This document shows positions 1 to 64,000 of a stretch of 64,000 bases of DNA, one piece after another (within the stretch, counting starts at the first letter, position 1; each line of letters opens with the position of its first letter). Origin of the DNA: an uncultured Candidatus Saccharibacteria bacterium (lineage in GTDB: Bacteria > Patescibacteriota > Minisyncoccia > Phycocordibacterales > UBA6899); contig CAZERF010000001.1 of the NCBI GenBank assembly GCA_964515375.1, positions 115,243 to 179,242 on the forward strand, written 5' to 3'. Made by a program: the position numbers and the translations under genes. A model generated the notes under the pieces. The model did not search any database. It was not told where the DNA came from and was given only the letters and a program-made list of their open reading frames with translations.

Positions 1-176
1 TTGAAGACGATGATGTTTGTTGGATGTGCGCTTGCGTAGAAAGCACGCGCGGTGATCGCTTCAGGCGAGCAGAATTCGGCACTACGAGACTCGTTGAGAT
101 CGAGGATCTCTTGAATGATACGCGGTTGCCGGTTCATGAGCGGGTAATTCTCCTGATGAAACATGGTCGACCTCAT
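1..176 (-). CDS. Partial ORF of unknown function running off the left edge. Its N-terminus reads MRSTMFHQENYPLMNRQPRIIQEILDLNESRSAEF when the minus strand is translated from 176.
   Basis: Read by hand from the reverse complement; an open frame continues to position 1. I recognise no motif. It overlaps the six-frame ORF 24..287 (+), which looks less protein-like. Confidence 0.25.
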   Translation of the reverse strand, partial: MRSTMFHQENYPLMNRQPRIIQEILDLNESRSAEFCSPEAITARAFYASAHPTNIIVF

Positions 177-309
177 TGTTGTTGTGAAGAAAGAAAGGAA
201 CAGCCGGGGAAAACTCTACTTCTTATTTTTGTAGTCGTCAATTGCATTTGTCCACCGAGAGGCGCATATCCCCATCAATTTTTTTGATTTTTTCCATAAA
301 TATGCTAGG

Positions 310-1336
<1,027 letters not shown>

Positions 1337-1354
1337 TCCTCTCACTTCCTTCGT

Positions 1355-1810
1355 ATGGAGATCCTTCACGCATTCGGTATAGAGTGGAAACTGCTCGCCA
1401 TTCAGGTGATCAACTTCGCGGTGGTGCTTTTTGTGTTGCATCGCTTTGCGTATACGCCGGTCATGGCGATCATCGCGAAACGCGAGAAGGAGATCGCGGA
1501 CGGCGTTCGTGCCGCGGAGGATGCCAAGCAAGAAGAGTCCCGTATTCGCGCGGAAAAGGAGGCAATACTCGCTCATGCGCGCGAGGAAGGAGGAAAGATC
1601 GTCGAGGAATTGCGCAAATCAGGTATCGAATCCGAACGTACGATCGTGCGTGAAGCGCAGGAGATGTCCTCTTCGATCCTGACCGATGCGCATGCACGTG
1701 CAGAAGAGGAACGCGCGCACTTGCTTCGCGAGAGCGAGAAGGAGATCGCGCGCGCCGCACTGCTTGCTGCAGAAAAGATCTTACGAGCCAATAACGCGGC
1801 CAATTCCTAG
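1355..1810 (+). CDS. atpF: F0F1 ATP synthase subunit b
   Basis: 151 aa with one N-terminal TM helix followed by a long charged (E/K/R/A-rich) helix. It sits between atpE and atpH. Confidence 0.8.
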   Translation: MEILHAFGIEWKLLAIQVINFAVVLFVLHRFAYTPVMAIIAKREKEIADGVRAAEDAKQEESRIRAEKEAILAHAREEGGKIVEELRKSGIESERTIVREAQEMSSSILTDAHARAEEERAHLLRESEKEIARAALLAAEKILRANNAANS

Positions 1811-1813
1811 ACC

Positions 1814-2218
1814 ATGCGCGCTTCGACCTACGCCAAAGCATTGCGAGAAGTCCTTCGATCACGGACTCATGATGAGGACGTTCTTGTCGAGCATTTTGTC
1901 GCGACAGTCCGCGCGAACGGTCATGAGTACCTTCTTCCCAGTATCGTGAAGGCCTTCGGGCGATTGGCGGAGAAAGAAGTGCGGAACGAGACCATCGAGG
2001 TCACTTCCGCTCACCCCCTCTCTGAGGACGATGTGGTTGGGGTCTTGAAACGACCGGAGTACCGCGACCTCCTCACCGCATCGCATCGTCGCGTCGCACG
2101 GAAGGTTGACGAAAGTATTGTCGGAGGAGTCGTCGTGCGCGCCGGTTCTCGTCGCGTTGACGGAAGTTACAAACGCGCATTGCTTGATATTTACCAAGAA
2201 TTCACCAACACCTTATAA
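1814..2218 (+). CDS. atpH: F0F1 ATP synthase subunit delta (OSCP), shortened form
   Basis: The N-terminus YAKALREVL and the C-terminal ...[29 protein letters not shown] match the delta/OSCP signature. At 134 aa it is shorter than the typical ~175 aa. Confidence 0.75.
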
Positions 2219-2241
2219 GACTTGAGACTCATCACTTCACC

Positions 2242-3804
2242 ATGGAACACGTAGTAGAAAAACTAAAAAAGCAGATCATCGAATTCACTCCGAAGGCCAA
2301 GCAAGAGAAGGTCGGCGTGGTCATGTCCGCCGCAGACGGTATCGCGGAGGTGGACGGACTCGACGATGTCATGATGTCCGAGATGGTCGTCTTCGAAACG
2401 ACGGAAGGGAAGAGTCTTGAGGAAACGCTTCAAGGTGAGGACGCGCTCATTGGCATGGCGCTCAATCTCGAAGAGGATTCGGTAAAGATCGTCGTGCTTG
2501 GTGATGCGACGAAGATCAAGGAAGGTATGCTCGTGCGTTCGACCGGACAGATCCTCTCGATCCCGGTCGGTGATGAGTTGGTGGGGCGTGTGGTGAACCC
2601 GCTCGGAGAAGCGTTGGACGGAGGTGTGCCCGTACGCACCGCTAAACGCAATCCGATCGAGCGTCGCGCGTATGGTGTGATCGAACGCAAATCAGTCTCG
2701 ACTCCGCTTCATACAGGTATCAAGGCGATCGACGGCATGGTGCCGATCGGTCGTGGGCAGCGCGAGCTCATCATTGGTGATCGTCAGACCGGGAAGACCG
2801 TTGTCGCGATCGACACCATTTTAAATCAATTGAATGAACCGGTTGCGAACCGCCCCATTTGTATCTATGTGGCGATCGGACAAAAGGATTCCAAGATCGC
2901 ACGTATCGTTCAACAGCTCCGCGATCGCGGTGCGATGGACTATACGATCGTTGTTTCCGCTCCCGTGTCATCGTCGGCCGCGCTTCAATTCCTTGCTCCG
3001 TACGCCGGGGCAGCTATTGGCGAGTACTTCATGGACGCGGGTCGCGACGCACTCGTGATCTATGACGATCTTTCCAAGCATGCGGTGGCGTATCGTCAAA
3101 TGTCACTTCTCTTGCGCCGTCCGCCCGGACGTGAGGCATATCCCGGAGACATTTTCTATCTCCACTCTCGCTTGCTTGAGCGTGCCGCCCGCCTTTCCGA
3201 CAAGATGGGCGGAGGATCTTTGACGGCACTTCCGATCATTGAGACACAGGAGAATGACGTGTCAGCATATATTCCGACGAACGTCATCTCGATCACAGAC
3301 GGACAGATTTATCTTGAGGCGGACCTCTTCAACAAGGGTATTCGCCCCGCGATCAACGTGGGTGTGTCTGTTTCTCGTGTCGGTTCATCCGCCCAAACCA
3401 AGGCCATGAAAAAGGTTGCCGGTCGCTTGCGTCTTGAACTCGCACAGTTCCGCGAACTTGAGGCATTCGTACAGTTCTCTTCTGATCTCGACTCCGAAAC
3501 CAAGCAGCGCATCGAGAAGGGAAAGCTCATGGTGGAGGTTTTGAAGCAAGACAAATCTGTCCCGCTTCCGTTCGAGAAACAGGTGGCAATCATCTTTGTT
3601 GCCGGCGCGGATGTGTTGAATGATTGCGACAAGACTCGCGTCTCCGCGATCGAGTCCGCGTTCTTTGCACTGCTCGAATCTCAGTACCCGGAGGTCTTGA
3701 AGGAGATCGCCGCATCGCGCGATCTTTCGGATGAATCGCAAAAGACCCTAAAGGATGCGGTGGAAACCCTCCGCGCAACCCGCCCGGAATTCTTCGGGAA
3801 GTAA
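2242..3804 (+). CDS. atpA: F0F1 ATP synthase subunit alpha
   Basis: 520 aa with Walker A GDRQTGKT and typical alpha-subunit conservation throughout. Confidence 0.97.
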
Positions 3805-3810
3805 ACGAAC

Positions 3811-4125
3811 ATGAGTATTAAACCTGAAAAAGAGAGAATCATAAAATTGTGGATCATTGGAGTGATCGAGTTCTTCGCCTCTCTTCTTCTCTTGGCTCCA
3901 ACGTTTAATACTCATGCGTGGAAGTTGAGTTGTGGAGAGTCTGCATTTCCTTGTGAAATGGGTGCCGTTTTGCTTCCGAACAGCTTACTCTATTGGGGGT
4001 ATTCATTAATGCTGATCATTTCATTTGTGGTTATTGTACTCAAAAATTTGAAGTGGGCTTGGTTCCTAAACCTCACACTCCTTATTCTTTTTGTCCCCTT
4101 TACATTTATCGCCGCAAATATTTAA
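3811..4125 (+). CDS. Small hydrophobic membrane protein of unknown function, 104 aa, 3 predicted TM helices. It is inserted between atpA and atpG.
   Basis: The ORF fills the atpA-atpG gap exactly: its stop TAA at 4123-4125 is followed by the atpG ATG at 4127. It is visibly more AT-rich than the flanking atp genes. I recognise no homolog. Confidence 0.5.
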   Translation: MSIKPEKERIIKLWIIGVIEFFASLLLLAPTFNTHAWKLSCGESAFPCEMGAVLLPNSLLYWGYSLMLIISFVVIVLKNLKWAWFLNLTLLILFVPFTFIAANI

Positions 4126-4126
4126 C

Positions 4127-5056
4127 ATGTCTCTCAAAGCCGTTAAAAACAAAATAAAGTCGATTGACAAGACTCGCCAAGTGACGAAGGCGATGGAAGC
4201 GGTCTCTGCGGTCAAGATGCGCAAGTCACAGTCGCTCGCACTCGGAACTCGCCCGTACGCGCTTTCTGCGCTCAAGATCCTTCGGAGTATCTCGGGTTCG
4301 ATCGAAGCGGCAAACCACCCGCTCACAACCGAGCGCCCGGTCACACGCACGATCCTTATTGTCGTGTCCGCGGACAAGGGGCTTGCCGGAAGCTATGGTG
4401 CGTCACTCTTGAAGCAGACGTATCGCTTCATGGCGGAGCATGCGCTCACAAAGGACAATACCGCCCTTATCATGATCGGAAAGAAAGCGCATGAGCATTT
4501 TGCAAAGCGTGGTTGGACGATTCTTGCACATTATGAGCACTGGAGTGATCACGTGGATTTCGACGCGATCCGACCGCTTGCGGACATGGTGAAGGAATTA
4601 TTCGTGAGTGGATCTTATGACCGGGTGCATATTGTGTACACAAATTTTGTTTCGACCCTGAAGCAGGCCGTGTATACACGACAACTCTTGCCGGTCTCGT
4701 TTGCGCGTGTCGAAGAGGTGGTGCGTGGGATCACCCCCGAAAAAGGCAAATTCTCCGACACTGCAAAGGGGGATGACTTGCGTGTGAAAGAGTACGTCTT
4801 CGAGCCCTCCGCGGAGACGATCCTTACAAATTTGATCCCACTTCTTTTCAATATTCAGATCTACCACTCGATCCTTGAGGCGAACGCGTCGGAACATTCC
4901 GCGCGTATGATCGCCATGAAGAATGCGTCCGACAGTGCGGGGGATATCTCGCGTGGACTCAAGCTTTACTTCAACAAGGTACGTCAATCCGCGATCACGA
5001 GAGAGGTCTCCGAGATCGTTGGTGGCATGGAGTCGATGCGTATCGTTGATCGTTAA
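4127..5056 (+). CDS. atpG: F0F1 ATP synthase subunit gamma
   Basis: MSLKAVKNKIKSIDKTRQVTKAMEAVSAVKMRK... is the typical gamma N-terminal helix, and the C-terminal helix (...ITREVSEIVGGMESM) matches too. The track ORF starts at 4091, but the ATG at 4127 avoids overlap with the upstream ORF. Confidence 0.9.
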   Translation: MSLKAVKNKIKSIDKTRQVTKAMEAVSAVKMRKSQSLALGTRPYALSALKILRSISGSIEAANHPLTTERPVTRTILIVVSADKGLAGSYGASLLKQTYRFMAEHALTKDNTALIMIGKKAHEHFAKRGWTILAHYEHWSDHVDFDAIRPLADMVKELFVSGSYDRVHIVYTNFVSTLKQAVYTRQLLPVSFARVEEVVRGITPEKGKFSDTAKGDDLRVKEYVFEPSAETILTNLIPLLFNIQIYHSILEANASEHSARMIAMKNASDSAGDISRGLKLYFNKVRQSAITREVSEIVGGMESMRIVDR

Positions 5057-5073
5057 TCATTCATCACATCATC

Positions 5074-5457
5074 ATGGACGAAGATATGAACATGGATCGG
5101 ATCGCGAAGGAGGATGTCATCGACGCCGCGAATGACCCCGAGCAGTCCGACACGCTTGACCTCCTCACGCTTTATTTCGAGCAAGAGTGCGGAGAAAGCA
5201 AGGATGCCGCGGTGATTATCAAGGAAGCGCACGATGCCGCGATGATCCTCTTTGACGCCAAACGTTACGAGGATACTGTCGAGTGGCTCGACCGAGTCGC
5301 AACCAAACTCTCCGATGAAGAAGGTCCCGACAGTGAACTCTATATGGCCTTCGCTGAAAGTGAGGAGCTTGAGGATCTTCGCATGAAGGCGACCGACAAG
5401 ATCTTTGGTGGCGAAGAAGAAGAGGAAGATGATGATTATAATAATGATGATGAATAA
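5074..5457 (+). CDS. Acidic hypothetical protein, 127 aa, with a poly-E/D tail. It lies between atpG and atpD.
   Basis: Clean ORF in the atpG-atpD gap. The C-terminus is EEEEEDDDYNNDDE, and the central segment AHDAAMILFDAKRYEDTVEWLDRV resembles a segment of the next ORF. Confidence 0.5.
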   Translation: MDEDMNMDRIAKEDVIDAANDPEQSDTLDLLTLYFEQECGESKDAAVIIKEAHDAAMILFDAKRYEDTVEWLDRVATKLSDEEGPDSELYMAFAESEELEDLRMKATDKIFGGEEEEEDDDYNNDDE

Positions 5458-5458
5458 T

Positions 5459-5866
5459 ATGCACGAAGGAGTCCCGCAAGAAGAACAAAATACTCAACCC
5501 ATTGAGTCTCAAGATGAAGATAATATGAACAAGGAAGCAACAGTAAAGGTCATCACTCCGGAATCGGTCGTCGCCACACTCAAGGAGGGGGACGTGAGTC
5601 AACTTATCGAATACCGAAAAGCCCTTGAAGAATCCATGGGTGAGACGACTGAAGGACGCTTTGATCTCGAAGAAATCATGATTCGTCTCTATGTTGCTGC
5701 AGGAATGCACGATGAAGCACTTGATACGGTTGACGCAATGCTTGATATGGCAGACGGTGAACGCAATGATGCACAATATGAACGATTCCGTGCGATGGGG
5801 ATGGAAATAAGCGCTTTGTTGAGTCAGAACAATATGCCGATCGAAACACCGAGAACAGACAACTAA
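5459..5866 (+). CDS. Acidic hypothetical protein, ~135 aa, probable paralog of the 5074..5457 product
   Basis: The track ORF starts at 5405 inside the previous gene. The ATG at 5459 (MHEGVPQEEQ...) comes right after the upstream stop and is the likely start. The segment LYVAAGMHDEALDTVDAMLDM parallels YEDTVEWLDRV of the neighbour. Confidence 0.5.
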   Translation: MHEGVPQEEQNTQPIESQDEDNMNKEATVKVITPESVVATLKEGDVSQLIEYRKALEESMGETTEGRFDLEEIMIRLYVAAGMHDEALDTVDAMLDMADGERNDAQYERFRAMGMEISALLSQNNMPIETPRTDN

Positions 5867-5885
5867 GATTATTATTTATTCGTAA

Positions 5886-7295
<1,410 letters not shown>

Positions 7296-7315
7296 TCATT
7301 CATTGAATCTTTGAT

Positions 7316-7549
7316 ATGAAACTTACCATCACACAGATCGACAAAGTGCTTTGGAAGGGTGATGCGACGAGCGTGACCGTTCCGGGCGCGAGCGGCACAA
7401 TGACCGTACTTGATCATCAGATGCCACTCATCACAACTCTCGAGAAGGGTGTCGTGATGGTGACCGCGGAAAACGGCGAAAAGACTTCATTTCCCATCAC
7501 ATCAGGCTTTCTTGAGGTGGGGAAGAGTGAGACGGTGGTGCTTGTTTAG
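7316..7549 (+). CDS. atpC: F0F1 ATP synthase subunit epsilon, N-terminal beta-sandwich domain only (77 aa)
   Basis: The sequence MKLTITQIDKVLWKGDATSVTVPGASGTMTVLDHQMPLITTLEKGVVMV matches the epsilon N-domain. The ORF stops after 77 aa and a hairpin/T-tract follows, so no C-terminal helical hairpin is encoded. Confidence 0.8.
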   Translation: MKLTITQIDKVLWKGDATSVTVPGASGTMTVLDHQMPLITTLEKGVVMVTAENGEKTSFPITSGFLEVGKSETVVLV

Positions 7550-7570
7550 TCACTCCCGCGGAGAAACACT

Positions 7571-7600
7571 CGAGAAGAACTCTCGGGTGTTTTGTTGTAT
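7571..7600 (+). terminator. Putative intrinsic terminator after atpC
   Basis: Imperfect hairpin CTCGAGA-agaac-TCTCGGG is followed by tgttttgttg. It overlaps a TATAAT (7598-7603) that sits only ~8 nt before the next ATG. Confidence 0.35.
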
Positions 7601-7611
7601 AATGAAACGGT

Positions 7612-10323
7612 ATGCGTGATCAAAGCGAGCGTGAATGGTATCGGTTGCCCCGCGAAGAAGTATATACGATCTTGCGCACGGGGGAAGCGGGTCTTTCGGA
7701 TGACGAAGCGGCGACTTGTCGCTTGAAAATGGGTACAAATGTCCTTTCGGACCCCAAGAAATCGTCTTTTGTTGATCGTATCGTCGATGAACTTAAGAAT
7801 CCGCTTGCTTTTGTGCTTCTCTCCGCGGGGATCGTTACGACGCTTATCCGCGAATATGTCGACTCGACGGTCATCTTTGTTGCGCTCATTATCAATGTTG
7901 CAATCAGTCTCTATCAGCAGGGTCGTGCGGACAAGGCGTTTGTCCGCCTTCGTGATTCACAGGAGAAGCATGCAACCGTCATCCGTTCAGGAGAAAAGCG
8001 ACGGATCCTCGCACGTGAACTTGTTCCCGGCGACATGATCGAGGTCGCTTCCGGAATGAATGTTCCTGCCGATGCACGGATCATTACCGCAACGCGTTGT
8101 GAGGTCAACGAGTCCGCGCTCACGGGAGAGTGGATCGACATTACCAAGGAGGATGCGTACTATGACCGCCTTCTCCCGCTTTCGGAACGGAAGAATATGC
8201 TCTATATGGGTACGCTCGTCACCTCGGGCGTCGCGCAGGCGGTCGTTGTGGCGACGGGTGACCATACTGAATTCGGGAGTATCGCTACTGCACTTAAAAA
8301 ACAAAACGAAGCGATCACTCCTCTTCAGGAAAATATCGCCAACATCGCGCGTTTTCTTTCGTATATCGTGATCGGCGCGCTCGTCGTGATCTTTGTCCTT
8401 GGAATGTTGCGCGACATTCCCTTTGCGGAACTCCTCTTGATATCGATCGCGATCGCGGTTGCCGCTATTCCTGAAGGAATGCCCGCCGCAGTCACTGTCT
8501 CTCTGGCCATCGGGATGGAGTCGATACTTCGCCGTGGAGGATTGGTGCGCAACTTGCTTGCCGCCGAGACGTTGGGTTCGACGACGGTGATCATGACTGA
8601 CAAGACCGGAACACTGACAAAAGGAGAGATGCGCATCGCGCACGTCGCAACCCTCGGAAGTCTCCGTGCCTCACTTCCTCGTGGCTCCGATGACCCTCAT
8701 GTTCCGCAAAACGGAGATGAACACGATCTTCTTCAGTTTGCGACACTTGCCTCCGATGCATATATTGAGCGCGCGCCAAAGGAAGGAGGGGCGGCTGAGG
8801 ATACCGTTGTTGGTCGTCCTGTTGAGAGAGCGATCGTCTCTGCCGCACTCGAATCCGGCATCGATCAACGCGCGTTGCTTCAAGATTTCCCGAGGATCGA
8901 GTTCCTGCCTTTTTCTTCCGACTTTCCCGTCGCGATGTCTCTTCATCGCGTGCGTGGATTGGCGGCGCACCGTTTGTACATGAGTGGTGCTCCCGAATTC
9001 TTGCTTTCTCATGCATCACTCGCCTACATCGCGGGGCGTGCTGAATCGATGAGTGAGGCGGTGCGAAATATTCTCTCTACAACGCTTTCGCGTTACGCAA
9101 GTGACGGACTCCGTGTCATTGCGGTCGCCTATCGTGAAGGCGAGGTGAAACATCTCGGAGAAACAGGAGGCGATCGACGTCGCAAAGAACTCTTGCGTGA
9201 GTTAGTTTTTGTTGGATTCATTGTCTTCCGTGATCCGTTGCGCGAGGATGCGGCTTCTTCGATTTCAGAGGCGCAAGATGGAGGTACAAGGGTCATTATG
9301 GTGACGGGAGACAATCCGGAGACCGCGCGTTCGATCGCTTTTGAGTGTGGAATATGGCACGAAGGTGACCTTGTCCTTTCGGGTGCCGATGTGGAAAAGA
9401 TGAACGACCGGACCCTCTCCGACATGCTCCCTCGTACGTCGGTCTTTGCGCGCATGACTCCCGACAACAAGATGCGGATCGCGCGTTTACTCCTTGCTTC
9501 GGGTGAGGTTGTCGCGATGACGGGAGACGGAGTGAACGACGCTCCTGCTTTGCGCGTCGCTTCGATCGGCATCGCGCTCGGTTCCGGTACTGAGGTTGCA
9601 AAGGAGGCTTCCGATCTCGTTCTGCTTTCCAATAGTTTCCGCATTATTGTTGCGGCGATCGAAGAGGGGAGAAGAATCATCGACAACCTGCGCAAGATCG
9701 TCGCGTACCTCCTTTCTACATCGGGAGGAGAGATCATTGTTGTCGGGGGAGCGCTTGCATTCGGTCTTCCTCTTCCGCTTCTTCCCGCGCAGATCCTCTG
9801 GACGAATATCCTCTCCGAGGGATTCATGAATTTTTCATTTGCCTTCGAGCCGAAAGAGGCGGACCTCATGCAACGCGATCCGAAGCACTCCAGTGCGCGC
9901 ACAATGCTTTCACGCCGGCTCATGGTCTTTGTGACAACGCTCGCACTCTCTTCGGGGGCACTCCTCCTGCTCTTGTATTGGTACCTTATGAAAATGACCG
10001 ACATGTCGCTTGACGGCGCAAGAACCGTCATGTTCATTGCGCTCACGCTGGTGATGGTCTTTTCGGTCTTTTCTCTCAAAGATCTTCGCGCGCCGATCTG
10101 GAAGACGCGAATCTGGAATAATCCTTACATCTTTGCGTCCATAGGAATCACCCTTTTTGGACTTTTTCTCGCACTCTTTGTCCCTCCGGTCACGGATATG
10201 CTGCGGCTCGTTCCCGGTGAGGCAAAGGCGCACCCCTTCCTCTTCGCGGCTGTCGTTGTGGCGAATATTCTCGCCATTGAACTCGCTAAATATCTGCTAT
10301 TTTCACGGCGCGTGCATTCGTGA
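7612..10323 (+). CDS. P-type cation-transporting ATPase (type II, SERCA/PMCA-like)
   Basis: 903 aa carrying the phosphorylation motif DKTGTLT, TGDN and the hinge GDGVNDAPAL. A cation-ATPase N-domain and 10 TM segments are present. Confidence 0.9.
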   Translation: MRDQSEREWYRLPREEVYTILRTGEAGLSDDEAATCRLKMGTNVLSDPKKSSFVDRIVDELKNPLAFVLLSAGIVTTLIREYVDSTVIFVALIINVAISLYQQGRADKAFVRLRDSQEKHATVIRSGEKRRILARELVPGDMIEVASGMNVPADARIITATRCEVNESALTGEWIDITKEDAYYDRLLPLSERKNMLYMGTLVTSGVAQAVVVATGDHTEFGSIATALKKQNEAITPLQENIANIARFLSYIVIGALVVIFVLGMLRDIPFAELLLISIAIAVAAIPEGMPAAVTVSLAIGMESILRRGGLVRNLLAAETLGSTTVIMTDKTGTLTKGEMRIAHVATLGSLRASLPRGSDDPHVPQNGDEHDLLQFATLASDAYIERAPKEGGAAEDTVVGRPVERAIVSAALESGIDQRALLQDFPRIEFLPFSSDFPVAMSLHRVRGLAAHRLYMSGAPEFLLSHASLAYIAGRAESMSEAVRNILSTTLSRYASDGLRVIAVAYREGEVKHLGETGGDRRRKELLRELVFVGFIVFRDPLREDAASSISEAQDGGTRVIMVTGDNPETARSIAFECGIWHEGDLVLSGADVEKMNDRTLSDMLPRTSVFARMTPDNKMRIARLLLASGEVVAMTGDGVNDAPALRVASIGIALGSGTEVAKEASDLVLLSNSFRIIVAAIEEGRRIIDNLRKIVAYLLSTSGGEIIVVGGALAFGLPLPLLPAQILWTNILSEGFMNFSFAFEPKEADLMQRDPKHSSARTMLSRRLMVFVTTLALSSGALLLLLYWYLMKMTDMSLDGARTVMFIALTLVMVFSVFSLKDLRAPIWKTRIWNNPYIFASIGITLFGLFLALFVPPVTDMLRLVPGEAKAHPFLFAAVVVANILAIELAKYLLFSRRVHS

Positions 10324-10335
10324 TACACTCACAGC

Positions 10336-11421
10336 ATGGAAACCGCATTTTATGTTTTGATCGCGCTTTTTGTGGGCGCCGGAGTTGTTTGGTTCATTGT
10401 GGGACGCAAAAGGGAAGAGGTTGAGGGTACTCAAAACAAGGAGACCATGCTCCTTTTGCAACAATTGAACGAGATGAACAAACTCCTTGATACTCGTCTC
10501 TCGGAGTCGCGCAAAGAGATGACCGACGCGGTTCGTGTGCAATTTTCCGAATCCCAGCGCCTTCTCCGCGAGATCAATGAGCAGATGAACAAAAGTCTCG
10601 TTGATGTCGCGCGCGAACAGACCAAGACCAACGAAGCAACGACACGATTCATGTCGATCGCCGAGCAGCTCGCCAGTCTCGAAAAGACATTGAAGCACCA
10701 GAAACAGCGCGGGAACTTGGGCGAAGCATCGCTTGAACTCATACTCTCCAACATCTTGCCGCCGGGCACGTACAAGATGCAGCACGAGTTCGCGAACAAG
10801 GAAAAAGTGGATGCGATCATCGTCACCAAAGAAGGTGTCATTCCCGTCGATGCAAAGTTCTCGCTCGACAACTACAATCGAGTGACGATGGCGATCGATG
10901 ACAAGCAGCGCGAGGAGCTTGAGAAAGAATTCAAGAATGACCTCAAAAAGCGCATCGACGAGACCGCAAAGTATATTCGCCCCGAAGAGGGGACTCTTCC
11001 GTTCGCTTTTATGTTCATTCCTGCCGAAGGAATCTACTACGACCTGCTGATCAATGAAGTGGGCGCGGTCAAAGTGAATACGCGCAATCTTATTGACTAT
11101 GCCTACAACGACAAAAAGGTGATCATCGTCTCTCCGACGACCTTTGCTGCCTATCTCCAGTCTGTGCTCTACGGGTTCAAGGCGTTCAAGATCGAAGAGG
11201 GCGCCAAGGAGATCGGAAAGCGTGTCGGCGAGCTCGGCAAACATTTGAAGGCGTATGAGGAGTATATGGCGAAGCTTGGTAATGCACTTGGAACTACGGT
11301 CAATCACTACAACGCGGCGCACAAAGAATTAGGAAAGATCGACAAAGATGTGACCCGTATCACGGGTGGAAGTCCGGGGATCGATGTGCTCCAGATCGAC
11401 AAGCCCGACCAAGGAGAATAA
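10336..11421 (+). CDS. rmuC: DNA recombination protein RmuC family
   Basis: N-terminal TM helix, a long coiled coil, then the conserved RmuC C-terminal nuclease-like region (...FMFIPAEGIYYDLL...VIIVSPTTFAAYLQ...). Confidence 0.8.
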   Translation: METAFYVLIALFVGAGVVWFIVGRKREEVEGTQNKETMLLLQQLNEMNKLLDTRLSESRKEMTDAVRVQFSESQRLLREINEQMNKSLVDVAREQTKTNEATTRFMSIAEQLASLEKTLKHQKQRGNLGEASLELILSNILPPGTYKMQHEFANKEKVDAIIVTKEGVIPVDAKFSLDNYNRVTMAIDDKQREELEKEFKNDLKKRIDETAKYIRPEEGTLPFAFMFIPAEGIYYDLLINEVGAVKVNTRNLIDYAYNDKKVIIVSPTTFAAYLQSVLYGFKAFKIEEGAKEIGKRVGELGKHLKAYEEYMAKLGNALGTTVNHYNAAHKELGKIDKDVTRITGGSPGIDVLQIDKPDQGE

Positions 11422-11455
11422 AAAATACCGCCCTCTCGAAGAGGGCGGCGTGCTT
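11419..11455. terminator. Hairpin terminator between the convergent rmuC and 11467..11829 genes
   Basis: CCGCCCTC-tcgaa-GAGGGCGG stem at 11428-11448. An A-run precedes it on the plus strand, which gives a T-run for the minus-strand gene. Confidence 0.5.
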
Positions 11456-11466
11456 TCCGCGGAATC

Positions 11467-11829
11467 CTACCTCCCGTCTTGTTGTGAGACGAGGAGGCGG
11501 AAGGTTGCGACGGCGATGGAGATAAAGAGCTCATCACCTCTTAAATGCGGAGCAGCAGCCCCTTGAGCATCTTTTGCCATCGCGAGCGCCTTTGCGGCGT
11601 CCTCGCGAAGGCGTAGGACCTGCGCCTCCGTCATTCCGTACGAGGCAAGAATGGGAATTGCCTCTGCGGTCAGCGCTCCGGCGAGCTTCCCGGTTTGCAA
11701 TTCTTGAGGGGTATTTGATGAGGTGACCGCATCTGACATCGCTTTTGTTGCGATCTTGCTGAGGTTTCTGATTTTTTGTGTGTTGTCGGAGGGGGGGTAA
11801 TATCCAGGAACCAGCATTTTTCTCTCCAA
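11467..11829 (-). CDS. Hypothetical protein, 120 aa
   Basis: Clean ORF between terminators. It is Ala-rich and helical, and I recognise no motif. Confidence 0.4.
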   Translation of the reverse strand: MERKMLVPGYYPPSDNTQKIRNLSKIATKAMSDAVTSSNTPQELQTGKLAGALTAEAIPILASYGMTEAQVLRLREDAAKALAMAKDAQGAAAPHLRGDELFISIAVATFRLLVSQQDGR

Positions 11830-11894
11830 ATTGGGTGAAATGAACTACTCTCCTATTATATAATGCTTATTCTGCAAGGTCAATACTTGCATAT

Positions 11895-11922
11895 TTGCAA
11901 GTTTTAAAAAACCGTGTAGAAT
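11895..11922 (+). promoter_or_regulatory. Sigma70-like promoter for rplU
   Basis: TTGCAA (11895-11900), a 16-nt spacer, then TAGAAT (11917-11922). The predicted TSS is only a few nt before the ATG at 11933, so the transcript would be near-leaderless. Confidence 0.4.
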
Positions 11923-11932
11923 GCTAATCACT

Positions 11933-12280
11933 ATGTCATTCGCAGTAATCCAAACAGGCGGTAAGCAGTACAAGGTCGAGGCGGGAGATGTCCTCACGAT
12001 CGAGAAGCTTTTTCAGCCCCACAAGGCCGGCGAACAGCCCGCTCTTTATGAAGATGGTGCAAAGGTGGTTTTTGACCAAGTGCTCTTGGTCGACGATGGT
12101 GCAAGCACCAAGGTTGGCGCACCGTATGTTTCCGGAGCCAAGGTCACCGCGTCGGTCGTGGTTGCCGAAGGAAAGGGAGACAAGGTGCTCGTGGTGAAAT
12201 ATCGCCCCAAGAGCCGCTACTACAAGAAGAACGGTCATCGCCAACCCTTCACACAGGTCAAGATCGAATCGATCGCCTAG
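11933..12280 (+). CDS. rplU: 50S ribosomal protein L21
   Basis: MSFAVIQTGGKQYKVEAGDVLTIEKL is the canonical L21 N-terminus. The track ORF starts at 11921; I take 11933 as the likely start. Confidence 0.9.
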   Translation: MSFAVIQTGGKQYKVEAGDVLTIEKLFQPHKAGEQPALYEDGAKVVFDQVLLVDDGASTKVGAPYVSGAKVTASVVVAEGKGDKVLVVKYRPKSRYYKKNGHRQPFTQVKIESIA

Positions 12281-12304
12281 CCAAAAAAGATCGCAAAAAA
12301 GAAG

Positions 12305-12333
12305 AACGCCCCGTATTGGGGCGTTTTTTTTTG
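12305..12333. terminator. Bidirectional rho-independent terminator
   Basis: AACGCCCC-gtat-TGGGGCGTT hairpin followed by T9, with an A-rich tract on the other side. It serves rplU (+) and the convergent 12352..12675 gene (-). Confidence 0.8.
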
Positions 12334-12351
12334 AGATCGACCGGAGATCCT

Positions 12352-12675
12352 TTAGTCCAGTCGAGTCATAGAGATGATGTGAATCTGTGAGCTACGACAT
12401 TGCCCTTCGACCATTGTCGCAAGAGACGCACGAACATTGACAAGGTCGTTATTGTTCATAATGGGTCCGGACAACTGAAGGACCGCATCGCCAACCGCGC
12501 ATTCATGTGACCCCTCCTTTGCGGCAAAGGAGAAGAAGTACGTCGCCTTCTTTGCTTTGATGGTGAGTGTCTTGTTGATCAGGGGAATCTCCATTGTTGT
12601 TGCTTCCCCTTGCGCGAACAGAGTGGGAGAGACCAAGAACATTACCGTGATGAGAAACAGACGAATGGCATGCAT
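12352..12675 (-). CDS. Hypothetical secreted protein, 107 aa, with N-terminal signal peptide
   Basis: MHAIRLFLITVMFLVSPTLFAQGE is a signal peptide with an A-Q-G cleavage context. Two Cys are present, and I recognise no motif. Confidence 0.5.
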   Translation of the reverse strand: MHAIRLFLITVMFLVSPTLFAQGEATTMEIPLINKTLTIKAKKATYFFSFAAKEGSHECAVGDAVLQLSGPIMNNNDLVNVRASLATMVEGQCRSSQIHIISMTRLD

Positions 12676-12750
12676 GACGACCTCCGGATGGGTATGAAGC
12701 GTGAAGAATGTGACCTTATTTTATTATAACACATTTACAGTATTTTGCAA

Positions 12751-13368
12751 TCACTTGCGTCCTTCAAGCGCGAAACGGAGAGTTTCCGCATCGGAGTATT
12801 CGAGCTCGGTGCCGGTCGAGAGCCCGCGCCCGAGTGTGGTGATCGCGATCAAATGCTCTGCGGTGATCGGCTCGATCACACTCCGTACATACTCCGCGGT
12901 GTGTTCGCTTTCGGGGGTGACCGCACAAGCAAGAATGATCTCCTTGAGGTTCATTGCCTCTCTAAGGATGCGTTCGCGGAGTGCGTTTACCTTTATCCGT
13001 GAAGGAGGGTCCTTCTCGAGGATGGGGAGCGTGCCACCAAGGACGAAATAGAGACCATTGTAAGTACCACTGCGTTCGATGGCTTCGAGGTCGGAATCTT
13101 TTTCAACGACCATGATGACAGCGTGGTCTCTCGTTTCACTGCTACAGATCTCACAACGCTCTCCTGCGTCTTCATAGCGTTTTGTGGAATAGCGGTGACA
13201 CTCGGTACACTCAAAGACCGAACCTTCGAGAGACTCAATGAGTGCAGCAAGTTCTTTGCGATAACTTCTGTTCTTTTTGAGCAGGAAATAGACGAAACGT
13301 TTGGATTGGCGCGTTCCGATTCCGGGAAATTCAGCAAAAAGAGCGGCGAGTTTTTGGATAGGGTCCAT
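12751..13368 (-). CDS. recR: Recombination protein RecR
   Basis: MDPIQKLAALFAEFPGIGTRQSKRF is the helix-hairpin-helix start, followed by the C4 zinc finger CTECHRYS...CEIC and a Toprim domain. The upstream part of the track ORF (to 13422) is probably not translated. Confidence 0.9.
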   Translation of the reverse strand: MDPIQKLAALFAEFPGIGTRQSKRFVYFLLKKNRSYRKELAALIESLEGSVFECTECHRYSTKRYEDAGERCEICSSETRDHAVIMVVEKDSDLEAIERSGTYNGLYFVLGGTLPILEKDPPSRIKVNALRERILREAMNLKEIILACAVTPESEHTAEYVRSVIEPITAEHLIAITTLGRGLSTGTELEYSDAETLRFALEGRK

Positions 13369-13449
13369 GGCGAGTAGGGAGTAGGGAGAGAGAAGTAAAA
13401 AATACGAAGGCATTGATCTCACTCACAATACACAAGAATCAGCAACTTT

Positions 13450-14844
13450 TTAAAAGATGTCATCAAAGGCATCACCCGAACTCATCCCGGTGTGACCCTT
13501 GTCGATATCGCGGAAGGTTGTGTGTTTGTCGTCGAAGTGGAGCTGTACAACTCCCGTGGGTCCGTTGCGGTGCTTTTCGACGAGAATCTCGGCGAGGCCT
13601 GTTTTCTCGGTGTTTTCAGGGTTTTTGTCCTCACGGTGAATAAAGAGCACCACGTCGGCGTCTTGCTCGATGGAGCCGGAATCACGAAGATCGGAGAGTC
13701 GAGGTTTGCCCCCTCGTTGTTCGACGGCACGCGAGAGCTGTGAGAGAGCGAGGACGGGAACATCGAGGTCTTTGGCGAGACCCTTGAGTGAGCGTGAGAT
13801 TTCGGTTACTTGTTGCACCATGGAATCGGAAGAGCGCATGGGGGTCATGAGTTGAAGGTAATCGACGATCACAAGTCCGAGATCGTGTTCGCTCTTCATG
13901 CGGCGGACAGCCGAACGCATGTTCATGATGTTGATGCCGGCTTGGTCGTTGATGAAGATGGGGGCCTTTGCCAAGCGATCAAGTCCTTCTCGTAAGTACG
14001 CAAATTCATGATCTTTGGAGAGTGTACCCGTGCGTAGGCGCCATGCATCGACGGAGCTTTCGGCGGCGAGCATACGATCCACCAATTGTTGGGAACTCAT
14101 TTCAAGTGAGAAGATTCCCACGGGGACATTGTGGTTGACCGCGGCGCGGCGCGCAATATCGAGCGCAAGTGTCGTTTTACCCACAGAAGGACGCGCAGCG
14201 AGAATGATAAGGTCGGACTTTTGGAGTCCCGAGAGCATCTTGTCGAGTCCTTCAAATCCGGTCGGCACACCACGAAGACCGTCTTTGTGTTCGTGGATCT
14301 CCTCGATACGCCCCCATGCTTCCGCGAGGGCATCCTTGATGTTCTGGATCCCTTTTCCGGAAGAAATATTGGTCACCGCGTAGATCTTGCTTTCGGCTTC
14401 GTCCAAGATCTCTTCAAGCGCTTTTTCTTCTTGATAACCGAGTTCGGAGACATGTTCGGCAGTGCGGATGAGGTCGCGGAGGATGTGCTTCTTTTTGACC
14501 GTTTCGGCGTAGTATTTGGCGTTTGCGGATGAAGGAACCATTCCCGCGAGTTCGGCGAGATAAGTGCGTCCGCCGATCGCTTCAAGCTGACCTTTCTCTT
14601 CGAGTCTGTTGGAGAGCGTGAGCATGTCGATCGGGTCGCGGCGACGGTGAAGCTCCATCATTGCCTCAAAGATGATGCGATGTTTTTCCGCATAGAAAGA
14701 TTCGGGAGAAAGAATGTCGGAGATGTCGTAGAGAGAGTCCGTGCGAAGCATGATGGCGCCGAGGAGCGCTTGTTCAGACTCGAGGTGTTGCGGTGGGAGG
14801 CGGAGACCGGTCGTCGGGATGTACGGACTTTTCATGAGAGCCAT
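13450..14844 (-). CDS. dnaB: Replicative DNA helicase DnaB
   Basis: 464 aa with the DnaB N-domain (LPPQHLESEQALLGAIML) and Walker A GARPSVGKTTLAL. No intein. Confidence 0.95.
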   Translation of the reverse strand: MALMKSPYIPTTGLRLPPQHLESEQALLGAIMLRTDSLYDISDILSPESFYAEKHRIIFEAMMELHRRRDPIDMLTLSNRLEEKGQLEAIGGRTYLAELAGMVPSSANAKYYAETVKKKHILRDLIRTAEHVSELGYQEEKALEEILDEAESKIYAVTNISSGKGIQNIKDALAEAWGRIEEIHEHKDGLRGVPTGFEGLDKMLSGLQKSDLIILAARPSVGKTTLALDIARRAAVNHNVPVGIFSLEMSSQQLVDRMLAAESSVDAWRLRTGTLSKDHEFAYLREGLDRLAKAPIFINDQAGINIMNMRSAVRRMKSEHDLGLVIVDYLQLMTPMRSSDSMVQQVTEISRSLKGLAKDLDVPVLALSQLSRAVEQRGGKPRLSDLRDSGSIEQDADVVLFIHREDKNPENTEKTGLAEILVEKHRNGPTGVVQLHFDDKHTTFRDIDKGHTGMSSGDAFDDIF

Positions 14845-15051
14845 TGTACCATGTTCGCGGAAGAGAAAAGAAGGTCGGGAAAAGTGCGGAAGTTGGGCAC
14901 AAGCTGTGGAGTATTTGTGCTAATTGCCTTGAAAAACACGCAAATCAAAAAAGTGGACAAAACGATATTTTCTCATAGTGTTTTTGCGATATTCACGCTT
15001 TCACGGTCTTCTTGGGCGTGCAAAAATAGAAATGCTGTGTAAAATCAAGGT

Positions 15052-15990
15052 ATGCAAGAATCGTGGAACGAAATACCTAAAGAAGACGAGTTTCCTTCCG
15101 AAGAGGTTTCTGTCTCTCTCGAAACGGACGCATTTGACATCCTTGAGACCCCAAGTGTTGACTGGGGAGCCGCGCGCGCGTACTTTGAAGAATTATTCAA
15201 AAACGATCCTTCAAATAAAGATATTGTCGCGCTGACGAATTCGCTTATTGAGATGTATCCCGCGGACGCGGAGGCGTTGACCGCATTGGCCGAGCTTCCG
15301 GGATATTTTTCTGCTCAGAGCGCGCTCGATCGGCTCCGTGACGAAGAACATTCCCGTCGCCATTTTACCCACGAAGAGCGTCGTGCGATGGAGAAGAAGA
15401 AAAAAGACCTTTTGATCCGTCTCACGCAAAATCAATTTCTCCTGACCGATACGGTGGTCAAGTATGCACACGACCCTTCCTATCTTGAGGGATTCTGGAA
15501 GTCGACAGAACTCCTTGCAAATTTCAAACACGCCGAAGGAACGATGGGGCGAACAAGAGAAAGCGTATTAGCACAAGCGAGTATCTATCAATTATTCGAG
15601 AAGTTGAACAAGCATCCGAGTCTCTCGCATCCGAGCGAGGACGCTTTCAATGCGATCGACCTTTGGATCGCTGAAGGGGAGGAGAAGCAGGCGGTGCAGG
15701 TGAAGGGTGCGCCAAAGAAAGAAGAGTTCAGTGTCATTCCCGCAGCCGAGCGGATATCCTTCCCGGGTGTTGCCGTGCACACCAAGGAAGGTCAACAGCA
15801 TCACTACAACGCGTATACGCAAGATGAACACAATAAGTTTTGCGCAAAGCTTGACCAGTACAACAGGACGACACATCAAGCAGTCGAGGGGTTCCTCATT
15901 GTGATTCCGCGTGATCGTCGGGATCCCGTGACCGGTGAGCCGGATGCGATACTTGTCGAGGAGGCACGCACGCGATTGGGTGCACACTGA
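15052..15990 (+). CDS. Hypothetical protein, 312 aa, acidic N-terminus, no recognisable domain
   Basis: Clean ORF with protein-like composition. A divergent promoter region lies upstream and a strong bidirectional terminator downstream. Confidence 0.5.
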   Translation: MQESWNEIPKEDEFPSEEVSVSLETDAFDILETPSVDWGAARAYFEELFKNDPSNKDIVALTNSLIEMYPADAEALTALAELPGYFSAQSALDRLRDEEHSRRHFTHEERRAMEKKKKDLLIRLTQNQFLLTDTVVKYAHDPSYLEGFWKSTELLANFKHAEGTMGRTRESVLAQASIYQLFEKLNKHPSLSHPSEDAFNAIDLWIAEGEEKQAVQVKGAPKKEEFSVIPAAERISFPGVAVHTKEGQQHHYNAYTQDEHNKFCAKLDQYNRTTHQAVEGFLIVIPRDRRDPVTGEPDAILVEEARTRLGAH

Positions 15991-16008
15991 ATACCATCAT
16001 AAAAAAAA

Positions 16009-16039
16009 GACTCGCCGGATAACGGCGAGTCTTTTTTTT
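16009..16039. terminator. Bidirectional rho-independent terminator
   Basis: GACTCGCCG-gataa-CGGCGAGTC is flanked by A8 and T8. It separates the 15052..15990 gene (+) from the RND gene (-). Confidence 0.8.
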
Positions 16040-16040
16040 G

Positions 16041-19000
16041 TCAGTGTTTTTGAGGAACACCTTTTGTTTGCGCAAACTCTTTGCCCGGCCATCGGTAGAA
16101 GAGAACAGGGATCAGGGCAAGGGTGAGAATGATCGCAAAGGAAAGTCCGAACATGATCGCATATGCGAGCGGACCCCAGAGAGGCGATGCGGACACGAGG
16201 GGGACCATTCCGATGACTGTGGTGATCGTCGTCAGGAAGATGGGACGCAAGCGTACCGCCGACGCTTGAATGATCGCCTCGCGCAGCGTGAGGTTTTCGT
16301 CGTTGTGGCGAAGTCGTACGAGGATCGAGTCGAGGAGAATGATCGCGTGATTGATGATCACTCCCGCGAGCGCGATGATGCCGAGCATTGAAGGGAAGGA
16401 AAGCGCTGCTCCGGTCGCCGCGAGCCCCGCCATGACCCCGATCAGTGAAAGAGGGATGATCGAGAGGAGGTATAGTGTGTAGCGGAACGAGTTGAATTCA
16501 AGCACCAAGATGCCGAGCATGAGTATCATTCCGGCAATGAGTGCAATTCCCATTTCCGTGAAGGATTCATTTACATCCTCGCTCTCTCCTCCGTATTCCA
16601 CGGTGACGGACGGGTCAAGAGAAAGTTCTTGTGTTCGCGCGCGGAGTTCGTCCACGATCTCGATCGCAGTTCTTTCTCCGCTTGTCTGCGCGGTCACCAC
16701 AGCGATCCTTTTTTGATCCTCACGTGAAATAGCAAAGCGTCCTTGTTCGACCCGTGTTTCGATAAGTGTGCCAAGTAGAATGCTCCCTTGAGGTGTCGGA
16801 ATGGGAATCTGTGCGATCTCACTCGGAACAGTATCCGTTGTTTCTTCCGGATTCACAAATTCGGGGTTGAGATCAAGCTTGACGACCACGTCGATGCTCT
16901 CGTCGTCGGTACGTATCGTTGTTGCAGTAACCCCCGACACGGCAGTCCGAATGGTCTGTGCAACCTGTGCGACCGAAAGTCCCGCCTCCGCGACTCTGTC
17001 GCGATCGATCCCAATGGTGAAACGGGTTCCGTCTTCGCGTGTCCCTACTGTGACATCGCGTGTTCCCGCGATCTCGGTGAGGAGTTGCTCAACTTTTTCC
17101 GATGATGTTTGAAGAAGGTCAAGGTCTTCACCGGAAAGTACGATGCGTATCGGCGCGGAAGAAGGAGGACCCGAACCCATTTGGTCGACTGTGACCTTTG
17201 CGTCGGTGACCCCGTTTAATTCTTCGCGAAGTTTGCGCATGATATCAAGCGATGTGTCTGTGCGGTCATCGCGCAGCATGAGGGTGATATTTCCCAATTT
17301 TTCTCCGCCCGAAGCACCGTTCTGGTTGAAGGAAGAACCTTCTCCGACTGTGGTGACAAAGGACTCGATATACGGGGAGGCATAGAGTACTTCTTCGACC
17401 GCGCGGATAGTGCGGTCTGTTTCTTGCAGTGTCGTTCCTTCTTGACGTTCTATTTCAATGTAGACGAGGTCTTGATCTCCTTCGGGGAAGAACTGCACAC
17501 GTACGAGTCCCATAATGGGAAGTGCCATCGCAAGAATGAATCCGCCTATCATGACACTCAAAAAGATATTTTGCGCGCGGCGGTTATCGAGCAATTGTCC
17601 CAATACACGTTTGTACCATCCGCGTGCCCGTTCTGCGTATTCTTCTTGCTTGTCCTCCATGCGGTTCTTGTGCTCCTTGGAGAGGAGGATTGCCAGGAGT
17701 GGGACCATCCCAAGCGCCACAAAGACTGACGCGATGAGGACGAAGATGATCGTGAAGGGGATCGAGGCAATGAATTCTCCGACAATTCCCGAAATGAAGA
17801 AGAGAGGGACGAAGACCGCAACGGTGGTCATTGTTCCGGCGATGAGCGGCCATGCGTATTCGCGGATGGACGCGATCGCGGCGTCTTCAAGCTTTTTGTA
17901 TTTGCGTTGTCTTGCATGTATCGCTTCGGTCACAACGATCCCCGAATCAACAAGGATACCGACCGCAAGAATGAGCGAGAAGAGGGAGATGAAGTTGAGT
18001 GTATTCCCGGATGCTTGCAGTCCGATGAACGCGATCACGAAGGAAAGCGGGATCGACAGCGCCGCGACAATGGATTCTCTCCATCCGATCGTCAGAAGGA
18101 GCATGAGCATAACAAGCCCAACGGTTTCAAGTCCTACTCGCGTGAGTTCACGGAGGTCTTTCTCGACGAGCTCACCGCGGTCGAACGAAATAACGATATT
18201 TGCGTCGGTGAGCATTGTTGTGCGTAGTTCTTCGAGTCGGTCGCGAACATCCTGCGCAATGTGTGTCACATCACCACCCTCTTTTTTGAAGACGGAAAGA
18301 GTAATGGACTGTTCGGATGGCGCGCCGTCAACTGAAATACGAGAGAGGGAAGAGGGGCGAGCAAGACCATCCATGACAACCGCGACATCACGCATCCGAA
18401 TGACCCCCGCGTCACCACCCGCGACCGGAAGATCCCCGATCGTAGTCGTCTCTTCGAGTGTTCCTTCGAAGTTGATGGGGTAGTTCACGTCGGCGACTGT
18501 GATCGTTCCGACCGGTACAGCGATGTTTGCCGATTGGAGCGCAGAGACGACCTGGTCGATGCGGATCCCATAGGTGAGGAGCGCGGAGCGTTTGATGATG
18601 ACGGATACTTCGCGATCACGAACACCGCTTACCGCAACCTTTGAAACACCTCGCACTTTCTTCATCTCATCGGTAAGGGTGCGCGCAAGATCCGGAAGTT
18701 CTCCGGAGGGGCGGTCGACGGAGATCGAGGCGATGAGGATCGGTTGGTCGGCGAAGTTGATCCTTGCAACACGTGGCTCGTCCGCTTCTGCGGGAAGGAG
18801 CGGTCTTGCTCGGTCTACCGCGTCTTTTAAGTCTTGTATGGATTGGTTGATGTCGGCGCTGGCATTCCATTGCACCGTCACGACGGAAACACCCTCTCGG
18901 GATGATGAAGTGACGGTGTCGATGTTCTCGAGATTTGCCGCCTCCTCTTCGATATGCATACTAATAAGCCGCTCCACATCTTCAGCACTTCCGCCGCGCA

Positions 19001-19154
19001 ACGTCGTTGAAACGATGCCGATCGGAATGACCACTTCAGGGGAAGACTCTTTCGGTATGGTGACGAGTGAATAGAGTCCCGCGCCGACGAGCGCGAGCAT
19101 GATCATGTAGGTGAATGCGCGCTTTTTCAGGAAGAATATCCAAATGTTGTGCAT
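16041..19154 (-). CDS. RND-family efflux transporter, inner-membrane permease (AcrB/HAE1-like)
   Basis: 1037 aa with 12 TM segments and two large periplasmic loops. RND conservation is typical throughout. Confidence 0.9.
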   Translation of the reverse strand: MHNIWIFFLKKRAFTYMIMLALVGAGLYSLVTIPKESSPEVVIPIGIVSTTLRGGSAEDVERLISMHIEEEAANLENIDTVTSSSREGVSVVTVQWNASADINQSIQDLKDAVDRARPLLPAEADEPRVARINFADQPILIASISVDRPSGELPDLARTLTDEMKKVRGVSKVAVSGVRDREVSVIIKRSALLTYGIRIDQVVSALQSANIAVPVGTITVADVNYPINFEGTLEETTTIGDLPVAGGDAGVIRMRDVAVVMDGLARPSSLSRISVDGAPSEQSITLSVFKKEGGDVTHIAQDVRDRLEELRTTMLTDANIVISFDRGELVEKDLRELTRVGLETVGLVMLMLLLTIGWRESIVAALSIPLSFVIAFIGLQASGNTLNFISLFSLILAVGILVDSGIVVTEAIHARQRKYKKLEDAAIASIREYAWPLIAGTMTTVAVFVPLFFISGIVGEFIASIPFTIIFVLIASVFVALGMVPLLAILLSKEHKNRMEDKQEEYAERARGWYKRVLGQLLDNRRAQNIFLSVMIGGFILAMALPIMGLVRVQFFPEGDQDLVYIEIERQEGTTLQETDRTIRAVEEVLYASPYIESFVTTVGEGSSFNQNGASGGEKLGNITLMLRDDRTDTSLDIMRKLREELNGVTDAKVTVDQMGSGPPSSAPIRIVLSGEDLDLLQTSSEKVEQLLTEIAGTRDVTVGTREDGTRFTIGIDRDRVAEAGLSVAQVAQTIRTAVSGVTATTIRTDDESIDVVVKLDLNPEFVNPEETTDTVPSEIAQIPIPTPQGSILLGTLIETRVEQGRFAISREDQKRIAVVTAQTSGERTAIEIVDELRARTQELSLDPSVTVEYGGESEDVNESFTEMGIALIAGMILMLGILVLEFNSFRYTLYLLSIIPLSLIGVMAGLAATGAALSFPSMLGIIALAGVIINHAIILLDSILVRLRHNDENLTLREAIIQASAVRLRPIFLTTITTVIGMVPLVSASPLWGPLAYAIMFGLSFAIILTLALIPVLFYRWPGKEFAQTKGVPQKH

Positions 19155-19158
19155 AGGC

Positions 19159-20748
19159 CTATTTGCGCGTTACTGTTTGTCCTGACCGTAGTCCTCGGGC
19201 GTCAACAACGATCTCCATGTCGGGTGTGATCCCGTTGGTAATGACGATCATGTCGCCCAAGAGTGCTCCCTCGGTTATGTTGTGCGCGACGAGTGTGCTT
19301 GATGCGTTCACGGTAAAGACGAAGGACCCTTCGGGGGTGATCTTTATTGCGGTCAAAGGGACGCGCAATTGATCATCGGAGGAGGTTTTCATGATCGTGC
19401 GTTCTGTCGTGACGCGGACCGAGCTTCCGTTCCGAAGACCTCTTCCTCCTTCGGTAAGCGCGATCTTGATTTCGACTTTCTTTGTCCGTGGATCGAGTGC
19501 TGGCGCAATGCGCGCGATCTTTCCTTTGAATGTCTTATCGATCAAGACGTCTCCTCCGACACGAAGCATCGCGGCATCTCCTTCTGTTGCTTGCACGAGG
19601 ACTTCGAGCGCGCCGTTGTTCGCGATCGTTGCGATCTCGGTGTAGGGGGAGAGAATATCTCCCGATGAAACGGGGAGTGCGGTAATGCTCCCTGTGATGG
19701 GGCTGCGGACGATCGTTTTCTCCAGTCGAGCGCGTGCGGCATCGAGATTTCCCTTCGCGCTTCGGAGGTTTGCCTCCGCGATCGCACCGCTCCCTTCTCT
19801 GGTTTGGAGGAGACTTTCTTGCGCGATCTTGCTTCCGGAGACACTCGCACTGAGCGCGGTTCGTGCTCCCGCAACTGAGGAAAGTGCCCCGTTCACTCCG
19901 CTCCGAGTTTGTGCGACGGTCGCCTTCCATGCATCGATCGTTGCGCGACTCGTATTTGTGTCGGGGATAGCGATGCTAAGCGCGCGCGCGATATCGTCGA
20001 GATAGCGCGCGGTCGTGTTGAGTTCTGTCTCAACAAGAGCAAGTTCGGCGCGGAGATCGCTTGTTGTGGTGAGTGCACGGTTTCGTTCCTCGCGTTCTGT
20101 TACTGTATTAAGAATAGGGAGATGTGCAGTCTCGATGTCGATCACAAGTTTTGCATCGGGTATCGAGGGAATGAATCGTGCGTCGCGTTGTCCGGGGTTC
20201 ACAAACATGGGATTGGTCTTTGCGCGCGTCGCGTCATCAAGTGTTGCGTATGCGCTACGGATAGCGTTCAGCGCTTGAGTGTTTGCGTTCTCAAGTGTCG
20301 TGGCCGCGGAGTCAGTGTTGATCGTCGCGATCGAGCCGCTGATGCCGCTTGCACGGAGGGCTGCTTGCGCACTCTCGTACGCGCCCGTCGCACTCTCGAC
20401 CGCCGCGCGCTCCGTGGAGTTCTCGAATTCCGCGATGACCGCCCCGGCGGAAACATTATCACCGAGACGTTTGTATACCGTCACCCTCCCCGAAGATTCT
20501 CCGCGAACAACCGCTTCTTGTTGCGAAACGACTGTTCCGAGAAGAGAAAGGGGGGATCCGGAACGGGAGAGTTCCTCGACCCGCATTGTGTTCACTGCGC
20601 GCGGACTTGCCGTCTGTGTCTCGATACTTTCCTTTGTGCTGTCGCGAAATACGAAAAGCAAAAGCAGTATCGCGATAATGATGATGAGAATACCTTTGCG
20701 AGTGCGTGCGCCCCGGATGATGCGGCCCCATTGTTGTGTGACGTTCAT
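19159..20748 (-). CDS. RND efflux membrane fusion protein (HlyD/periplasmic adaptor family)
   Basis: N-terminal TM anchor, a long coiled-coil hairpin, and lipoyl/beta-barrel-like segments. It sits directly upstream of the RND gene, and the marR stop overlaps its start by 4 nt. Confidence 0.8.
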   Translation of the reverse strand: MNVTQQWGRIIRGARTRKGILIIIIAILLLLFVFRDSTKESIETQTASPRAVNTMRVEELSRSGSPLSLLGTVVSQQEAVVRGESSGRVTVYKRLGDNVSAGAVIAEFENSTERAAVESATGAYESAQAALRASGISGSIATINTDSAATTLENANTQALNAIRSAYATLDDATRAKTNPMFVNPGQRDARFIPSIPDAKLVIDIETAHLPILNTVTEREERNRALTTTSDLRAELALVETELNTTARYLDDIARALSIAIPDTNTSRATIDAWKATVAQTRSGVNGALSSVAGARTALSASVSGSKIAQESLLQTREGSGAIAEANLRSAKGNLDAARARLEKTIVRSPITGSITALPVSSGDILSPYTEIATIANNGALEVLVQATEGDAAMLRVGGDVLIDKTFKGKIARIAPALDPRTKKVEIKIALTEGGRGLRNGSSVRVTTERTIMKTSSDDQLRVPLTAIKITPEGSFVFTVNASSTLVAHNITEGALLGDMIVITNGITPDMEIVVDARGLRSGQTVTRK

Positions 20749-21212
20749 GATCGTGTGTCGTTCTTTTGGATAAGTTGCGCGGTGATACGGGAGAGTGAGC
20801 TGCGCAGCGTCTCACGCTCTTTTTCGGAAAGGCTTCGAGTGAATAGGTCTTGCAGTGCAAGATCGAGTAGTTCGTACGCGCGCTCGAGTTCGCGTGCACC
20901 TTTTGTGGTCAGTGCGAGCACGTGCTTGCGTCGATTGTCCGGATCTTCCGTGCGGGTGAGGAGGCCTTCTTCCGCCAGTGCACTCACATGTCGCGAGACT
21001 GTCGCTTCCGTAAGTGATGTGGCTTCCGCGATGTCGGTTTGAGATGCCTTCTCCTTGCAGTGGATGGGCATAAGAACAAGGAACTGTGCAAACGTGATGC
21101 GCCCCGATTCGGCGAGGCGTTGCTCAAGGTGTCGTTGAATAAGAAAATTCGCCTGATGGATACTGTGCATGAGGCCGGCGCCCCAAGAAAGCATCGCGTG
21201 TTTATTTGTCAT
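20745..21212 (-). CDS. MarR-family transcriptional regulator
   Basis: 155 aa with the winged helix (...TFAQFLVLMPIHCKEKASQTDIAEATSLTEATVSRHVSALAEEGLLTRTEDPDNRRKHVLALT...). Confidence 0.85.
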   Translation of the reverse strand: MTNKHAMLSWGAGLMHSIHQANFLIQRHLEQRLAESGRITFAQFLVLMPIHCKEKASQTDIAEATSLTEATVSRHVSALAEEGLLTRTEDPDNRRKHVLALTTKGARELERAYELLDLALQDLFTRSLSEKERETLRSSLSRITAQLIQKNDTRS

Positions 21213-21224
21213 AAGTGGGCAAAT

Positions 21225-21238
21225 GTTAGCATGCTAAC
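21225..21238. promoter_or_regulatory. Perfect 14-bp palindrome GTTAGCATGCTAAC in the marR upstream region, a candidate MarR operator
   Basis: The palindrome lies 13-26 nt upstream of the marR start codon and overlaps a minus-strand TTGACG...TAACAT promoter-like element. Confidence 0.4.
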
Positions 21239-21275
21239 TATTTGTACGTCAAGAGTCAAAAAATGGACACAGATA

Positions 21276-22670
21276 TCACTTTTTTGAGAGCTTTTGCCCT
21301 TCTGATGTATCACTTACAACATAGCCGAGATCCGCGATCTCGTCACGGATCCGGTCGGCGGCGGAAAAGTCTTTGCTCGCCCGAGCATTCGCTCGTGCGT
21401 TAAGGAGTGTTTGGAGCTCGGGTGTCACCTCGATCGCGTCTTTCGGAAACGGGTCAAGGAGCTTGAGTCCGAGAATAGTGTCAAATTCAGCGATCGTCAC
21501 TCTTTTTTCAGAAGGAGAGAGTTCGGTTGACCTTACGATGTCCCAGAGATGCGCGATCATCCATGACGTGTGAAGATTGCCTCCCGAGGATCGGAGGATG
21601 TTGTCTTTTTCGATTTCGGGTAATGTGACGTTGGGTTCATCAGGAAGTGTACTCGCAAATTCTCGAAGCTTGTGATACGCATGCTCCGCTCCTTCAAGGG
21701 CACTCCATGTAAAATTGATCTGCGCGTTGTAGTTTGCGGTGAGAAGCCAGTAGCGAAAGGCGAGAGGGGAGATCCCCTTTTTTGCCAGATCCGAGAGTGT
21801 GTATGTGTTCTCAAGTGATTTTGACATCTTTTGGCCTTCGACATTCATGAACGCGCTGTGCATCCAGTATCGCGCGAATGGCTTTCCTGTGGCGCATTCA
21901 CTCTGCGCGATCTCGTTCGTGTGATGAACAGGGATATGGTCGATACCCCCGGTATGGATATCAATCGTTTCGCCGAGGTAATGCATTGCCATTGCCGAAC
22001 ACTCGAGGTGCCACCCGGGGAAGCCAACCCCCCAAGGTGACGGCCATTCCTGCTCGCGTTTTCTTCCGTCACGAGGTGAGAACTTCCAAAGCGCAAAATC
22101 AGAGGGGTTTCTTTTCTCGGTATTCATTTCCACTCGCGCTCCTTCTCGCTGTTGAGAAAGGTCGAGCCTCGCCATTTTTCCATATTTCGGAAAGCGCGCA
22201 GTGTCAAAGTAGATACCGTCTGTCGTCCGGTATGTATATCCTTTTTCTTCAAGGGTTTGGATAAGCGCGATCTGCTCGGGGATATGTGCGGTCGCGCGAG
22301 GATAATGATGAGCGGGGAGAATGTTGAGGCGAGAAAGGTCCTCATGGAAGGCGGACTCGTAGAATTGAGCGATCTCTTGAGCGCTCTTTCCCTCACGGCG
22401 AGCGCCTTTTTCCATTTTGTCTTCGCCTTCATCTCCGTCGGAGACAAGGTGTCCGACGTCCGTGATATTCATTACTTGCTTCACGGTATATCCGTGATAG
22501 GTGAATGTTCTCCGAATAATATCCGCGAAGATAAAGGCGCGAAGATTTCCAATGTGCGCGAAGTTGTAGACCGTCGGACCGCAGTGATACATGGTGACGA
22601 TGTGTGGTGGGGGAGGGGTAAACTCTTCTAGTGTGCGGGTTGCGGTGTTGTGGAGTGTGATGGAGGACAT
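21276..22670 (-). CDS. cysS: Cysteinyl-tRNA synthetase
   Basis: HIGH region CGPTVYNFAHIGN, KMSKS, and a Zn-binding Cys pattern. Confidence 0.95.
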   Translation of the reverse strand: MSSITLHNTATRTLEEFTPPPPHIVTMYHCGPTVYNFAHIGNLRAFIFADIIRRTFTYHGYTVKQVMNITDVGHLVSDGDEGEDKMEKGARREGKSAQEIAQFYESAFHEDLSRLNILPAHHYPRATAHIPEQIALIQTLEEKGYTYRTTDGIYFDTARFPKYGKMARLDLSQQREGARVEMNTEKRNPSDFALWKFSPRDGRKREQEWPSPWGVGFPGWHLECSAMAMHYLGETIDIHTGGIDHIPVHHTNEIAQSECATGKPFARYWMHSAFMNVEGQKMSKSLENTYTLSDLAKKGISPLAFRYWLLTANYNAQINFTWSALEGAEHAYHKLREFASTLPDEPNVTLPEIEKDNILRSSGGNLHTSWMIAHLWDIVRSTELSPSEKRVTIAEFDTILGLKLLDPFPKDAIEVTPELQTLLNARANARASKDFSAADRIRDEIADLGYVVSDTSEGQKLSKK

Positions 22671-22702
22671 GGAAGTGGTGCCATTCTTCTATTTTATTTG
22701 TA

Positions 22703-23653
22703 TTACAACCAATGTTTGGATCGGGAATAGGTAAATACTCCAAGCGCAAGAACGGTCATGCATGAAATGACGATCCAAAATCCGTATGGGTGATGGAGGA
22801 GAGGGGTATTCGGAAAACTCATGCCAAATATCTGGCCAATGAGCGTGGAAGGAAGAACAGAGAAGGTCGTAACCGTGAGCACTTTCATGATCTCATTGGT
22901 CTTGGTGGTGAGGAGTGAATCGTTGGTGATACGAAGGTCGGAGAGGACCTCTTTGTGATCATCGAGTACTTCGTCGATTTTGTGGTATTCGCCGATGATA
23001 TCGTCAACATAGTGACGGTAATCCTTTCCAAAGAATCCTTCAGCAATTTGCGCAAGCGAGTTTAGTACATCTTTGTGAAGTCGTAGTGCGCGATGGAATT
23101 CGAGTAGATCGCGATGGATGACGGAAAGGTGAATGACCATTTCTCGTTCTTCGCCTTTGAAGATCCGTTCCTCAATGCTTCGGAGTTGTTCGGAGATAAT
23201 GGAAAGTTCATGACCCAACGAGAGATATATCTTGCGTATCATGTAGAAGAAAAGGAAGCCGGCATGGTCTCCGATCTCCGCTTTGTTCAAGATGGAATTG
23301 ACCTCAAAGACCTTTGAGAATTTGTGGAGCGGATCAAGAAGTTCATAGCGAACCGTAATGATGAACTGCTTTCCGATGATAAAGTCCACCTCCTGGCTGG
23401 GGTTCGTATGTGTGTGACGAATAGCGGGGAAATGAAGGATGAGATAGATGAAATTTTCGTAGTGGTCGACCTTTGGGCGAAGCGAGGGGTTCAAGAGTTC
23501 GTCCGCGACGATGGGGTGAATGTCGAATTCCTCCATGATTTGCCGAACTTCTTCGTGCGTTGGGCGCTCCATGTCGACCCAAACGAGATCGCGGTATTTG
23601 TAACGAGAGATCATATATTGCGTATTATACGAGCTGTTCTTTGTTTTGACCAT
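22703..23653 (-). CDS. CorA/ZntB-family divalent cation transporter
   Basis: 316 aa with two C-terminal TM helices. The signature loop is GMSFPNTP, a GMN-motif variant. Confidence 0.85.
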   Translation of the reverse strand: MVKTKNSSYNTQYMISRYKYRDLVWVDMERPTHEEVRQIMEEFDIHPIVADELLNPSLRPKVDHYENFIYLILHFPAIRHTHTNPSQEVDFIIGKQFIITVRYELLDPLHKFSKVFEVNSILNKAEIGDHAGFLFFYMIRKIYLSLGHELSIISEQLRSIEERIFKGEEREMVIHLSVIHRDLLEFHRALRLHKDVLNSLAQIAEGFFGKDYRHYVDDIIGEYHKIDEVLDDHKEVLSDLRITNDSLLTTKTNEIMKVLTVTTFSVLPSTLIGQIFGMSFPNTPLLHHPYGFWIVISCMTVLALGVFTYSRSKHWL

Positions 23654-23694
23654 GTGTATTTGTGTTTTTTTGATTCTCTGCGATAATAAAGGGA

Positions 23695-25053
23695 ATGAGA
23701 TTCTTGAACCTGCGATCCGTCGCTCGGGTGTGCCTTTGGGTCACTATCTTTTTTGTCGGTTTTTCTTTTGGGTACAACGGTCAGCCGGCGATCGGCAAGG
23801 TTTCCGGACTCACGAATCTACTCCCTGATTCGGGGTCGACCTCGCCCGCACAGCTTGGCACCTGCCTTGACGAGCGCGGTACGCAGGTACCGTGTCTTTT
23901 GGAGCGGGAAGGCGTGCACATTGTCGCCGAAGAGATCGCGGATTTCGGCCAATTTTGGGAAGTTTGGAACATCGTCAATGAAAAATACGTTCCACCCAAA
24001 GACAAAGTGATCACAAACCAAGAGAAGGTGTGGGGCGCCGCGAGTGGACTCGCGGACGCGCTTGGTGACCCGTATACCTACTTCATGCCTCCGCAAGAAA
24101 AGTCTATTTTTGAACAGGATGTCGCAGGTTCCTTTGGCGGGGTCGGTATGCAGATCGGGATCGAAGAAGGTATGTTGACTGCGACCGGACTTCTCCCCGA
24201 TTCACCCGCCGAACGCGCGGGTATTCGCAAGGGCGATAAGATCTTCCTTATCGATGGTGCGACGACAACAGAGATGACGATCGACAAGGCGCTCTACCTT
24301 ATTCGCGGAGAAGTGGGGAAGGCCGTTGAGTTGACCGTGCTTCGCGAAGAGGTCGATGAACCTATTGTGTATCGTGTCGTAAGAGAGGTCATTCAAGTTC
24401 CGACCATCGAAACAAAGAAAGACGGTGACGTTTTTATCATTAGTCTGTACGGTTTCCCTGCGACCGGTGCCGATCTGTTTCGCAATGCGCTTCGCGAGTT
24501 CGTGATCTCCGGAGCAGACAAGTTGGTTGTTGACCTTCGGGGGAATCCGGGTGGATACCTTGAGGTTGCCGTTGATATGGCAAGTTGGTTCCTTCCGCAG
24601 GGTGCTGTTGTCGTGAGCGAGGAGGATCGCGACGGTGTGGGTCGCGTTTATCGCAGTAAGGGCTACAACATCTTCAAGGAAGATTTTCATATCGTTATGC
24701 TCGTTGATGGTGGCTCCGCTTCTGCGTCTGAGATCTTGGCGGGCGCACTCGAACAACATGGCGTTGCGACACTCGTCGGAACCAAGACCTTCGGAAAGGG
24801 CTCGGTCCAAGAACTCGTTCCGGTTACCGAGGATACCGCACTCAAGGTCACTGTCGCGCGTTGGATCATGCCGAACGGCAAGAATCTCTCGTCGGGAGGT
24901 ATTGACCCTAATGTTTTGGTCGAATACACACAGGAGGATGCGGACAATGATCGTGACCCGCAACTTGAACGCGCCCTCGAGCTCATCCGCTTGGGAAAGT
25001 TCCCCCCTCGTGCGGACACCCTCGCCACTCCCGCAACCACCACGCCTCAGTAA
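23695..25053 (+). CDS. Carboxyl-terminal processing protease (S41 family, PDZ domain)
   Basis: N-terminal TM helix, PDZ domain (GGVGMQIGIEEGMLTATGLLPDSPAERAGIRKGDKI), then the S41 catalytic region (VVDLRGNPGGYL, SASASEILAGAL, KTFGKG). Confidence 0.85.
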   Translation: MRFLNLRSVARVCLWVTIFFVGFSFGYNGQPAIGKVSGLTNLLPDSGSTSPAQLGTCLDERGTQVPCLLEREGVHIVAEEIADFGQFWEVWNIVNEKYVPPKDKVITNQEKVWGAASGLADALGDPYTYFMPPQEKSIFEQDVAGSFGGVGMQIGIEEGMLTATGLLPDSPAERAGIRKGDKIFLIDGATTTEMTIDKALYLIRGEVGKAVELTVLREEVDEPIVYRVVREVIQVPTIETKKDGDVFIISLYGFPATGADLFRNALREFVISGADKLVVDLRGNPGGYLEVAVDMASWFLPQGAVVVSEEDRDGVGRVYRSKGYNIFKEDFHIVMLVDGGSASASEILAGALEQHGVATLVGTKTFGKGSVQELVPVTEDTALKVTVARWIMPNGKNLSSGGIDPNVLVEYTQEDADNDRDPQLERALELIRLGKFPPRADTLATPATTTPQ

Positions 25054-25068
25054 GGAAGAGCTATTTCC

Positions 25069-25096
25069 TTGCTATTTTGGGTGGGATCCGTATAAT
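25069..25096 (+). promoter_or_regulatory. Sigma70-like promoter upstream of rplI
   Basis: TTGCTA (25069-25074), a 16-nt spacer, then TATAAT (25091-25096). A ~70-nt leader with a GGGCC-tcat-GCCC hairpin follows. Confidence 0.45.
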
Positions 25097-25168
25097 ACGG
25101 AGCACATCTTTGACCTGTAGGGCCTCATGCCCATAAGGATGTCTTATACGAACTAAATCCGTATTACT

Positions 25169-25627
25169 ATGAAAGTAATTTTGTTAGCGGACGTGAAGAA
25201 CGTCGGCAAAAAGTTTGAGATCGTCGACGTGGCGCCCGGTTACGCGCGCAATTTCTTGCTCGCGCGAGAACTCGGCGAAGCGGTGACCAAGCAGAATGCA
25301 AAGCGTGTCGCGGAGCTCCAAAAGAAACGTGAGCTTCAAGTGTCGCGTGAGCGTGAGGCGCTTGAGAAGGCGTTTTCGGGCGTGAAGGACGCTGTGGTGA
25401 CCTTCACTCGCAATGCCAACGAAGAGGGACACCTCTACGCGGGTGTTACTGCAGAAGATATCGCGCTTGAGTTGAGCAAGAAGATCGGAGCGGAACTTCG
25501 TCCTGATCATGTTGTCCTCGAAAAGGCGATCAAGAATATCGGCGACCATAAGATCTCCGCAAAACTCGGCGAGAAGGAGGTACACTTTGTTGTCACCGTT
25601 GTCGCGGAAGGGGAAGTGACAGAATAA
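25169..25627 (+). CDS. rplI: 50S ribosomal protein L9
   Basis: MKVILLADVKNVGKKFEIVDVAPGYARNFL is the canonical L9 N-domain. Confidence 0.9.
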   Translation: MKVILLADVKNVGKKFEIVDVAPGYARNFLLARELGEAVTKQNAKRVAELQKKRELQVSREREALEKAFSGVKDAVVTFTRNANEEGHLYAGVTAEDIALELSKKIGAELRPDHVVLEKAIKNIGDHKISAKLGEKEVHFVVTVVAEGEVTE

Positions 25628-25653
25628 GCGGAACACAAATTTTGTTCAAAAAA

Positions 25654-25681
25654 ACCACCCCGCGCGGGGTGGTTTTTTTTG
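25654..25681. terminator. Bidirectional rho-independent terminator between rplI and rpmA
   Basis: ACCACCCCGCGCGGGGTGGT GC-rich hairpin is flanked by A7 and T8. Confidence 0.8.
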
Positions 25682-25699
25682 TCTTTGGAAAAGGGAAGT

Positions 25700-25975
25700 C
25701 TAGAGGGCGACGCTCGCTTCCTTCTTGGTGACGCGCTTGCCGTCGAAACGGGTCTTGCGTACGGTCCTGAAGGTGACGGTTCCCGCTTTGACCGCATAGA
25801 GCGTGTGGTCCTTTCCGACCTTTACATTCTCTCCTGCGACAATGCGTGTTCCGCGCTGACGAACGATGATATTGCCGATCTTGGCCTTCTCACCGCCGTA
25901 GAGCTTGGTGCCGAGAAACTTCGGCTGCGAGTCACTGATGTTCTTTGTAGAACCTCCCGCCTTTTTGTGTGCCAT
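25700..25975 (-). CDS. rpmA: 50S ribosomal protein L27
   Basis: [29 protein letters not shown]... is the canonical L27 sequence. It is not adjacent to rplU in this window. Confidence 0.95.
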
Positions 25976-26017
25976 GGCTGTTACCGCTAATTAATATGCT
26001 ATAATTGAGGTCCGCTC

Positions 26018-26461
26018 ATGCTAACAGAAACGTTCAAAAAAATCAAGGAATTTCTCGTTTCCACGGGTGACCTTCCCAAGGATATCTTTTTGGCTCTCCT
26101 GGTTGTTTTTGTGGGTTTTGGAGGATTTTTGATCGGTCGGATCAGCGTTGTTCTCGATGGTACACAAGGCGGGCTCAGGATCACTGAAAAGGAAGTGCGG
26201 TCCTCCGTGGTGGGTGTGGGGCAGGGGAGTGTCCTGGGGGCAGTGACGGCTTCGTCGGAGAGTTTGACGATTGGCACGAAGGAAGTCGTACCAGCGCTCA
26301 AAACAGGAGTCTATGTTGCGTCACGAAACGGGACAGTCTTCCATTTGCCGACATGCTCGGGGGCAAAACGGATCTCGGAAGCCAACAAGATATGGTTTGC
26401 GACAAAAGAAGAAGCACTTGCGAAAGGATATCGCCCCGCTGCGAATTGCAAGGGGTTGTAG
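26018..26461 (+). CDS. Hypothetical membrane-anchored protein with a C-terminal Ada-Zn-binding-like motif
   Basis: One TM helix (IFLALLVVFVGFGGFLI). The C-terminus is VFHLPTCSGAKRISEANKIWFATKEEALAKGYRPAANC, which fits the Ada N-domain-like pattern hPxC...N..F....EA...GYRP..C. Confidence 0.5.
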   Translation: MLTETFKKIKEFLVSTGDLPKDIFLALLVVFVGFGGFLIGRISVVLDGTQGGLRITEKEVRSSVVGVGQGSVLGAVTASSESLTIGTKEVVPALKTGVYVASRNGTVFHLPTCSGAKRISEANKIWFATKEEALAKGYRPAANCKGL

Positions 26462-26610
26462 GAGGGGGGGTAAGATCGTGCAAGAAGTGAGACTGCGAAA
26501 AGAGGGGTTAGGTTATAAACAAGGGGTCGCCAAAAATAAATTTTCTGGTATACTCCTTCTTGTATCTGTTTGGGAGTTTGTATCTGGTAAACATAATTTT
26601 CGGGCTATCG

Positions 26611-26645
26611 GATCGTGGTTGGGACTACATGCCATATTGGAGAGT
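26611..26645 (+). repeat. Degenerate copy of the 5' half (acceptor/D-arm/anticodon stem) of the downstream tRNA-Pro
   Basis: CGGGCTATCGGATcGTGGTtgggaCTACATGCc nearly matches tRNA positions 1-33. The sequence then diverges and lacks a matching 3' acceptor strand. Confidence 0.45.
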
Positions 26646-26695
26646 GCATGCACCCTGTTGAGCGACCACAACTTCGATGATAAAAAAGATAAGAT

Positions 26696-26766
26696 CGGGC
26701 TATCGGATAGTGGTAGTCTACATGCATGGGGTGCATGCGGCGGCAGTTCGATTCTGCCTAGCCCGA
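26696..26766 (+). tRNA. tRNA-Pro (anticodon GGG), 71 nt, CCA not encoded
   Basis: Hand-folded cloverleaf. Acceptor CGGGCTA/TAGCCCG (7 bp). D-stem GGAT/GTCT with loop AGTGGTA. Anticodon stem CATGC/GCATG with loop AtGGGGt (U33, G37). Variable loop CGGC. T-stem GGCAG/CTGCC with loop TTCGATT. Discriminator A. Confidence 0.75.
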
Positions 26767-26802
26767 CAAAAGTTCAGTCAGTAGTTTACTTCACAAAAAT
26801 GT

Positions 26803-26866
26803 CCCCATGCATGGGGGTGTCTATATTCATTACCGGGACGCCAGTTCGATTCTGTCTAGCCCGAAG
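26803..26866 (+). repeat. Degenerate copy of the 3' portion (anticodon-like hairpin, T-arm, 3' acceptor strand) of tRNA-Pro
   Basis: CCCCATGCATGGGG palindrome, then ...CCAGTTCGATTCTGtCTAGCCCGA. That stretch matches the tRNA T-loop and 3' acceptor strand with one or two changes. No 5' acceptor partner lies upstream. Confidence 0.5.
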
Positions 26867-26958
26867 CATTGGTTGTAAAAAGCGGAAAAGCAGCAAAATG
26901 CCATTTTACTGCTTCTTTGCTGAAATATTGTGCGACGTAATAGTGAGACATCGATGCT

Positions 26959-26988
26959 TTGACGGAACTTTTCTGTTCGTGGTATAAT
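26959..26988 (+). promoter_or_regulatory. Strong sigma70-like promoter for the PEBP gene
   Basis: TTGACG (26959-26964), an 18-nt spacer, then TATAAT (26983-26988). The ATG at 27023 follows a GAGTGAGG Shine-Dalgarno-like stretch. Confidence 0.55.
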
Positions 26989-27022
26989 TAAAGAGTGAGG
27001 TGAACTCGGGGCAAGCCGGTTC

Positions 27023-27544
27023 ATGTGCTCCGCGGGGATCCTTGCGATCACCATGAAGGAACATGTTACTCAAGACGCGACCACTCTTTTTGCTTTGACC
27101 AGTCCCGCATGGGGAGACGGTGGTTTTGTTCCTTCCGAATATACCTGTGACGGATTCGGCGAAAGCCCCGAACTCTTGATCTCGAATACCCCCGAAGGAA
27201 CTTCTTCTCTTGTTCTCATCATGCACGACCCAGACGTGCCTCGTGCGATACGTCCAGACGGCAATTTTGACCACTGGGTCCTCTATGATATCGATCCGAA
27301 GACGGTAATCATCCCAAGGAATACGTCGGTTGGTACTGAAGGACTGAATAGTGTGTGCAAGAAGGGTTATGTCGGACCATGTCCGCCGAACGGTGAACAT
27401 CGCTACATTTTCGATCTCTACGCACTCGATAGGAGATTGGATCTTCCTCCGCGTGCGACGCGTCGTGAAGTTGAATGCGCAATGAAATCCGTAACGGTAC
27501 TTGGCGCGGCAACACTTTTGGGGCGATATCGAAGAGGAGGGTGA
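27023..27544 (+). CDS. PEBP-family protein (YbhB/YbcL-like phosphatidylethanolamine-binding protein)
   Basis: Conserved LVLIMHDPDVPR...DHWVLYDID...GYVGPCPPNGEHRYIFDLYAL. Confidence 0.85.
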   Translation: MCSAGILAITMKEHVTQDATTLFALTSPAWGDGGFVPSEYTCDGFGESPELLISNTPEGTSSLVLIMHDPDVPRAIRPDGNFDHWVLYDIDPKTVIIPRNTSVGTEGLNSVCKKGYVGPCPPNGEHRYIFDLYALDRRLDLPPRATRREVECAMKSVTVLGAATLLGRYRRGG

Positions 27545-27938
27545 GAGTGTTTTTTTTGCCGTTTTCTGCGGTTCTTTTCCGTGACTCAATACGTCGCACA
27601 ATATATCTTTTACGACATAATACGAAAGAAGAAATGGCCTTGTGTGGCCGTAGTTATTTCTTTTTCCAAAATCGGCTTTTTTAGATTTTTCTTGTCTTGC
27701 ATTCTTTTTTCATCCACCATTCTCCTTATCTATTTTCTTGCTCGAATGTCTGTCTTCTTGATTCGATACCGTCTCGACTCGCTTCTCCTCATTGGGCATT
27801 TGATGTGATCAAAAAATATTTTCACATTTTGTTATTGCAAAGAAGATACCCGGAGAGACTCCCCTGTTGTGTCGCACAATACAGAGGCGACGCAGTCGAA
27901 AAAAGAAAGATGGAATCGAGTGGGGTTTGAGAGTGAGA

Positions 27939-28112
27939 TTACTCCGTGTGTTCGGCCGGAGTACTTGTACTTGAGTCGTGCTGAGTAGGTATCCCACGCG
28001 CACGGAGCCAGTCGGGAAAACCGCTTTCGTCGACGATCTTGCGGACATCGATATTGAAGTAATACGCCAGTGCGGCGAAGAGAATGAATGTTGCGATAAT
28101 GCGAAAGACCAT
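27939..28112 (-). CDS. Possible small membrane protein, 57 aa, below the ORF-track length cutoff
   Basis: Read by hand: MVFRIIATFILFAALAYYFNIDVRKIVDESGFPDWLRARGIPTQHDSSTSTPAEHTE*. It is a single TM helix located 49 nt downstream of the M23 peptidase gene on the same strand. Confidence 0.25.
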   Translation of the reverse strand: MVFRIIATFILFAALAYYFNIDVRKIVDESGFPDWLRARGIPTQHDSSTSTPAEHTE

Positions 28113-28161
28113 GTTCTTTGTTCTTTTATTTAATCTGCACTTAGGTGTCGTTTCTTTTCAT

Positions 28162-29508
28162 TCAAAGGTATGCCTCCGGGTCGAGGTAGCCATTCACCGG
28201 AGAAACAGGAATATGGAAGATCGCGCCCGGGCAAGATTTGCTGGGGAGGTCGACGATCTGCGTCACCGCAGAGACGAAAACAGCAAAATGGAGATGTGGG
28301 CCCGTTGCATAACCGGTCGCGCCACCATAGCCGATCACATCGCCAACCTGAACACTTTGACCTTTAGATACCTTGATAAGGTCGAGATGTGAATACATGG
28401 TCGAAAGACCGTTCTTGTGCTTGATCATGACCCAGCGACCATAGGAGGCTCCGCGGCACGCGAGATCGGTGTCGCCGAGTCCGATCACGATACCGTCTCC
28501 GGCTGTTTTGATCGGTGTCCCGACCGGAGCGCGGAAGTCGATGCCATTATGAGTTCCGGACGCATAGAGACGTACGGAGTCAACGGTGCGACCGAAACGT
28601 TGTGTGACAAAAGGTTTCTCGACCGGATAGGCAAAAACCTTTGTTCCTGCTTTGGGAATGGTGTTGGGGTCTATTTCTGCACGTAGTTGTGCCTCAAAGT
28701 CATCGATCTCTCGTTCAAACTGTGTCTTGCGTTCTTGCTTTTGCGCAAGGAGTTTCTTGTAGCTTGATTCTTGGTTCTGCGTATCTTTCAAGAGTTGGTT
28801 CTGCTCGAGACGTTTCTGGTCGGCGATCTTTTTCTGGTCGGCAAGTTGCGAATTAAGGGAGAGAAGTGTTTTTTGTTGGGTTTGGAATGATCCTTTTTGG
28901 GTACTGAGTTCATCACGTAAGCGCCGTAAGCTCTCGATACTATCGCGGATCGATGATTGAAGGCGGTTCATGTCCTCGGTATCAGCAAGGAGTTCGGAGA
29001 TGCTTTGTTTTGAAAGGACGACTTCGGTGAATGTTCGCGAACTTTCTTGGTCGATCTTGCGAATAATGTCTCGGATAAGGTCCCGATTCTTTTCGATCCT
29101 GATCTGATTGATGTCGATGTTGTCGCTGAGCTCTGTGATCTTGCTGTTGGTCTGCGCGATACGGGCTTGAGTCAATTTGACATCAGTCGCAAGTTTTGCT
29201 CGGGTGAGGTCGATGGTCTTGATCTCGTTTTGGAGGGTTTTTTTCTGATTGCCCACATCGACGAGCCGTTCTTGGTACGCCGCGATCTCGGACTCAAGTT
29301 TTTTGATCTCGTCTTGATGATTGGTGATATTTTGCTGAAGTTCAACGGCACGCTCAGTGAGCGTCGATGGTGTTGACAATATATTTTTTATGTTTTCTTT
29401 TTGATCTTGCGGGTTGCCTTCATTCGCAATGACGGTGCGCGCAAAGAGCATTCCCGCGATCAGGAAGAGAGTGAGTGTGTAGTAATGGAGGAATTCATGG
29501 TGTTTCAT
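28162..29508 (-). CDS. M23-family metallopeptidase with N-terminal coiled coil (EnvC/LytM-like murein hydrolase or activator)
   Basis: The likely start is MKHHEFLHYYTLTLFLIAGMLF (a signal/TM segment) at 29508; the track ORF extends to 29895 through an Arg/Ser-rich stretch that overlaps gltX. The LytM domain carries GIDF, HLDLIKV and GPHLHFAVF. Confidence 0.85.
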   Translation of the reverse strand: MKHHEFLHYYTLTLFLIAGMLFARTVIANEGNPQDQKENIKNILSTPSTLTERAVELQQNITNHQDEIKKLESEIAAYQERLVDVGNQKKTLQNEIKTIDLTRAKLATDVKLTQARIAQTNSKITELSDNIDINQIRIEKNRDLIRDIIRKIDQESSRTFTEVVLSKQSISELLADTEDMNRLQSSIRDSIESLRRLRDELSTQKGSFQTQQKTLLSLNSQLADQKKIADQKRLEQNQLLKDTQNQESSYKKLLAQKQERKTQFEREIDDFEAQLRAEIDPNTIPKAGTKVFAYPVEKPFVTQRFGRTVDSVRLYASGTHNGIDFRAPVGTPIKTAGDGIVIGLGDTDLACRGASYGRWVMIKHKNGLSTMYSHLDLIKVSKGQSVQVGDVIGYGGATGYATGPHLHFAVFVSAVTQIVDLPSKSCPGAIFHIPVSPVNGYLDPEAYL

Positions 29509-30856
29509 GGAAGAGTAGGAGCGCGCTGTCGATACGTGCAATGGTCTCCCCTTTTCCCAGTATCGCGGCGAGCTGGAACGGGTCAGGTGAGCGTTCCTTT
29601 CCCGAAAGAGCGAAGCGAAGCGGCCAAAGGACTGCACCCCTCCCCTTTTCTTCTGCGTAGGCCCAGAGGGCATTTTTGAGCTCTTGAGGGGTATATGCTT
29701 GCTCGGAAAGGTCGAGTAGGATGGCACGAACATGAGCGAGTCGTTCTTTGAGGGCTTGCTCGTCCTGGTCTTCTTTCCAGAAGAGTGCCTCCTTGGGGAA
29801 AAGTGGTCGTGTGGTGTAAAAGGAGAGGTCGCCCGCTTCGAACATCGCGCGTACTTCACCGAAGTGATTGATCCGCTCAAGTATGACCGGAGCAACGCGG
29901 CGGAAGAGATCGTCCGAGAAACCGGGAGAGTTCACAAAAGATTCCGGAAGCGCTTTTCGCAACAAGGAGAGTTGCTCCTCCCCCGATAGTTGCTTGATGT
30001 GCTCGCGGTTGACCCATTCGAGTTTTTCTGACTTGAAGATCGCTCCGGGTTTCTGCATGCGTTCGAGCGAGAACTCGCGGATGAGTTCGTCGATCGTAAA
30101 TATCTCTTGTGTCGTCCCCGGATTCCATCCGAGGAGGGCCATGAAATTGAGGAGCGCTGCGGGTAGGTATCCCTCATCGCGATACTCGAGCGTGGGGCGA
30201 ACGGTCGGGTCGCGCTTGGAAAGTTTGGCGCGCTCTTCATTCAGGATAACCGAAGCGTGTGCGTAAACGGGTCGCGGCGCTCCGATCGCTTCCTGGATAA
30301 GTATCTGTCGTGGCGTGTTGGAGACATGCTCTTGTCCCCGAATTACATGAGTCACACCCATCTCGAAGTCATCGACGACAACAGTGAAATGATAGATAGG
30401 GCTTTCGAGGTCGCGTGCGATCACAAAGTCGCCAAGTTCTGTCGTGTCGAAGGAGATATCACCAAGTACCTCGTCGTGAAAGGTTACGCGTGTATTCGGA
30501 TTGCGAAAACGGATCACCTCCGCGCGATCTCCTTCTTTCTTTTGTTCTTCCTTGGAGATGTACACCTTGTCTTCCGCGATCAGGCGTTCAAGATAGCGTT
30601 TGTAGATATCCGTTCGTTCGGATTGTCGGTAGAACTGATCGTACTCGAGTCCGAGCCACGCGAAGACCTCAATAAAGTAGTCTTCAAACTCTTTCTTTGA
30701 GCGAACGGGATCGGTATCTTCGCTGCGCAAAATGAATGTCCCTCCGTGTTTTCGGGCGAAGAGATAGTTGTAGAGCGCGGAGCGAATACCTCCAACGTGA
30801 AATCGCCCGGTTGGACTTGGGGCAAATCGTGTAACAACAGTTCGGGATGGTTCAGT
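29495..30856 (-). CDS. gltX: Glutamyl-tRNA synthetase
   Basis: MTEPSRTVVTRFAPSPTGRFHVGGIRSALYNY is the HIGH region; the KMSKS-like motif is KLSKRD. The stop overlaps the downstream M23 start by 14 nt. An alternative start lies at 30877. Confidence 0.95.
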   Translation of the reverse strand, partial: TEPSRTVVTRFAPSPTGRFHVGGIRSALYNYLFARKHGGTFILRSEDTDPVRSKKEFEDYFIEVFAWLGLEYDQFYRQSERTDIYKRYLERLIAEDKVYISKEEQKKEGDRAEVIRFRNPNTRVTFHDEVLGDISFDTTELGDFVIARDLESPIYHFTVVVDDFEMGVTHVIRGQEHVSNTPRQILIQEAIGAPRPVYAHASVILNEERAKLSKRDPTVRPTLEYRDEGYLPAALLNFMALLGWNPGTTQEIFTIDELIREFSLERMQKPGAIFKSEKLEWVNREHIKQLSGEEQLSLLRKALPESFVNSPGFSDDLFRRVAPVILERINHFGEVRAMFEAGDLSFYTTRPLFPKEALFWKEDQDEQALKERLAHVRAILLDLSEQAYTPQELKNALWAYAEEKGRGAVLWPLRFALSGKERSPDPFQLAAILGKGETIARIDSALLLFHETP

Positions 30857-31979
30857 CATGATGAGTAACAATGGCAAGTAATGCCGCAGCGATCTTTTCG
30901 GCGGCGTCGGTTTTGGTGAACGCGCGAGCGCTCTCCTCCATTTCGTGAAGTTTTTGCTCGTTGGTCAGAATAGAGGTGATCACGGAGAAGAGTAAAGAGG
31001 GCTTGAGGTTCTGCTCCTCGATGACCATCGTTGCGCCAGTGCGCGCATAGCTGTATGCATTCTTGCTTTGATGATCATTCCGGGCGATGGCAAGGGGAAT
31101 AAGAATCGACGCCTTCCCCCAGAGTGCGATTTCGAATATTGTCGAACCTGCTCGAGAAATGACCAACGTTGTTCCTTTTGCTGCTACGCGGAGACTTTTT
31201 GCATCCAAAAAGCCGTACGGGCGATAACGCTCAGGATGGTCGTGCCCCGCAAGTACTCCCGCGGCTCGTTTTCTCATCCAGAGGAGATTTGCTTCCCCTG
31301 TTTGGTGGATCACCTGGTATTGCTCAAGGAGTTGAGGAAGAATATCGATGATGTTCTCGTTGATCTTTTCCGCACCCTGCGAACCGCCAAGCACAAGAAT
31401 GGTCGGGATCCCCTGTTCAAGCTTGAAGAATTCCATAGGGTCATCGTCGGGGACTTCAAGAAGCGCCTTGCGTACAGGTTGCCCTGTGTAGGCGACACGG
31501 TCTTTGTGCTTGAACTGCTCCACCGCTTCTGGATACGAGATCGCGATCTTTTCGGCATAATCGGCAATGTAGCGATTCACGCGACCCGGGACGATATCGG
31601 ATTCATGGATGACAACCGGAATGCGTAGTAGTCGCGCCGCAAAGAGTGCGGGAAAGCTTGCATACCCACCTTTCCCAAAAACGACATCGGGGTAGATCAG
31701 GAACATTTTCCACGTCGCAACAATGCAGGCACCAAAGGTTTTGAAGAGATCAAGAAAGTTTTGAAAAGAGGAATAGGTGCGACGCTTTCCTGTGCGCACT
31801 TCGATATATTTAATATCAAGGTGTTCCAAAAGGGCAGGTTCGATCGGTTTGTCGGACATAAAAAAGAGTTTGACTCCGACAAGATGTTTTTCGTCGGCGA
31901 TGCGCTGGAGCGCCTCGATCACCGCAATGATCGGGTAGAAATGCCCTCCTGTTCCTCCTCCTGCAAATAAGATCTTCAT
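30852..31979 (-). CDS. murG: Undecaprenyldiphospho-muramoylpentapeptide beta-N-acetylglucosaminyltransferase MurG
   Basis: MKILFAGGGTGGHFYPIIAV N-terminus and GT28 family conservation. Confidence 0.9.
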   Translation of the reverse strand: MKILFAGGGTGGHFYPIIAVIEALQRIADEKHLVGVKLFFMSDKPIEPALLEHLDIKYIEVRTGKRRTYSSFQNFLDLFKTFGACIVATWKMFLIYPDVVFGKGGYASFPALFAARLLRIPVVIHESDIVPGRVNRYIADYAEKIAISYPEAVEQFKHKDRVAYTGQPVRKALLEVPDDDPMEFFKLEQGIPTILVLGGSQGAEKINENIIDILPQLLEQYQVIHQTGEANLLWMRKRAAGVLAGHDHPERYRPYGFLDAKSLRVAAKGTTLVISRAGSTIFEIALWGKASILIPLAIARNDHQSKNAYSYARTGATMVIEEQNLKPSLLFSVITSILTNEQKLHEMEESARAFTKTDAAEKIAAALLAIVTHHD

Positions 31980-33073
31980 ACGCGTCGATAACGTGAAATA
32001 TTAAGCAATATGCCGACTTCAACCATTGCGATCAAAAGGGCCGTCCCTCCTTGACTGACAAAGATGAGCGGGATACCCGTGAGTGGCGCAAGGGCAAGCA
32101 TTGCACCGATATTGGTGAATGATTGCGACACGATCAGTATAACAAGACCGACCGCAAAGAGTCCACTGAAGCGGTCGGGGGCGCGTGATGCGATCCAGAG
32201 CCCCCGTAATCCGAATAATAGGTAAAGAAGTACGAGAATGGAAGCCCCCACAAAGCCCAGCTCTTCTGATGCGACCGCAAAGACAGAATCACCGTGTGCT
32301 TCCGGAAGATAATTAAATTTTTGAACACTTTGACCCAATCCTTGACCGAACAACCCTCCTGCCCCGATCGCGATCAATGATTGGTGAACCTGATATCCTG
32401 AACCTTGAAGGTCGTCATGCTCGAAAAAGGTCGTGATGCGGTCCATAACGTAAGGTCGCGCAAAGGCGAGTCCCGCAATAAGCCCGACAGCAAGAAGGAA
32501 GAGTAGTGCAAGTTCGCGCACCTTCGCCCCTGCGGCGATATACATCGCGGTTCCACCCGCCGCTGCAATGATGAATGTCCCCGTGTCGGGTTGGGAAAGA
32601 AGCAGTGCTCCGGCGACGCCAAACATCCCCATGAGTGGATAGAAGCCAAAATATGGAGAATTGATGCGTTTCTTTATGAACGTGAACCATGTTGCAAGAT
32701 AAAGAATGATCCCGAATTTAAGGAATTCTCCCGGCTGGAAGGTTGTGATCCCGAGGTCGAGCCAGCGTCGTGCTCCACCGTGCTCCATTCCGATACCGGG
32801 AACAAAGACAAGGGCCGAGCAAATGATAGAGGCGATAAGTATCCAAAAGGCAAAGCGACGCCAAAAAATGTATTTTATCCGAGAAGCAACGAACATCCCT
32901 ATTCCACCCAAGAAGAGCCCAAAACCGATCTGTCCAACCAGAAGACTTGTGAACTTCTCTTCATCGTTGGCAAGTGTGCCGAGTGCGGCGGACACAAAAA
33001 TAAGAAAACCAAGCCCCAACAAGGAGAGGACAATGGAAAGGAATATCTTATCGACGCCGCGTGATGGTGACAT
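31976..33073 (-). CDS. ftsW: Peptidoglycan glycosyltransferase FtsW/RodA (SEDS family)
   Basis: Polytopic membrane protein with the SEDS motifs (...FQPGEFLKFGIILYLATWF...). The likely start is MSPSRGVDKIFLSIVL at 33073. The track ORF extends to 33805 through an Arg-rich frame overlapping mraY, which I take as spurious. Confidence 0.85.
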   Translation of the reverse strand: MSPSRGVDKIFLSIVLSLLGLGFLIFVSAALGTLANDEEKFTSLLVGQIGFGLFLGGIGMFVASRIKYIFWRRFAFWILIASIICSALVFVPGIGMEHGGARRWLDLGITTFQPGEFLKFGIILYLATWFTFIKKRINSPYFGFYPLMGMFGVAGALLLSQPDTGTFIIAAAGGTAMYIAAGAKVRELALLFLLAVGLIAGLAFARPYVMDRITTFFEHDDLQGSGYQVHQSLIAIGAGGLFGQGLGQSVQKFNYLPEAHGDSVFAVASEELGFVGASILVLLYLLFGLRGLWIASRAPDRFSGLFAVGLVILIVSQSFTNIGAMLALAPLTGIPLIFVSQGGTALLIAMVEVGILLNISRYRRV

Positions 33074-33129
33074 AATCCCTATTATACCCCATCGAACACG
33101 CATTCTTTGTCCACAGTGCGTGTTGAGAT

Positions 33130-34185
33130 TCAGCCGATAAGCGCGACAATGACCCCGAGTACGGCGAGGATCATGCTGAGCACCCAATACCGCATGGTCA
33201 CCTTTGCTGCGGACCAGCCGATGGCTTGAAAATGGTTGTGGAGCGGAGCAACAACAAAGACCTTCTTCCCTCCTCTGAATCGTTTGGAGAGGATCTGGAT
33301 GATACTTGAAGCGCTTGTCGCGATGAGCAGGAAAGCAATGATAAGGAGCGGTACGACTGCTTTTGACAAGAAGGCCACCACAACGATCGACGTGGTCAAT
33401 GCCATTGTTCCCGTCTCTGAGTTGAAGAAACGCGCGGGAGGTATGTTGAACCAAAGGAATGCAAGGAGGCCACCCACGACGACGGAACAATATGCCGCAA
33501 GGTCGATCTGGCCGTTTGCATAGGCAATGATGGCATACGCGCTGTAAATCGTCGCGAAGACACCGCCAGAGAGCCCGTCGACTCCATCGATGATCCCACC
33601 CGAATAGATTCCGATAATGAAGAGAATGAATACGGGAACAAAAAAGAGTCCGAGCGTAAGGTCGCCGTAGAATGGGATATGAATGGAGGACATTTCCAAT
33701 TTGACGTAGAACCACCATGCTCCGAGCACGCCGAGCAGGAAGACAAAGAAGAGTCGTGTCGAGAGTGAAAGTCCCCCGCCCTTGTATGTTCCGCGGTCGC
33801 GACACACCAGATAATCATCGATGAGCCCACAGAGCGCTCCTGCGATCAGCGTGAAGAGTGGAAGCCGTGTTTGATTGCGCGAAAGAAAGTTCATTTTTTC
33901 AGCAGCGGGGTCGGAGGAAAATTCAGCAAGAATCCAGAAGAGAAATGTTGTGACGAGGACACTCCCCCAGACAACCATTCCACCCATGCGTGGGGTCTTT
34001 CGCTCTTCGTCGTTGTGGAGACGAGCAGAGATCGCCGCGACCTTTCCGTCGATCGTGTTCTGCACGCTTGTTTTTTTCCACATCTTGTTGCGATAGAGAA
34101 AGTTTGCAATGAACGGAGTCATTGCAATACCGACAAAGAATGCGGTCGCGGCGGGAAGAAGGATCTTGAGGACATCGATGGGCAT
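33130..34185 (-). CDS. mraY: Phospho-N-acetylmuramoyl-pentapeptide transferase MraY
   Basis: 351 aa with 10 TM segments and conserved MraY cytoplasmic loops (...DDYLVCRDRG..., ...PLHNHFQAIGW...). Confidence 0.9.
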   Translation of the reverse strand: MPIDVLKILLPAATAFFVGIAMTPFIANFLYRNKMWKKTSVQNTIDGKVAAISARLHNDEERKTPRMGGMVVWGSVLVTTFLFWILAEFSSDPAAEKMNFLSRNQTRLPLFTLIAGALCGLIDDYLVCRDRGTYKGGGLSLSTRLFFVFLLGVLGAWWFYVKLEMSSIHIPFYGDLTLGLFFVPVFILFIIGIYSGGIIDGVDGLSGGVFATIYSAYAIIAYANGQIDLAAYCSVVVGGLLAFLWFNIPPARFFNSETGTMALTTSIVVVAFLSKAVVPLLIIAFLLIATSASSIIQILSKRFRGGKKVFVVAPLHNHFQAIGWSAAKVTMRYWVLSMILAVLGVIVALIG

Positions 34186-34197
34186 GATAGGGGGATG

Positions 34198-35241
34198 CTA
34201 TCTCGTAAAGGATCCTTCTTTTTCTCTTGTGATCGCATCGAGCGTTGCGGTAATAAGCGTATCGACATCATGGAAGCGACCGGTGCGAGATGAGCCGAGC
34301 ACGACGATGACCACAGGCCTCTTGAGCCCAATGTCGACAATGACCGCAAGGTTCCCTCCGGCAAGGTCGGTGTATCCGGTCTTTGAGCCAATGAGCCCTG
34401 AAACCGCGGCAACTCCTGAGTTGGTGTTGGCGACATGGTGAACAATGTTATCAGTCGAACGAAATTCCGCCTGAGGATATGCGGTCGCGGTGAAGAGTTC
34501 GGGGTGATGTCGGAAGATGTATTCGAAAAGCATCGCTACATCGCGCGCCGTTCCATATGCCCCACCGGTCACACTGTCGATATCAAGCCCGCTTTCATTC
34601 AGGAAATACGTATCGACAAGCCCTATCGCTTGAGCCTTTTCATTCATACGACGGATGAATTGCCGTTTGTTCTCAAATGCGTCAGACGTTGAGGCGGTGC
34701 GCACAAGCGCGATCTTTGCCCCCGCGACACTGGCGATCGCCGAAGCTGCATCGTTCGAAGAGGTGATGAGTGTGAAGTCAAGCAGGTCGGAAAATGACCA
34801 TCGTTCACCCGAGAAGAGTCCACTATCACCTTCTTGGGTCAGATCTTCCGGGGAAATGATAACAGTCTCACTTTTAGGAAGAACGTCGTTGGCAACGAGG
34901 GCCATCATCATTTTTGTCAGGGAGGCAAGCGGAAGCGGTGCGTGTTCGTTGTAAGAATAGAGCGTACGATGAGTAGCGATATCCCATACAAAAACACTTT
35001 TCGCTTCAAGTTGCAGCCCGTCATAAGGACCTGTCGGGGCAATCAAGACGGTCGTTGTTGCCGGTGCTTGTGTCTCCCCCGCCTGCGCGACTGAGGCCGA
35101 CTGTGTGGTCATGGACGGATCGCGCGTCTCGTCCTTGGTTGGAGTATTCGTCCCTTGTATCGCCTGCATGACATTTGGTCCAGCAAGAAAACCGACAATG
35201 AGAGCCAAGAGAAAAAGTTGTGTGTGTGTTGTTCCGGTCAT
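34198..35241 (-). CDS. D-alanyl-D-alanine carboxypeptidase (S11, PBP5/6-like)
   Basis: Signal peptide/TM, then SxxK (ASLTKMM), SxN (SSN) and KTG (KTGYT) motifs. Confidence 0.75.
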   Translation of the reverse strand: MTGTTHTQLFLLALIVGFLAGPNVMQAIQGTNTPTKDETRDPSMTTQSASVAQAGETQAPATTTVLIAPTGPYDGLQLEAKSVFVWDIATHRTLYSYNEHAPLPLASLTKMMMALVANDVLPKSETVIISPEDLTQEGDSGLFSGERWSFSDLLDFTLITSSNDAASAIASVAGAKIALVRTASTSDAFENKRQFIRRMNEKAQAIGLVDTYFLNESGLDIDSVTGGAYGTARDVAMLFEYIFRHHPELFTATAYPQAEFRSTDNIVHHVANTNSGVAAVSGLIGSKTGYTDLAGGNLAVIVDIGLKRPVVIVVLGSSRTGRFHDVDTLITATLDAITREKEGSFTR

Positions 35242-36005
35242 GATGTTGCTCGGTCTTCTTCGGTGTGTTCGTCAAGTTCTTGATCAAGAAAGTTCTCTCC
35301 CGCAATGTCTTCTTCAGCAAGATCCGCGAGAAGCTCGTCGTGCTCAATATTCTCGTGGTCGCGCCCCGGTTCTTCTGTGGGGTATTCATTGTTCGTGATC
35401 TCCTCCCCTTCTTTAACGATCTCGGAAGGTTCGTTCTTCCCTTCTTCCTTTTGTGTGCTTAAGAATCCTTCAAGAGTATGCATCGTTTCTTCGTAAGCGG
35501 GGAGCTCTTCCACTTTTGTAACGCCCATGTATTCCAAAAGCGCGAAGGTCGGCTTGTAGAGAAAGCTGCGTTGATCGTTCGGGTTGTCGATCTTTTCAAC
35601 AAGTCCGCGGATGAGGAGGTTACGCAAGATGAAGGTGGAGTTCACTCCGCGAATGTGGTCGATCTCAGCGCGCGAGAGCGGGCCCTTGTAAAGCACGATC
35701 GAGAGTGTCTCAAGAGAGGCCTTTGAAAGTTCTTTAGAGAGCTCTTCTTTTGTTATTGCATCGATCAGGGAGCTCGCTTCGGGGGCAGTCGTGAGAACAA
35801 CCTCGTTTTTCATCCGCACGAGGCGGAGTCCGCTTGTTGAAAGTTGTGCTTCGAGGATCTCTACCGCTTTTACGATCTCCTCTTGAGAATGCTTGAGAAG
35901 ATGCGCGAGTCGCGCGAATGAGAGCGGTTCGGCTTGATAGAAAAGAATCGCCAAAATAGCGTTTTCGAGCGTGATATCGGACATATTGCCCTTAGTGTAG
36001 CGCAA
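35238..36005 (-). CDS. scpB: Segregation and condensation protein B
   Basis: Tandem winged-helix ScpB fold (ILAILFYQAEPLSFARLAHLL...). It has an acidic C-terminal tail and lies downstream of scpA. Confidence 0.8.
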   Translation of the reverse strand: MRYTKGNMSDITLENAILAILFYQAEPLSFARLAHLLKHSQEEIVKAVEILEAQLSTSGLRLVRMKNEVVLTTAPEASSLIDAITKEELSKELSKASLETLSIVLYKGPLSRAEIDHIRGVNSTFILRNLLIRGLVEKIDNPNDQRSFLYKPTFALLEYMGVTKVEELPAYEETMHTLEGFLSTQKEEGKNEPSEIVKEGEEITNNEYPTEEPGRDHENIEHDELLADLAEEDIAGENFLDQELDEHTEEDRATS

Positions 36006-36052
36006 TAAGTGTCATTTTCCAAGCAAGAAACGGTCAATTCTTGGGGAAAAGC

Positions 36053-36868
36053 CTAACCGTAAGAGGGGGTACCAAACTGGTGTGTTTCAATGTCGATATC
36101 CCCAAAATCTTCATGCTGGGTGACAGAAACAACCCCCTGCTTGACGAGTTCAAGCATAGCGAGGAATGAAACAATGATCTCGACACGGTGCTCCTTGGGA
36201 ACAGCCTTCCCTTTTTCGTAGCGAGAGAATTGCGTGAAGGTCATGCGAAGTGTTTTGGTGACCCGCGAAGAAAGTCGTTCCATCATTTCTTCCAAGGAAA
36301 CAACCTTTTTTATTGTTGCCTTTGGAACTGTTGTCTTTTTGGGGAGTGCGTTGATCACATCGGTGATCGCCGCAAACGACTGCGCGGGGCTGAGACGTGC
36401 GTCTGGTGCGAATACGGGGCGCATTTCAGGTCTTCCGCTGCGCTCACGGAGGATTCGTTTGCCGTAGATCTTGCGGAGCTGTTCGCCGAGTGAGCGGAAT
36501 ATCTCAAAAAGCGCAAGGCGTTTCTTGAGATCATCAATATCGGTCTCTTCTTCTTTGGTGAGGTCAAGTTCGGGGAGTAGTGTCTTTGATTTAATGAGCA
36601 CGAGCGTCGAGGCGACGAGCAGGAAGTTCGCGACATCGTTCATTGGAAAGCGTTCAAATGTGCGAATGTGTGAGATATAATCGTCCGCAACGCGTGACAA
36701 AGAAAAATCACTGATGAAAAGTTTTCGCTTTTCGATCAGGGAAAGCAAAAGATCAAGCGGACCTTCGAATTGCTCCGTTTTGACATGATATCCTACTTTG
36801 TATTCGCCGATGACCGCATCCTCCGTTTCCATATTCTTTATTGTAGCAATTTTTGAGAACGGAATCAC
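36053..36868 (-). CDS. scpA: Segregation and condensation protein A
   Basis: FEGPLDLLLSLIEKRKLFISDFSLSRVADDY is the kleisin N-domain signature. Confidence 0.8.
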   Translation of the reverse strand: MIPFSKIATIKNMETEDAVIGEYKVGYHVKTEQFEGPLDLLLSLIEKRKLFISDFSLSRVADDYISHIRTFERFPMNDVANFLLVASTLVLIKSKTLLPELDLTKEEETDIDDLKKRLALFEIFRSLGEQLRKIYGKRILRERSGRPEMRPVFAPDARLSPAQSFAAITDVINALPKKTTVPKATIKKVVSLEEMMERLSSRVTKTLRMTFTQFSRYEKGKAVPKEHRVEIIVSFLAMLELVKQGVVSVTQHEDFGDIDIETHQFGTPSYG

Positions 36869-36881
36869 GGGGTATGCGGGA

Positions 36882-38273
36882 TCACTTGATGATCCGAATA
36901 CCGAGCTCGACGAGTTGCTCCGGTGAGAGTGTTGCGGGTGCCGCCATCATGAGGTCTTTTCCCTCCCCTGTTTTCGCAAACGCGATGACCTCGCGAATGT
37001 TCGGTTCGTTCTGAAGTATCGCCATGAGTCGATCGAGTCCCCATGCGATCCCTCCGTGTGGAGGAGCACCAAAGGAGAACGCCTCAAGCATGTGTCCGAA
37101 GTTTGCAGTGATCGCTTCGTCGGAATGCCCCATGATCCGAAGTACTTGTGCGAGGGCTTCAGGGACGTGGTTGCGAATGCTTCCGCCGCCGATCTCGAAT
37201 CCGTTGAGCGCGACATCGTACTGTGTCGTAAGGATTTCCCCGATATGTTCGCCTTTCATGAGCCATTCGATATGCTCGGGAACCGGTTGCGAGAAGGGGT
37301 TGTGTGTAAACGTCCACCCTCCGTTGTCGGCACGTTCAAAGAACGGAAAATCGACGACCCAGCAGAATGCGAGGAGATCGGGATCGTTCTTGTCCTTGCG
37401 GATATCCGGCTTGTCGTTTCCATATTGTTCCATCGCCTCTTTGTAAGTCATGCGTGGAAACGGGATCTCCTGGATCTTTTTGTGTGGCGCGATTGTACGT
37501 ACAAGCTCGATAAGGAGACGCTCATTGAGCTCCATCACATCTTCTCGCTTCACAAAGCTCATCTCCATATCGAGTTGTGTAAACTCCGGTTGACGATCTC
37601 CGCGTGTGTCTTCGTCGCGCATACAGCGAGCAAACTGGAAGTAGCGCTCAAAGCCCGCGACCATCAACAGTTGCTTGTACTGTTGCGGTGATTGGGGAAG
37701 AGCGTAGAATTTTCCTTGTTCGAGACGGGAGGGCACAACATAGTCTCGAGATCCTTCCGGAGTGGACTTGGAAAGGAGTGGCGTCTCGATCTCGATAAAT
37801 TTCTCGCGAGAGAGGAAGTTCCGAATGAAGAGTTCGACCTCGTGTCGCGTGCGAATATTCTTTTGTAGTCGGGGACGTCGAAGATCGAGGTAGCGATATT
37901 TCAAACGAACATCCTCGCTGATGTCTCTTCCGTCCGAGCGCACGTCAAAGGGTACTGTTTCCGCCTTGTTCAACACTGTGATCTCAAGGATCTCGATCTC
38001 GAGCATCCCGTTCTGTTCTTCCTGCTTGATCATCTTTTCGGGGCGAGGGTTGACCTTGCCGCGCACTTCAATGACCCATTCAGTGCGCAGTGTGTCTGCG
38101 ACATCGTGCGCCGCGGTATTGTGCGGAAGTGCTACCATCTGCACCATTCCGGACATGTCACGCATGTCGACGAAAATGAGTTTTCCATGATCGCGTCGTG
38201 TGTCGACCCATCCTCGCAAGCAAACCTCTCCCCCGATCTTTTCTTTGAGTGAACCGATATATGTGCGTTCCAT
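36882..38273 (-). CDS. Class IIb aminoacyl-tRNA synthetase, short form (AspRS type 2 or AsnRS)
   Basis: 463 aa. N-terminal OB anticodon-binding domain. Motif 2 is FRDED...QPEFTQLDMEMSF and motif 3 is GFEIGGGSIR...GLDRLMAIL. There is no bacterial GAD insertion. I cannot tell Asp from Asn specificity by eye. Confidence 0.8.
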   Translation of the reverse strand: MERTYIGSLKEKIGGEVCLRGWVDTRRDHGKLIFVDMRDMSGMVQMVALPHNTAAHDVADTLRTEWVIEVRGKVNPRPEKMIKQEEQNGMLEIEILEITVLNKAETVPFDVRSDGRDISEDVRLKYRYLDLRRPRLQKNIRTRHEVELFIRNFLSREKFIEIETPLLSKSTPEGSRDYVVPSRLEQGKFYALPQSPQQYKQLLMVAGFERYFQFARCMRDEDTRGDRQPEFTQLDMEMSFVKREDVMELNERLLIELVRTIAPHKKIQEIPFPRMTYKEAMEQYGNDKPDIRKDKNDPDLLAFCWVVDFPFFERADNGGWTFTHNPFSQPVPEHIEWLMKGEHIGEILTTQYDVALNGFEIGGGSIRNHVPEALAQVLRIMGHSDEAITANFGHMLEAFSFGAPPHGGIAWGLDRLMAILQNEPNIREVIAFAKTGEGKDLMMAAPATLSPEQLVELGIRIIK

Positions 38274-38286
38274 ATCATTGATACGA

Positions 38287-39342
38287 TTAAGCGAAATAAT
38301 TGATCTTCATGCGCGTGCGGACATCATCAAGGGTTTCCTTCGCGACGTCACGTGCGGCTCTTGTCCCTTCTTCGAGTATGTCCATCACATGTTTGGGATT
38401 CCTTGCGTATTCTTCTCGCCGCTCGCGAATTGGTGCAAGGGATTCATTGAGAATATTCACAAGGCGCTTCTTTAGTTCTACGTCACCGATCCCTCCTTGT
38501 CGATATCCTTGTTTGAGCTCGAGAAGTCCACGGGGGTCAGGGTCAAAAACATCAAGATAGGTGAACACAACATTCCCTTCGACCCGCCCGGGGTCGCTTG
38601 CATGAATATGTTTCGGATCGGTATACATCTGCATGACCTTTTTCTCAGTGTCCTTGGGAGAATCGGCAAGAAATATTGCATTGTTGAGAGATTTGGACAT
38701 TTTTGCCTTTCCGTCAATGCCGGGCATGCGACCGTTCTTTGGCACAAGCGGATGGACTTTGGAAAAGGTTTTTCCGTACAAGCGATTGAAGGAGTCGAGG
38801 ATCTCGTTGGTCTGTTCGAGGACGGGAAGTTGATCCTCTCCCACGGGAACAACCGTTGCCTTGAAGGTAAGGATGTCCGCCGCTTGAGAAACGGGGTACG
38901 CAAGAAAACCGACGGGAAGATGTTCCCCGAATCCCTTTTGTTTGATCTCGGTTTTTACGGTCGGGTTTTGCTTGAGTCGGGCAAGCGTGACAAGGTTGAG
39001 AAAAAATATTGTCAGTTCTGCGATCTCGGGTACTTGTGATTGGATGAAAAAAATGGAACGTTTCGGGTCAAGGCCGCAGGCCAAATTGTCGAGTGCGACC
39101 TCCAAGACTGAACCACGAACCTTCTCGGGGTTGTCCGCGTTGTCGGTGAGTGCTTGCACGTCCGCGATCATGTAAAAAAGTTCCGATCCTTCGTTTTGGA
39201 GCGCGATCCTGTTCTCGATCGAACCGACAAAATGTCCGAGATGAAGCTTCCCGGTCGGTCGGTCGCCCGTTAACACCCTCCCCTCCGTCTTTTTTGTCAT
39301 AATCGGCATTCTAGCAGAAAGTGCGCTCCTTTGGTAGTTCAT
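38287..39342 (-). CDS. trpS: Tryptophanyl-tRNA synthetase
   Basis: HIGH-like TGKLHLGH and KMSKS both present. Confidence 0.95.
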   Translation of the reverse strand: MNYQRSALSARMPIMTKKTEGRVLTGDRPTGKLHLGHFVGSIENRIALQNEGSELFYMIADVQALTDNADNPEKVRGSVLEVALDNLACGLDPKRSIFFIQSQVPEIAELTIFFLNLVTLARLKQNPTVKTEIKQKGFGEHLPVGFLAYPVSQAADILTFKATVVPVGEDQLPVLEQTNEILDSFNRLYGKTFSKVHPLVPKNGRMPGIDGKAKMSKSLNNAIFLADSPKDTEKKVMQMYTDPKHIHASDPGRVEGNVVFTYLDVFDPDPRGLLELKQGYRQGGIGDVELKKRLVNILNESLAPIRERREEYARNPKHVMDILEEGTRAARDVAKETLDDVRTRMKINYFA

Positions 39343-39366
39343 ACTCCCCCTTCTCCGGAGGATGGG

Positions 39367-39846
39367 CTAAAATTCATTTTTCCCCGTCCCTTTTTCTCCG
39401 ATCTCGATCATGATGACGCGATAGCCGATCCATGCGTCATATGCCGCAAAGAGTGCACCAACCAGGATCGCCAACATTCCCGCAAGGAAAAAGATGAGCG
39501 ACGAAATGGTTACCGCTGGGGAGGGAAACCAATGCTGTATCCCGATCCCAAAAGAGGTCAAAATAAAGCACCCCACGGCACTTGAATAGCCAATGACCGC
39601 GTTGCGCACAAATCCGACCCTAATGCGTAGTTCATGAAGTTGTCGGTCTACGTTTCCAATACGTGAGTTGTTGATACGTTCCCCATTCTTCTCTTTTTCC
39701 GATGCGATACGCTTTTCTGCGGCAAAGGCACGCATCCGATCAATGATGAGTGAATACTTGTTGTTCATACTGAGTAAAAGCAGTCCGCACGCGGAGATCA
39801 TGACCGCAGGGGCCAGCATTGTTTGGATCACATTTGCAGTTATCAT
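39367..39846 (-). CDS. Hypothetical membrane protein, 159 aa, ~3 TM helices
   Basis: Clean ORF of the DUF2721-like class. I recognise no motif. Confidence 0.45.
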   Translation of the reverse strand: MITANVIQTMLAPAVMISACGLLLLSMNNKYSLIIDRMRAFAAEKRIASEKEKNGERINNSRIGNVDRQLHELRIRVGFVRNAVIGYSSAVGCFILTSFGIGIQHWFPSPAVTISSLIFFLAGMLAILVGALFAAYDAWIGYRVIMIEIGEKGTGKNEF

Positions 39847-39951
39847 GGTGTTTAGGATATGCCCATTCTTGAATTGATAAGAAAATGCAATGAAATTATA
39901 CCCTCAGACTCCATCATCCTGTCAAAAATGAGATGAGTGCCTTGAGAAAGA

Positions 39952-41619
39952 TCATGAGATCGAGACGTTCGACGAGGAGGACGCGAGTCCGTCCCTCTTT
40001 TCTCCATAAAAGATCGCGACGGTAAAGAGGCATCCCTTTCCGGGCCCGTCGGAATCTACCCAAATATCCCCTCCCATCGCTTGAAGGAGGCGTTTTGCCA
40101 CATAGAGCCCGAGCCCTGATCCCTCGGTATTTTCTCGCTGTCCTTGCGTGCCCCGCGCGAATTTTGTAAAGAGTTGATGAATATCATCCTGCGAAAGACC
40201 AATGCCTGTGTCTTTGATGTGACAGATAACCCGCTCGTTCTCTTTGTCGTCATCAAGCGAGATCATGATCGATCCTTGCGGGGTGTATTTGATCGCGTTG
40301 TCGATCAGGTTTGAGAAGATCTGGCGAAGCTTCCCTTCGTCTGCGTCAACCACAATACGTTCATCACACAAAGTGAGGTCAAGTGTGAGCCCCTTTTTGT
40401 CCGCGATCGGCATGAACTCCTCGAATATTTCCGTGAGCATCTTGCGTATGTCGACCACAGAAAACTCATAGCGCATGGTTCCTTGTTCGATCTTGGAAAT
40501 ATCCAAAAAGTCATTGACCATATCCGCAAGACGTTTTGAGGAAAGGAATATTTTTTCGATCTGTGTATGTTGCCGGGTACTGAGCGGACCATATGCGTCC
40601 TCGAGGAGCATTGAAGAGTATCCCTTGATCGCAGTGATCGGTGTACGTAATTGATGTGAAACGATCGAGACAAATTCGCTTTTTCGTTGATCCATCACCC
40701 GAAGTTCCTCATTCTTTTTTGCCAACTCCCAGTTTGTTTCGGTCAAACGTTTGGCAAGTTGACTAATTTCACCTCGTGAACGAATCTCTTTATTTACTGC
40801 GACAATAAGAAGATAGCCAACAACAATGATCGCAACGAGAGATGCTGCTTCGATCATTCTCGTGTCACTTTCACCAAGCACAAGACGGCCCAATGAGAGG
40901 AGTACGAGTAGTGCGACGAATGTTTGTGTCGCCAAGAATTGTACGTTAAAAAGATTTAATCGTGCGATCGAATATACGATAATGAGCGGATAGAGGGTAA
41001 AGAAAATGATGGGATAAGGGGGAAGGTTAATATTGAACGTCAAGAAGAATACACTCCCCCCGCCTATGAATCCTGCCAATGAGGCAAGGAGGATGGCGAG
41101 TTTTTGTTTCCGTATTGAACCTTTAGGAGATTCAAGAACTGAAAAAAAGAGTATCATTCCCGCAAGGGTATTTACTCCAAAGAAATAGATCGTAAAGAGT
41201 GGGTAGAGGCCCCCTGCTTCGGGGGCAAAATGAAAAATAAACTTCGGGAGCACTGTCGACATCTCTGTGCTCATATTGGCAACCGCGAAGTATAGGGTAA
41301 ATGGAAGAACTCCAAAAAGAATCGGGAGTAAACGTCGTGTGTTATCGGTCATTAGGATAATAAAGAGAAGGTAGAAGAATGGGATAGCAATCGCCCCGAA
41401 GTGGAGTATCCAATTGGAAAGGAGTGCGGCCTCTTGAGTATCCGCAGTGATCATTGAGAAATATCCAAAACTCCATATTGCACTTGAGATGTTCAGGAGG
41501 AGCCAGGGGAGATGTTTTCTTTTCTCTTTTGCGTTCAATATAACAACAACACCTGAAGCAAGAGCAACGAGTCCGCCAAGAAAAAAGAGGACAGTAAAAT
41601 ATGCAAGTGGAAATGTCAT
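39952..41619 (-). CDS. Sensor histidine kinase with polytopic N-terminal membrane domain (~7 TM)
   Basis: H-box SEFVSIVSHQLRTPITAIKGY, plus N/G1/G2 ATPase boxes (DNAIKYT, IKDTGIGL, GSGLGLYVAK). Its start overlaps the stop of the upstream 550-aa gene (ATGA). Confidence 0.85.
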   Translation of the reverse strand: MTFPLAYFTVLFFLGGLVALASGVVVILNAKEKRKHLPWLLLNISSAIWSFGYFSMITADTQEAALLSNWILHFGAIAIPFFYLLFIILMTDNTRRLLPILFGVLPFTLYFAVANMSTEMSTVLPKFIFHFAPEAGGLYPLFTIYFFGVNTLAGMILFFSVLESPKGSIRKQKLAILLASLAGFIGGGSVFFLTFNINLPPYPIIFFTLYPLIIVYSIARLNLFNVQFLATQTFVALLVLLSLGRLVLGESDTRMIEAASLVAIIVVGYLLIVAVNKEIRSRGEISQLAKRLTETNWELAKKNEELRVMDQRKSEFVSIVSHQLRTPITAIKGYSSMLLEDAYGPLSTRQHTQIEKIFLSSKRLADMVNDFLDISKIEQGTMRYEFSVVDIRKMLTEIFEEFMPIADKKGLTLDLTLCDERIVVDADEGKLRQIFSNLIDNAIKYTPQGSIMISLDDDKENERVICHIKDTGIGLSQDDIHQLFTKFARGTQGQRENTEGSGLGLYVAKRLLQAMGGDIWVDSDGPGKGCLFTVAIFYGEKRDGLASSSSNVSIS

Positions 41620-43268
41620 GGGCGATAATTCTCCAAATATTTATTTCCCAATGATGATGGAGGTGTATCGGAAAGAAAGAAATCTGCAAGTCCGGAAAGT
41701 GACGGATAAACAATATTTGTTCCGTGATGTGGTTCGATGTGGATATCCCCCTCAAACGCTCCATTTTTACTCATTGCAACTTCAAAGGCGCGAATCTTCC
41801 CGTCAAGAGCATAAATCGCTGATTGAGGAGAGGAGCATGCGACGTGAGGATTATGTTCCCCATGCACATGCCATCCTTCGGGTATCCTTTCTGGATCAAC
41901 ATATCCGTGCCAGTGCGCAATCGCGAGTCCTTGTTGTGTAAGGTTGGTGATGAAACGTGAGCCCGGCTTCTTGTAGGAAAGCACCGCTGCGATAATAGCA
42001 TTGCCGATGGCATGCGCAAGGATAACGCGCGTATCAAATGAAGGTTTGTAGTCGGGAGTCAATACGAGTCCGCTCGGTGTTTCCATACTCATGACTCCAT
42101 TATGTAATTTAAGCTTTAAGAGATCACGTGACGGATTTAGATTTGTTTTATCCGCTCCCGAGCGTTGTGTGAGAATTTCAACTTCCGGAAGATGTAAAAT
42201 AAGATCTTCTTTTCCGAAGCTCATACGAAGATATGTCTCATCCTCCACTTCAAAAATACCACCAGAAGGAGGAATCATCTCTTTTTTAAACTTTTGCATG
42301 GCCACCTCCATACTCATTGCCGGTGCGATCTTTGTTGGCATTTGCCATGCAAGAAAACCAAAACTCATCCCATTTCGATGATCAAGATGTATTTTCCCAA
42401 TCCAACGATAGAAGCCATTTCGAAATGGGAGCTCGTCAATCTTCTTTCCTGGAGGATAGAGCCCCGTTCCCTGCATGCGGTGACTTCCTTCAATAAAATC
42501 TTTGACGATTTGAGCGTGTCGCTCATCGTGGATATCAAAATGTTTGTTAAGAGAATGAAATTCGGACAACCGGACAGGTTGTATCGGTGCGACAATCTTG
42601 GGGATCAACGCAGACAGTAATGCCTCTCGGAAATCTTCTCCACGAAGAGAGAAGAAGGGGTGCGAAGCATTGAAGTTGTAGAGCAGCCATTCATCGCTCC
42701 CGACCCCAATGACAATATTAGACATATGGTGTGCAAAAAGTGACATTGCGGTGTCGAAGTGTTTGTAGAAATCTGATTTTTTTGAAACTCCATCCGGCAT
42801 ATCAAGCACTGTCACAATTGAGGTGCGGCGAAAACTTGTTGTTCTATCCATTGGGAGCATGTTCGTTTCTTGTTCGCCAACTGAAACAACAGAAATACCA
42901 GGGGTAAAACGTCGCCGGTGACGCAAGATATTCAAGATCGCAGAGGGGTGAACGGGGTGCTTTTTTTGCGAGGAGTGCGTGAGATTGTAAAGAAGGACAT
43001 GGATGTCACGAAGGATTATGACCCCGGCGCGCATCAGTGCTGAATGAAGAGGAACGATGTGTAACGCTTTTTCAGTTGGAATAAGTTGAACTCCAAGCGA
43101 TGAGAGTTCCGCTTCGAATCGTTCCATGAAAAAGAGAACATTTGAAGAGACCTTCTTCTTGTCATAAGGAAGTATTGTGAGCTTTAGCTCACTAAGCATC
43201 TCTTCGCTTTTGGTCGGAGTGTGGGTGCTTATTCCGAGTATGCGTTCAATCACCTCTTGGTGCAGCAT
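41616..43268 (-). CDS. Hypothetical protein, 550 aa, His-rich C-terminal region, no domain recognised
   Basis: Long clean ORF with protein-like composition, translationally coupled to the downstream histidine kinase. It contains GWHVHGEHNPH...DIHIEPHHG. Confidence 0.55.
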   Translation of the reverse strand: MLHQEVIERILGISTHTPTKSEEMLSELKLTILPYDKKKVSSNVLFFMERFEAELSSLGVQLIPTEKALHIVPLHSALMRAGVIILRDIHVLLYNLTHSSQKKHPVHPSAILNILRHRRRFTPGISVVSVGEQETNMLPMDRTTSFRRTSIVTVLDMPDGVSKKSDFYKHFDTAMSLFAHHMSNIVIGVGSDEWLLYNFNASHPFFSLRGEDFREALLSALIPKIVAPIQPVRLSEFHSLNKHFDIHDERHAQIVKDFIEGSHRMQGTGLYPPGKKIDELPFRNGFYRWIGKIHLDHRNGMSFGFLAWQMPTKIAPAMSMEVAMQKFKKEMIPPSGGIFEVEDETYLRMSFGKEDLILHLPEVEILTQRSGADKTNLNPSRDLLKLKLHNGVMSMETPSGLVLTPDYKPSFDTRVILAHAIGNAIIAAVLSYKKPGSRFITNLTQQGLAIAHWHGYVDPERIPEGWHVHGEHNPHVACSSPQSAIYALDGKIRAFEVAMSKNGAFEGDIHIEPHHGTNIVYPSLSGLADFFLSDTPPSSLGNKYLENYRP

Positions 43269-43319
43269 GGTGTTCTCTTATTTCTTTTAATCACCCGTAG
43301 TATAACATGAGGGCTCTCG

Positions 43320-44003
43320 TTATTGTGAATTCTTCTCCACTTCTTTGTAGATCGAAACCATGAGAGTACGAGCTTGTTCTTTGTGTTCATTAAGGGGTGT
43401 TTCCTTGGGGAATGAGGAGGAGGGGTTGATTGGTTCCAGGAAAGAGAGTGTCACCGAGTGCTTGCGCAGAAAGAATCTTTCCCATGTGATATCCCCTACT
43501 CCGGAAAGAGCAATGGGGACGATGGGCAACCCCGTTGTGGAGGAAAGAAATATAACACCCGCCTTTGCTTCTCCAGGGTGTCCGGAAATATTTGTTTTTC
43601 CTTCAGGAAAGATGAGGACTGACCCCCCTTTTTGAAGCAGGTCAAGATGAGTAGAAAGTGAACGTCGGTAATCTTTCAGCCCCACGTTTGCAGGGTACGC
43701 ACCCCAGCATTTAAAAAAGAATCCTCCGTAAAGCAAGCGCTTTAAGAGGGTGTTCTGGTAAAATCCTTTTTCGCGAGAGACATAGAATATCGGCGCAAAA
43801 CGAGAAAAAAAAGGGAGTGCCGCCGGGAGCAGTATTGGGTCGAGCTCACTTGCGTGGTTGCTGGCGAATATTGCTGGAGCGTGAAGACATTGCACGTGTT
43901 CCATTCCCTTTACTTTCAGGCGAACAAAGAAAAGAAGTGCGAGTCGTGTGGGGATCCAGACTAGTTGCTGCAAGAAAAAGGGGGCTAACGCGCGAAGCAT
44001 CAT
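43320..44003 (-). CDS. plsC: 1-acyl-sn-glycerol-3-phosphate acyltransferase (LPLAT/PlsC family)
   Basis: Motif I is NHASELD and motif III is FPEGKTN. Confidence 0.75.
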   Translation of the reverse strand: MMLRALAPFFLQQLVWIPTRLALLFFVRLKVKGMEHVQCLHAPAIFASNHASELDPILLPAALPFFSRFAPIFYVSREKGFYQNTLLKRLLYGGFFFKCWGAYPANVGLKDYRRSLSTHLDLLQKGGSVLIFPEGKTNISGHPGEAKAGVIFLSSTTGLPIVPIALSGVGDITWERFFLRKHSVTLSFLEPINPSSSFPKETPLNEHKEQARTLMVSIYKEVEKNSQ

Positions 44004-44026
44004 AACAGTTTTATGCTTTAGTTATA

Positions 44027-45103
44027 TTATACACCCTCATCTCGCAATTCTTCAATCAGTTGTTTTGCTTTCTTTGAAAGTTTTGCAGGAGAAGAAAGTT
44101 TCAAGTGAATAAGCAGGTCACCTTGCTTGCCGTGAAGTGTATTCGGCACCCCCTTCTCCTTGAGTCGCAAGATGTCGCCGAAATTAACTCCCGCAGGAAC
44201 TTTTACTTCGAGCGGTTTTCCGTCGAGCGCAGTGATCGTGTAGGTTGCTCCGAGCAATGCGTCGGAGAGTTTGATCGTGAGGTCGGCCACGAGATTATTT
44301 CCCTCGCGACGGAACATCTCGTGCGGAGTAACATGGATCTTAATGTAGAGATCTCCCGAAATCCCGCGCGCCACACCCTCTCCTCTTCCACTCATGCGAA
44401 TCATTTCGCCGTTCTGGATCCCCGCAGGGATCGGGATCGTGATCGTTTCTTCTTTTTTATTCACGCCAAGTCCGTGACACTCGGTGCATTTTTCCTCAGG
44501 AACCTTCCCTGTTCCCGCACATACTTGACAGGGGCGCACGGTCGAAAAGCTTCCGAGAAAAGAACGACGCATCTCGCTTACCTTCCCCTTTCCGTCGCAG
44601 GTCGTACATGTTTTGAGCGTACTTCCCGGCTTTGCCCCGCTTCCGCTACATGTCGCACAGCGCGTGGTCTTTCCGAGAGTTATCGTGCGTTCAACTCCAA
44701 AGATACTGTCCTTGAAGGAAAGTTCCATATCCACAGAGATATCTCTTCCCCGTTCCTCGCGCACCCCTCCGGAGGACGCGAATCCCCCGCCGAAGAAATC
44801 GTTGAATATATCACCGAGGTCGGCAGCGTCGAATCCTTCTCCAAAACCCTGAAAACCTCCGCCGTAAGCACCATACGGATTTCCACCACCCGTCGGTCCT
44901 TCTGCTCCATACACATCATAGGCTTCCCTCTTGCGATCATCCGAGAGGGTTTGATACGCCTCATTCACTTCTTTGAATTTTTTCTCATCACCGCCTTTTT
45001 TGTCGGGGTGATATTTATGCGCCAATTTATGGAATGCCTTTTTTATCTCCTCCTTGGTTGCCTTCTTGTCTACTCCGAGTATCTCATAGTAATCTTTTGC
45101 CAT
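44027..45103 (-). CDS. dnaJ: Chaperone DnaJ
   Basis: J-domain with HPD (KYHPDKK), a G/F region, and four CxxCxGxG repeats. Confidence 0.95.
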   Translation of the reverse strand: MAKDYYEILGVDKKATKEEIKKAFHKLAHKYHPDKKGGDEKKFKEVNEAYQTLSDDRKREAYDVYGAEGPTGGGNPYGAYGGGFQGFGEGFDAADLGDIFNDFFGGGFASSGGVREERGRDISVDMELSFKDSIFGVERTITLGKTTRCATCSGSGAKPGSTLKTCTTCDGKGKVSEMRRSFLGSFSTVRPCQVCAGTGKVPEEKCTECHGLGVNKKEETITIPIPAGIQNGEMIRMSGRGEGVARGISGDLYIKIHVTPHEMFRREGNNLVADLTIKLSDALLGATYTITALDGKPLEVKVPAGVNFGDILRLKEKGVPNTLHGKQGDLLIHLKLSSPAKLSKKAKQLIEELRDEGV

Positions 45104-45206
45104 AGTGTCCGGTTTTGGGTTAGTTGTTCGCCATATACGCGAAGTACAGATTGAAGTATACTTATTTTTCCGCTATTTGACAACTATTTGATTCACTGCT
45201 TTTATG

Positions 45207-45239
45207 CAAAAAAATCCTCGTTGATACGAGGATTTTTTA
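45207..45239. terminator. Hairpin terminator/attenuator between dnaK and dnaJ
   Basis: ATCCTCG-ttgata-CGAGGAT is flanked by A7 and T6. Confidence 0.7.
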
Positions 45240-45254
45240 TTTTACTGTGAGTGA

Positions 45255-47147
45255 TCACACGTCGTGAACCTTTCCTGATGAGGGCTCCTGACCCTCTTCG
45301 TTTTTCGGTGCCTCACCTTCCCCGCTTGGAGTCTCGGAGGTGCTTTGTTGTTTTGCCATCTCCTCCCCGATCTTTTGAAGCGCGTCAGAGAGTGCCTCGG
45401 TATCCTTTTTGATCACTTCCATGTCGCCCTCCTCCTTGCTTTTCTTGAGCGTGGCGATCTTTGCTTCGACATCAGACTTGATCGTGGCGGGGACTTTCTC
45501 TCCTTGCTCATGAAGCGAACGCTCCGCGGTGTAGATCAAGCTTTCGGCAATGTTTGTGACCTCGATCTTTTCCTTCATCTTTCGATCTTCTTCGGCGTGC
45601 GCATCGGCCTCGTTCTTCATGCGCTCAATATCCTCCTTAGAAAGGGACGAGCGTGCTTCGATGCGAATAGACTGTTCCTTTCCGGAGGTCTTGTCTTTCG
45701 CTTTGACGTTCAAGATACCGTTCGCATCAACGTCAAAGGTCACTTCGACCTGTGGGACGCCACGTGGCGCGGGAGGGATGCCGTCGAGCATGAAGCGTCC
45801 AAGAGACTTGTTCTGTGAGGCCATAGGTCGCTCACCTTGTACGACATGGACTTCTACTGAGGTTTGGTTATCCGCGGCGGTCGAAAAGACTTGGCTTTTT
45901 GACGCAGGGATCGTTGTATTCTTTTCGATCAAATGAGTCGCAACGCCACCCATCGTCTCGATACCAAGCGAAAGCGGGATCACGTCGAGCAGAAGGATGT
46001 CGTGCACATCGCCCTGAAGGATACCGCCTTGGATCGCAGCTCCCGCGGCGACGACTTCATCAGGATTCACGGACATGTTCGGTTTCTTTCCGAAATATGA
46101 TTCAACCGCCTTTTGCATTGCCGGCATGCGCGTTTGTCCGCCGACAAGAATAACTTCGTTGATCTCACTGATACCGAAAGGTGACGCTTCCATCGCGCGC
46201 TTTGAGATCTCCATGGCGCGGTCAATAAACTCTTGAGTCAATTCTTCAAGTTTTGCCCGGGAAAGTTTGATGACGAGATGTTTCGGACCAGTCGCGTCGG
46301 AGGTGATGAATGGGAGGTTGACCTCTGATTCCATCGCGCTCGAAAGTTCGATCTTTGCCTTCTCCGCCGCTTCGTCGAGACGCTGCTTCGCCAAGGGGTC
46401 ATTGCGAACATCAATACCGGAATCTTTTTTGAACTCCTCGGCAAGATAATTGATAATCTTTTGGTCAATGTCTTTCCCTCCAAGGTGCGCATCGCCGTCG
46501 GTCGCTTTGACCTCAATGACATCTTCACCAACCTCAAGCACGGAAATGTCAAACGTTCCGCCACCAAAGTCGAACACGACAACCTTTTCATTCTTCTTTT
46601 TGTTGAATCCGTACGCGAGAGCCGCCGCGGTCGGCTCATTAATGATACGCTTGACTTCGAGACCCGCGATCTTGCCCGCATCTTTTGTTGCCTGACGCTG
46701 AGAATCATTGAAGTACGCGGGCACCGTGATGACTGCTTCCGTGATCTTTTCTCCAAGCTTTGCCTCAGCATCTGCTTTGAGTTTTTGGAGGATCATTGCG
46801 GACGCTTCTTCCGGACGATACCATTTTTCCCCCATCTTGACCTCAATACCGCCATTGTCCGATTTGCGCATTTCAAAAGGCACAACATTTCTGTCTTTTT
46901 GGATAGCGTCTTCGTCAAAGTTGTGTCCAATGAACCGCTTGATCTGATAGATCGTTCCTTTCGGATTGGTGACGGCCTGACGTTTTGCCGCAAGTCCGAC
47001 CACGCGCTCTCCCGTTTTTGCCTCAGCCGCAATGGACGGGGTCGTTCTCATTCCTTCAACGTTCTCGATGATACGAGGTTCTCCCGCTTCAACGATCGCC
47101 ATTGCACAGTTTGTCGTACCGAGATCGATACCAAGAATCTTTGCCAT
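45255..47147 (-). CDS. dnaK: Chaperone DnaK (Hsp70)
   Basis: [17 protein letters not shown], and a substrate-binding domain with a C-terminal lid. Confidence 0.97.
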
Positions 47148-47209
47148 AGGTGAATGGATTAACTAATGATAAAAAATTTCAGATCGTAACTAATATCTAC
47201 GGAAGCTCC

Positions 47210-47860
47210 CTACTCTCCATGTTCTTTGTAGACCTTGACTTGTGGAGATCTGATGACCTTTCCGTTCAGCCGATATCCCACATGTACCACCTCCGCGATC
47301 TTTCCATAAAGCGTTTCATCGCTCGTGGGTATCGCCTCGATCGCCGTGTGTTCATTCGGGTCGAAATCCTGCTCTTTCGGATCAATCTCCTCAAGTCCGT
47401 TTGCAGAGAGCGCTTGCGTGAGCTGTGTGTGAATATGTTCTACTCCCACTCGCCAAGAAGGGTCAACTTTCTCCCATACTTCCTTATTGGCGAAGGCCAT
47501 GCGAAAACTTTCAAGAACGGGCAAAAGGTCTGTCACGATTCCCTCTCTCGAGTACTTGATGAATTCTTGCTTTGCTTCTTCTTCTCGACGTTTAAAGTTG
47601 ATGAAGTCAGCTTTAAGACGCTGCCACCCATCAAGATACTCTTGTTTTTCTCGCTGGCACTCCTTCAACTGTTCACGCAATCTCCTGATTCGATCTTGCG
47701 GGGTCATTGTTCCCGACCCGATGATATCATCATTATAAGTTTCTATTTCAATATCGTCAAGTTCCTCTTGCGGGAGAACATCGACTCCCCCTCCAAGCGA
47801 AACGTCTCGTTCTGATGAGAGATCCTCATCGTTCATTTGTGTCTCATCTTTATCATTCAT
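47210..47860 (-). CDS. grpE: Nucleotide exchange factor GrpE
   Basis: Coiled-coil plus GrpE C-domain (...KADFINFKRREEEAKQE...LLPVLESF...). Confidence 0.9.
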   Translation of the reverse strand: MNDKDETQMNDEDLSSERDVSLGGGVDVLPQEELDDIEIETYNDDIIGSGTMTPQDRIRRLREQLKECQREKQEYLDGWQRLKADFINFKRREEEAKQEFIKYSREGIVTDLLPVLESFRMAFANKEVWEKVDPSWRVGVEHIHTQLTQALSANGLEEIDPKEQDFDPNEHTAIEAIPTSDETLYGKIAEVVHVGYRLNGKVIRSPQVKVYKEHGE

Positions 47861-47922
47861 GTCGATAGTGTAACAGATGGAACGATAAAATTCAAAAATC
47901 CCTATCCTGCCTGCTTGTCACC

Positions 47923-47960
47923 GGTTGACACAAAAAAAAGACCGTGAGATATCCTGACGG
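47923..47960. terminator. Terminator downstream of rpsI and upstream of grpE
   Basis: GACCGT...ACGGTC hairpin is flanked by A8 and T8. Confidence 0.7.
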
Positions 47961-47983
47961 TCTTTTTTTTGTATTGTTGAGTT

Positions 47984-48415
47984 CTAGCGTTTCGACCACT
48001 GAGAGGCCTTGCGCGCTTTCTTGAGTCCGGGGTGCTTGCGCTCCTTTTTTCGTGAATCACGCTTCAGAAATCCGAGCTTCTTGAGCTCACCTTTCTGAGT
48101 AGCGTCTTCCTTAACGAGGACACGGGAAAGACCATGGCGAACTGCTTCTGCCTGCGAATGCACTCCTCCTCCGTTCACATGCACGGAAACGGCATATTTT
48201 CCCGGAAATCCCTCACGAGCGAGAGGGGCGTTCACGATCATGCGGAGCTCTTCGGTCTTGAAGTACTCTTCGACGGGTCGATCATTCACACTGTATGTAT
48301 TCTTTGCTCCGGGAACAGCGCGCACACGCGCGATCGCAGTCTTGCGACGCCCGACCGCTTCAATGTAGTCTGCTCCAGATTTCGAACTCTTGGGTTTTGT
48401 TGTTCCTGTGGTCAT
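47984..48415 (-). CDS. rpsI: 30S ribosomal protein S9
   Basis: [18 protein letters not shown] and the basic C-terminus ...[12 protein letters not shown]. Confidence 0.95.
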
Positions 48416-48423
48416 GTTCGCAA

Positions 48424-48768
48424 CTATCCTTCAATGATTAAATTATGCATGCGTTTATCACGAAGGGTGTTCCCGGGAAGCATACCCTTGACGGCACGCT
48501 TCAAGACATCGGCATGACCCTTCTTTACGATCGCGTCCTTGAGAAAAAGCTTCTTATCAGAACCGGGATAACCGCTGTGACTGTGATAATACTTCTGATC
48601 CATTTTTGTTTCGCGAATGACAAGACCGCTTGCGTTCACGATCTTGACCTTGACGTCGGCAACGGCATTCTTTTTGACCGTTGTGGTGTTTTTCGCAAGC
48701 AGGATCTTGGCCGCTTCGCTCGCGACTCGACCAAGTGACTTCCCTTTTGCGTCAATGATGTGTTCCAT
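48424..48768 (-). CDS. rplM: 50S ribosomal protein L13, short form
   Basis: [20 protein letters not shown] and [11 protein letters not shown] match L13. Confidence 0.9.
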
Positions 48769-48780
48769 GATGATGCAATG

Positions 48781-49143
48781 TTACTTAACGAATTCAATGA
48801 CGGACATCGGAGAAGCATCACCGGTCCCACTCCGCTGACCGATCTTGGTCAAACGCGTGTATCCACCCTTGCGGTCGGCATAGCGCGGGGCGATCTCGGA
48901 GATCAGCTTCTTGACCGCGGTGCGGTTGTTGTTGAGGCGAGATTGCAAAAGGCGCACATTGGGAATCGTATTAGTGCGAGCCTTGGTGACCATCTTTTCG
49001 ATCACCGGGCGAAGCGCTTTTGCCTTTGCTTCGGTTGTCGTGATCTTTTCGTGAACGATAAGAGACACGACAAGTGAACGCATCAGTGCTGCCCTTTCTC
49101 CTGCCTGTCTTCCGAATTTTTTGTTGGTATTGTGGTGTCTCAT
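48781..49143 (-). CDS. rplQ: 50S ribosomal protein L17
   Basis: MRHHNTNKKFGRQAGERAALMRSL is the canonical L17 N-terminus. Confidence 0.95.
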   Translation of the reverse strand: MRHHNTNKKFGRQAGERAALMRSLVVSLIVHEKITTTEAKAKALRPVIEKMVTKARTNTIPNVRLLQSRLNNNRTAVKKLISEIAPRYADRKGGYTRLTKIGQRSGTGDASPMSVIEFVK

Positions 49144-49165
49144 ACGTGATAAGTGATAAAACTTC

Positions 49166-50137
49166 TTACTGCTTGAGTGTCACTCCAAAGTTTGAGAGTG
49201 CGCGCTTGATCTCTTGAACGCCCTTTTCGCCAAGTCCGTCGATGTCGAGAAGATCCTCTTCCTTCTTGCGGACAAGTCCGCCTACTGTACGAATATTTGC
49301 GCCGGAAAGTGCGTTTAGTGTTCTTGAAGAAAGATCAAGTGTGTCGATGCGGGTCTTTAAGAACTCGGTATCAACTCCGCTCTCTTCATGCTCCTCAGCG
49401 GACTCAACCTCCTCGGGGGCAACCTCTTCTTTGATGAGCTCTTCTTCTTTGAAACCGATGATCGCCTTCAGTTGATGGATCATGACCTCGATCGAATTCT
49501 CAAGTGCAGTGCGAGGAAGGAGTGTTCCGTCCGTTTCGATGGTGATCTTGAGCCGATTGTAGTCGGTACGGTCTCCAACGCGCATCGTCTCCACTTCGTA
49601 GTTCACACGGCGAATAGGAGTAAAGGCGGCATCAAGTGCGATCATTCCGATCTCTACCTTCTCCTTCTGGATCGCCTCCTTAGGAAGGTATCCAAGACCC
49701 ATCTCCACCTTCATTTCAATGTTGAGATTCGTGTTTTTGTCGGTGACCTCGCAGATATATTGCTCGGGATTGAGGATATCTACTTGCCCGGAAGTTGCAA
49801 TGTCCGCGGCGGTTACCTTGCGAAGTCCTGAGACGGAAAGCGTGAGCATTTGCGGTTCTTCCGTCAACATCTTGAAACGAACTTTCTTGAGATTCAAAAT
49901 AAGAGAAATAACATCCTCCTGAAGTCCGTCGATCGTCGAGAACTCATGCAAAACACCATCGATCTTGATCTGGGTGATGGCGGCACCGGGAAGCGATGAA
50001 AGAATGATACGTCGGAGTGAGTTTCCGATCGTGTGACCGTAACCGGGGTAAAGACCCTCGATCTCGTACACCCCCAAAAAGCCTTCCTCGCGCACAGGTC
50101 TTGGCTTTGACGGCAACGCAACATTATGGTCAAGCAT
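49166..50137 (-). CDS. rpoA: DNA-directed RNA polymerase subunit alpha
   Basis: N-terminal dimerisation domain, plus a C-terminal domain with the HhH (...LSSRTLNALSGANIRTVGGL...). Confidence 0.95.
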   Translation of the reverse strand: MLDHNVALPSKPRPVREEGFLGVYEIEGLYPGYGHTIGNSLRRIILSSLPGAAITQIKIDGVLHEFSTIDGLQEDVISLILNLKKVRFKMLTEEPQMLTLSVSGLRKVTAADIATSGQVDILNPEQYICEVTDKNTNLNIEMKVEMGLGYLPKEAIQKEKVEIGMIALDAAFTPIRRVNYEVETMRVGDRTDYNRLKITIETDGTLLPRTALENSIEVMIHQLKAIIGFKEEELIKEEVAPEEVESAEEHEESGVDTEFLKTRIDTLDLSSRTLNALSGANIRTVGGLVRKKEEDLLDIDGLGEKGVQEIKRALSNFGVTLKQ

Positions 50138-50207
50138 AGCAAGTAGAATTATGGCTTAATAACAACGTGTTCTAATGAGATATACTAGCACACCAGAGCA
50201 CGGAATA

Positions 50208-50837
50208 CTAGCGACTGTAAAACTCGATGACGGACTGGAAGTTAAAACCGAGTTCGTTCTTGTCGTACTTCGGCGTCCCCTTGATCGTAGCGGAAAGCTT
50301 CGTTGGGTCGGCGGAGATCCAATTCGGGATACTATGCTTGGCCATCTTTGTCTTCGATTCTACAAAGAGCGGTGAGACGCGGCTGCCCTCACGGACAGCA
50401 ATGACGTCTTCCTGTCGCACTTGGTAGGAAGGGATGGTGAGCTTGTGTTTACCGACCATGAAATGCCCGTGGGCAACCATTTGACGAGCTTGTGTTCGAC
50501 TCTGCGCAAAACCCAAACGATACACAACGTTGTCAAGTCGGCGTTCCAGCTTTTCAAAAAGAAGGTCCACGGGGGTTCCCTCGCGTGCTGAAGTTGCCTC
50601 CTTCACGTAACGAGAAAATTGTTTCTCCGAAAGTCCGTAGACATTGCGAAGCTTCTGCTTCTCCTTGAGCTGCATACCATATTCAGTGAGCATACTGCGA
50701 TGCTTGCGTTCGTTCTGAGGCTTTCCGGGAGGAGTCGGGCGCTTCTCGAAGATACACTTCGGCGTAAAGCACTTCTCTCCTTTCAGAAAGAGTTTTTCTC
50801 CAGCGCGGCGACAAATTTTACACTTAGGATCTGACAT
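50208..50837 (-). CDS. rpsD: 30S ribosomal protein S4
   Basis: N-terminal Cys cluster CKICRRAGEKLFLKGEKCFTPKC and an S4 RNA-binding domain. Confidence 0.95.
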   Translation of the reverse strand: MSDPKCKICRRAGEKLFLKGEKCFTPKCIFEKRPTPPGKPQNERKHRSMLTEYGMQLKEKQKLRNVYGLSEKQFSRYVKEATSAREGTPVDLLFEKLERRLDNVVYRLGFAQSRTQARQMVAHGHFMVGKHKLTIPSYQVRQEDVIAVREGSRVSPLFVESKTKMAKHSIPNWISADPTKLSATIKGTPKYDKNELGFNFQSVIEFYSR

Positions 50838-50863
50838 AATGAAAAATGATGAGAGTTACAAAC

Positions 50864-51298
50864 TTAGATGCGGCGAGGCTTCTTGGCGCGGGGGCCATTA
50901 TGTGGCACAGGAGTCTTGTCTTTGATCGACTGCACTTCGACACCCTTTGCGATAAAAGCGCGGATAGGAGACTCACGTCCACTACCAACTCCACGCACAA
51001 CAGCATCGACGGACTTGAGTCCCATGAGTGTCGCCTTCTCCGCGAGCAATTCACCGATCTTTGCTGCAGCGAAAGGTGTCCCCTTCTTTGCTCCCGCAAA
51101 ACCGAGAGAACCCGAGGTGGACCACATCAACACTTTACCCTCGGCATCCGAAAGAGAAACGATGGTATTGTTGTATGTGGACTGAATATTCAAAACACCG
51201 TGCGTGATCTTCTTTTTTGGGACACGCGAAAGAGATCGCGCCTTAAGACCCTGATCTACCGATCCTCCCCCTTTCTTTACGATACGTTTCTTACCCAT
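50864..51298 (-). CDS. rpsK: 30S ribosomal protein S11
   Basis: ...GVLNIQSTYNNTIVSLSDAEGKVLMWSTSGSLGF... matches S11. Confidence 0.95.
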   Translation of the reverse strand: MGKKRIVKKGGGSVDQGLKARSLSRVPKKKITHGVLNIQSTYNNTIVSLSDAEGKVLMWSTSGSLGFAGAKKGTPFAAAKIGELLAEKATLMGLKSVDAVVRGVGSGRESPIRAFIAKGVEVQSIKDKTPVPHNGPRAKKPRRI

Positions 51299-51330
51299 TG
51301 TTCGTGCTTATCGTTAGTAATGAATCAAGA

Positions 51331-51711
51331 TTATTTCTTCTCGAGTTTGCGACGTCCGGAGCCCATCGTCTTGCGGACATTTCCTCGGACAGTGCGTGAA
51401 TTGGTTTTGGTGCGTTGACCGTGTGACGGGAGTCCTTTTGTGTGTCGTGATCCGCGGTAGGACTTGATATCCTTTAAGCGTTTGATGTTTGCTGCCTTTT
51501 CTCGTCGAAGATCTCCTTCGATCTTCATTGTCTCAACTTGCTTACGGATCTTCGCCTCATCATCTGCCGAAATATCTCCCGGTTTCTTTGTCTCAGGGAC
51601 ACCCGCTTCGTTGAGGATCTTGCGCGCTTTTGCAAAGCCAATACCATAGAAGACCGTGAGTCCGACCCAAAGTTGTTTATTTTCCGGAACAGTGATACCT
51701 AAGATACGCAT
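51331..51711 (-). CDS. rpsM: 30S ribosomal protein S13
   Basis: MRILGITVPENKQLWVGLTVFYGIGFAKARKIL matches S13. Confidence 0.95.
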   Translation of the reverse strand: MRILGITVPENKQLWVGLTVFYGIGFAKARKILNEAGVPETKKPGDISADDEAKIRKQVETMKIEGDLRREKAANIKRLKDIKSYRGSRHTKGLPSHGQRTKTNSRTVRGNVRKTMGSGRRKLEKK

Positions 51712-51730
51712 GATGGATGATTAGACTAAT

Positions 51731-51844
51731 TTATCCCTGCTTTTGCTTGTGGCGAGGGTTGGCACAGGTAACATAAAGATTTCCGCGGCGCCGCACGGAC
51801 TTGCACTTCGCACAGATTTTTTTGACAGATGCTCTTACGCGCAT
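51731..51844 (-). CDS. rpmJ: 50S ribosomal protein L36
   Basis: [37 protein letters not shown] is the 37-aa C3H zinc ribbon. The track ORF extends upstream to 51955, but L36 starts at the internal Met. Confidence 0.85.
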
Positions 51845-51905
51845 GGTGATAAAAGAAGGAGCAGTCCGACCGTTCGGGGTCGAACGAAACGAACGCAATG
51901 TATGC

Positions 51906-52124
51906 TTATAATCTTTTGACGATACGGAGCTTTCCTCCGTAAGGGTTATCCTCAAGTGCTACCTTGTCCCCGATGATGACCTTGATGCGATGAATACGCA
52001 TCTTTCCAGAGAGATAGGCAAGGAGTTCCTTTCCATCCTCTGTGGAGACGCGAAACATTGTATTGGGAAGCGCTTCGACGATCGTTCCGATCACGTGTGC
52101 TTCCTTTTGCTTTTCTTCATTCAT
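51906..52124 (-). CDS. infA: Translation initiation factor IF-1
   Basis: S1-like OB fold (...[33 protein letters not shown]...). I take the start at the internal Met (MNEEKQ...). Confidence 0.9.
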
Positions 52125-52204
52125 TCTCAAAGTCGGTGATAGCATCCTAGCAAAAAGGTCATAATCGGTCAAGGCTTTCCTGTTGACAAACCCTCAAAGG
52201 GAGA

Positions 52205-53860
52205 TTATTCGGGGATCTCACGCACTATTTCAACAACAACATCCTTAGGGTCAGTTGGGTATGTATTCTTCCAAAATGGCCGAATTGTTGCCTTGACTCG
52301 CTCAACGTTTCGAAAATCATTGAACAAAAGTTTGAAATCTTTTTCCGCTCGTCCAAGAACAGCGTTCTTCATGATTGTTTCATCCACCTTCCAAACGATC
52401 TCCGGATTCCCTGATACTACGAACGGAATCTCGACGCTTTCCCAAAGCTCTTTTCCGGACATCTCGCCAAGTGTAAAGCGGAGAGCATCGATGTTTGTTA
52501 CTGCAACCGGTTCACCTTTGTAGGTTGGAATAACCGCACGCGCAATCGCACGCGCGAGTGCCTCTCGATCAAAAACAGGGAGATAGAGACTTCCCGTAGC
52601 GCGGACAACAGCGCGGTCATCTTCTGATGCGGTACTGGTTGAAAGAACTGCGTCTTGGATCTCGATAAGAAATGCTTTTTCGTATGTGACCTGAGAAGGC
52701 GAAATATCGCTGCGTGCTTTTGTGCGCAACTTTGTCTCGAGAGAGACTCGCAATTGCTCTTGTGCTGCACGCATCGCCTGATCAGAGACGATCTTTACTG
52801 TTCCCGATGCTCCTCCCGACAAGGCAGTCTTGGAGCGCGCATAGACTTTTGAGTATTGAGGAAGATCTTTTAGACCCGGAACGGTAAAATCGGTGGGCTG
52901 GCTGTTGTAATCCGGACCCGCCTCGTCGGCGTAGACGACAACTTCAAGAGTTCCGGGGGTAAGTTTTCCGGAAACCGTCCGTGCCTTCGGAACAACGATA
53001 GAGTCATTGATCCGGTATATCTTCCCTGTTGGACTTTGAAATCGAGTATTTTTTATGAGTCGCTGATCCGTTGTTTGCTCGTTATAGACAATGATCGTCC
53101 CCGAGGCCTTTGCGGTGACCGTTTTTGTTCCCGTCGCCATAACCTCAACAGAATCATCGAGTGTCACTTCCATAACAGAGAAACCGAGTGTGTCATCTGC
53201 CGGCTCCTTGTATGCGACAAGAGCGAGTTCTTCTTCGAGTTTGACCACTTCACTCTTCGGAATGACGAGCAGTGTTGTTTGAGCAAAGAAATTCGAAACA
53301 AAGACGAAGACAGCGATCAAAATGAGTGGTGTCACGAGCCACGGCAACCAGCTCTTGAGTGGGTTTCGTTCGGTGTTGTTTGAAGAGTGGGGAAAGTGTG
53401 GAGGAACAAAACGATCAGGGTCGACCTTGGGGGTGTCGGTTTTTTGATTGTAGGGCCATGTGCCTTCCGCATTTCGATCAGTCGTGGTGTTCTCGGAAGA
53501 GACGGAGGAGTGCGATTCCACCAATGATCCTCGCGCATGAGGAGAATCTTCGTAGAGATGTTCGAGAATCATTGCGCGGGGGTTTTCGGGGAGCATATCC
53601 TCGATCTCTGCAGCGTGGGGAGGCGGAATTTCCTTGCTTACTTCAGAAGGGGGCACGGGGGTTCCCTTTTCTTCTTTGTTGGGGATCGCCTTGGTCTTTG
53701 AGATTTCAGGCTCCTGTACATGATCCACGTGCTCCAAGGCATGCGTCGAGGCGGCACGACGTGTCGACTTCACTTCAGAAGTCCCTTGTTTCGCCCTGCG
53801 GCGTTCAGGAGGCACTATATCTTGGATCATGTATTTGGGCATATGGCGTTCGGAATTCAT
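52205..53860 (-). CDS. Hypothetical bitopic membrane protein of ~550 aa. It has a Pro-rich disordered cytoplasmic N-terminus, one TM helix (WLPWLVTPLILIAVFVFVSNFF), and a large extracytoplasmic domain.
   Basis: Long clean ORF. The track start at 53965 overlaps the upstream gene; the Met at ~53860 (MNSERHMPKYMIQ) avoids the overlap. No motif recognised. Confidence 0.5.
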   Translation of the reverse strand: MNSERHMPKYMIQDIVPPERRRAKQGTSEVKSTRRAASTHALEHVDHVQEPEISKTKAIPNKEEKGTPVPPSEVSKEIPPPHAAEIEDMLPENPRAMILEHLYEDSPHARGSLVESHSSVSSENTTTDRNAEGTWPYNQKTDTPKVDPDRFVPPHFPHSSNNTERNPLKSWLPWLVTPLILIAVFVFVSNFFAQTTLLVIPKSEVVKLEEELALVAYKEPADDTLGFSVMEVTLDDSVEVMATGTKTVTAKASGTIIVYNEQTTDQRLIKNTRFQSPTGKIYRINDSIVVPKARTVSGKLTPGTLEVVVYADEAGPDYNSQPTDFTVPGLKDLPQYSKVYARSKTALSGGASGTVKIVSDQAMRAAQEQLRVSLETKLRTKARSDISPSQVTYEKAFLIEIQDAVLSTSTASEDDRAVVRATGSLYLPVFDREALARAIARAVIPTYKGEPVAVTNIDALRFTLGEMSGKELWESVEIPFVVSGNPEIVWKVDETIMKNAVLGRAEKDFKLLFNDFRNVERVKATIRPFWKNTYPTDPKDVVVEIVREIPE

Positions 53861-53870
53861 CTGATAATGT

Positions 53871-55070
53871 TCACCACCGACGTTCGAGGCGAACGAATTT
53901 GTTTGCAAAAATAGTCTCGATGGCAAGGAATGGGTCTTGAAAGGCGGGTTCGAGCACCTGAACAAACTTAGTCAAAAAGGTGTTCCCCAATGCGCGAGTC
54001 ACAAAAACACCCTCTTCCTGAGAAAACTTTGTGAAATCCGTTTGACGCAATGTTTCTTCGAACCATTTCATCACGTCATCATCAACAGTATAAAATATAG
54101 TTCTTGGAATGGGAAATTCTGAGGCAAATTGAGTCAATGCGTCCTCAAAGAGCGAGAGCCATTCCCTTCCTGCGGTATCGAGCGCTTTCTTCACCTGCTG
54201 GGCATGTTCGCGCGTTGATTTGCCTTCCAAGTAGAGGTTGAGCTCCGAGGATGCGATATCCGGCGTTACCTCCATGACACTCATGAGCGCGCGGATCAAC
54301 ATATTTTTCCCCGCGGGAAATGTAATGGACTCGAGGAGTACATTATCCTTCGCAAGAGAGATGTCCGTCACTTCGCCGGAGATATCCATGAAAAGGAGGC
54401 TTGTCTCTTCGGTAAAAATATCGCGGATCACATCAAAGGTCGTGAAGGAAAATGAGGAGAAGTGCACATCAGGAACGTGCCAGAATTTGCGGATCGATTC
54501 ATTGATCGAACGGTAGATGTTGGCCGGGATCATGCTGATATAGAGAGCGATCTCGAGTTCGCTCGTCTTTTTTCCAAATGGGTTTCGTACCTCATAACCA
54601 TTCAGCTTCATCTGAATATTTTTTGATTCCATGATTTCGGGCGGGATGTCCCCCACCTTCGATCGGACAAAAAGTTTTGACTCACGAAAGAGATCGATCT
54701 CTTTTTGGATCAACTTGGAGAGACCTTTTTCCGTGACCGTGAAAGGGTCTTTTTGGTCATAGTGCACCAATCGGGTCTGAGACGCGTACCATGGGCTAGC
54801 AAGGACGCAAAAAGCGCGATCAACGCGCACACCTCCTCCCGCCTTCTGCATCACAAGAAACATCTCTTCCAATGTCTTGATCATTGAATCAAGAAAACGT
54901 TGGAAATTGAGTTTTTCTTGGAAAGGAATGTCTCGGCGGGTCGTAAAGATGATTTCGGGATTCTTTCCGCGTTCAATACGCACAAAAGCACCTCCGATCG
55001 ACGCGGAACCAATATCAAAAACGATGACAAAATGCTGACCGCTCTTTGCACTGCGGCGGAAAAGACTCAT
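53871..55070 (-). CDS. Actin-like ATPase (ASKHA superfamily) protein, PilM/FtsA-like
   Basis: Phosphate-1-like motif FVIVFDIGSASIGGAF near the N-terminus and phosphate-2-like motif LLFMDISGEVTDISL at about residue 225. 399 aa. Confidence 0.5.
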   Translation of the reverse strand: MSLFRRSAKSGQHFVIVFDIGSASIGGAFVRIERGKNPEIIFTTRRDIPFQEKLNFQRFLDSMIKTLEEMFLVMQKAGGGVRVDRAFCVLASPWYASQTRLVHYDQKDPFTVTEKGLSKLIQKEIDLFRESKLFVRSKVGDIPPEIMESKNIQMKLNGYEVRNPFGKKTSELEIALYISMIPANIYRSINESIRKFWHVPDVHFSSFSFTTFDVIRDIFTEETSLLFMDISGEVTDISLAKDNVLLESITFPAGKNMLIRALMSVMEVTPDIASSELNLYLEGKSTREHAQQVKKALDTAGREWLSLFEDALTQFASEFPIPRTIFYTVDDDVMKWFEETLRQTDFTKFSQEEGVFVTRALGNTFLTKFVQVLEPAFQDPFLAIETIFANKFVRLERRW

Positions 55071-55123
55071 ACTCTTTTATTGTACCACGCAAGCACAATA
55101 GTGAGAAAGTGTACAACCGGTAT

Positions 55124-57007
55124 CTATTTGACGAGGACTGCCTTGATACGGCGGATGCCTTGCGCGACCGCCTCTTCTTTTTGAATGACAAACCGACCGA
55201 GCTCACTCGTGTTCATTACATGGGGACCTCCACAGAACTCGATCGAGAATCGCTCATCAAATCGCGGATCTTCCGGAGTTGCATTTTTGGGACCAACCGA
55301 GTAAACCGAAACACGTTCGGGATATTTTGCGCCAAATTCATGTTCCGCGCCCAGCGTTTCGGCCTCCTCGCGAGACATTTCGGTGCGAAGAACAGGAAGC
55401 GCCTCGGTGATCTTTTCGTTCACAATACGCTCAACCTCCTTCTTTTGTTCATCCGTCATCTTTTGCGGGTAGGCAAAGTCGATACGCAAACGCTCGGAAG
55501 TAATGTTCGATCCGCGTTGATGCACCTCGGGACCAAGCACGATCTGAAGCGCGCGAAGCAAGAGATGGTGTGCCGTGTGGAGCCGCACAGTCTCGGGTGA
55601 ATGGTCAGCAAGACCTCCTTTAAACTTTTGTTCAGAACCTGACCGTGAAAGGTCTTGGTGTTTTTTGAGTTCTTCGGTGAAAAGTTGCGTGAAGTGTACG
55701 GAGACATCTTCGGGGATACTTTTGCCGCCGTGCTCGATCCGCAGACGGTTGATCTCCTCAAAGCTCATCTCTACAGGGAAACCGTGTGTTTGATAGAGGT
55801 CAAAAAGGGTCTTGGCGTCCAAGGAAAATTCTTTCTTTTCCCCCTCAAAATGCTCGAACAATTTTTCGATCTCGCGTATTCCACTTTCAAGTGTTTTGGC
55901 AAATCGCGTCTCTTCTTCCGCGATCACTTCCTTGATACGCGCGAGGTCGTTCGTAATGTTCTCATAAACACCATTGTACTTCTCCGCAAACAGATCGAGG
56001 ATCGGTGCAAAACCCGAAGAGAGTCCGATCGCGCGTGCATAGCGTACCGCACGACGAAGGAGGCGGCGGAGGATATACCCCTGATCGGTGTTCGACGGTG
56101 CAACTCCGTCACCGATCAAGAACATCGCGGTGCGAAGATGGTCGGCAATGATACGCGCCGAGCGTTCCTCGTAGGTGGTCGCATCGCGCTTGAGGTGTCC
56201 CATGACATCGGCAAAGAGGTCGGTCGCGAAGATATTGTTCTTCCCCTGCACGACCATGACCACGCGTTCAAGTCCGCTTCCGGTGTCGACGTTCTGTTTG
56301 TCGAGTTTGCCAACGACCTTGCCGTCTTTCTTCAAGTATTCCATGAAGACATCGTTCCAGATCTCAACGACCTCCTGACGATCGTCTGCGGCCATATATT
56401 CCTCTTTGGTCATTCCTTCGGTCAGCTTTCCTGTTACGTCGTAGAACATTTCAGAGTCCGGACCACACGGTCCATTGTCGCCCGGGCTCCACCAGTTGGG
56501 CTCCTTGCCGCTTGGAGTTGCGGTCATGAAGTAGATGCGTTCTCCCTTCACTCCAGCTTTTTCAAACAATTCTTTCCATATCGCGTAGGATATTTCGTCC
56601 TTCGGGGCATCGACATTGCCGCCAAAGACGGTGACATAAAGGCGACTTGGGTCGAGACCAAGTCCTTCACCCTTCGAGGTCAAAAATTCAAAACTCCACG
56701 TGATCGCGTCTTTCTTGAAGTAATCCCCGAGCGACCAATTGCCGAGCATTTCGAAGAATGTCGCGTGAGTATTGTCGCCAATCTCTTCAATGTCCACCGT
56801 GCGGACACATTTCTGGGAATCGGCAAGTCGTGTTCCTTCGGGGTGCGGTTCCCCCAAAAGGTACGGAACCAAAGGTTGCATTCCTGCGGTATTGAAGAGT
56901 ACTGACGGATCATTGAGTGGCACCAAGGAGGCGCTCGGAATGATCGCATGTCCACGCGCGGCAAAAAATCGTAGAAAACGTGTTCGAATTTCGTTTGAGG
57001 TCAACAT
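55124..57007 (-). CDS. alaS: Alanyl-tRNA synthetase, short form lacking the C-terminal C-Ala domain
   Basis: N-terminal catalytic domain (FLRFFAARGH..., FNTAGMQ), a tRNA-recognition domain, and an editing domain with HHLLLRAL...FCGGPHV. The ORF ends after the editing domain at 627 aa. Confidence 0.9.
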   Translation of the reverse strand: MLTSNEIRTRFLRFFAARGHAIIPSASLVPLNDPSVLFNTAGMQPLVPYLLGEPHPEGTRLADSQKCVRTVDIEEIGDNTHATFFEMLGNWSLGDYFKKDAITWSFEFLTSKGEGLGLDPSRLYVTVFGGNVDAPKDEISYAIWKELFEKAGVKGERIYFMTATPSGKEPNWWSPGDNGPCGPDSEMFYDVTGKLTEGMTKEEYMAADDRQEVVEIWNDVFMEYLKKDGKVVGKLDKQNVDTGSGLERVVMVVQGKNNIFATDLFADVMGHLKRDATTYEERSARIIADHLRTAMFLIGDGVAPSNTDQGYILRRLLRRAVRYARAIGLSSGFAPILDLFAEKYNGVYENITNDLARIKEVIAEEETRFAKTLESGIREIEKLFEHFEGEKKEFSLDAKTLFDLYQTHGFPVEMSFEEINRLRIEHGGKSIPEDVSVHFTQLFTEELKKHQDLSRSGSEQKFKGGLADHSPETVRLHTAHHLLLRALQIVLGPEVHQRGSNITSERLRIDFAYPQKMTDEQKKEVERIVNEKITEALPVLRTEMSREEAETLGAEHEFGAKYPERVSVYSVGPKNATPEDPRFDERFSIEFCGGPHVMNTSELGRFVIQKEEAVAQGIRRIKAVLVK

Positions 57008-57054
57008 ATCAGGGCATTATAATGATTCAGTAAAATTACGCAAAGAGATATCGG

Positions 57055-57600
57055 TCACCCTCGCAAGGTCTTGACCTCGTTCCCGTCAAATTCAATGAGC
57101 GTAGAGGGCGGTCCTTCCAACGTTCCGCCGTCAACATAAAATTCCGCATCGCTACCAAAATACGCGCGAGCTTCCTCGACGCTCGTCGCAGGAGGTCGAC
57201 CTTCAGGGTTGGCCGACGGAGCAACGAGAGGACCGGCAGATGAGATGAGTTCGCGAAGCTGCTCATTATCGGGGAAACGAAAGGCGATCGTATCGTGCCC
57301 ACGGGAAAGATATTCAAACTGATCGTCGATGATCGGAAGGACGACAGAATAAGGTCCCGGCCAATATGTACGCAACCGTGCTTCGAGTGCTTGTGAAAGT
57401 TCTACCCCAAAAGACTCGAGGGTACTTATGTCATTAATAAGCACAATAAGCGGTTTTGTGGGATTGCGCTGCTTGAGAAAATAGATCCGCTCAACCGCAT
57501 CGGGATCCAGCGCAGAACCGATCAGTCCGTAGAGCGTGTCAGTCGGGAACACGCCAACCGCGCCTTGTGTGATCATTGTCGCGATCTCTTCGTTATCCAT
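57055..57600 (-). CDS. tsaC: L-threonylcarbamoyladenylate synthase (TsaC/YrdC family)
   Basis: YrdC fold motifs (...VFPTDTLYGLIG..., KQRNPTKPLIVLI). The track ORF extends to 57759 across pyrH, and the Met at 57600 is the likely start. Confidence 0.8.
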   Translation of the reverse strand: MDNEEIATMITQGAVGVFPTDTLYGLIGSALDPDAVERIYFLKQRNPTKPLIVLINDISTLESFGVELSQALEARLRTYWPGPYSVVLPIIDDQFEYLSRGHDTIAFRFPDNEQLRELISSAGPLVAPSANPEGRPPATSVEEARAYFGSDAEFYVDGGTLEGPPSTLIEFDGNEVKTLRG

Positions 57601-57613
57601 AGAAGTATGAAGG

Positions 57614-58315
57614 TTATGGGGTAATGATCGAACCGACTTCCGGCAATAGTGCCCGAGAGATATCATTGACGCTAACGATCTTGATCGGAAGCCCATGCTC
57701 TTTGGCGAGCGCAATCGCCGACTGATCGGCAACCTTAAGGTCTTTTTCAAGCACTTCACCGGCGCTTATTGTCCGAATAAGCGTAGCGGATGTGTCAGTG
57801 TCGGGATCTGAAGTATAAAGACCATCAACACCGTTCTTTGCCATGATGACCATCTCGGCGTCGATCTCAAGCGCACGCTGAACAGAAGTTGAATCTGTTG
57901 TGAAATATGGCGCACCAAGCCCCGCGGCAAAGATGATCACTCTCCCCTTCTCGAGATGTCGTTCTGCGCGCTTGGGAATATAGGCCTCGCAGATCTGTGC
58001 CATGGTGATCGCCGACGAGACCCGCGTCTCGATGCCCTTGCTCTCAAAGTAATCGCGGAGCACAAGTGCATTCTGTACGGTTGCGAGCATGCCAATATAG
58101 TCAGCGGTGGGACGAAGGATCGCAAGCTCTCCCGTCAATTCATGTCCGCGAAAAAGATTTCCTCCTCCCACAACAAGCGCAACCTGATGACCTTTCTTGA
58201 GGAGCTGCTTGATCTCACTCGCGATCATTTCAAGCGTTGGTTCGTTGTACTTGCGTCCATTCGCAAGCTCGTCACCCCGAAGGCTCTCCCCGGAAAGTTT
58301 GATGAGTAGTTTCAT
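57614..58315 (-). CDS. pyrH: UMP kinase
   Basis: MKLLIKLSGESL...VALVVGGGNLFRG is the amino-acid-kinase-fold signature of PyrH. Confidence 0.95.
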   Translation of the reverse strand: MKLLIKLSGESLRGDELANGRKYNEPTLEMIASEIKQLLKKGHQVALVVGGGNLFRGHELTGELAILRPTADYIGMLATVQNALVLRDYFESKGIETRVSSAITMAQICEAYIPKRAERHLEKGRVIIFAAGLGAPYFTTDSTSVQRALEIDAEMVIMAKNGVDGLYTSDPDTDTSATLIRTISAGEVLEKDLKVADQSAIALAKEHGLPIKIVSVNDISRALLPEVGSIITP

Positions 58316-58345
58316 GGAGAAGAGTATATCACGGAAGCTTCGATG

Positions 58346-59815
58346 TCAGAAAGAAGAAAGACCGGTTGCCTCCATGATGCGATAAACCGAGAATTTCCAA
58401 AACGTACGGTCTTTATAAGTCTCATAATCGGTCGTAAAGACACCGCCTTCATTGGCCCACAAGCGTTCGAAGTGCTCATGTGCATCCGTCCACGCAGTGA
58501 ATGTATTATCGCCTTCGACAAGAACGTTTGCTTCGAGATTGAACCCACCAATGTTGCGCCGAGTGAAGTTCGCGGATCCAAGCATGAGAAAAGTGCTGGA
58601 CGCGGTTTTTCCGAGAAGCATCTTTCCGTGACACTGTTCCCCATTCGTCGCGCACCAGCGAACGGAAATATCGCCGCCGGTTCGCTTCACGAGTTCTTTC
58701 GCGACGGGACGATTAGGAATGCCGTTCTTCTCATGACCAAAAGCGTCTTTGTTTGGATCGAGAATAAGACGCACCACAACACCACGCTTTGTCGCGTCGA
58801 CGAGCGCCCGGATCACCTTGCGATCAGAGAGATAAAACATCTCGATGTCGAGTGTGTCTTCATTCTTCATATTCTCGATCAAGGCAACTGCACTGTCTCG
58901 GATCTCTCGTTCTTTCAAGAACGAAGCCTGAAGAGTCCCCGTCGCATGTTCCAAAATATCCTTACCAAAATTCGGGAGCCCTGCGCCCGACAATGCTGCG
59001 ATCGCAGTTTCACTCTGCAAGGCATCTTGCCATATCCCCGCGTCAACCTTGAGCGCAACATTGCTGTGCGCACTTGAGCCATCATGAGGATTGGACGAGG
59101 TTACGATCGTGGTCATCCGTCGTCCGGTCTCTTTCCCTTGAACAACGATCGGCTCGTCGGCAACGATCAATTTGCGATGATTGGCCTTGAAATTAAGGAG
59201 CGTGAACCAACTGCGCAGGGTCACACTCTCTCCCCTATACTGAAAGGGGTGCGGAAGTCGTCCTCCAGTTGTGTCGTTTTCCCAAAGCGCGATGAATGGC
59301 CTCCAAAACGCGCTCCATGTTAAATTACTGTCACGAAGTTGCCGTAGGTCGGTCGTCACAACAAAGATCCCTGCAGTACGAAACTCTTCAAACAAAGGAG
59401 AAAGTGCGCCACCATAGACAGTATTGATCGGGTCCGTGATCACGGCGACAGGAACATGAGGGGAGTCTGCGCGCTTCTCAAGCAGAGCATCCCCGAACTC
59501 TCGTGAGAGCGCGCGTGTTGTTTCAGGTTTTGCCCCCTGAAAATCATTGAAAAGAAACATATCGAGCACGATCGCGTGTTCCGCCTTTGTGATCGTTTGA
59601 AATATCGCATCCCAGATCTCTTGCCGCACCACTCGGGTGCCAGTTGTGTTAATAAATGTTTCGTCGGCGAGAAAGTGCACTTCTCCGTCCGAAACACGAT
59701 GGATCGTCGGAGTGAAAGTAAGCGACTCAGGAATCGGTCTCGACCATTGGTAGGCAAAGACGAACACATAGACAACAAGTATGAATCGGAATATCTTTCC
59801 AGAAAGAAATTTCAT
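58346..59815 (-). CDS. Phospholipase D-family protein (cardiolipin synthase-like), two HKD motifs
   Basis: N-terminal TM helix. First HKD is NHRKLIVAD and second is CHGKMLL...GSANFTRRN. Confidence 0.8.
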   Translation of the reverse strand: MKFLSGKIFRFILVVYVFVFAYQWSRPIPESLTFTPTIHRVSDGEVHFLADETFINTTGTRVVRQEIWDAIFQTITKAEHAIVLDMFLFNDFQGAKPETTRALSREFGDALLEKRADSPHVPVAVITDPINTVYGGALSPLFEEFRTAGIFVVTTDLRQLRDSNLTWSAFWRPFIALWENDTTGGRLPHPFQYRGESVTLRSWFTLLNFKANHRKLIVADEPIVVQGKETGRRMTTIVTSSNPHDGSSAHSNVALKVDAGIWQDALQSETAIAALSGAGLPNFGKDILEHATGTLQASFLKEREIRDSAVALIENMKNEDTLDIEMFYLSDRKVIRALVDATKRGVVVRLILDPNKDAFGHEKNGIPNRPVAKELVKRTGGDISVRWCATNGEQCHGKMLLGKTASSTFLMLGSANFTRRNIGGFNLEANVLVEGDNTFTAWTDAHEHFERLWANEGGVFTTDYETYKDRTFWKFSVYRIMEATGLSSF

Positions 59816-59824
59816 AGTTTTAAA

Positions 59825-60691
59825 CTAAAGGCGCAAGGTTTGTAGATGTGAACGGAACGCCGGGCCGATATCAGGGCGTGCGAGTGCGTATTGCAACATT
59901 GCCTTAAGATAGTTGAGCGGATCCCCTGTTGTAAGCCACTGTCCGTCGGTCACCTCTTCGACCATAAAAGTGCCACCCTTTGCGACATATGCACTGATCG
60001 CGTCGGTGATCCAAAGCTCGTTCCCCTTGCCGAGTTTTGTTTTCTTGAGAATCTCAACGATTTCGGGGGTAAGGATCATGCGTCCAAACTGAGCAAGTTG
60101 TGAGGGCGCGGTGCCGACCGCAGGTTTTTCAACCACGCTCTCCATTTGACGAGTCCCTCGTTTTAGCTTGACGATACCATAGCGATCAACTTCTTTCTTG
60201 GGGACCTTCTGAACTCCGATGACCGGTGCTCCGTTCGCGTTGTAATTTTCGATGAGTTTTTTGGTGAAAGGTGTTTTGGAAAGCACGAGATCATCACCCC
60301 ACGCGAACACAAAGGGTTGATCGTGGAGCACATGAGAAGCAGAGAGAACCGGTGTGCCGTTTCCGTAGGGACCCTTTTGTCGAATGTAGACAAAATTCGC
60401 CATCTTTGAGATATCTTTGATGCTCTTCAATATCTGATGCTTCCCTGCTTTTGCAAGAGAATGCTCAAGCTCAAAAGAGCGATCAAAATGATCTTCGAGT
60501 GTCTTTTTGTCCCATTTGGTCACCAAGATGATATTCTCGATTCCTGATCCGACCATTTCTTCAACAACGTACTGAATGATTGGCTTATCGACAATGGGGA
60601 GCATCTCTTTCGGTTGAACCTTTGTTGCCGGCAAAAAACGCGTCCCACTTCCCGCAACCGCGATCACCGCAGTCTTAACCTTCTTGGTCAT
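59825..60691 (-). CDS. galU: UTP--glucose-1-phosphate uridylyltransferase
   Basis: AVIAVAGSGTRFLPATKVQPKEMLPIVDKP is the GalU N-terminal nucleotide-binding motif. I take the start as MTKKVKT. Confidence 0.9.
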   Translation of the reverse strand: MTKKVKTAVIAVAGSGTRFLPATKVQPKEMLPIVDKPIIQYVVEEMVGSGIENIILVTKWDKKTLEDHFDRSFELEHSLAKAGKHQILKSIKDISKMANFVYIRQKGPYGNGTPVLSASHVLHDQPFVFAWGDDLVLSKTPFTKKLIENYNANGAPVIGVQKVPKKEVDRYGIVKLKRGTRQMESVVEKPAVGTAPSQLAQFGRMILTPEIVEILKKTKLGKGNELWITDAISAYVAKGGTFMVEEVTDGQWLTTGDPLNYLKAMLQYALARPDIGPAFRSHLQTLRL

Positions 60692-61190
60692 GATGATGAG
60701 TCGACCGTCGAGCACTCTTGATGAAATCCTCTTCGAGGTCGGTTTGAGCTATTTTGATAAAACGCTCTTCGATATACCACATCGCTTCGAATATAAAGAG
60801 TGTGAGAAAAGTGACATATGCCGCGATGGTGTAGAGTCCGTATCCGCACGCCACGCCAACACCCGCTGCAACCCACAGACCCGCAGCTGTAGTGAGTCCT
60901 GTCAGCTCGTTGCGTTGCACAAAGATCACTCCTGCTCCCAAGAAGCCGATACCCACAACGATCTGTGATGCGACACGGAGCGGGTCAAAGACCGCCCCCG
61001 GGGAAAATTGAGCCGAAACAACGCCGGCAATGACAACAAAAAGACTTGCACCGAGCGCCACAAGTGCGTAGGTGCGCATGCCCGCTCGCTTTCCGACACG
61101 CGAACGTTCCGCCCCGATCAAAAGACCGAGTAATGTTGCAACAGAAAGTCGAATGAGGATCGTGAGATCCGAGACGGCGAATATTTCCAT
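60675..61190 (-). CDS. MgtC/SapB-family membrane protein
   Basis: ...LIRLSVATLLGLLIGAERSRVGKRAGMRTYALVALGASLF... is the MgtC signature. The track ORF extends to 61229. Confidence 0.75.
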   Translation of the reverse strand: MEIFAVSDLTILIRLSVATLLGLLIGAERSRVGKRAGMRTYALVALGASLFVVIAGVVSAQFSPGAVFDPLRVASQIVVGIGFLGAGVIFVQRNELTGLTTAAGLWVAAGVGVACGYGLYTIAAYVTFLTLFIFEAMWYIEERFIKIAQTDLEEDFIKSARRSTHHHDQEG

Positions 61191-61229
61191 TCGTCCATTA
61201 TACACCGCGCGGAAGACAGAACAATCCAC

Positions 61230-62096
61230 TTATCCCGAGTTCCTGAAGGAGAGATCGAGGTTGCATAGCGCATTTCCCTCTTCGATCACCGCATTGATCT
61301 GTTCCTTGCTCATTCCGATCTGTTCGAGAACAGCAGGCGTTGCGACAACGTCATGACAAAGAACAACACCTTCGGAAAGCAAGGCGCTTTTTTGTTTGTC
61401 TGAAAGTGTCGTGAGACAGGTTACCGGATGTGTTTGCGTGCGCTGTACAAGATCTTGCAATGTGTGCCCTTTGGGATAATTCCACCCCGTGAGCGCCAGC
61501 CCCGCACAACGGCCATATTGGATGGCCTGTGAGGTGAAGCTGGTGTTAGTGATGAGCCATGGTCGCGTATGTGTTTTCTCTTCTTTGTGATCAGTGTCAT
61601 AGCGTTTCACGATATCAAGAAAACGTGCGTGCACATACAGTGCGACCTTCACGTCGGACTTTACCTCCACTGAATTATGAAACTTTGCCTCGACAAGAAT
61701 ACGTTCGTCGGGTTTTGTCGCAAAGACATCTACTTCATGCTCGACACAGGCACCCCGCACCATAACCCCGACCTCTGTCGTATATCCTTGCGCTTCAAGG
61801 ATCTTTGCGACAAAGCGCTCGAAGGGAAACCCTGACGGACCGAGCTGCATGATGACTTTCTTCAAGCTGTATTCTGCCGCGACCGGACGATTGTAATTCT
61901 TGAGCAATGCAAAGGCATGCTCGTAGATATCACTCGTGCGCATGCCGTCACGCACATCCTTTTCGATATGCTGGACGATCTCCCGGACAAGTTCTTCGCT
62001 CGCGCGAGCGGCGCGGAGTGAACGCTCAAGTTTTCTTGTGTCCCATGGTTCACGCTCGCCCGACGCCTTGATGATAGTGATCTGGTCGAGAGTCAT
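61230..62096 (-). CDS. ATP-cone domain fused to an Mrr-like (PD-(D/E)xK) restriction endonuclease domain
   Basis: The N-terminal ~90 aa resemble an ATP-cone (IKASGEREPWDTRKLERSLRAA...). The C-terminal region FERFVAKILEAQGYTTEV...VDVFATKPDERILVEAKFHN...ITNTSFTSQA fits the Mrr_cat pattern, with D...E.K catalytic residues. Confidence 0.65.
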   Translation of the reverse strand: MTLDQITIIKASGEREPWDTRKLERSLRAARASEELVREIVQHIEKDVRDGMRTSDIYEHAFALLKNYNRPVAAEYSLKKVIMQLGPSGFPFERFVAKILEAQGYTTEVGVMVRGACVEHEVDVFATKPDERILVEAKFHNSVEVKSDVKVALYVHARFLDIVKRYDTDHKEEKTHTRPWLITNTSFTSQAIQYGRCAGLALTGWNYPKGHTLQDLVQRTQTHPVTCLTTLSDKQKSALLSEGVVLCHDVVATPAVLEQIGMSKEQINAVIEEGNALCNLDLSFRNSG

Positions 62097-62097
62097 A

Positions 62098-62565
62098 TTA
62101 GCGAGTTGGGGCAGAGTTGATGATATTTCCCGAGGGATCTTGCCAGTCGGTGCGTCGCACAGACGTCATGAGCTCATCTCCGTCAAGAAAGAGGCGGATG
62201 ACAGAAACATCTTGAGGTGCTTCAACAATGGTTGAAAAAGGGTATTGCGTAGGGTACCGCGCGCAGGAAGAAGGATTGCGGTCAAAATTGTCACGCGAGG
62301 TAAGGAAAAGATCAATGCGGGCATTTGTCGCATCGTAGTCGGCGACCGTTGTCACCCCATAGCACGAATGTGCAAGCTTCACGGTTCCACTGAGACGATG
62401 GATCCCATCTTGAAATCCGTCCACGATTTTGATCGGCGAAGGATTCAAGCTGCGCGAAAGTGATGTCTCTACCGGAGCAGGAGAAGTACGCGTTGTGCTA
62501 TAGAATAAGAACCCAAATACGCCGGTCGCAAGAAGAAGTGAAACAATGATAATGAGGCGGAGCAT
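62098..62565 (-). CDS. Hypothetical exported protein, 155 aa, N-terminal signal/TM anchor
   Basis: Clean ORF immediately downstream of the ATP-cone/Mrr gene, with a 1-nt gap. Two Cys are present and no motif is recognised. Confidence 0.4.
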   Translation of the reverse strand: MLRLIIIVSLLLATGVFGFLFYSTTRTSPAPVETSLSRSLNPSPIKIVDGFQDGIHRLSGTVKLAHSCYGVTTVADYDATNARIDLFLTSRDNFDRNPSSCARYPTQYPFSTIVEAPQDVSVIRLFLDGDELMTSVRRTDWQDPSGNIINSAPTR

Positions 62566-62589
62566 GATAGTAATGATCCTATTTCGCTA

Positions 62590-63072
62590 TTATTTTACAC
62601 CGACAAGCTCTACTTCAAAAACAAGCGTCGCGTTTGGAGGAATAACCCCAGGAAATCCATCCGCTCCATATCCAAGTTCGGGAGGGATGGTCAATTTGCG
62701 CTTCTCTCCGACCTTCATCCCAAAGACGCCGATATCCCAACCTCGGATCACTTGCCCCGCGCCAAGTGTAAAGGTGAAAGGCTCACCACGTGGGATACTC
62801 GAATCAAAGACAGTCCCATCAGAAAGAGTGCCAGTGTAGTGAACGGAGACATTCTTTCCGTTCGCGGCGACATCACCCTCTCCTTTTTGCAATGTCTCGA
62901 TGTGTAATTGTGCAGTATTCTCGTTTGGCATAGTGCTTGTTGTTGATGAATAATTATTCTCAGTTGCCTCTTCAGTGGCCGGTGACCCTGTAAGAAGGAT
63001 GAGTGCGAACAACGCGACCGCCGCGAGTGCGAGGGCCACGGTGCCGTAGGTCAACTGTTCGCGTTCTTTCAT
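62590..63072 (-). CDS. FKBP-type peptidyl-prolyl cis-trans isomerase, membrane-anchored/secreted
   Basis: N-terminal TM helix. The FKBP domain carries ...[16 protein letters not shown]...[36 protein letters not shown]...LVFEVELV. Confidence 0.85.
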
Positions 63073-63109
63073 TCCTCCATCATACTCGATTGTGCGCGAT
63101 TATACAAAA

Positions 63110-64000
63110 TCATGACAACAAGACATGTTCCGAGACGACTCCCCCGCCAAGACATTCCTCACCGCGATACCAAACGGCGGATTGACCGGAGGCGATCCCT
63201 TCGACCTCTTCGGAAAAAGATACCTGTAGCTCTGAAGGGCTGGTCGCAGGGGTGATCGTCGCCGAATAGAGTGTATCCCGATACCGAAGACGGAGCATGA
63301 GAGAATCGTCATGCGATGGTATGTTTATAAAGTGAGCATCTTCGAGTGTCACCGTGCGCGTTTTTCCTGTGCGCAAGTCGGGGTCACGATGGCTCACGGT
63401 GATCGTATTGGCAGCAAGGTCTTTTCTTAAAACAAAATACGGAAGTTCGTTTCCGGTACGTTTGACGGTCGAGAATCCGTGACGTTGCCCGATCGTATAG
63501 AGCATCGCACCATCGTGTTCTCCGATCACATGTCCTTCTGTATCGAGCACCGAACCTTTTTTTGTTGCGAGATAGTGCTTCAAGAAATCGGCCATATTTA
63601 CTTGCCCCATAAAGCAAAGCCCCTGACTATCCTTCTTTTCCGCATTGGGGAGTCCGAACTCGCGTGCAAGCGCACGAACCTCGCTCTTCAGAAACCCCCC
63701 AACAGGAAAAAGCGCGTGGGAAAGTTGCTCTTGTGTGAGTGTCCACAAAAAATAGGACTGGTCCTTGTTCGGATCCTTCCCCGCAAAGAGATGCATCGCT
63801 TCATCGTCCCCACGAAGCACGCGCGCGTAGTGACCCGTGGCGATCATATCGGCGCCGTGACTGCGGGCAAATTCAATGAACGCGCCGAATTTTACCTCCT
63901 TGTTGCACATCACATCAGGGTTGGGAACTCTCCCCCGCGCGTATTCGCGGATCATATAATCCACAACTCCCTCCTTGTATTCTTTTTCAAGATCGAGTGT
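63110..64000 (-). CDS. mnmA: tRNA-specific 2-thiouridylase MnmA, 5' end beyond the window
   Basis: ...GRVPNPDVMCNKEVKFGAFIEFA...GADMIATGHYARV... is the central MnmA region. The frame stays open upstream of the internal Met at 63964, out to the window edge. Confidence 0.85.
   Translation of the reverse strand, partial: TLDLEKEYKEGVVDYMIREYARGRVPNPDVMCNKEVKFGAFIEFARSHGADMIATGHYARVLRGDDEAMHLFAGKDPNKDQSYFLWTLTQEQLSHALFPVGGFLKSEVRALAREFGLPNAEKKDSQGLCFMGQVNMADFLKHYLATKKGSVLDTEGHVIGEHDGAMLYTIGQRHGFSTVKRTGNELPYFVLRKDLAANTITVSHRDPDLRTGKTRTVTLEDAHFINIPSHDDSLMLRLRYRDTLYSATITPATSPSELQVSFSEEVEGIASGQSAVWYRGEECLGGGVVSEHVLLS

Follow-up and report, generated by a model that had tools for sequence, protein, structure and literature searches.

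The atp operon and the gene between atpA and atpG

The window (the whole 64,000-nucleotide stretch of DNA that we analyzed) carries an ATP synthase operon in the canonical order BEFHA-x-G-x-x-DC, with three extra ORFs (orf104, orf127 and orf135) placed among the F1 genes (Table 1). Few gene arrangements in bacteria are as conserved as the ATP synthase operon, whose alpha and gamma genes nearly always meet at a tight junction. A first-pass annotation of this DNA had pointed to a 104-codon ORF filling that junction, and we found it as described, with orf104 beginning 6 nt after the atpA stop codon and ending 1 nt before the atpG start codon. The annotation had also taken a tight alpha–gamma junction as the bacterial norm, which our survey bore out: in a set of ~75 further atp loci that we retrieved by means of AtpG, the atpA–atpG gap was shorter than 110 bp in all but two, both from CPR bacteria (939 bp in L017 and 642 bp in L035). 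Hereafter we refer to the interval between atpA and atpG as the slot; the position of orf135 is a second variable slot of the operon.

Table 1. Features of the atp operon and of orf104, in positions of the window.
Feature	Position	Strand	Basis and remarks
atpB	310/322–1065
atpE	1109–1336
atpF	1355–1810
atpH	1814–2218
atpA (F1 alpha), upstream flank of the slot	2242–3804	+	Pfam ATP-synt_ab 9e-81; ends FFGK-TAA, stop codon 3802–3804
Spacer ACGAAC (6 nt), atpA stop to orf104 ATG	3805–3810	+	Sequence
Perfect 14-nt inverted repeat, with nested 11-nt pair	3810–3916	+	Arms 3810–3823 / 3903–3916; nested pair 3826–3836 / 3879–3889
orf104, orphan membrane protein gene (104 aa, three predicted helices)	3811–4125	+	ATG 3811, TAA 4123–4125
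Basic N-terminus, residues 1–12, M[SN]I.PE[KR]ER[IF]IKL	3811–3846	+	7/12 invariant (0.58), with synonymous changes beneath
Predicted TM1, residues 13–30	3847–3900	+	5/18 invariant (0.28)
Loop, residues 31–55, holding a 2-codon indel	3901–3975	+	7/25 invariant (0.28); with TM1 among the least conserved parts
Predicted TM2, residues 56–77, with conserved PN.LLYWGY motif	3976–4041	+	Invariant fraction 0.55
Predicted TM3 and C-terminus, residues 82–104, WAW..N..LL.LFVPF.FIAANI	4054–4122	+	16/23 invariant (0.70)
Junction TAAcATG, orf104 stop to atpG start	4123–4129	+	Sequence
atpG (F1 gamma), downstream flank of the slot	4127–5056	+	Pfam 5.7e-84; ATG 4127
orf127, acidic helical protein, second extra gene	5074–5457	+	Conserved in all Lloydbacteria-like loci
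orf135, third extra gene	5459–5866	+	Window and L008 only; absent from closest relatives
atpD	5901–7295
atpC	7316–7549

Upstream of atpB we found no AtpI- or AtpZ-like ORF in positions 1–309 of the window, and in relatives the gene preceding atpB lies on the opposite strand, consistent with the annotation's remark that no atpI is present there. In the Lloydbacteria loci, a divergently oriented gene for a soluble protein stands before atpB, at the place where many other CPR loci have AtpZ (PF09527). No promoter- or terminator-like sites beyond those expected by chance flank orf104. Shine-Dalgarno-like motifs precede only 7 of 51 long ORFs, which indicates that this genome hardly uses such sites, and for that reason we dropped an argument for orf104 expression based on them.

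The annotation had described the ORF as AT-richer than the flanking atp genes, and a windowed calculation agreed: the GC content of orf104 is 0.39, compared with a window mean of 0.508 ± 0.038, which places it at the 0.24th percentile of 315-nt windows. By codon position, GC1/2/3 is 0.39/0.34/0.44, versus about 0.6/0.4/0.64 in the atp genes. Thymine makes up 37% of orf104, and 47% of its second codon positions (range 0.47–0.49 in the slot ORFs described below). At this composition the chance that the frame would be open is 0.0025, and the five other frames carry 3–11 stops.

The 5′ end of orf104 contains a perfect 14-nt inverted repeat that would pair the start codon in RNA. It is common to the window and L008 only, and the corresponding stem in L091 is different; with folding z-scores ranging from −2.7 to +0.3, we rejected a conserved start-sequestering hairpin. 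An Rfam search of positions 3600–4400 gave nothing near threshold. We likewise rejected a MITE-like element, because the arm of the repeat occurs nowhere else in the 64 kb.

Hydropathy analysis supported the annotation's description of a three-helix hydrophobic product, with hydrophobic segments at about residues 13–30, 56–77 and 82–103, as for a real small membrane protein gene. An AF2 model placed helices at residues 5–32, 34–43, 50–77 and 80–103 at low confidence (pLDDT 58.6), and Foldseek searches with this low-confidence model returned only meaningless matches (E ≥ 7.7). Residues that are invariant or conservatively kept include a membrane-embedded acidic residue in TM1 (E20, which is D in L091), N87 of TM3, and the stretch FIAANI at the C-terminus. 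Two cysteines in the loop are also kept while their spacing shifts (C41/C48, C41/C46 or C41/C44). Lysines and arginines number 3–4 at the N-terminus and 1–3 in the turn between TM2 and TM3; by the positive-inside rule, the predicted topology has the N-terminus inside and both the Cys-pair loop and the C-terminus outside, which would make the variable loop external and possibly disulfide-bonded.

Distribution, ancestry and selection

Among species-representative genomes, the best AtpG relatives, at 71–74% identity, were in MAGs that carry the labels Candidatus Lloydbacteria, Paceibacterota or Patescibacteria; as judged from sequence, the window comes from a CPR bacterium that stands near Candidatus Lloydbacteria. 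Carriers of orf104 fell into four lineages, always with the gene in the same slot, frame and spacing. The window allele was present in 8 contigs from different samples (the window and L001–7) at 99.9% nucleotide identity. At the amino-acid level, the L008 product is 81% identical to that of the window, those of L089, L090 and L092 are 63% identical with the full 104-codon frame intact, and that of L091 is 62% identical and 102 aa long. (For the L089 group, one gene caller gave only a 60-aa C-terminal piece, whereas other sources call the full frame, as P0005.) The 6-nt spacing from the atpA stop to the ATG is identical in all four orf104 lineages, as well as in the 118-aa ORF of L093 introduced below, and the TAA-N-ATG form of the downstream junction is likewise found in 4/4.

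Searches for homologues beyond this family, which together covered about 15 billion proteins, found none; they comprised a word-indexed search of 5.8 billion clusters, an exhaustive phmmer search of 1.84 billion representatives, a profile search, and a DNA-level scan of JGI metagenomes. Nor did orf104 match anything in Pfam or NCBIfam, even at E ≤ 10, in PDB sequences, PHROG or PADLOC, in tblastn searches of phage and plasmid collections, or in a scan of viral contigs, and the 64-kb window contains no paralogue. Full-text literature searches retrieved nothing on a gene 'between atpA and atpG', and a search on CPR bacteria and ATP synthase retrieved nothing relevant.

The annotation had raised the possibility of an AtpI-like assembly factor in a non-canonical position, and we compared orf104 with the known small proteins of atp operons. 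AtpI is a c-ring assembly factor (PMC8904574), and other extra hydrophobic genes of atp operons are known, among them atpZ of Bacillus pseudofirmus and orfX of Nonomuraea (PMC4453477). Three orf104 family members gave no match to PF03899, PF09527 or PF12966 even at E ≤ 10, whereas positive controls were readily recovered (AtpI of L037 with PF03899 at 4.4e-17, and CPR AtpZ proteins with PF09527 at 1.7e-13 to 3.8e-6). In profile–profile comparisons, hhalign assigned probabilities of 0.1% against an alignment of eight AtpI sequences and 1.5% against an alignment of nine AtpZ-like sequences, the latter composed of operon-upstream ORFs, mostly from CPR genomes, of which three of four tested match PF09527. 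Position also differs, since AtpI, AtpZ and orfX genes precede atpB, whereas orf104 lies between the F1 genes for alpha and gamma, and so does helix number: AtpI has about four helices (about 120–140 aa; 3–4 hydrophobic segments in gamma-proteobacterial AtpI by the method that gives three for orf104), AtpZ has two, in a hairpin with a G..LD...GT.P loop, and orf104 has three predicted helices in 104 aa. The non-structural proteins AtpI and AtpZ are, moreover, broadly conserved, and orfX too is conserved in its lineage, in contrast to a gene found in four species-level lineages and polymorphic among strains. What AtpI and AtpZ share with orf104 is that all are small polytopic membrane proteins of the atp operon that, in some organisms at least, the enzyme can do without. 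AtpR/AtpQ of N-type ATPases were rejected as well, because PF12966 does not match and because the canonical operon of the window differs from the N-ATPase order atpDCQRBEFAG. These comparisons, in which no known family was matched, show by sequence criteria that orf104 is not a member of the AtpI or AtpZ families, and they lend no support to the proposal of an AtpI-like factor.

The outgroups L009–L014, whose AtpG proteins are 71–74% identical to that of the window, have only 3 nt between the TAA of atpA and the ATG of atpG. The 0.32-kb segment is thus an insertion into an ancestrally tight junction, which, together with its deviant composition, sustains the annotation's suggestion of a later insertion. 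Because the outgroup junction is so short and holds no homologous non-coding DNA, we rejected de novo birth of orf104 in situ. We also rejected an origin of orf104 by duplication and frameshift of atpG or a different atp gene, as neither nucleotide comparison with the rest of the operon nor six-frame comparison revealed any similarity. An MS[IL]K start is common to orf104 and atpG and is too short to judge.

Deep comparisons within the family showed that orf104 is a real protein-coding gene under purifying selection. In the pairs among the three deep lineages, synonymous differences are saturated (pS 0.62–0.84), pN is 0.21–0.24, and omega is 0.17–0.22 where dS could be estimated; third-position differences dominate (for example, [28, 22, 54] over the three codon positions), and the sole length change is an in-frame deletion of two codons in the loop. 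The rate resembles that of those ATP synthase subunits in which conservation is lower (b 63%, delta 52% and epsilon 65% in the same comparison; the aligned L089 AtpG is 80% identical). GC3 of orf104 is 0.43–0.49 in all lineages, versus 0.59–0.67 for the atp genes, despite the saturation of synonymous sites, which indicates that the AT-richness is maintained and is not merely a fading foreign signature.

The closest pair of alleles, from the window and L008, presents a different picture, with an omega of 0.79, which is compatible with relaxed short-term constraint, and with substitutions distributed as [14, 12, 5] over the three codon positions. The changes are mostly conservative, with many hydrophobic swaps in the helices. 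We rejected dual coding as the source of this substitution pattern, which does not depart significantly from uniformity; moreover, stops close every other frame.

Hypervariability of the slot among close strains

A search with the neighboring orf127 recovered relatives of the window closer than L008, and with these in hand we abandoned a single ancestral insertion followed by simple vertical descent. The strains were compared on mostly short metagenome contigs, and the assignment of a slot state to a strain draws on one to three genes beside the slot. In clade A, which comprises the window and strains with AtpG 96–99% and AtpA 95–98% identical to those of the window, the slot takes four states. 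The window has orf104, and L093 has another ORF, of 118 aa, which encodes three hydrophobic helices and has a GC content of 0.40. L094 has only 'TAA atata ATG GCT GCA AAT ATT TAA c ATG', in which a five-codon remnant (M-A-A-N-I*) matches the 3′ end of orf104 and retains the stop–start junction. L095 has a 31-nt spacer and no ORF. In clade B, with AtpG 99–100% identical (98.6–100% over nucleotides 301–930 of the gene), L091 has orf104, a three-helix ORF of 123 aa with a GC content of 0.42 stands in both L099 and L101, and L098 has a 22-nt spacer; the orf127 proteins of L098 and L099 are identical. A further lineage (L102–L104) carries a 69-aa non-membrane ORF that begins with ten codons duplicated from the atpG N-terminus. 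Every state of the slot turned up repeatedly, in independent samples and assemblies, which makes assembly artefacts an unlikely source. The spacers of L095 and L098 share only chance matches of 6–8 nt with the inserts and gave no sign of being their remnants.

We detected no homology between orf104 and the 118- and 123-aa ORFs (BLASTP E = 4.6; hhalign 5%; scores within the noise for an orf104 HMM among 9231 ORFs), although the two may be alleles diverged beyond recognition. They are AT-rich in turn (GC 0.40–0.42), each with a chance of being open of about 0.001. Hints of relatedness came from a collinear 21–23% identity of orf104 with the L093 ORF, a [KR]W.W..N..L.IL-like stretch in L101, and a 5′ junction and M-N-I start common to the L093 ORF and the L091 allele of orf104.

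The slot is thus shown, at the level of sequence, to be a hypervariable cassette site, and orf104 to be dispensable at the strain level: strains with AtpG proteins 96–100% identical have orf104, another ORF, a remnant or nothing in its place, from which it follows that orf104 is dispensable for the ATP synthase. The annotation's notion of an accessory subunit survives only in part. By the refuting observation that the annotation itself had named, an obligatory subunit is contradicted by the uninterrupted junctions of L095 and L098 and the five-codon remnant of L094, all beside ATP synthase proteins that are 96–100% identical, whereas a looser Fo-associated role is possible and finds no support here.

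The alleles of orf104 also have a history that differs from that of the flanking genes. Between the window and L008, orf104 is 90% identical in nucleotide sequence, with a dS of 0.127, a dN of 0.101 and a ts:tv ratio of 26:5, whereas for atpG dS is 1.37, dN is 0.098 and ts:tv is 111:91, and for the tail of atpA dS is 1.29. The discordance runs in the opposite direction between L089 and L091, whose AtpG proteins are 92% identical while their orf104 products are only 60% identical, as distant as alleles across the two clades. Within clade B, atpG identity is 93–97% over the first 300 nt, compared with 99–100% further in, and the last atpA codons differ. Over its first 180–300 nt, atpG follows the pattern of the exchanged tract. 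Most simply, the alleles would have been moved, replaced or deleted by homologous recombination, with breakpoints in the conserved flanks.

Interpretations of the slot and their implications

Our favored reading, to which we assign a probability of roughly 0.55, is that orf104 is a dispensable, strain-variable cassette encoding an accessory membrane protein, which would make use of atp expression and would not be a working part of the enzyme. The gene would have been inserted into the 3-nt ancestral junction in one subclade of Lloydbacteria-like CPR bacteria, where it would presumably be co-transcribed with the atp genes and probably co-translated with them in a head-to-tail chain (atpA stop, 6 nt, ATG ... 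TAA, 1 nt, atpG ATG). Selection maintains the protein sequence for as long as the gene is there, and alleles would be swapped or lost by homologous recombination, with the conserved 3′ end of atpA and 5′ end of atpG as the arms. The product would probably serve a strain-specific membrane or envelope function outside Fo, borrowing the strong expression signal of the operon; the envelope function is a guess that draws on the distribution pattern and not on homology. Counting against the cassette reading is the occurrence of orf104 copies solely inside the atp operon, as expected of a protein linked to the ATP synthase. In addition, the three long slot ORFs, all with three helices, may be one diverged family with a shared and possibly Fo-related role, and the omega of 0.79 between the window and L008 fits relaxed constraint.

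It is possible, but in our estimation unlikely, that orf104 is instead a lineage-specific Fo accessory subunit or assembly factor, an analogue of AtpI or AtpZ that would be made along with the F1 subunits and bind the a subunit or the c-ring, with the other ORFs being fast-diverged alleles that do the same job. Restriction to the atp operon, with stop–start spacing conserved on both sides, would suit such a protein, as would purifying selection that is strongest on TM2, TM3, the membrane-embedded E/D20 and N87, and the three hydrophobic helices of all three long slot ORFs; atpZ and orfX provide precedents (PMC4453477). The Lloydbacteria loci, without the AtpZ that stands before atpB in many other CPR loci, leave room for a replacement factor, but the sister lineages L009–L014 have neither atpZ nor orf104. 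Also at odds with an Fo protein are the lack of sequence or profile likeness to AtpI, AtpZ and AtpR, the close strains with no slot ORF (L095 and L098) or a remnant (L094), the low GC3 relative to the atp genes despite synonymous saturation, and the failure of the three ORF types to show homology to one another. The shared helices carry less weight than they might, as T-rich inserts give hydrophobic helices by default: thymine-rich sequence readily yields transmembrane ORFs (PMC7005711), which may explain why unrelated slot inserts all resemble three-helix proteins.

The slot might also encode fast-diversifying, strain-specific membrane proteins docked on Fo, a scenario that we regard as improbable. 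Docking would fall to a conserved surface formed by TM2, TM3 and the basic turn on the cytoplasmic side, while the external Cys-pair loop varied under selection, for a role toward phages or host cells (the cells being presumably episymbiotic) or in tuning the ATP synthase, and negative frequency-dependent selection would keep the ancient alleles (orf104 and the 118- and 123-aa ORFs) together with null alleles.

There is a somewhat smaller chance that the slot houses a selfish or addictive element, either a small membrane gene of the toxin or exclusion kind or the remnant of a mobile element targeting the atpA/atpG junction. Deviant composition, patchy distribution among strains, an allele history discordant with the backbone and the perfect 14-nt inverted repeat near the start of the gene would all fit such an element, and the duplicated atpG start in the L102 insert is what illegitimate insertion would produce. 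However, we found no gene for a transposase or integrase, no tRNA and no further copies of the repeat (the arm of the inverted repeat is unique in the 64 kb), no match in the phage, plasmid, PHROG and PADLOC collections, no target-site duplication beyond AACATG, and no partner antitoxin or toxin gene. The annotation had named selfish and neutral inserts among the possibilities; the purifying selection seen in deep comparisons means that a plain insert of either kind does not fully account for orf104.

Slimmer still is the chance that orf104 acts as a translational relay, its frame open only to carry ribosomes on to the start of atpG, given a genome with few Shine-Dalgarno sites (7/51 long ORFs), and its product irrelevant. 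The TAA-N-ATG form found in all lineages, even around the five-codon remnant of L094, the filling of the slot by every insert as a single open frame, including the non-membrane ORF of L102, and the omega of 0.79 between the window and L008 would fit such a relay. Nonetheless, a mere open frame would not give a pN of 0.21–0.24 against saturated pS together with invariant motifs, and L095 and L098 express atpG from untranslated spacers of 22–31 nt. Finally, the proposal that there is no gene at all, the ORF having arisen by chance within an AT-rich spacer or within structured RNA, might draw on the lack of database homology, the low GC and the [14, 12, 5] substitutions, but it is effectively refuted by the improbability of the open frame (0.0025), the retention of frame and length across the four lineages, where the one indel is in frame and third-position changes dominate, the absence of an Rfam match and the unremarkable folding z-scores.

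The behavior of the slot resembles that of replacement-type flexible genomic islets, which are strain-variable loci with conserved flanks whose contents are exchanged by homologous recombination. On operon-scale contigs we observed presence and absence between near-identical flanks, mutually exclusive non-homologous contents of deviant composition or nothing at all, a genealogy discordant with the backbone, and raised divergence in the adjacent flanks. Unlike such islets, the slot is occupied by a single gene of 0.3–0.4 kb inside an essential, translationally chained operon, without mobility genes or a known surface-structure function. A looser analogy may be drawn to KdpF (kdpFABC) and CydX (cydABX), operon-encoded small membrane subunits of less than 40 aa with a single helix that are conserved with their complexes and bound to them. 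Like these, orf104 is predicted to encode a small hydrophobic protein within the operon of a membrane energy-transducing complex, with which it would be co-expressed, but it is longer, has three predicted helices and is polymorphic among strains. Taxonomic restriction, T-richness and transmembrane helices are features shared with de novo membrane proteins (PMC7005711), from which orf104 differs in being inserted DNA, as the 3-nt outgroup junction attests, and not a non-coding region that evolved in place, and in being already under clear purifying selection. The slot combines known kinds (orphan accessory genes, extra ORFs of atp operons, and flexible islets, the last shrunk to one gene within a housekeeping operon).

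In this uncultured CPR lineage the alpha–gamma junction is a site that varies at the population level, at which mutually exclusive orphan membrane genes are each placed in the chain by which the genes of an essential enzyme are translated. Should their products touch Fo, they would form a novel class of accessory proteins of the ATP synthase, and one of unusual plasticity. Otherwise, the locus would illustrate how streamlined genomes park and exchange new small membrane genes in strongly expressed housekeeping operons, and how genes of this sort arise, come under selection and disappear. Whichever reading holds, the locus provides a compact marker for strain-resolved tracking of these organisms.

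The orf104 start and translation initiation

A perfect inverted repeat, with a second pair nested inside it, lies at the start of orf104 (the 104-codon membrane-protein gene between atpA and atpG), and in RNA the two together would place the start codon of this gene in a base-paired stem. For a 14-nt arm, even with two mismatches allowed, we expect only ~0.17 matches by chance in the window. The repeat is retained in L008, another orf104-carrying locus, via two wobble-compatible transitions; it is absent from L089, L093 and L101, and L091 has a stem of 8 bp whose register is shifted. More generally, initiation in this organism appears to be independent of Shine-Dalgarno pairing, as the sequence suggests because motifs of this kind were found upstream of only 7 of the 51 long ORFs in the window and because G-poor stretches rich in C, T and A (e.g., tcatcacttcaccATG) precede the atp genes. 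Three other troughs in the window had a GC content comparable to that of orf104, and none of them showed a convincing small membrane ORF.

Features of the window and of related atp loci
Feature	Window position	Other loci
Perfect 14-nt inverted repeat	3810-3823 / 3903-3916	
11-nt pair nested in the repeat	3826-3836 / 3879-3889	
69-aa ORF in atpA-atpG slot		L102 2819-3028; L103; L104 451-660
orf127	5074-5457	L009-L014, L089, L091, L093, L095, L098, L101, L102
orf135	5459-5866	L008 1740-2156 (counterpart)
atpH	1814-2218	
atpC	7316-7549	
P-type cation ATPase, 903 aa	7612-10323	
RmuC	10336-11421	
Other low-GC troughs (0.37-0.39)	27452-27979, 44888-45332, 42027-42461	

Other inserts at the alpha-gamma junction

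In the further lineage represented by L102, L103 and L104, the same slot holds a non-membrane ORF of 69 aa. Its first 10 codons (MSLKSVKNKI) repeat the N-terminal codons of atpG with synonymous changes, and the sequence after them is AT-rich and unrelated. Judged from this arrangement, the ORF looks like an insertion just inside atpG that captured the atpG start; orf104 itself begins MSIK, versus MSLK for atpG. Inserts at this junction were also found in two other CPR lineages, one encoding a 224-aa single-helix protein in a Wildermuthbacteria MAG (L035, 3491-4165) and the other forming a 939-bp gap (L017, about 4020-5000) with no convincing ORF on the plus strand.

Trimmed subunits and flanking genes

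The ATP synthase encoded in the window is trimmed: epsilon, at only 77 aa, has the beta-sandwich domain and lacks the C-terminal helical domain, and delta, at 134 aa, matched the OSCP profile at positions 54-168 only. Many other CPR loci (L018, L019, L021, L024, L031, L032, L036 and L041) carry a two-helix AtpZ gene immediately 5′ of atpB, with three of the four sequences tested matching PF09527. At the Lloydbacteria-like loci L009-L013, L089, L093 and L095 the gene upstream of atpB is divergently oriented, and neither atpI nor atpZ was found there. Directly after atpC come genes for a P-type cation ATPase and then RmuC, an order kept in L089, L093 and L095.

The atpG-atpD interval

A third extra ORF, the acidic orf135, lies between orf127 and atpD and was found only in the window and L008, its two versions sharing 57% identity. 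L093 and L095, much closer to the window than L008 is, lack it, with orf127 followed by ~50 nt and then atpD, and L104 has an unrelated 86-aa ORF at this position. The orf127-atpD interval is thus a second variable slot within the same atp operon.

Within the atpG-atpD interval, orf127 is kept at all Lloydbacteria-like loci, with 50-100% identity across 17 clusters, and its product is very acidic and 120-129 aa long across loci. No Pfam family was found for it. Its AF2 model, which is confident (pLDDT 83.7, pTM 0.74), predicts six helices and a disordered poly-acidic tail, and fold matches to the model were limited to weak TPR-like ones (best E 0.35). The product of orf127 could be a lineage-wide F1-associated protein.

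What the first reader, a model, noticed from the sequence alone, without database searches (positions are those of the whole stretch)
5074..5866. Tandem pair of paralogous acidic proteins between atpG and atpD
Two adjacent ORFs of 127 and ~135 aa sit between the gamma and beta genes. Both are highly acidic, and the first ends in EEEEEDDDYNNDDE. They share a similar central amphipathic motif: ...YEDTVEWLDRV... in the first and ...HDEALDTVDAMLDM... in the second. This suggests tandem duplication. I recognise no known ATP synthase subunit or assembly factor with these sequences. Their position inside the operon implies co-expression with the F1 genes. They could be F1 assembly chaperones, regulators of the beta subunit, or DNA-mimic-like proteins that are merely hitch-hiking.
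Basis: partly seen in the sequence, partly recalled or inferred. Interest (0 to 1): 0.65.

Follow-up and report, generated by a model that had tools for sequence, protein, structure and literature searches.

The report
Acidic helical-repeat pair inside atp operon
Two small, very acidic genes between the gamma and beta genes of an ATP synthase operon are real, conserved, distantly related copies of an undescribed protein family found only at this spot in one group of ultra-small bacteria, which suggests an unknown helper or add-on of the ATP synthase.

Summary
ORF1 (5074-5457, 127 aa, net charge -33) and ORF2 (5459-5866, 135 aa, net -20) lie between atpG and atpD with 17, 1 and 34 nt spacers.

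Pairwise they look unrelated (BLASTP E=12). Profiles of their two families align collinearly over 87 columns (hhalign 91%, E 1e-6; all shuffled and reversed controls score lower). They are therefore ancient paralogues, not a recent duplication.

Both are predicted with confidence as short TPR/PPR-like helical bundles. ORF1 adds a conserved poly-acidic tail with one aromatic residue. No Pfam, NCBIfam, PHROG, PADLOC or PDB family matches.

Family A (ORF1) is under strong purifying selection (dN/dS about 0.06). Its codon composition matches its neighbours. Every member whose flanks are readable follows atpG.

Family B (ORF2) is patchy. It occurs alone, with A, or not at all, and its GC3 is low. 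Two outgroup operons have no junction gene.

Best reading: a clade-specific, ATP-synthase-linked protein-binding factor of one Patescibacteria clade, perhaps a chaperone for the basic gamma subunit or a loosely bound accessory subunit. This function is inferred, not shown. Unrelated cargo genes also sit in these operons, so hitch-hiking remains a live rival, especially for ORF2.

The parts
4127..5056 (+). atpG, F1 gamma subunit (309 aa, pI 9.7, net charge +12). Upstream neighbour and best-guess partner.
   Evidence: PF00231, E 5.6e-84. The ATG at 4127 lies 1 nt after the stop of the preceding ORF. Charge.
5074..5457 (+). ORF1, a family A member: 127 aa acidic TPR/PPR-like protein.
   Evidence: Homologues. 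Every family A member whose upstream flank is readable follows atpG. dN/dS is 0.06-0.07. GC3 is 0.59, like the neighbours. AF2 pLDDT is 83.7, with six helices.
5104..5406 (+). ORF1 helical domain (residues 11-111; helices 12-20, 27-39, 45-61, 65-83, 88-94, 97-111).
5242..5310 (+). ORF1 central hairpin motif MILFDAKRYEDTVEWLDRVATKL (residues 57-79), the most conserved part of family A.
   Evidence: K63, R64, Y65, E66, W71 and D73 are invariant among 17 homologues; K63 and D73 stay invariant and Y65 and W71 nearly so in the 28-sequence set. The motif matches TPR-like repeats in giant repeat proteins. It aligns with the ORF2 motif.
5410..5454 (+). ORF1 disordered poly-acidic C-terminal tail GEEEEEDDDYNNDDE, with a single aromatic residue.
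   Evidence: The last 20 residues carry net -9 to -13 in all 28 family A members, nearly always with one Y/F (or I/V/L/M) a few residues from the end. AF2 pLDDT is about 50.
5459..5866 (+). ORF2, a family B member: 135 aa acidic TPR/PPR-like protein. Its start codon lies 1 nt after the ORF1 stop.
   Evidence: Homologues, at the atpG-atpD junction wherever flanks are readable. pN/pS is 0.24-0.34. GC3 is 0.43, about 2.3 SD below the window's long ORFs. AF2 pLDDT is 79.4.
5459..5554 (+). ORF2 disordered acidic N-terminal extension (residues 1-32), present only in the closest B homologues.
   Evidence: AF2 pLDDT is below 50. The extension is absent from P0029-P0034.
5681..5752 (+). ORF2 central hairpin motif IRLYVAAGMHDEALDTVDAMLDMA (residues 75-98), PPR-like.
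   Evidence: Weak PPR hits from Pfam and TIGRFAM at residues 73-96. The family B profile sums to E 8e-9 on a designer PPR protein, with each single repeat insignificant. It aligns with the ORF1 motif.
5901..7295 (+). atpD, F1 beta subunit (464 aa). Downstream neighbour, 34 nt after ORF2.
   Evidence: PF00006, PF02874 and PF22919.

Best explanation
ORF1 and ORF2 are anciently diverged paralogues, here called family A and family B. They belong to an undescribed protein family restricted to one clade of Patescibacteria (records labelled Paceibacterota, Saccharibacteria or 'Patescibacteria group'). The family is found only at the atpG-atpD junction of the F-type ATP synthase operon.

Each protein is a small, strongly acidic bundle of TPR/PPR-like helical hairpins, which is a protein-binding scaffold. 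Family A also carries a conserved poly-acidic C-terminal tail with one hydrophobic or aromatic anchor.

The genes are most likely co-transcribed and translationally coupled with gamma and beta. The proteins most likely act on the ATP synthase itself by binding a basic partner. My best guess for that partner is the gamma subunit (pI 9.2-9.8). The protein could work as an assembly chaperone or holdase, or as a loosely bound accessory or regulatory subunit. A and B probably overlap in function, because almost every genome of the clade keeps at least one of them.

Shown: the genes are real and under purifying selection; the synteny; the A-B homology; the fold class; the acidity. Inferred: co-expression, binding to F1, gamma as partner, chaperone role.

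My confidence by step is roughly as follows. Real genes: 0.95. A and B homologous: 0.8. ATP-synthase-linked function for A: 0.65. Gamma-directed chaperone specifically: 0.3.
For: Synteny: every family A member whose upstream flank is readable follows atpG. This holds from 89% down to 35% identity, across 8 species-level genomes and many metagenome contigs. A profile search of 1.84 billion representative proteins found only six members, plus TPR-like repeats in three giant proteins, and no copy in another context.

Selection: ORF1 has dN/dS of 0.06-0.07, comparable to epsilon (0.055). Its GC3 tracks its neighbours in all 8 loci compared.

Distribution on a gamma tree: two outgroups (gamma 67% and 57% identical) have no junction gene. 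All ingroup lineages have A, except one nested clade that has B only. A and B occur together in two separate sub-clades.

Operon break: in L038 the operon is interrupted after family A, giving atpG-A-grpE-dnaK, so A stays with gamma.

Charge: family A has net charge -26 to -37, and gamma has +6 to +17.

Spacing: the spacers are 17, 1 and 34 nt, and no terminator signal exceeds chance.
Against: There is no direct evidence of binding, and a multimer prediction was not possible.

The junctions of these operons also hold plainly unrelated cargo, so position alone is weak evidence. Examples are a 23S_rRNA_IVP four-helix protein, NYN and Bro-N proteins, a hydrolase and small membrane proteins.

The function is dispensable in some lineages. 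L029 has neither A nor B, and L031 carries a frameshifted B.

Family B is absent from very close relatives of the window (L019 and L021). Its GC3 is 0.1-0.2 below its neighbours in every locus.

Gamma charge and the short delta are the same in outgroups that lack the junction gene, so no compensatory pattern is visible.

The structural matches are generic: Foldseek's best E-value is 0.35.
Confidence: 0.55

Rival explanations
1. Hitch-hikers. The two genes have no role in ATP synthase. They are small cargo genes that settled in a permissive, highly expressed operon junction and do something unrelated, such as acting as an acidic decoy or DNA mimic, or an anti-defence or interaction factor.
For: Operon junctions in this clade carry many unrelated insertions: PF05635 four-helix proteins, NYN, Bro-N, an alpha/beta hydrolase and small membrane proteins. 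ORF2 is present or absent among close relatives. It has atypically low GC3 in every locus. L029 and L031 do without an intact copy.
Against: Family A stayed at one position while gamma diverged to 67% identity. It has dN/dS of about 0.06 and host-like codon composition. No member was found anywhere else among 1.84 billion representatives. There are no phage, PHROG or PADLOC matches. True cargo in the same operon behaves differently: X0 has pS 0.12 and pN/pS 0.81 between lineages whose flanking genes have pS of 0.6-0.8.
Confidence: 0.2
2. Regulator that replaces the missing epsilon C-terminal domain. Epsilon here is only the 77-aa beta-sandwich. The junction protein would supply hydrolysis inhibition or another regulatory contact with the alpha3beta3 head or the beta subunit.
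For: Epsilon is 77-78 aa in nearly every related operon where it is seen, with one ORF call of 81 aa, and matches only the N-terminal part of epsilon models. The junction gene lies immediately upstream of beta. Lineage-specific inhibitors exist elsewhere, such as IF1, the zeta subunit and AtpTheta (my own knowledge).
Against: The epsilon C-terminal helices are basic or hydrophobic and contact the acidic DELSEED loop of beta. A protein with net charge -33 cannot mimic that contact (my own knowledge). Short epsilon variants exist in other bacteria without this family: NCBIfam has epsilon models of 88-102 positions. Whether the outgroups that lack the gene also have a short epsilon could not be seen, because their contigs end. 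There is no similarity to any known inhibitor.
Confidence: 0.12
3. Not paralogues. ORF1 and ORF2 are unrelated proteins that each contain a TPR/PPR-like hairpin, and the profile similarity is convergence of helical-repeat motifs.
For: The window pair shows no pairwise similarity. The first profile comparison gave 1.4%. TPR-like repeats are known to cross-match. Aligned identity is only 11%.
Against: The match covers 87 collinear columns, including the non-repeat first helix, and scores 41.8. Block-shuffled controls that keep the hairpins reach at most 27.8. Family A against true TPR-repeat proteins gives only 25-48 columns and at most 33.2, and family B does not match them at all. The B HMM hits A members at up to 26 bits. 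The two families share the same genomic slot and the same order of predicted helices.
Confidence: 0.15

Closest known systems
p18 subunit of euglenozoan (Trypanosoma, Euglena) mitochondrial F1-ATPase
TPR-type acidic chaperones and adaptors (for example the SHNi-TPR histone chaperone Hif1/NASP, or TPR co-chaperones that bind acidic EEVD tails)
   Different: The matches are generic (Foldseek E>=0.35). No TPR or PPR Pfam model passes its threshold. These proteins are much smaller, with only about two to three hairpins. Their client is unknown.
Dedicated F1 assembly factors (mitochondrial Atp11/Atp12; chloroplast PAB, BFA1 and BFA3) and operon-encoded accessory proteins (AtpI, AtpZ)
   Same: The concept is the same: non-catalytic proteins that act on individual F1 subunits during assembly, or that are encoded inside atp operons without being core subunits (my own knowledge).
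   Different: No sequence match to any ATP-synthase-related Pfam or NCBIfam model at E<=1. AtpI and AtpZ are membrane proteins at the 5' end of the operon, whereas these are soluble and sit between gamma and beta.

Membership tests
One family comprising A (ORF1-like) and B (ORF2-like) | Statistically supported sequence-profile similarity over most of the domain | tested here: met
   hhalign gives 91%, E 1e-6, over 87 columns. Controls score 12.6-27.8 against 41.8 for the real alignment. The B HMM hits A members at up to 26.3 bits. The window pair alone is not detectably similar.
One family comprising A (ORF1-like) and B (ORF2-like) | Same genomic slot and same predicted helix order | tested here: met
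   Both families are seen only between atpG and atpD. AF2 helices 12-20, 27-39, 45-61 and 65-83 of ORF1 correspond to helices 34-42, 47-60, 64-80 and 84-100 of ORF2 in the hhalign register.
TPR/PPR-like helical repeat proteins | Tandem antiparallel helix hairpins of about 34-35 residues forming a solenoid (fold level) | tested here: inconclusive
TPR/PPR-like helical repeat proteins | Sequence match to a curated TPR or PPR model above its threshold | tested here: not met
   The PPR model scores 16.4 bits against a cut-off of 25 for ORF2, and ORF1 has no TPR or PPR hit. One of 28 family A members hits TTC7_N, at E 0.004. The family B profile reaches E 8e-9 on a designer PPR protein only by summing repeats that are individually insignificant.
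Known F-ATP synthase subunits, inhibitors and assembly factors (epsilon C-terminal domain, delta/OSCP, Atp11, Atp12, zeta, IF1, AtpI/AtpZ) | Sequence or structural similarity to the family | tested here: not met
Euglenozoan F1 subunit p18 | Homology to p18 | tested here: not met
   No p18 or ATP synthase chain appears in the PDB sequence or fold searches.
Euglenozoan F1 subunit p18 | Physical binding to F1 alpha | not testable with these tools
DNA-mimic proteins | Acidic surface that imitates the DNA backbone and binds a DNA-binding protein | not testable with these tools
   Only the acidity is shown. The fixed position in the atp operon and the absence of phage or defence matches argue against this class but do not test it.

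The most novel reading that the evidence does not exclude
Family A, and perhaps family B, is a genuine extra subunit of a bacterial F1Fo ATP synthase. It would be a PPR/TPR-like protein that decorates F1 in one Patescibacteria clade. This enzyme also has an epsilon reduced to its beta-sandwich and a shortened delta. If true, it would be a bacterial counterpart of euglenozoan p18 and the first bacterial F1 with a non-canonical subunit composition.
Probability: 0.2. Interest if true: 0.8.

Novelty: new variant of a known kind. Interest (0 to 1): 0.55.

Why it matters
The atp operon is among the most conserved gene arrays in bacteria, and the alpha3beta3gamma core is regarded as compositionally invariant outside Euglenozoa (PMC8311965). 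Here a conserved, strongly selected, unannotated gene sits between gamma and beta throughout a clade of uncultured, reduced-genome bacteria. It has a diverged paralogue that can replace it at the same position. This points to a lineage-specific factor for assembly, stabilisation or regulation of the ATP synthase.

It also gives a concrete, testable handle on energy conservation in Patescibacteria, whose ATP synthase has never been studied biochemically. The operon is small enough to express heterologously.

If the genes turn out to be hitch-hikers, the result is still useful. It would show that this clade's atp operon tolerates cargo at every F1 gene junction.

Tried and rejected
**Spurious ORFs or a wrong frame.** Rejected. 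The conservation, the dN/dS values and the homologue starts all support the called frames. The 185-aa antisense ORF at 5219-5776 has no support.

**Recent tandem duplication.** Rejected. The window pair is not similar, and both copies occur in separate sub-clades.

**ORF2 as a new insertion with target-site repeats.** No flanking repeats were found. The DNA alignment with relatives that lack ORF2 shows only a clean presence/absence difference.

**A split-off epsilon C-terminal domain or delta N-terminal domain.** There are no Pfam, NCBIfam or structural matches. The outgroups also have a short delta but lack the junction gene.

**Co-variation with gamma.** The gamma alignment shows no ingroup-specific insertion, and gamma charge is the same in the outgroups.

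**Phage or defence origin.** No matches.

**Multimer prediction through a fused chain.** The afdb50 fold library was unavailable.

**Literature.** Searches for CPR ATP synthase epsilon, for ORFs between atpG and atpD, and for TPR-type assembly factors of gamma found nothing relevant.

**Promoter and terminator scan.** It gave nothing above the shuffled expectation.

Full report
**1. What is in the window**

Positions 310-7549 hold an F-type ATP synthase operon on the + strand. The genes are:
- atpB, 310-1065
- atpE, 1109-1336
- atpF, 1355-1810
- atpH, 1814-2218
- atpA, 2242-3804
- a small membrane ORF, here called X0, 3811-4125
- atpG, 4127-5056
- ORF1, 5074-5457
- ORF2, 5459-5866
- atpD, 5901-7295
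- atpC, 7316-7549

These calls rest.

ORF1 has 127 aa, pI 4.05 and net charge -33, and ends in EEEEEDDDYNNDDE. ORF2 has 135 aa, pI 4.17 and net charge -20. The spacers are 17 nt (atpG to ORF1), 1 nt (ORF1 to ORF2) and 34 nt (ORF2 to atpD). The simple terminator and promoter scans find nothing above the shuffled expectation.

**2. Are they genes?**

ORF1 has 17 close homologues at 50-100% identity. An exhaustive profile search of 1.84 billion representative proteins adds more distant members, down to 35-40% identity.

Against its nearest relatives, at dS of about 1, ORF1 has dN/dS of 0.06-0.07. The same comparison gives 0.02-0.03 for gamma, 0.01 for beta and 0.055 for epsilon. ORF1's GC3 follows its neighbours in all 8 loci compared.

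ORF2 has fewer relatives, 8 in all after a profile search. Its pN/pS is 0.24-0.34 at saturated synonymous sites, so it too is constrained. Its GC3 is 0.43. That is about 2.3 SD below the window's long ORFs (0.56 +/- 0.057). Family B is 0.1-0.2 below its neighbours in every locus.

All database copies are annotated 'hypothetical protein'.

**3. Where do the relatives sit?**

Every ORF1 homologue (family A) whose upstream flank is readable lies immediately downstream of atpG. In all but one locus it lies upstream of atpD. This holds for 8 species-level genomes (MAGs labelled Patescibacteria group, Paceibacterota, Saccharibacteria or just 'bacterium'), for many metagenome contigs, and for the most divergent members.

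The exception is L038. There the operon is broken after family A, giving atpG, A, grpE, dnaK. A therefore stays with gamma when the operon breaks.

ORF2 homologues (family B) occupy the same junction wherever flanks are readable. I found four arrangements:
- B behind A: the window, L022, L023/L025 and L033.
- B alone: L030, L046 and L047.
- B frameshifted: L031.
- B absent: most loci, including L019 and L021, whose ORF1 is 88-89% identical to the window's.

These rest.

In L029 the junction holds an unrelated 23S_rRNA_IVP four-helix protein instead (PF05635, E 1e-40). Two more distant operons have atpD directly after atpG: L039 (gamma 67% identical) and L040 (57%).

I built a neighbour-joining tree from gamma. 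The two empty operons are the outgroups. All ingroup lineages carry A, except one nested clade that carries B only (that clade also contains L029). The combination of A and B appears in two separate sub-clades.

The simplest history is as follows. A arose at the base of the clade. It duplicated early to give B. B was then lost many times, and A was lost once.

**4. Are ORF1 and ORF2 paralogues?**

The window pair alone shows nothing: BLASTP E=12. Shallow profiles gave an hhalign probability of 1.4%.

After the survey enlarged both families (A7 with 28 sequences, A8 with 8), hhalign gave probability 91%, E 1e-6, score 41.8, over 87 collinear columns. The alignment runs from the first helix through the central hairpin.

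The controls all score lower:
- Reversed profiles: 12.6 and 14.5.
- 40 column shuffles: at most 18.0.
- 40 shuffles in blocks of 8 columns: at most 27.8.

Family A compared with genuine TPR-repeat proteins gives only 25-48 columns and a score of at most 33.2. Family B does not match those proteins at all. The family B HMM hits family A sequences directly at up to 26.3 bits.

The helices of the two independent AF2 models fall in the hhalign register. ORF1 helices 12-20, 27-39, 45-61 and 65-83 correspond to ORF2 helices 34-42, 47-60, 64-80 and 84-100.

I conclude, with confidence of about 0.8, that these are ancient paralogues.

**5. What kind of protein?**

AF2 models ORF1 at pLDDT 83.7 and pTM 0.74. 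The model has six helices and a disordered acidic tail. ORF2 is modelled at pLDDT 79.4, with a disordered acidic N-terminus followed by five helices.

Foldseek finds nothing below E 0.35. The fold class is therefore generic helical repeat, not a specific known family.

Pfam, NCBIfam, PHROGs, PADLOC, the PDB sequence search and a phage tblastn give no significant family and nothing related to ATP synthase.

Family A is uniformly extreme in charge, at net -26 to -37. Its last 20 residues carry -9 to -13, nearly always with one Y/F (or I/V/L/M) a few residues from the end. Family B is acidic (-10 to -25) but lacks that tail.

**6. How it most likely works**

The following points are shown:
- There is one clade-restricted gene family with two diverged branches.
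- Both branches are confined to the gamma-beta junction of the atp operon.
- Both are under purifying selection.
- Both encode an acidic helical-repeat scaffold.

The rest is inferred. Such scaffolds are protein-binding modules. The family's exclusive position, the tight spacing and A's host-like codon composition argue that its partner is the ATP synthase.

Gamma is the most basic subunit (pI 9.2-9.8, net +6 to +17). It is the gene A remains attached to when the operon breaks.

My best guess is therefore an acidic chaperone or holdase for free gamma, or a peripheral accessory subunit. The near-complementary distribution of A and B suggests overlapping function.

Several points weaken this reading:
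- I have no binding evidence.
- L029 and L031 show that the function can be lost.
- Gamma charge and delta length do not differ between operons with and without the gene.
- The operon junctions in this clade carry plainly unrelated cargo.

The contrast with real cargo is informative. X0 differs between the window and L022 by pS of only 0.12, with pN/pS of 0.81, while the flanking genes differ by pS of 0.6-0.8. That pattern indicates recent exchange and weak constraint. Family A shows the opposite pattern. Family B is intermediate.

**7. Comparison with what is known**

The nearest analogy is p18 of euglenozoan F1. It is a small PPR protein bound to each alpha subunit, described as extraordinary because the alpha3beta3gamma core is otherwise invariant (PMC8311965). 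I found no homology to p18.

Other analogies are acidic TPR chaperones such as Hif1/NASP and dedicated F1 assembly factors such as Atp11, Atp12 and PAB (my own knowledge). Membership in any of these is not supported.

The regulator idea, replacement of the missing epsilon C-terminal domain, is possible. It is disfavoured by charge logic and by the existence of short epsilon variants in other bacteria.

**8. Verdict**

The finding is real.

This is a new protein family, probably a lineage-specific ATP-synthase-associated factor. The mechanism is unproven. Interest is moderate to good (0.55). It would be high if the protein proves to be a true extra subunit of a bacterial F1, which I put at a probability of about 0.2.

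Noticed in passing
window 3811-4125 (+): X0 is a 104-aa predicted membrane ORF between atpA and atpG, with its stop 1 nt before the atpG ATG. It belongs to a very divergent family of small three-TM-like proteins with a Cys pair and a 'KKWAxxxNL'-type motif. This family occupies the atpA-atpG junction in many related operons, and L030 has three tandem copies. It has no Pfam or NCBIfam match and low GC3 (0.44).
   Followed up: partly
window 3724-4260 vs L022 1-537: X0 is about 90% identical in DNA between the window and L022 (pS 0.12, pN/pS 0.81). The flanking atpG and ORF1 differ by pS of 0.63-0.82. This points to recent exchange or recombination of the X0 cassette and weak constraint on it.
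   Followed up: partly
window 3810-3823 and 3903-3916: A perfect 14-nt inverted repeat, 79 nt apart, would sequester the X0 start codon in a hairpin. It is kept in L022 with a G-U change. That may only reflect the recent shared ancestry of the cassette. The fold z-score is -1.5.
   Followed up: partly
window 7316-7549 (+): The epsilon subunit is only 77 aa. It comprises the N-terminal beta-sandwich alone, without the regulatory C-terminal helices. It is 77-78 aa in nearly every related operon seen, with one ORF call of 81 aa.
   Followed up: partly
window 1814-2218 (+): The delta subunit is 134 aa and matches only positions of about 60-178 of delta models, so roughly the first 55 residues of the N-terminal domain are missing. 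Delta is equally short (129-135 aa) in the outgroup operons that lack the junction gene.
   Followed up: partly
L029 2918-3757 and 4969-5331; L030 3299-3940 and 6812-7168; L031 3377-3967; L046 3224-3994; L015 9910-10260: Related atp operons carry unrelated cargo at the atpA-atpG, atpG-atpD and atpD-atpC junctions. The cargo includes 23S_rRNA_IVP four-helix proteins (PF05635), NYN-domain proteins, a Bro-N protein and an alpha/beta hydrolase. The operon is unusually permissive to insertions in this clade.
   Followed up: partly
L047 7779-8042; L031 6801-7118; L046 6761-7006; L029 7090-7320 and 7329-7583: A further unannotated family of 76-105 aa sits between atpD and atpC in the clade that has family B only. 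Its recurring motif is '...FEEQL..LE..L....DAKH.P.GGGK.Y..GWG...'. There is no Pfam match for the L047 copy.
   Followed up: no
L038 4001-7961: The operon is broken after the family A gene, giving atpG, family A, grpE (PF01025), dnaK, with no atpD downstream within 3.6 kb. This is a single metagenome contig, so an assembly chimera cannot be excluded.
   Followed up: no
window 5077-5096 and 5516-5535: A short direct repeat matches at 16 of 20 nt. It encodes DEDMNMD in ORF1 and EDNMNKE in ORF2, in both cases just before the first helix. It may be chance or a trace of the duplication.
   Followed up: no
window 5219-5776 (-): A 185-aa antisense ORF spans both genes. It has no support and is probably a by-product of the GAA/GAT-rich sense strand.
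   Followed up: no
window 7612-11421 (+): A P-type cation ATPase (903 aa) and an RmuC-family gene follow the atp operon directly. This arrangement is conserved in the close relatives L019 and L021.
   Followed up: no
window, 25 nt upstream of each atp gene start: None of the atp genes, ORF1 or ORF2 has a recognisable Shine-Dalgarno sequence upstream. Several starts lie 1-20 nt after the previous stop, so coupling or leaderless-like initiation may matter here.
   Followed up: no
L010 2028-2288: An 86-aa ORF with a signal-peptide-like N-terminus lies between family A and atpD in the L008-L010 lineage. It is unrelated to family B.
   Followed up: no

Follow-up and report, generated by a model that had tools for sequence, protein, structure and literature searches.

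How does a tRNA gene come to lie between two truncated copies of itself, and might these copies have a function? Integrases displace 3' fragments of tRNA genes, and partial copies next to a tRNA gene are usually read as scars of islands or prophages. Here, we analysed such a locus in a 64-kb stretch of DNA (hereafter referred to as the window), for which a preceding sequence-only reading had proposed att-site remnants. Our analysis points towards a tandem partial duplication under constraint instead. Given that the same layout was found again in ~25 related genomes, we regard the locus as a conserved tandem-repeat architecture and not as the scar of a departed mobile element.

The tRNA-Pro(GGG) locus

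An intact tRNA-Pro(GGG) gene of 71 nt, which does not encode the CCA end, is located at positions 26696..26766 of the plus strand, as the sequence-only reading had proposed. ARAGORN called it at 26696-26767 as the sole tRNA of the window, hence reporting presence and not absence of a tRNA in this region, and the Rfam tRNA family RF00005, the only Rfam family matched across the 64 kb, agrees with a score of 52.9 bits at 26696-26766 (threshold 29 bits). Comparison of the region with itself by repeat finding recovered both flanking copies, termed U (upstream) and D (downstream) in the following, and confirmed that the gene sits between two truncated copies of itself. Start-to-start distances are 95 nt from U to the tRNA and 98 nt from the tRNA to D; the chance of such same-strand matches within 200 nt was estimated at ~1e-8 to 1e-10. 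A contig from a separate assembly (Logan contig L001, DRR784957) is 100% identical across 601 nt of the locus, indicating that the arrangement is not an assembly artefact.

The core of U (26601..26655, plus strand) was recognised as a truncated tRNA paralogue by repeat finding, BLAST and nhmmer (52.8 bits). Positions 26600-26619 are identical to 26695-26714 in 19 of 20 nucleotides (repeat finding; BLAST e = 0.002) and the copy picks up again at CTACATGC and GCATGC, which extends U to 26655. The 5' copy previously noticed at 26611-26645 is thus real, but had been placed ~10 nt too far to the right. Within U, the acceptor 5' strand CGGGCTA leads into a D-arm region that is changed on its 3' side; an anticodon-like stem, CATGC (26628-32) with GCATG (26646-50), then closes a 13-nt loop (26633-45), which is enlarged and has lost the anticodon. 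Positions 26651-55 read C + ACCC, the tRNA equivalent being C + GGCG, and both the T-arm and the 3' strand are missing. The adjoining tail and spacer (26656..26695, plus strand; read from the sequence and from relatives) contain a T-loop remnant, GTTGAGCGACCA, and an A/T-rich stretch; in the U tail of the related contig L002 the remnant reads GTTCGAAGACCA. Since U tails retain such T-loop remnants, U was formerly near full length.

D (26801..26864, plus strand; repeat finding and BLAST) is likewise a truncated tRNA paralogue and follows the gene after a fast-evolving spacer of 34 nt (26767..26800, plus strand). It starts with GTCCC and the hairpin CCCCATGCATGGGG, equivalent to tRNA positions 22-38 (88% match of 26801-26816 with tRNA positions 22-37 by repeat finding), and continues with a D-specific 20-mer, TCTATATTCATTACCGGGAC, at 26820-39, which has no tRNA counterpart and occurs once in the window. 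The T-arm-like GCCAG/CTGTC (26840-56) contains one C.U mismatch and is followed by the 3' acceptor strand TAGCCCGA (26857-64), while the 5' strand and the D-arm are absent. Positions 26839-26864 match tRNA positions 26741-26766 in 24 of 26 nucleotides (repeat finding; e = 1e-5); the claim of a 3' copy at 26803-26866 therefore holds, with D placed at 26801-26864 in our analysis. Neither U nor D matched the tRNA model, even at E<=10 (Rfam, 26300-27150).

The neighbouring genes code for a PEBP-family protein and for a membrane protein that contains an Ada Zn-binding domain, both as named in the sequence-only reading and confirmed by Pfam, while L27 is encoded on the minus strand (identified in L001). 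Pfam scans of the 45 ORFs of at least 170 aa in the window revealed housekeeping genes, among them those for ATP synthase, DnaB, RecR, aminoacyl-tRNA synthetases, DnaK/J and RpoA. Neither these 45 ORFs nor PEBP, the Ada-like protein and L9 matched Pfam families of integrases, transposases or phages, so that the earlier statement that no integrase is present is borne out among ORFs of at least 170 aa. The long ORF at 26271-26987 was rightly taken as spurious: it has no Pfam match and its frame is broken in relatives by unit-sized indels.

The likely promoter of the unit was identified by consensus scan at 26527..26554 (plus strand) and consists of TCGCCA, 16 nt and an extended -10 element, TGGTATACT (26546-26554). 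The block TTTTCTGGTATACTCC is invariant in the window, L002, L004 and L005, and relatives carry a TGnTATACT box ~11-12 nt ahead of the first unit. A weaker and doubtful promoter-like site (TTGGGA, 16 nt, CATAAT; 26570..26597, plus strand) directly precedes U; it overlaps a sequence in which the first -10 box is repeated in degenerate form (TCTGGTATAC at 26544-53, TCTGGTAAAC at 26583-92). It would be a guess to assign a promoter role to the possible -10-like box TGATAAAAA ahead of the tRNA in the U-tRNA spacer. Downstream of D, inverted-repeat finding revealed a hairpin with 20-bp arms (26881..26921), which is also part of the minimum free energy (MFE) fold. As an intrinsic terminator, it was scored for the minus strand alone; with a presumed role on the plus strand, it probably ends the transcription unit. 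No plus-strand terminators were predicted between the units, and the PEBP gene has its own promoter at 26959-88.

Conservation in related genomes

Homologues of the Ada-like protein with 80-88% identity led to three syntenic contigs, all of which carry the identical tRNA together with both U and D units. The tRNA is 100% identical in L002, L004 and L028 and in most of the 36 loci compiled in total. The gene order L27 / Ada-like / tRNA / PEBP / M23 is shared by the relatives with D in the same place, and copy number differs, with two U in L002 and L028 and two D in L004. Among clade relatives, the U core is 84-89% and the D core 87-92% identical (95% and 98%, respectively, in the near-identical pair L002/L028), compared to 71-79% for the U-tRNA spacer (87% in L002/L028) and 52-66% for the tRNA-D spacer (81% in L002/L028). 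The latter values are similar to those of four-fold degenerate sites in the flanking genes, which are 34-71% identical between window and relatives.

A wider search with an exact 23-mer from the anticodon arm yielded matches in 25 metagenome contigs and in 11 species-representative genomes, which belong to Ca. Lloydbacteria, Taylorbacteria, Parcubacteria and other Patescibacteria. Judged by its named relatives, the window stems from a small-genome bacterium of the CPR/Parcubacteria type. Units were mapped by partial-tRNA-copy matching and profile searches in 36 loci, 29 of which were assessable and non-redundant. A U-type unit is located upstream in 25 of these 29 loci (~85%), leaving four lineages without U, and the unit adjacent to the tRNA starts at -89 to -96 in every case. 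D units occur in ten loci and start at ~+88 to +101; a D- or X-type unit is present in ~19 loci. Here, X is one of several structured RNA motifs, at least four in number (Y, Z, X and X2), that Rfam does not contain and that are carried by tRNA-Pro units of relatives. Copy numbers range from 0-3 U and 0-2 D across loci and from 1-2 for both within the clade. Some loci hold U only (L010, L014, L016) and others downstream units only (L013, L027). The flanking genes vary by locus group (Ada-like, NUDIX, LigT and an HxlR-like gene judged by eye from its translation), indicating that the units travel with the tRNA. L024 and L041 hint at half-copies around genes of the tRNA-Pro(CGG) type as well.

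Origin of the flanking copies

Which process could have generated such a layout? We propose that a unit of ~95-98 nt, composed of tRNA and spacer, was duplicated head-to-tail, and that either the duplication ended within the gene or the copies decayed later. One gene would be kept intact by selection, preceded by a 5'-type copy and followed by a 3'-type copy. Unequal crossing-over would then shift the copy number of U and D, and gene conversion may keep tRNA-like stretches near the functional gene. The proposal matches the observation that duplicated units include their spacers (L004, L016, L026, L027, L040). Duplicate copies are often identical, some of them to 100% (the two U of L040, the two D of L027, and copies in L016, L015 and L026), which indicates recent duplication. 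Polarity is strict over all 36 loci, with 5'-type copies upstream only and 3'-end copies downstream only, and is explained if duplications ended inside the gene: the partial copy left beside the intact one is then either a 5' copy on its upstream side or a 3' copy on its downstream side. The T-stem position 64 of D in the window is a U, corresponding to the A50-U64 allele in the tRNA of other lineages, which hints at an old ancestry with patchy conversion. We hold an origin of U and D by tandem duplication to be highly probable: judged from the aligned loci, duplication, unequal crossing-over and concerted evolution fit the data and site-specific integration does not. An aside in the sequence-only reading, which mentioned an aborted duplication or recombination hotspot, had thus come close to the pattern of spacer-bearing duplicates and varying copy number.

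Constraint and neutral decay

Do U and D persist as functionless pseudo-tRNA debris, regenerated by gene conversion as well as repeat expansion and contraction? We consider such neutral relics unlikely, but several observations speak in their favour. No pairs changed on both sides were found in 22 U units by pair counting, so that the stems appear merely inherited: the anticodon-like stem is 98% paired, yet invariant, and the D-stem is 79.5% paired without compensatory change. RNAalifold of 11 D units revealed no supported structure and, again, zero pairs changed on both sides; its one suggestion, a minihelix GGGU/GCCC, showed no compensatory change and was rejected. There is hence no covariation supporting a fold of U or D, and fold energies are at the level of shuffled sequences (z = -1.38 for the whole unit, +0.61 for U and +0.26 for D). 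Pairs are broken without compensation in the D-stem and at T-stem pair 50:64, the latter in D of the window, L004 and L006. The 3' ends of several D copies are decayed (L002, L004b, L035). Copy number varies and four lineages lack U, which argues for its dispensability; U and D are not always found together. In addition, units of relatives hold several kinds of insertions, as expected of non-essential DNA, and gene conversion alone could keep the tRNA-like parts.

However, neither the D-specific 20-mer nor the U loop can be preserved by gene conversion from the tRNA as both are non-tRNA sequence. The 20-mer is retained in 19 of 20 positions in L004 and L028, with one difference in each clade relative, compared to a neutral identity of 34-71%, and persists almost unchanged in the distant L006, L036 and L040, whose spacers and flanks cannot be aligned with the window. 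At a neutral identity of 0.6-0.7, the probability of at least 19 matches out of 20 is ~0.0005-0.008 per comparison. The private parts of U and D thus change far more slowly than their neutral neighbours, indicating that they are kept by selection; in sequence comparison, the slow change of the U and D cores and of the 20-mer implies constraint. Moreover, direct repeats of 20-30 nt at a distance of 95 nt should be deleted fast from streamlined genomes, and yet ~85% of the loci retain U. That so many of the sampled lineages with streamlined genomes keep the units is odd and calls for a function.

Two specific roles for the private segments were considered and rejected. The 20-mer of D might act as antisense to the D-loop of the tRNA, but the match is not kept in L006 or L040. 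The 20-mer and the 3' part of the U loop (TAGNGT) also fail as -10 boxes, since the spacing of the TG is off by one and key positions are lost.

Possible role of the units

What could U and D be retained for? A single transcript of ~360 nt probably runs from the promoter through U, tRNA and D to the hairpin. In such a transcript, U would constitute a 5' leader to be removed by RNase P and D a 3' trailer to be removed by RNase Z, the latter being proposed because the gene encodes no CCA. By analogy, U and D would most likely affect processing or stability of the pre-tRNA as structured modules, or give rise to by-product RNAs such as RttR of E. coli. Any such role at the RNA level is a tentative suggestion, which we judge to fall somewhat short of probable. 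The case for function is based on the conservation of the private segments and on the fact that streamlined genomes have kept direct repeats which are easily deleted. Taken jointly, degenerate paralogues of tandem origin that serve as leader and trailer are the best explanation at hand, towards which we lean with modest confidence.

A more elaborate arrangement is suggested by the complementarity between the two units. An outer acceptor stem around the real tRNA could arise by pairing of U, through its 5' strand, with the 3' strand of D, and cuts by RNase P and RNase Z would leave a two-piece tRNA-like molecule, loosely resembling two-piece tmRNA. Indeed, CGGGCUA (26601-07) is complementary to UAGCCCG (26857-63) with three more possible pairs and is paired in the MFE fold, while U retains the D-arm and D the T-arm. 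In L041, tRNA-Pro(GGG) is enclosed by a perfect leader-trailer inverted repeat of 18 bp, within which the flanking halves, here of a different tRNA type, match each other. Nevertheless, this complementarity is inherited from the tRNA and hence proves nothing. Leader-trailer extension and co-variation of the U and D acceptor strands were not found outside L041; in L004, TGAGCTA of U faces TAGCCCGA uncompensated, and the 3' end of D is lost in L002. As U and D often occur apart and ARAGORN did not find a tmRNA, we consider a nested molecule of this kind very unlikely.

Integration scars and split genes as alternatives

The interpretation put forward in the sequence-only reading, namely that tRNA fragments were displaced during insertion and excision of elements lost since, was examined in view of the same units. 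It gains some plausibility from the end of D, the 24/26 copy of the tRNA 3' end, and from X-type units of relatives, whose final block of 18-20 nt, GATTCTGCCTAGCCCGAC, covers the T-loop through to the 3' end. Blocks of this type are used by T-loop-type integrases (PMC4383910). Nevertheless, the tRNA and D are only 34 nt apart, leaving no island between the copies, and none of the ORFs of at least 170 aa in the 64 kb matches a mobile-element Pfam family. An island at tRNA-Pro was looked for in related genomes and none was found: synteny is unbroken in the relatives, D is in place and an empty site is not seen. The repeats take in spacers, unlike the identity block of an att site, for which the internal replacement of 20 nt in D would also be unexpected. 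Upstream 5' copies are not produced by an integration that restores the 3' end. Finally, viral contigs (IMG/VR) yielded zero matches for the tRNA arm, the 3' 21-mer and the 5' 23-mer. With four of five tested features of an island border failing, we regard att-site remnants as a highly improbable reading of U and D. Half-copies of this kind are consequently unfit as island boundaries in annotation, and they are a source of long spurious ORFs.

A second, intron-containing or split tRNA with U and D as exons and the intact tRNA inside the 'intron', named beforehand as a finding that would overturn the sequence-only reading, is practically negligible: although group I introns are common in tRNA genes of Patescibacteria (PMC13011429) and structured inserts interrupt tRNA-Pro copies of relatives at position 39/40, U and D both contain positions 22-44 and thus overlap instead of abutting as two halves of one split gene would, the stem of U is closed by itself, ARAGORN reported a single tRNA, the Y insert occurs in both orientations and is hence not a strand-specific intron, and no group I/II introns, ribozymes or tmRNA were found in the window region and at least six related loci, which gave tRNA matches alone (Rfam, gathering threshold and E<=10).

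Comparison with known systems

The closest known precedent for the layout of U and D is, by analogy, provided by the tyrT-rttR repeats of E. coli. In strain MG1655, tyrV is followed by three 178-bp head-to-tail repeats, of which the abutting copy overlaps ~19 nt of the tyrV 3' end. RttR is annotated as a small RNA within this tyrTV repeat region. The rtT / RttR element of the tyrTV operon was reportedly described by Bosl and Kersten in 1991 (cited in PMC3318445), and the literature ascribes RttR to a single tyrTV repeat unit. Both cases feature head-to-tail units that adjoin a tRNA gene, hold part of its 3' end and represent tandem products instead of att scars; the varying copy number of window-type units among relatives adds a further likeness, pointing to unequal crossing-over. 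However, units measure 178 bp in E. coli and ~95 nt here, D additionally contains the anticodon 5' strand and loop as well as the conserved private 20-mer, and 5'-type leader copies are found here, but not in E. coli. The layout described here spans many genera, whereas the E. coli case is confined to one species. Units of relatives host other structured RNAs. The feature is best described as a set of tRNA-linked tandem repeats with a putative function, which is conserved in a CPR clade and differs from the E. coli case by its 5' leader copies and the private 20-mer. TIGR arrays were considered and rejected, since the units analysed here are ~95 nt long, derived from a tRNA and without an obvious associated gene.

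Two-piece tmRNA and the split or permuted tRNAs of archaea resemble the locus in that halves are encoded apart and could pair via the acceptor stem. In the present case, however, the halves overlap and flank an intact copy, and neither a bulge-helix-bulge motif nor a permutation is present. Bacteria are not known to possess the archaeal splicing endonuclease. Borders of islands as compiled by Islander (PMC4383910) share the partial copy of the tRNA 3' end downstream of an intact gene, but differ from the present locus, which has a spacer of 34 nt, 5' copies, spacer-inclusive repeats and syntenic relatives and lacks both an island and, among ORFs of at least 170 aa, an integrase. Group I introns in Patescibacteria, the same phylum (Nakagawa et al. 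2026, PMC13011429), disrupt tRNA genes in or near the anticodon loop, similar to the Y and Z inserts at position 39/40 of tRNA-Pro copies in relatives. In contrast, the tRNA of the window is uninterrupted and a group I core was not detected, and the interrupted copies of relatives are devoid of 3' halves and cannot yield a tRNA.

Structured inserts in relatives

In the sequences compared, the locus presents itself as a hot spot for small structured elements. The pseudo-units can be read as dispensable landing pads or as scaffolds, with the window representing the insert-free form. That the tRNA-Pro(GGG) locus of Parcubacteria-type CPR bacteria is a modular RNA array, in which truncated tRNA-Pro units act as functional tRNA-derived RNAs and as natural scaffolds with Y, Z, X and X2 inserted or expressed in their loops, strikes us as a rather unlikely, if attractive, possibility. 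If it were true, the window would show a new class of tRNA-linked RNA systems in its minimal form, devoid of inserts. The four motifs, if functional, would add to the few non-coding RNAs specific for CPR bacteria and would bear on expression and processing of tRNAs.

Y has a length of ~100-125 nt and folds into three helices with apparently compensatory changes in a comparison by eye. All of its 14 copies, one of them inverted, are located within these arrays; their sites are the D-loop, the T-loop, the interior of X2 and the stretch following the anticodon loop. Z interrupts a tRNA-Pro copy cleanly between positions 39 and 40 (L018, L025). For X (~135 nt), a consensus structure of 40 pairs with 7 covarying pairs was obtained, whose closing stem uses the T-loop and the T-stem 3' strand of the tRNA 3' end. 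X2 is larger with ~250 nt and shows the same frame as X.

Results and discussion

In the related loci that we fetched (genomes and metagenome contigs, here L-numbered), tRNA-Pro(GGG) and its flanking partial tRNA units form arrays, a number of which also carry candidate structured RNAs, termed X, Y, Z and X2; the window represents the insert-free form. Element Y (100-125 nt; L009, L016/L034, L023/L029/L037, L026, L030, L033, L036 and L041) has the sequence frame TGAGCTCTGG..GGGAACCCAT..CCAGAGCGCAAGACCTTTTG..CAAAAGGTGTACAGYTCCTGTAAGGAR and three helices that appear to covary. All copies (14/14) are located in tRNA-Pro arrays and always in loops: some occupy the D-loop or the T-loop, others a position just 3' of the anticodon loop or a hairpin of X2. 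L026 holds three copies, one of them inverted (1146-1244), and L036 holds two. Y corresponds to no Rfam family and no copy occurs in the window. A GCAAGA-plus-hairpin module is common to Y and Z, an insert of approximately 90 nt in the upstream unit of L025/L031 and L018. Its insertion point lies exactly between GGGGTG and CATGCGG, i.e. tRNA positions 39/40, in a tRNA-Pro copy whose T-arm has been lost.

Element X (about 135 nt) directly follows the tRNA in L006, L009, L011, L012, L013 and L039 and is truncated in L023/L037. An AAGGAGG box is followed by a hairpin and a multibranch structure with the closing stem GGCAGAATC/GATTCTGCC, 3' of which TAGCCCGAC(CA) is found. X, a member of no Rfam family, is a candidate conserved structured RNA; its RNAalifold consensus fold has 40 pairs, 7 of them with compensatory changes. 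X2, a downstream element of about 250 nt in L020, L036 and L040, and the related X-like forms in L025 and L032 have the frame CAGAATCGAA ... GATTCTGCC TAGCCCGA(CCA) in common. In L025, CGGGCTA also occurs near the 5' end and completes an acceptor stem, resulting in a tmRNA-like layout with proline-type ends. L020 contains an extra insert that resembles a MITE by its terminal inverted repeats (~14 bp) flanked by TAG.

On the minus strand of L024 (176-423), a spacer of 17 nt separates tRNA-Pro(CGG) from a downstream repeat of the gene's 3'-terminal 18 nt (ATTCTCGGCACCCCGACC), and tRNA-Pro(GGG) and tRNA-Val come next; half-copies thus extend beyond the GGG isoacceptor. The halves flanking tRNA-Pro(GGG) of L041 (195-266, minus strand) are of another tRNA type (CGGGGTG/CACCCCG, compare tRNA-Pro(CGG) of L024) and lie inside a perfect 18-bp inverted repeat (TAGCACTGAGTCGGGGTG / CACCCCGACTCAGTGCTA), which looks like a leader-trailer stem enclosing a composite unit.

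In the window, the palindromic anticodon stem (GCATGC) makes parts of both truncated copies complementary to the tRNA at 26721-26738. In the upstream copy U, the 10 nt of GCATGCACCC (26646-26655) are perfectly complementary to tRNA positions 35-44; in the downstream copy D, the same holds for the 11 nt of CCCCATGCATG (26803-26813) and positions 27-37. In the predicted minimum free energy fold of the full transcript, D pairs with the tRNA in place of the cloverleaf, and the complementarity could permit alternative pre-tRNA folds.

The first gene past the array encodes a LigT-type 2H phosphoesterase, an RNA-repair-type enzyme, in L010 (PF02834, 2.9e-18), with nearly the same sequence in L015 and L022, and a NUDIX hydrolase in L014 (PF00293, 8.4e-20), to which the first ORFs of L016 and L020 look homologous by eye. 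In the window, the PEBP gene downstream is bracketed by inverted copies of the 12-mer ATATTGTGCGAC (26925-26936, plus strand; 27593-27604 and 27871-27882, minus strand), three occurrences compared to 0.25 expected by chance. The 12-mer may function as an operator or represent a repeat element; its 10-nt core was found in 23 of the 42 fetched loci.

What the first reader, a model, noticed from the sequence alone, without database searches (positions are those of the whole stretch)
39952..43268. Orphan polytopic histidine kinase translationally coupled to an unknown 550-aa His-rich protein
The 550-aa ORF (41616-43268) overlaps the start of a 7-TM sensor histidine kinase by 4 nt (ATGA), which implies an operon and stoichiometric coupling. 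No response regulator is encoded anywhere nearby. The 550-aa protein has no motif I can assign. It has a His-rich C-terminal region (GWHVHGEHNPH...DIHIEPHHG) suggestive of metal binding or a metalloenzyme. This pair is a candidate for an uncharacterised sensory or enzymatic module in which the kinase partner replaces a classical receiver.
Basis: partly seen in the sequence, partly recalled or inferred. Interest (0 to 1): 0.6.

Follow-up and report, generated by a model that had tools for sequence, protein, structure and literature searches.

The report
Conserved metalloenzyme–membrane histidine kinase gene pair
An uncharacterised 550-residue metal-binding enzyme is almost always encoded immediately upstream of a multi-pass membrane sensor kinase in Patescibacteria, and its relatives in other phyla sit among lipid-handling genes, so the pair may link membrane-lipid chemistry to signalling in these tiny bacteria.

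Summary
A 550-aa ORF (41616-43268, minus strand) overlaps by ATGA the start of a HisKA_7TM/HisKA/HATPase_c kinase (39952-41619). No receiver domain is found anywhere in the 64-kb window.

The kinase follows X on the same strand in 60 of 82 loci, with a median gap of 3 nt. It is within 5 kb in 34 of 34 Patescibacteria loci that have room, against 2-15 of 34 for other window neighbours. The pairing recurs in a separate X lineage (Binatia).

Neighbours elsewhere point to lipid metabolism:
- a PlsC-like acyltransferase;
- FadD-like ligases;
- FadL;
- short-chain dehydrogenases;
- in cyanobacteria, a docking-domain-bearing X next to a carrier protein in PUFA-synthase-like clusters.

The idea that X replaces a receiver is not supported. 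The idea of a conserved enzyme-kinase module is supported. The reaction and the coupling mechanism remain inferred.

The parts
41616..43268 (-). X550: 550-aa soluble protein of an uncharacterised family, with an N-terminal alpha/beta region and a C-terminal class II aldolase-like domain
42339..43268 (-). Approximate N-terminal alpha/beta region of X (residues 1 to about 310), carrying the universally conserved N200, K224, R298 and S302
41619..42281 (-). Approximate C-terminal class II aldolase-like domain of X (residues about 330-550), with S370-G371, K374, S410, D412, H452-x-H454, C478, E512 and H515-G516
41907..41915 (-). H452-W-H454 motif, the proposed equivalent of H92-x-H94 in FucA
   Evidence: H452 in 195 of 196 and H454 in 196 of 196 sequences. 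Equivalence to FucA is by eye, from motif order and strand position.
41721..41735 (-). E512-P-H-H515-G516 turn, the proposed equivalent of Q-H155-H-G in FucA
   Evidence: Conservation. This is the only stretch that hhalign aligned to FucA (QHHG), and the match was not significant.
42033..42044 (-). P-S410-F-D412 at a helix N-terminus, resembling PSSE73 of FucA and PSSD76 of AraD
   Evidence: S410 and D412 each in 195 of 196 sequences. FucA and AraD sequences verified against the PDB. Equivalence is by eye.
41616..41619 (-). ATGA overlap between the stop of X and the start of the kinase
   Evidence: Sequence read directly. Across 60 loci the gap from X to the kinase has a median of 3 nt.
41631..41634 (-). 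GGAG, a possible ribosome-binding site for the kinase, inside the 3' end of X
   Evidence: Sequence read directly. Function is inferred.
39952..41619 (-). Membrane histidine kinase, 555 aa
   Evidence: Pfam HisKA_7TM, HisKA and HATPase_c. Kinase-core hits in NCBIfam. H322, N441, D470/G472/G474 and G502/G504 are invariant in 40 orthologues.
40795..41619 (-). Polytopic membrane region of the kinase (residues 1 to about 275), with about nine hydrophobic segments and short loops
   Evidence: Pfam HisKA_7TM covers residues 16-226. Hydropathy. The single-sequence AF2 model was too poor to use (pLDDT 51).
40015..40683 (-). Kinase core: HisKA (residues 313-380, phospho-acceptor H322) and HATPase_c (residues 427-535)
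43320..44003 (-). PlsC-like acyltransferase (227 aa, NHASELD motif), a frequent upstream neighbour of X
   Evidence: Pfam Acyltransferase E 6.1e-17. NCBIfam hits to 1-acylglycerol-3-phosphate and acyl-ACP-phospholipid O-acyltransferases, all below cut-off. Within 5 kb of X in 26 of 34 loci.

Best explanation
X550 is a soluble, metal-dependent enzyme of a previously undescribed family. Its C-terminal half has the class II aldolase (AraD/FucA-like) fold with an HxH...H plus Asp/Glu metal site. Its N-terminal alpha/beta region supplies further invariant residues. The family most likely works on a polar or phosphorylated substrate connected with acyl-chain or lipid metabolism.

In Patescibacteria, and independently in Binatia, the gene is locked to a downstream HisKA_7TM kinase that has no cytoplasmic sensor domain. 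I propose that the two act together. X would serve as the cytoplasmic accessory or input partner of an intramembrane-sensing kinase, or its lipid-linked product would be what the membrane domain senses. The kinase would then signal through an ordinary response regulator encoded elsewhere.

Shown: the fold, the conserved residues, the conserved adjacency and the gene neighbourhoods. Inferred: metal binding, the lipid substrate, a physical or regulatory link between X and the kinase, and the identity of the phospho-acceptor.

For: Active site: N200, K224, R298, S302, S370, G371, K374, D382, S410, D412, H452, H454, C478, E512, H515, G516 and N518 are each conserved in at least 190 of 196 sequences from Patescibacteria, Thermoplasmata, Bacteroidota/Ignavibacteriota, Binatia and Cyanobacteria.

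Linkage:
- A 7TM kinase lies directly downstream in 60 of 82 loci, with a median gap of 3 nt. The 16 loci with room that have no kinase at all are all from outside Patescibacteria; a seventeenth, L060, has a kinase whose membrane domain the search missed.
- The kinase is within 5 kb in 34 of 34 loci, against 2-15 of 34 for DnaK, DnaJ, TrpRS, AspRS, ScpA and ScpB.
- The flanking genes differ between loci.
- The same gene order occurs in Binatia L075, which branches with the kinase-less clade.
- Extra 7TM paralogues cluster beside X.

Lipid theme:
- A PlsC-like acyltransferase in 26 of 34 loci.
- FadD-like ligases directly upstream in L063 and L064.
- FadL plus a short-chain dehydrogenase in Binatia.
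- A short-chain dehydrogenase directly upstream in 10 of the 17 loci compared, all 10 from Bacteroidota/Ignavibacteriota.
- Cyanobacterial TubC_N-X proteins sit after a free carrier protein in PUFA-synthase-like clusters with a PapA5-like acyltransferase, in 4 of 4 loci examined.

The kinase is catalytically intact and has no PAS or GAF domain in the window.
Against: - No sequence-level link to class II aldolases. Pfam Aldolase_II was not hit even at E 10. The profile search of the PDB was empty. hhalign was not significant. Ligand equivalence is therefore by eye.
- No X-kinase fusion exists among 217 family clusters, so there is no Rosetta-stone support for physical contact.
- X functions without any kinase in several phyla.
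- The neighbourhood genes are generic families, mostly below curated cut-offs.
- No carrier protein lies near X in the window or in loci L001-L083.
- Short gaps are common in compact genomes, so translational coupling is not proven.
Confidence: 0.5

Rival explanations
1. X is chiefly a ligand- or metal-binding co-sensor, comparable to H-NOX with HnoK or NosP with NahK. On this reading its aldolase-like pocket binds a metabolite and allosterically switches the kinase, and X catalyses no pathway reaction in Patescibacteria.
For: Obligate adjacency with a kinase that lacks its own cytoplasmic sensor domain. A conserved pocket with metal-type ligands.
Against: The full set of polar invariants, including C478 and K374, is kept in lineages without any kinase and in cyanobacterial biosynthetic clusters. 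That argues for catalysis. Sensing and catalysis are not mutually exclusive.
Confidence: 0.2
2. One reading: X is the phospho-acceptor or output of the kinase, taking the place of a response regulator.
Against: - The receiver HMM finds nothing in the X family.
- The candidate D156 is Asp in only 134 of 196 sequences.
- A receiver lies directly after the kinase in L048, and NtrC-type regulators follow it in L075.
- X exists without a kinase elsewhere.
Confidence: 0.05
3. There is no functional link. The two genes are neighbours only because of inherited gene order in compact Patescibacteria genomes, and X is an independent metabolic enzyme.
For: The whole region is one long run of same-strand genes with short gaps. 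Some housekeeping neighbours are also partly conserved.
Against: - Adjacency is 34 of 34, against at most 15 of 34 for any other neighbour.
- The X-kinase block is kept while the flanks change.
- The order recurs in Binatia, in a different branch of the X tree.
- 7TM paralogues accumulate at the locus.
Confidence: 0.1

Closest known systems
Class II aldolase/adducin superfamily (FucA, RhaD, AraD, MtnB, YgbL/OtnC, NovR, pyruvic oxime dioxygenase)
   Different: There is no detectable sequence or profile similarity. X has an extra N-terminal region of about 300 residues that contributes invariant residues. A universally conserved Cys and Lys are not part of the canonical set. The region after the HxH motif is shortened. 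The reaction is unknown.
Intramembrane-sensing histidine kinases with accessory partners (LiaS-LiaF, BceS-BceAB) and kinase-co-sensor operon pairs (H-NOX-HnoK, NosP-NahK); comparison from my own knowledge
   Same: A kinase with minimal loops and no sensor domain of its own is encoded next to a non-regulator partner gene in a conserved pair.
   Different: The partner here is a large soluble enzyme-like protein of a new family. No interaction has been shown. The membrane domain is HisKA_7TM, for which the two reviews read name no ligand (PMC5847659, PMC6944256).
Cyanobacterial 'TubC N-terminal docking domain-related proteins' in PUFA-synthase-like secondary-lipid clusters
   Same: These are true homologues over the enzyme body (BLASTP E 2e-40, 26% identity over 383 residues; profile E 1e-37 to 1e-48), and all the invariant residues are kept.
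   Different: They carry an N-terminal docking domain and follow a free carrier protein with an acidic C-terminal tail. They have no kinase neighbour. The window protein has no docking domain, and no carrier protein lies nearby.

Membership tests
Class II aldolase/adducin superfamily | AraD-like alpha/beta fold | tested here: met
Class II aldolase/adducin superfamily | Match to the family sequence profile (Pfam PF00596 Aldolase_II) | tested here: not met
   No hit for any of 42 members at E up to 10. The PDB profile search was empty. The hhalign match was not significant. A search of 1.84 billion proteins found only 217 clusters and no spill-over into the aldolases.
Class II aldolase/adducin superfamily | Metal site of three His (HxH plus a distal His) with an acidic residue | tested here: inconclusive
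   H452, H454, H515, D412 and E512 are each conserved in at least 195 of 196 sequences, and they occur in the expected order. Positional equivalence to FucA H92/H94/H155/E73 was judged by eye, because no structural alignment was printed.
Class II aldolase/adducin superfamily | Metal actually bound, and catalysis through an enolate-type intermediate | not testable with these tools
   Needs purified protein.
Two-component sensor histidine kinase (HisKA type) | H-box histidine and the N, G1 and G2 boxes | tested here: met
   Pfam HisKA and HATPase_c. H322, N441, D470/G472/G474 and G502/G504 are invariant in 40 orthologues.
Two-component sensor histidine kinase (HisKA type) | Cognate response regulator encoded with it | tested here: not met
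   None in the 64-kb window. A receiver lies within 5 kb in 2 of 34 related loci. Receivers are present next to or near the kinase in L048, L075, L045, L007 and L064.
Response-regulator receiver domain (for X) | Receiver profile match and a conserved phospho-acceptor Asp | tested here: not met
Kinase accessory or co-sensor protein | Conserved adjacency to the kinase across lineages | tested here: met
Kinase accessory or co-sensor protein | Physical interaction with the kinase, or control of it | not testable with these tools
   No multimer prediction was available.
Docking-domain trans-acting enzymes of NRPS/PKS lines | TubC_N docking domain and a neighbouring carrier protein | tested here: not met
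   The window protein has no TubC_N hit. No carrier protein lies in the window or in loci L001-L083. Both features are present only in the cyanobacterial relatives.

The most novel reading that the evidence does not exclude
X and the 7TM kinase form a dedicated membrane-lipid surveillance module of Patescibacteria. X would be a new kind of metalloenzyme, whose cyanobacterial relatives dock onto carrier proteins in secondary-lipid assembly lines, possibly loading or modifying a polar head-group unit through the invariant Cys. In Patescibacteria it would bind the kinase directly, so that lipid acquisition or remodelling (together with the adjacent PlsC-like acyltransferase) is reported to gene regulation. 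That would matter in organisms which, from my own knowledge of the field, are thought to be unable to make their own fatty acids.
Probability: 0.2. Interest if true: 0.75.

Novelty: new variant of a known kind. Interest (0 to 1): 0.55.

Why it matters
Patescibacteria have very small genomes and few signalling proteins, so a kinase-partner pair kept in every locus examined is likely to be central to their biology.

The partner defines a protein family with no Pfam model and no described function. It is found from Patescibacteria to Cyanobacteria and Thermoplasmata.

The gene neighbourhoods give a testable lead towards lipid handling. They also offer genetically tractable cyanobacteria, such as Nostoc and Cylindrospermum, in which the enzyme's reaction could be worked out.

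The pair also provides a first candidate input for the HisKA_7TM sensor domain, for which the two reviews read name no ligand.

Tried and rejected
- Sequence searches of X against Pfam, NCBIfam and the PDB, both as a single sequence and as a profile, gave nothing.
- hhalign of the X family against FucA, AraD and RhaD aligned only PHHG to QHHG, with E 0.23. The aldolase profile was too shallow.
- The FucA homologue search returned only proteins at least 85% identical to FucA, so it did not help.
- The AFDB Foldseek library was unavailable.
The single-sequence model of the membrane region had pLDDT 51, so it was not used for a fold search.
- X-kinase fusions were looked for and none found. No family member exceeds 631 aa.
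- A carrier protein near X outside cyanobacteria was looked for and none found.
- The DUF2721 gene downstream of the kinase is not conserved in related loci.
- Promoter and terminator scans were uninformative.
- Literature searches found no description of the X family or of the pair. The JACS Au 2026 paper on PUFA-synthase hybrids does not mention docking domains or aldolases anywhere in its text.
- The receiver-substitute idea was rejected for the reasons given under the rival explanations.
Full report
**1. Observation.**
The window carries a long run of minus-strand genes: ScpB, ScpA, AspRS, TrpRS, a DUF2721 membrane protein, a histidine kinase (39952-41619), a 550-aa ORF (41616-43268, here called X), a PlsC-like acyltransferase (43320-44003), DnaJ and DnaK. 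The X stop and the kinase start share ATGA at 41616-41619, and a GGAG lies 11 nt upstream of the kinase ATG.

The kinase matches HisKA_7TM, HisKA and HATPase_c. Hydropathy suggests about nine hydrophobic segments with loops of 28 residues or fewer, and no PAS or GAF domain is present. X has no Pfam, NCBIfam or PDB sequence match, whether searched alone or as a 42-sequence profile. It has no convincing transmembrane segment.

No receiver domain occurs anywhere in the 64 kb. phmmer with CheY and PhoB found nothing. A six-frame search with a receiver HMM and filters off gave a best E of 0.37.

**2. What X is.**
X belongs to a well-defined family. More than 370 homologues were found, and the 120 listed are 44-51% identical and full length. 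Those that carry a source name are from Patescibacteria or Parcubacteria groups (Yonath-, Taylor- and Daviesbacteria among them), and all are annotated as hypothetical. An exhaustive profile search of 1.84 billion representatives found only 217 clusters at E ≤ 1e-3. None is longer than 631 aa, so the family is compact, does not merge with any large known family at the sequence level, and is never fused to a kinase.

From the secondary structure and motif order I place the aldolase-like fold in residues about 330-550 and the Rossmann-like part in the N-terminal 300. The tools did not print residue ranges, so this placement is inference.

I compared X with the PDB-verified FucA, AraD and RhaD sequences. 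X shows the same succession of motifs:
- a Ser-Gly loop (S370-G371);
- P-S-F-D412 at a helix start (FucA PSSE73, AraD PSSD76);
- H452-W-H454 on a strand (FucA H92-N-H94);
- a P-H-H515-G hairpin turn (FucA Q-H155-H-G).

Only the last motif was picked up by hhalign, and not significantly. Equivalence of the metal ligands therefore remains a by-eye inference.

**3. X is an enzyme.**
In a 196-sequence alignment spanning Patescibacteria, Thermoplasmata, Bacteroidota/Ignavibacteriota, Binatia, Cyanobacteria and others, 17 residues are each conserved in at least 190 sequences. They are N200, K224, R298, S302, S370, G371, K374, D382, S410, D412, H452, H454, C478, E512, H515, G516 and N518.

The decisive ones are H452, H454 and H515.

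A constellation of this kind is kept whether or not a kinase is adjacent. That points to catalysis by a metal site that also uses residues from the N-terminal region, and argues against a pure sensor or a phospho-acceptor.

**4. The kinase linkage.**
A scan of one genome per GTDB species returned 80 loci, and look-ups by exact protein sequence added more. Of 82 loci with X, 60 have a HisKA_7TM kinase directly downstream on the same strand, with a median gap of 3 nt. One more, L060, has a kinase with a diverged membrane domain.

The 16 loci that have room and no kinase at all are all from outside Patescibacteria: Thermoplasmata, Bacteroidota/Ignavibacteriota and one other.

As a control for inherited synteny I took 34 Patescibacteria loci with at least 5 kb on both sides. 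The kinase lies within 5 kb in 34 of 34 and the acyltransferase in 26 of 34. The window's other neighbours occur in only 2-15 of 34, and a receiver in 2 of 34.

The acyltransferase-X-kinase block persists while the flanks change. In one locus the flanks are DnaK/DnaJ and TrpRS/AspRS; in another they are thymidylate genes and ribosomal proteins.

In a neighbour-joining tree the kinase-linked X proteins form the Patescibacteria clade. That clade includes L064, which is labelled Gammaproteobacteria. The Binatia protein L075 is also followed by a 7TM-GAF kinase, yet it branches with the kinase-less Bacteroidota/Ignavibacteriota clade. The pairing has therefore either arisen twice or been retained selectively.

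Paralogous 7TM kinases, and even stand-alone 7TM proteins, gather at the locus. The two reviews I read list HisKA_7TM among sensor domains and name no ligand for it (PMC5847659, PMC6944256).

**5. Where the phosphate goes.**
The kinase has all catalytic boxes, invariant in 40 orthologues. Ordinary receivers occur in several related loci:
- directly after the kinase in L048;
- NtrC-type regulators after it in Binatia L075;
- an OmpR-type or single-domain receiver a few kb away in L045, L007 and L064.

The reading that the partner replaces a receiver is therefore not supported. A distal orphan regulator is the simpler expectation, but I could not search the rest of this genome.

**6. Clues to the chemistry.**
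Neighbourhoods in unrelated lineages share an acyl or lipid theme:
- a PlsC-type acyltransferase in Patescibacteria;
- FadD-like fatty-acid ligases directly upstream in L063 and L064;
- a FadL-type outer-membrane fatty-acid channel and a short-chain dehydrogenase, divergently placed, in Binatia;
- a short-chain dehydrogenase immediately upstream in 10 of the 17 loci compared, all 10 from Bacteroidota/Ignavibacteriota.

Most telling is a large cyanobacterial subfamily of more than 500 proteins of about 620 aa. Its members carry an N-terminal TubC_N docking domain fused to X. BLASTP against the window protein gives E 2e-40.

In all four cyanobacterial genomes examined, the gene follows a free-standing carrier protein inside a PUFA-synthase-like cluster. 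The cluster holds KS/CLF, PfaD and KR/DH genes, a PapA5-like condensation protein, reductases and an exporter, and no adenylation enzyme was called within 9-10 kb. The carrier proteins end in similar acidic tails. From my own knowledge, that is the kind of sequence such docking domains bind.

This suggests that the cyanobacterial enzyme acts on, or loads, a carrier-protein-bound intermediate. No carrier protein lies near X in the window or in loci L001-L083, so the Patescibacteria enzyme must work on a free substrate or with a different partner. These neighbour families are broad and most scores are below curated cut-offs, so the lipid link is a lead and not a result.

**7. Mechanism proposed.**
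X is a cytoplasmic metalloenzyme that acts on a polar, possibly phosphorylated, unit tied to acyl-lipid metabolism. The kinase is an intramembrane-sensing kinase. It would either be modulated by X directly or would sense the membrane consequence of X's reaction, and it would signal through a conventional regulator encoded elsewhere.

My confidence in each step is:
- fold and enzyme nature: about 0.85;
- selected functional linkage to the kinase: about 0.85;
- lipid connection: about 0.5;
- direct modulation of the kinase by X: about 0.35.

**8. Novelty and verdict.**
I found no paper describing this family or this pair. The case is a new family within a known structural superfamily, joined to a known type of kinase in an arrangement not previously described, so I class it as a new variant of a known kind. 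It is of moderate interest. The pair is solidly conserved and probably important for Patescibacteria, and it is testable through the cyanobacterial relatives, but its function rests on inference.

Noticed in passing
L003 15980-17647: A diversity-generating-retroelement-like pair (bAvd accessory protein and an RVT_1 reverse transcriptase) lies about 6 kb downstream of the X-kinase pair in a 563-kb metagenome contig whose X protein is identical to that of the Candidatus Taylorbacteria MAG locus L019.
   Followed up: no
window 40001-44000: GC content dips to about 0.456 over the kinase, X and acyltransferase genes, against 0.48-0.56 elsewhere in the window. Cumulative GC skew peaks near 44 kb although gene orientation does not change there.
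   Followed up: no
L063 1404-3555: Two stand-alone HisKA_7TM proteins (461 and 227 aa) with no kinase core lie upstream of the ligase-X-kinase genes in a Komeilibacteria contig.
   Followed up: partly
L050, L053, L054 (Thermoplasmata MAGs); L064 (labelled Gammaproteobacteria): The archaeal X proteins are 39-41% identical to the window protein and branch next to the Patescibacteria clade, which may reflect inter-domain transfer or mis-binning. L064 nests inside the Patescibacteria clade. Many loci titled 'Candidatus Saccharibacteria' look like generic Patescibacteria labels.
   Followed up: partly
window 39367-39846 (-): A DUF2721 membrane protein lies directly downstream of the kinase in the window. 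It was not found near X in any related locus.
   Followed up: yes
window 26696-26767 (+): tRNA-Pro(GGG) is the only tRNA gene and the only Rfam match in the 64 kb.
   Followed up: no
L084-L087 (cyanobacterial loci), genes just upstream of X: The free-standing carrier proteins end in similar acidic tails (…SESETFQI, …SESEFLEI, …SKSEIFQI, …EVTETVDV). These may be the docking partners of the TubC_N domain on X.
   Followed up: partly
L068-L083 (Ignavibacteriota/Bacteroidota loci): X is followed by two M16-family peptidase genes in 7 loci, and an FtsH gene lies nearby on the opposite strand in 9 loci. The relevance of these neighbours is unknown.
   Followed up: partly
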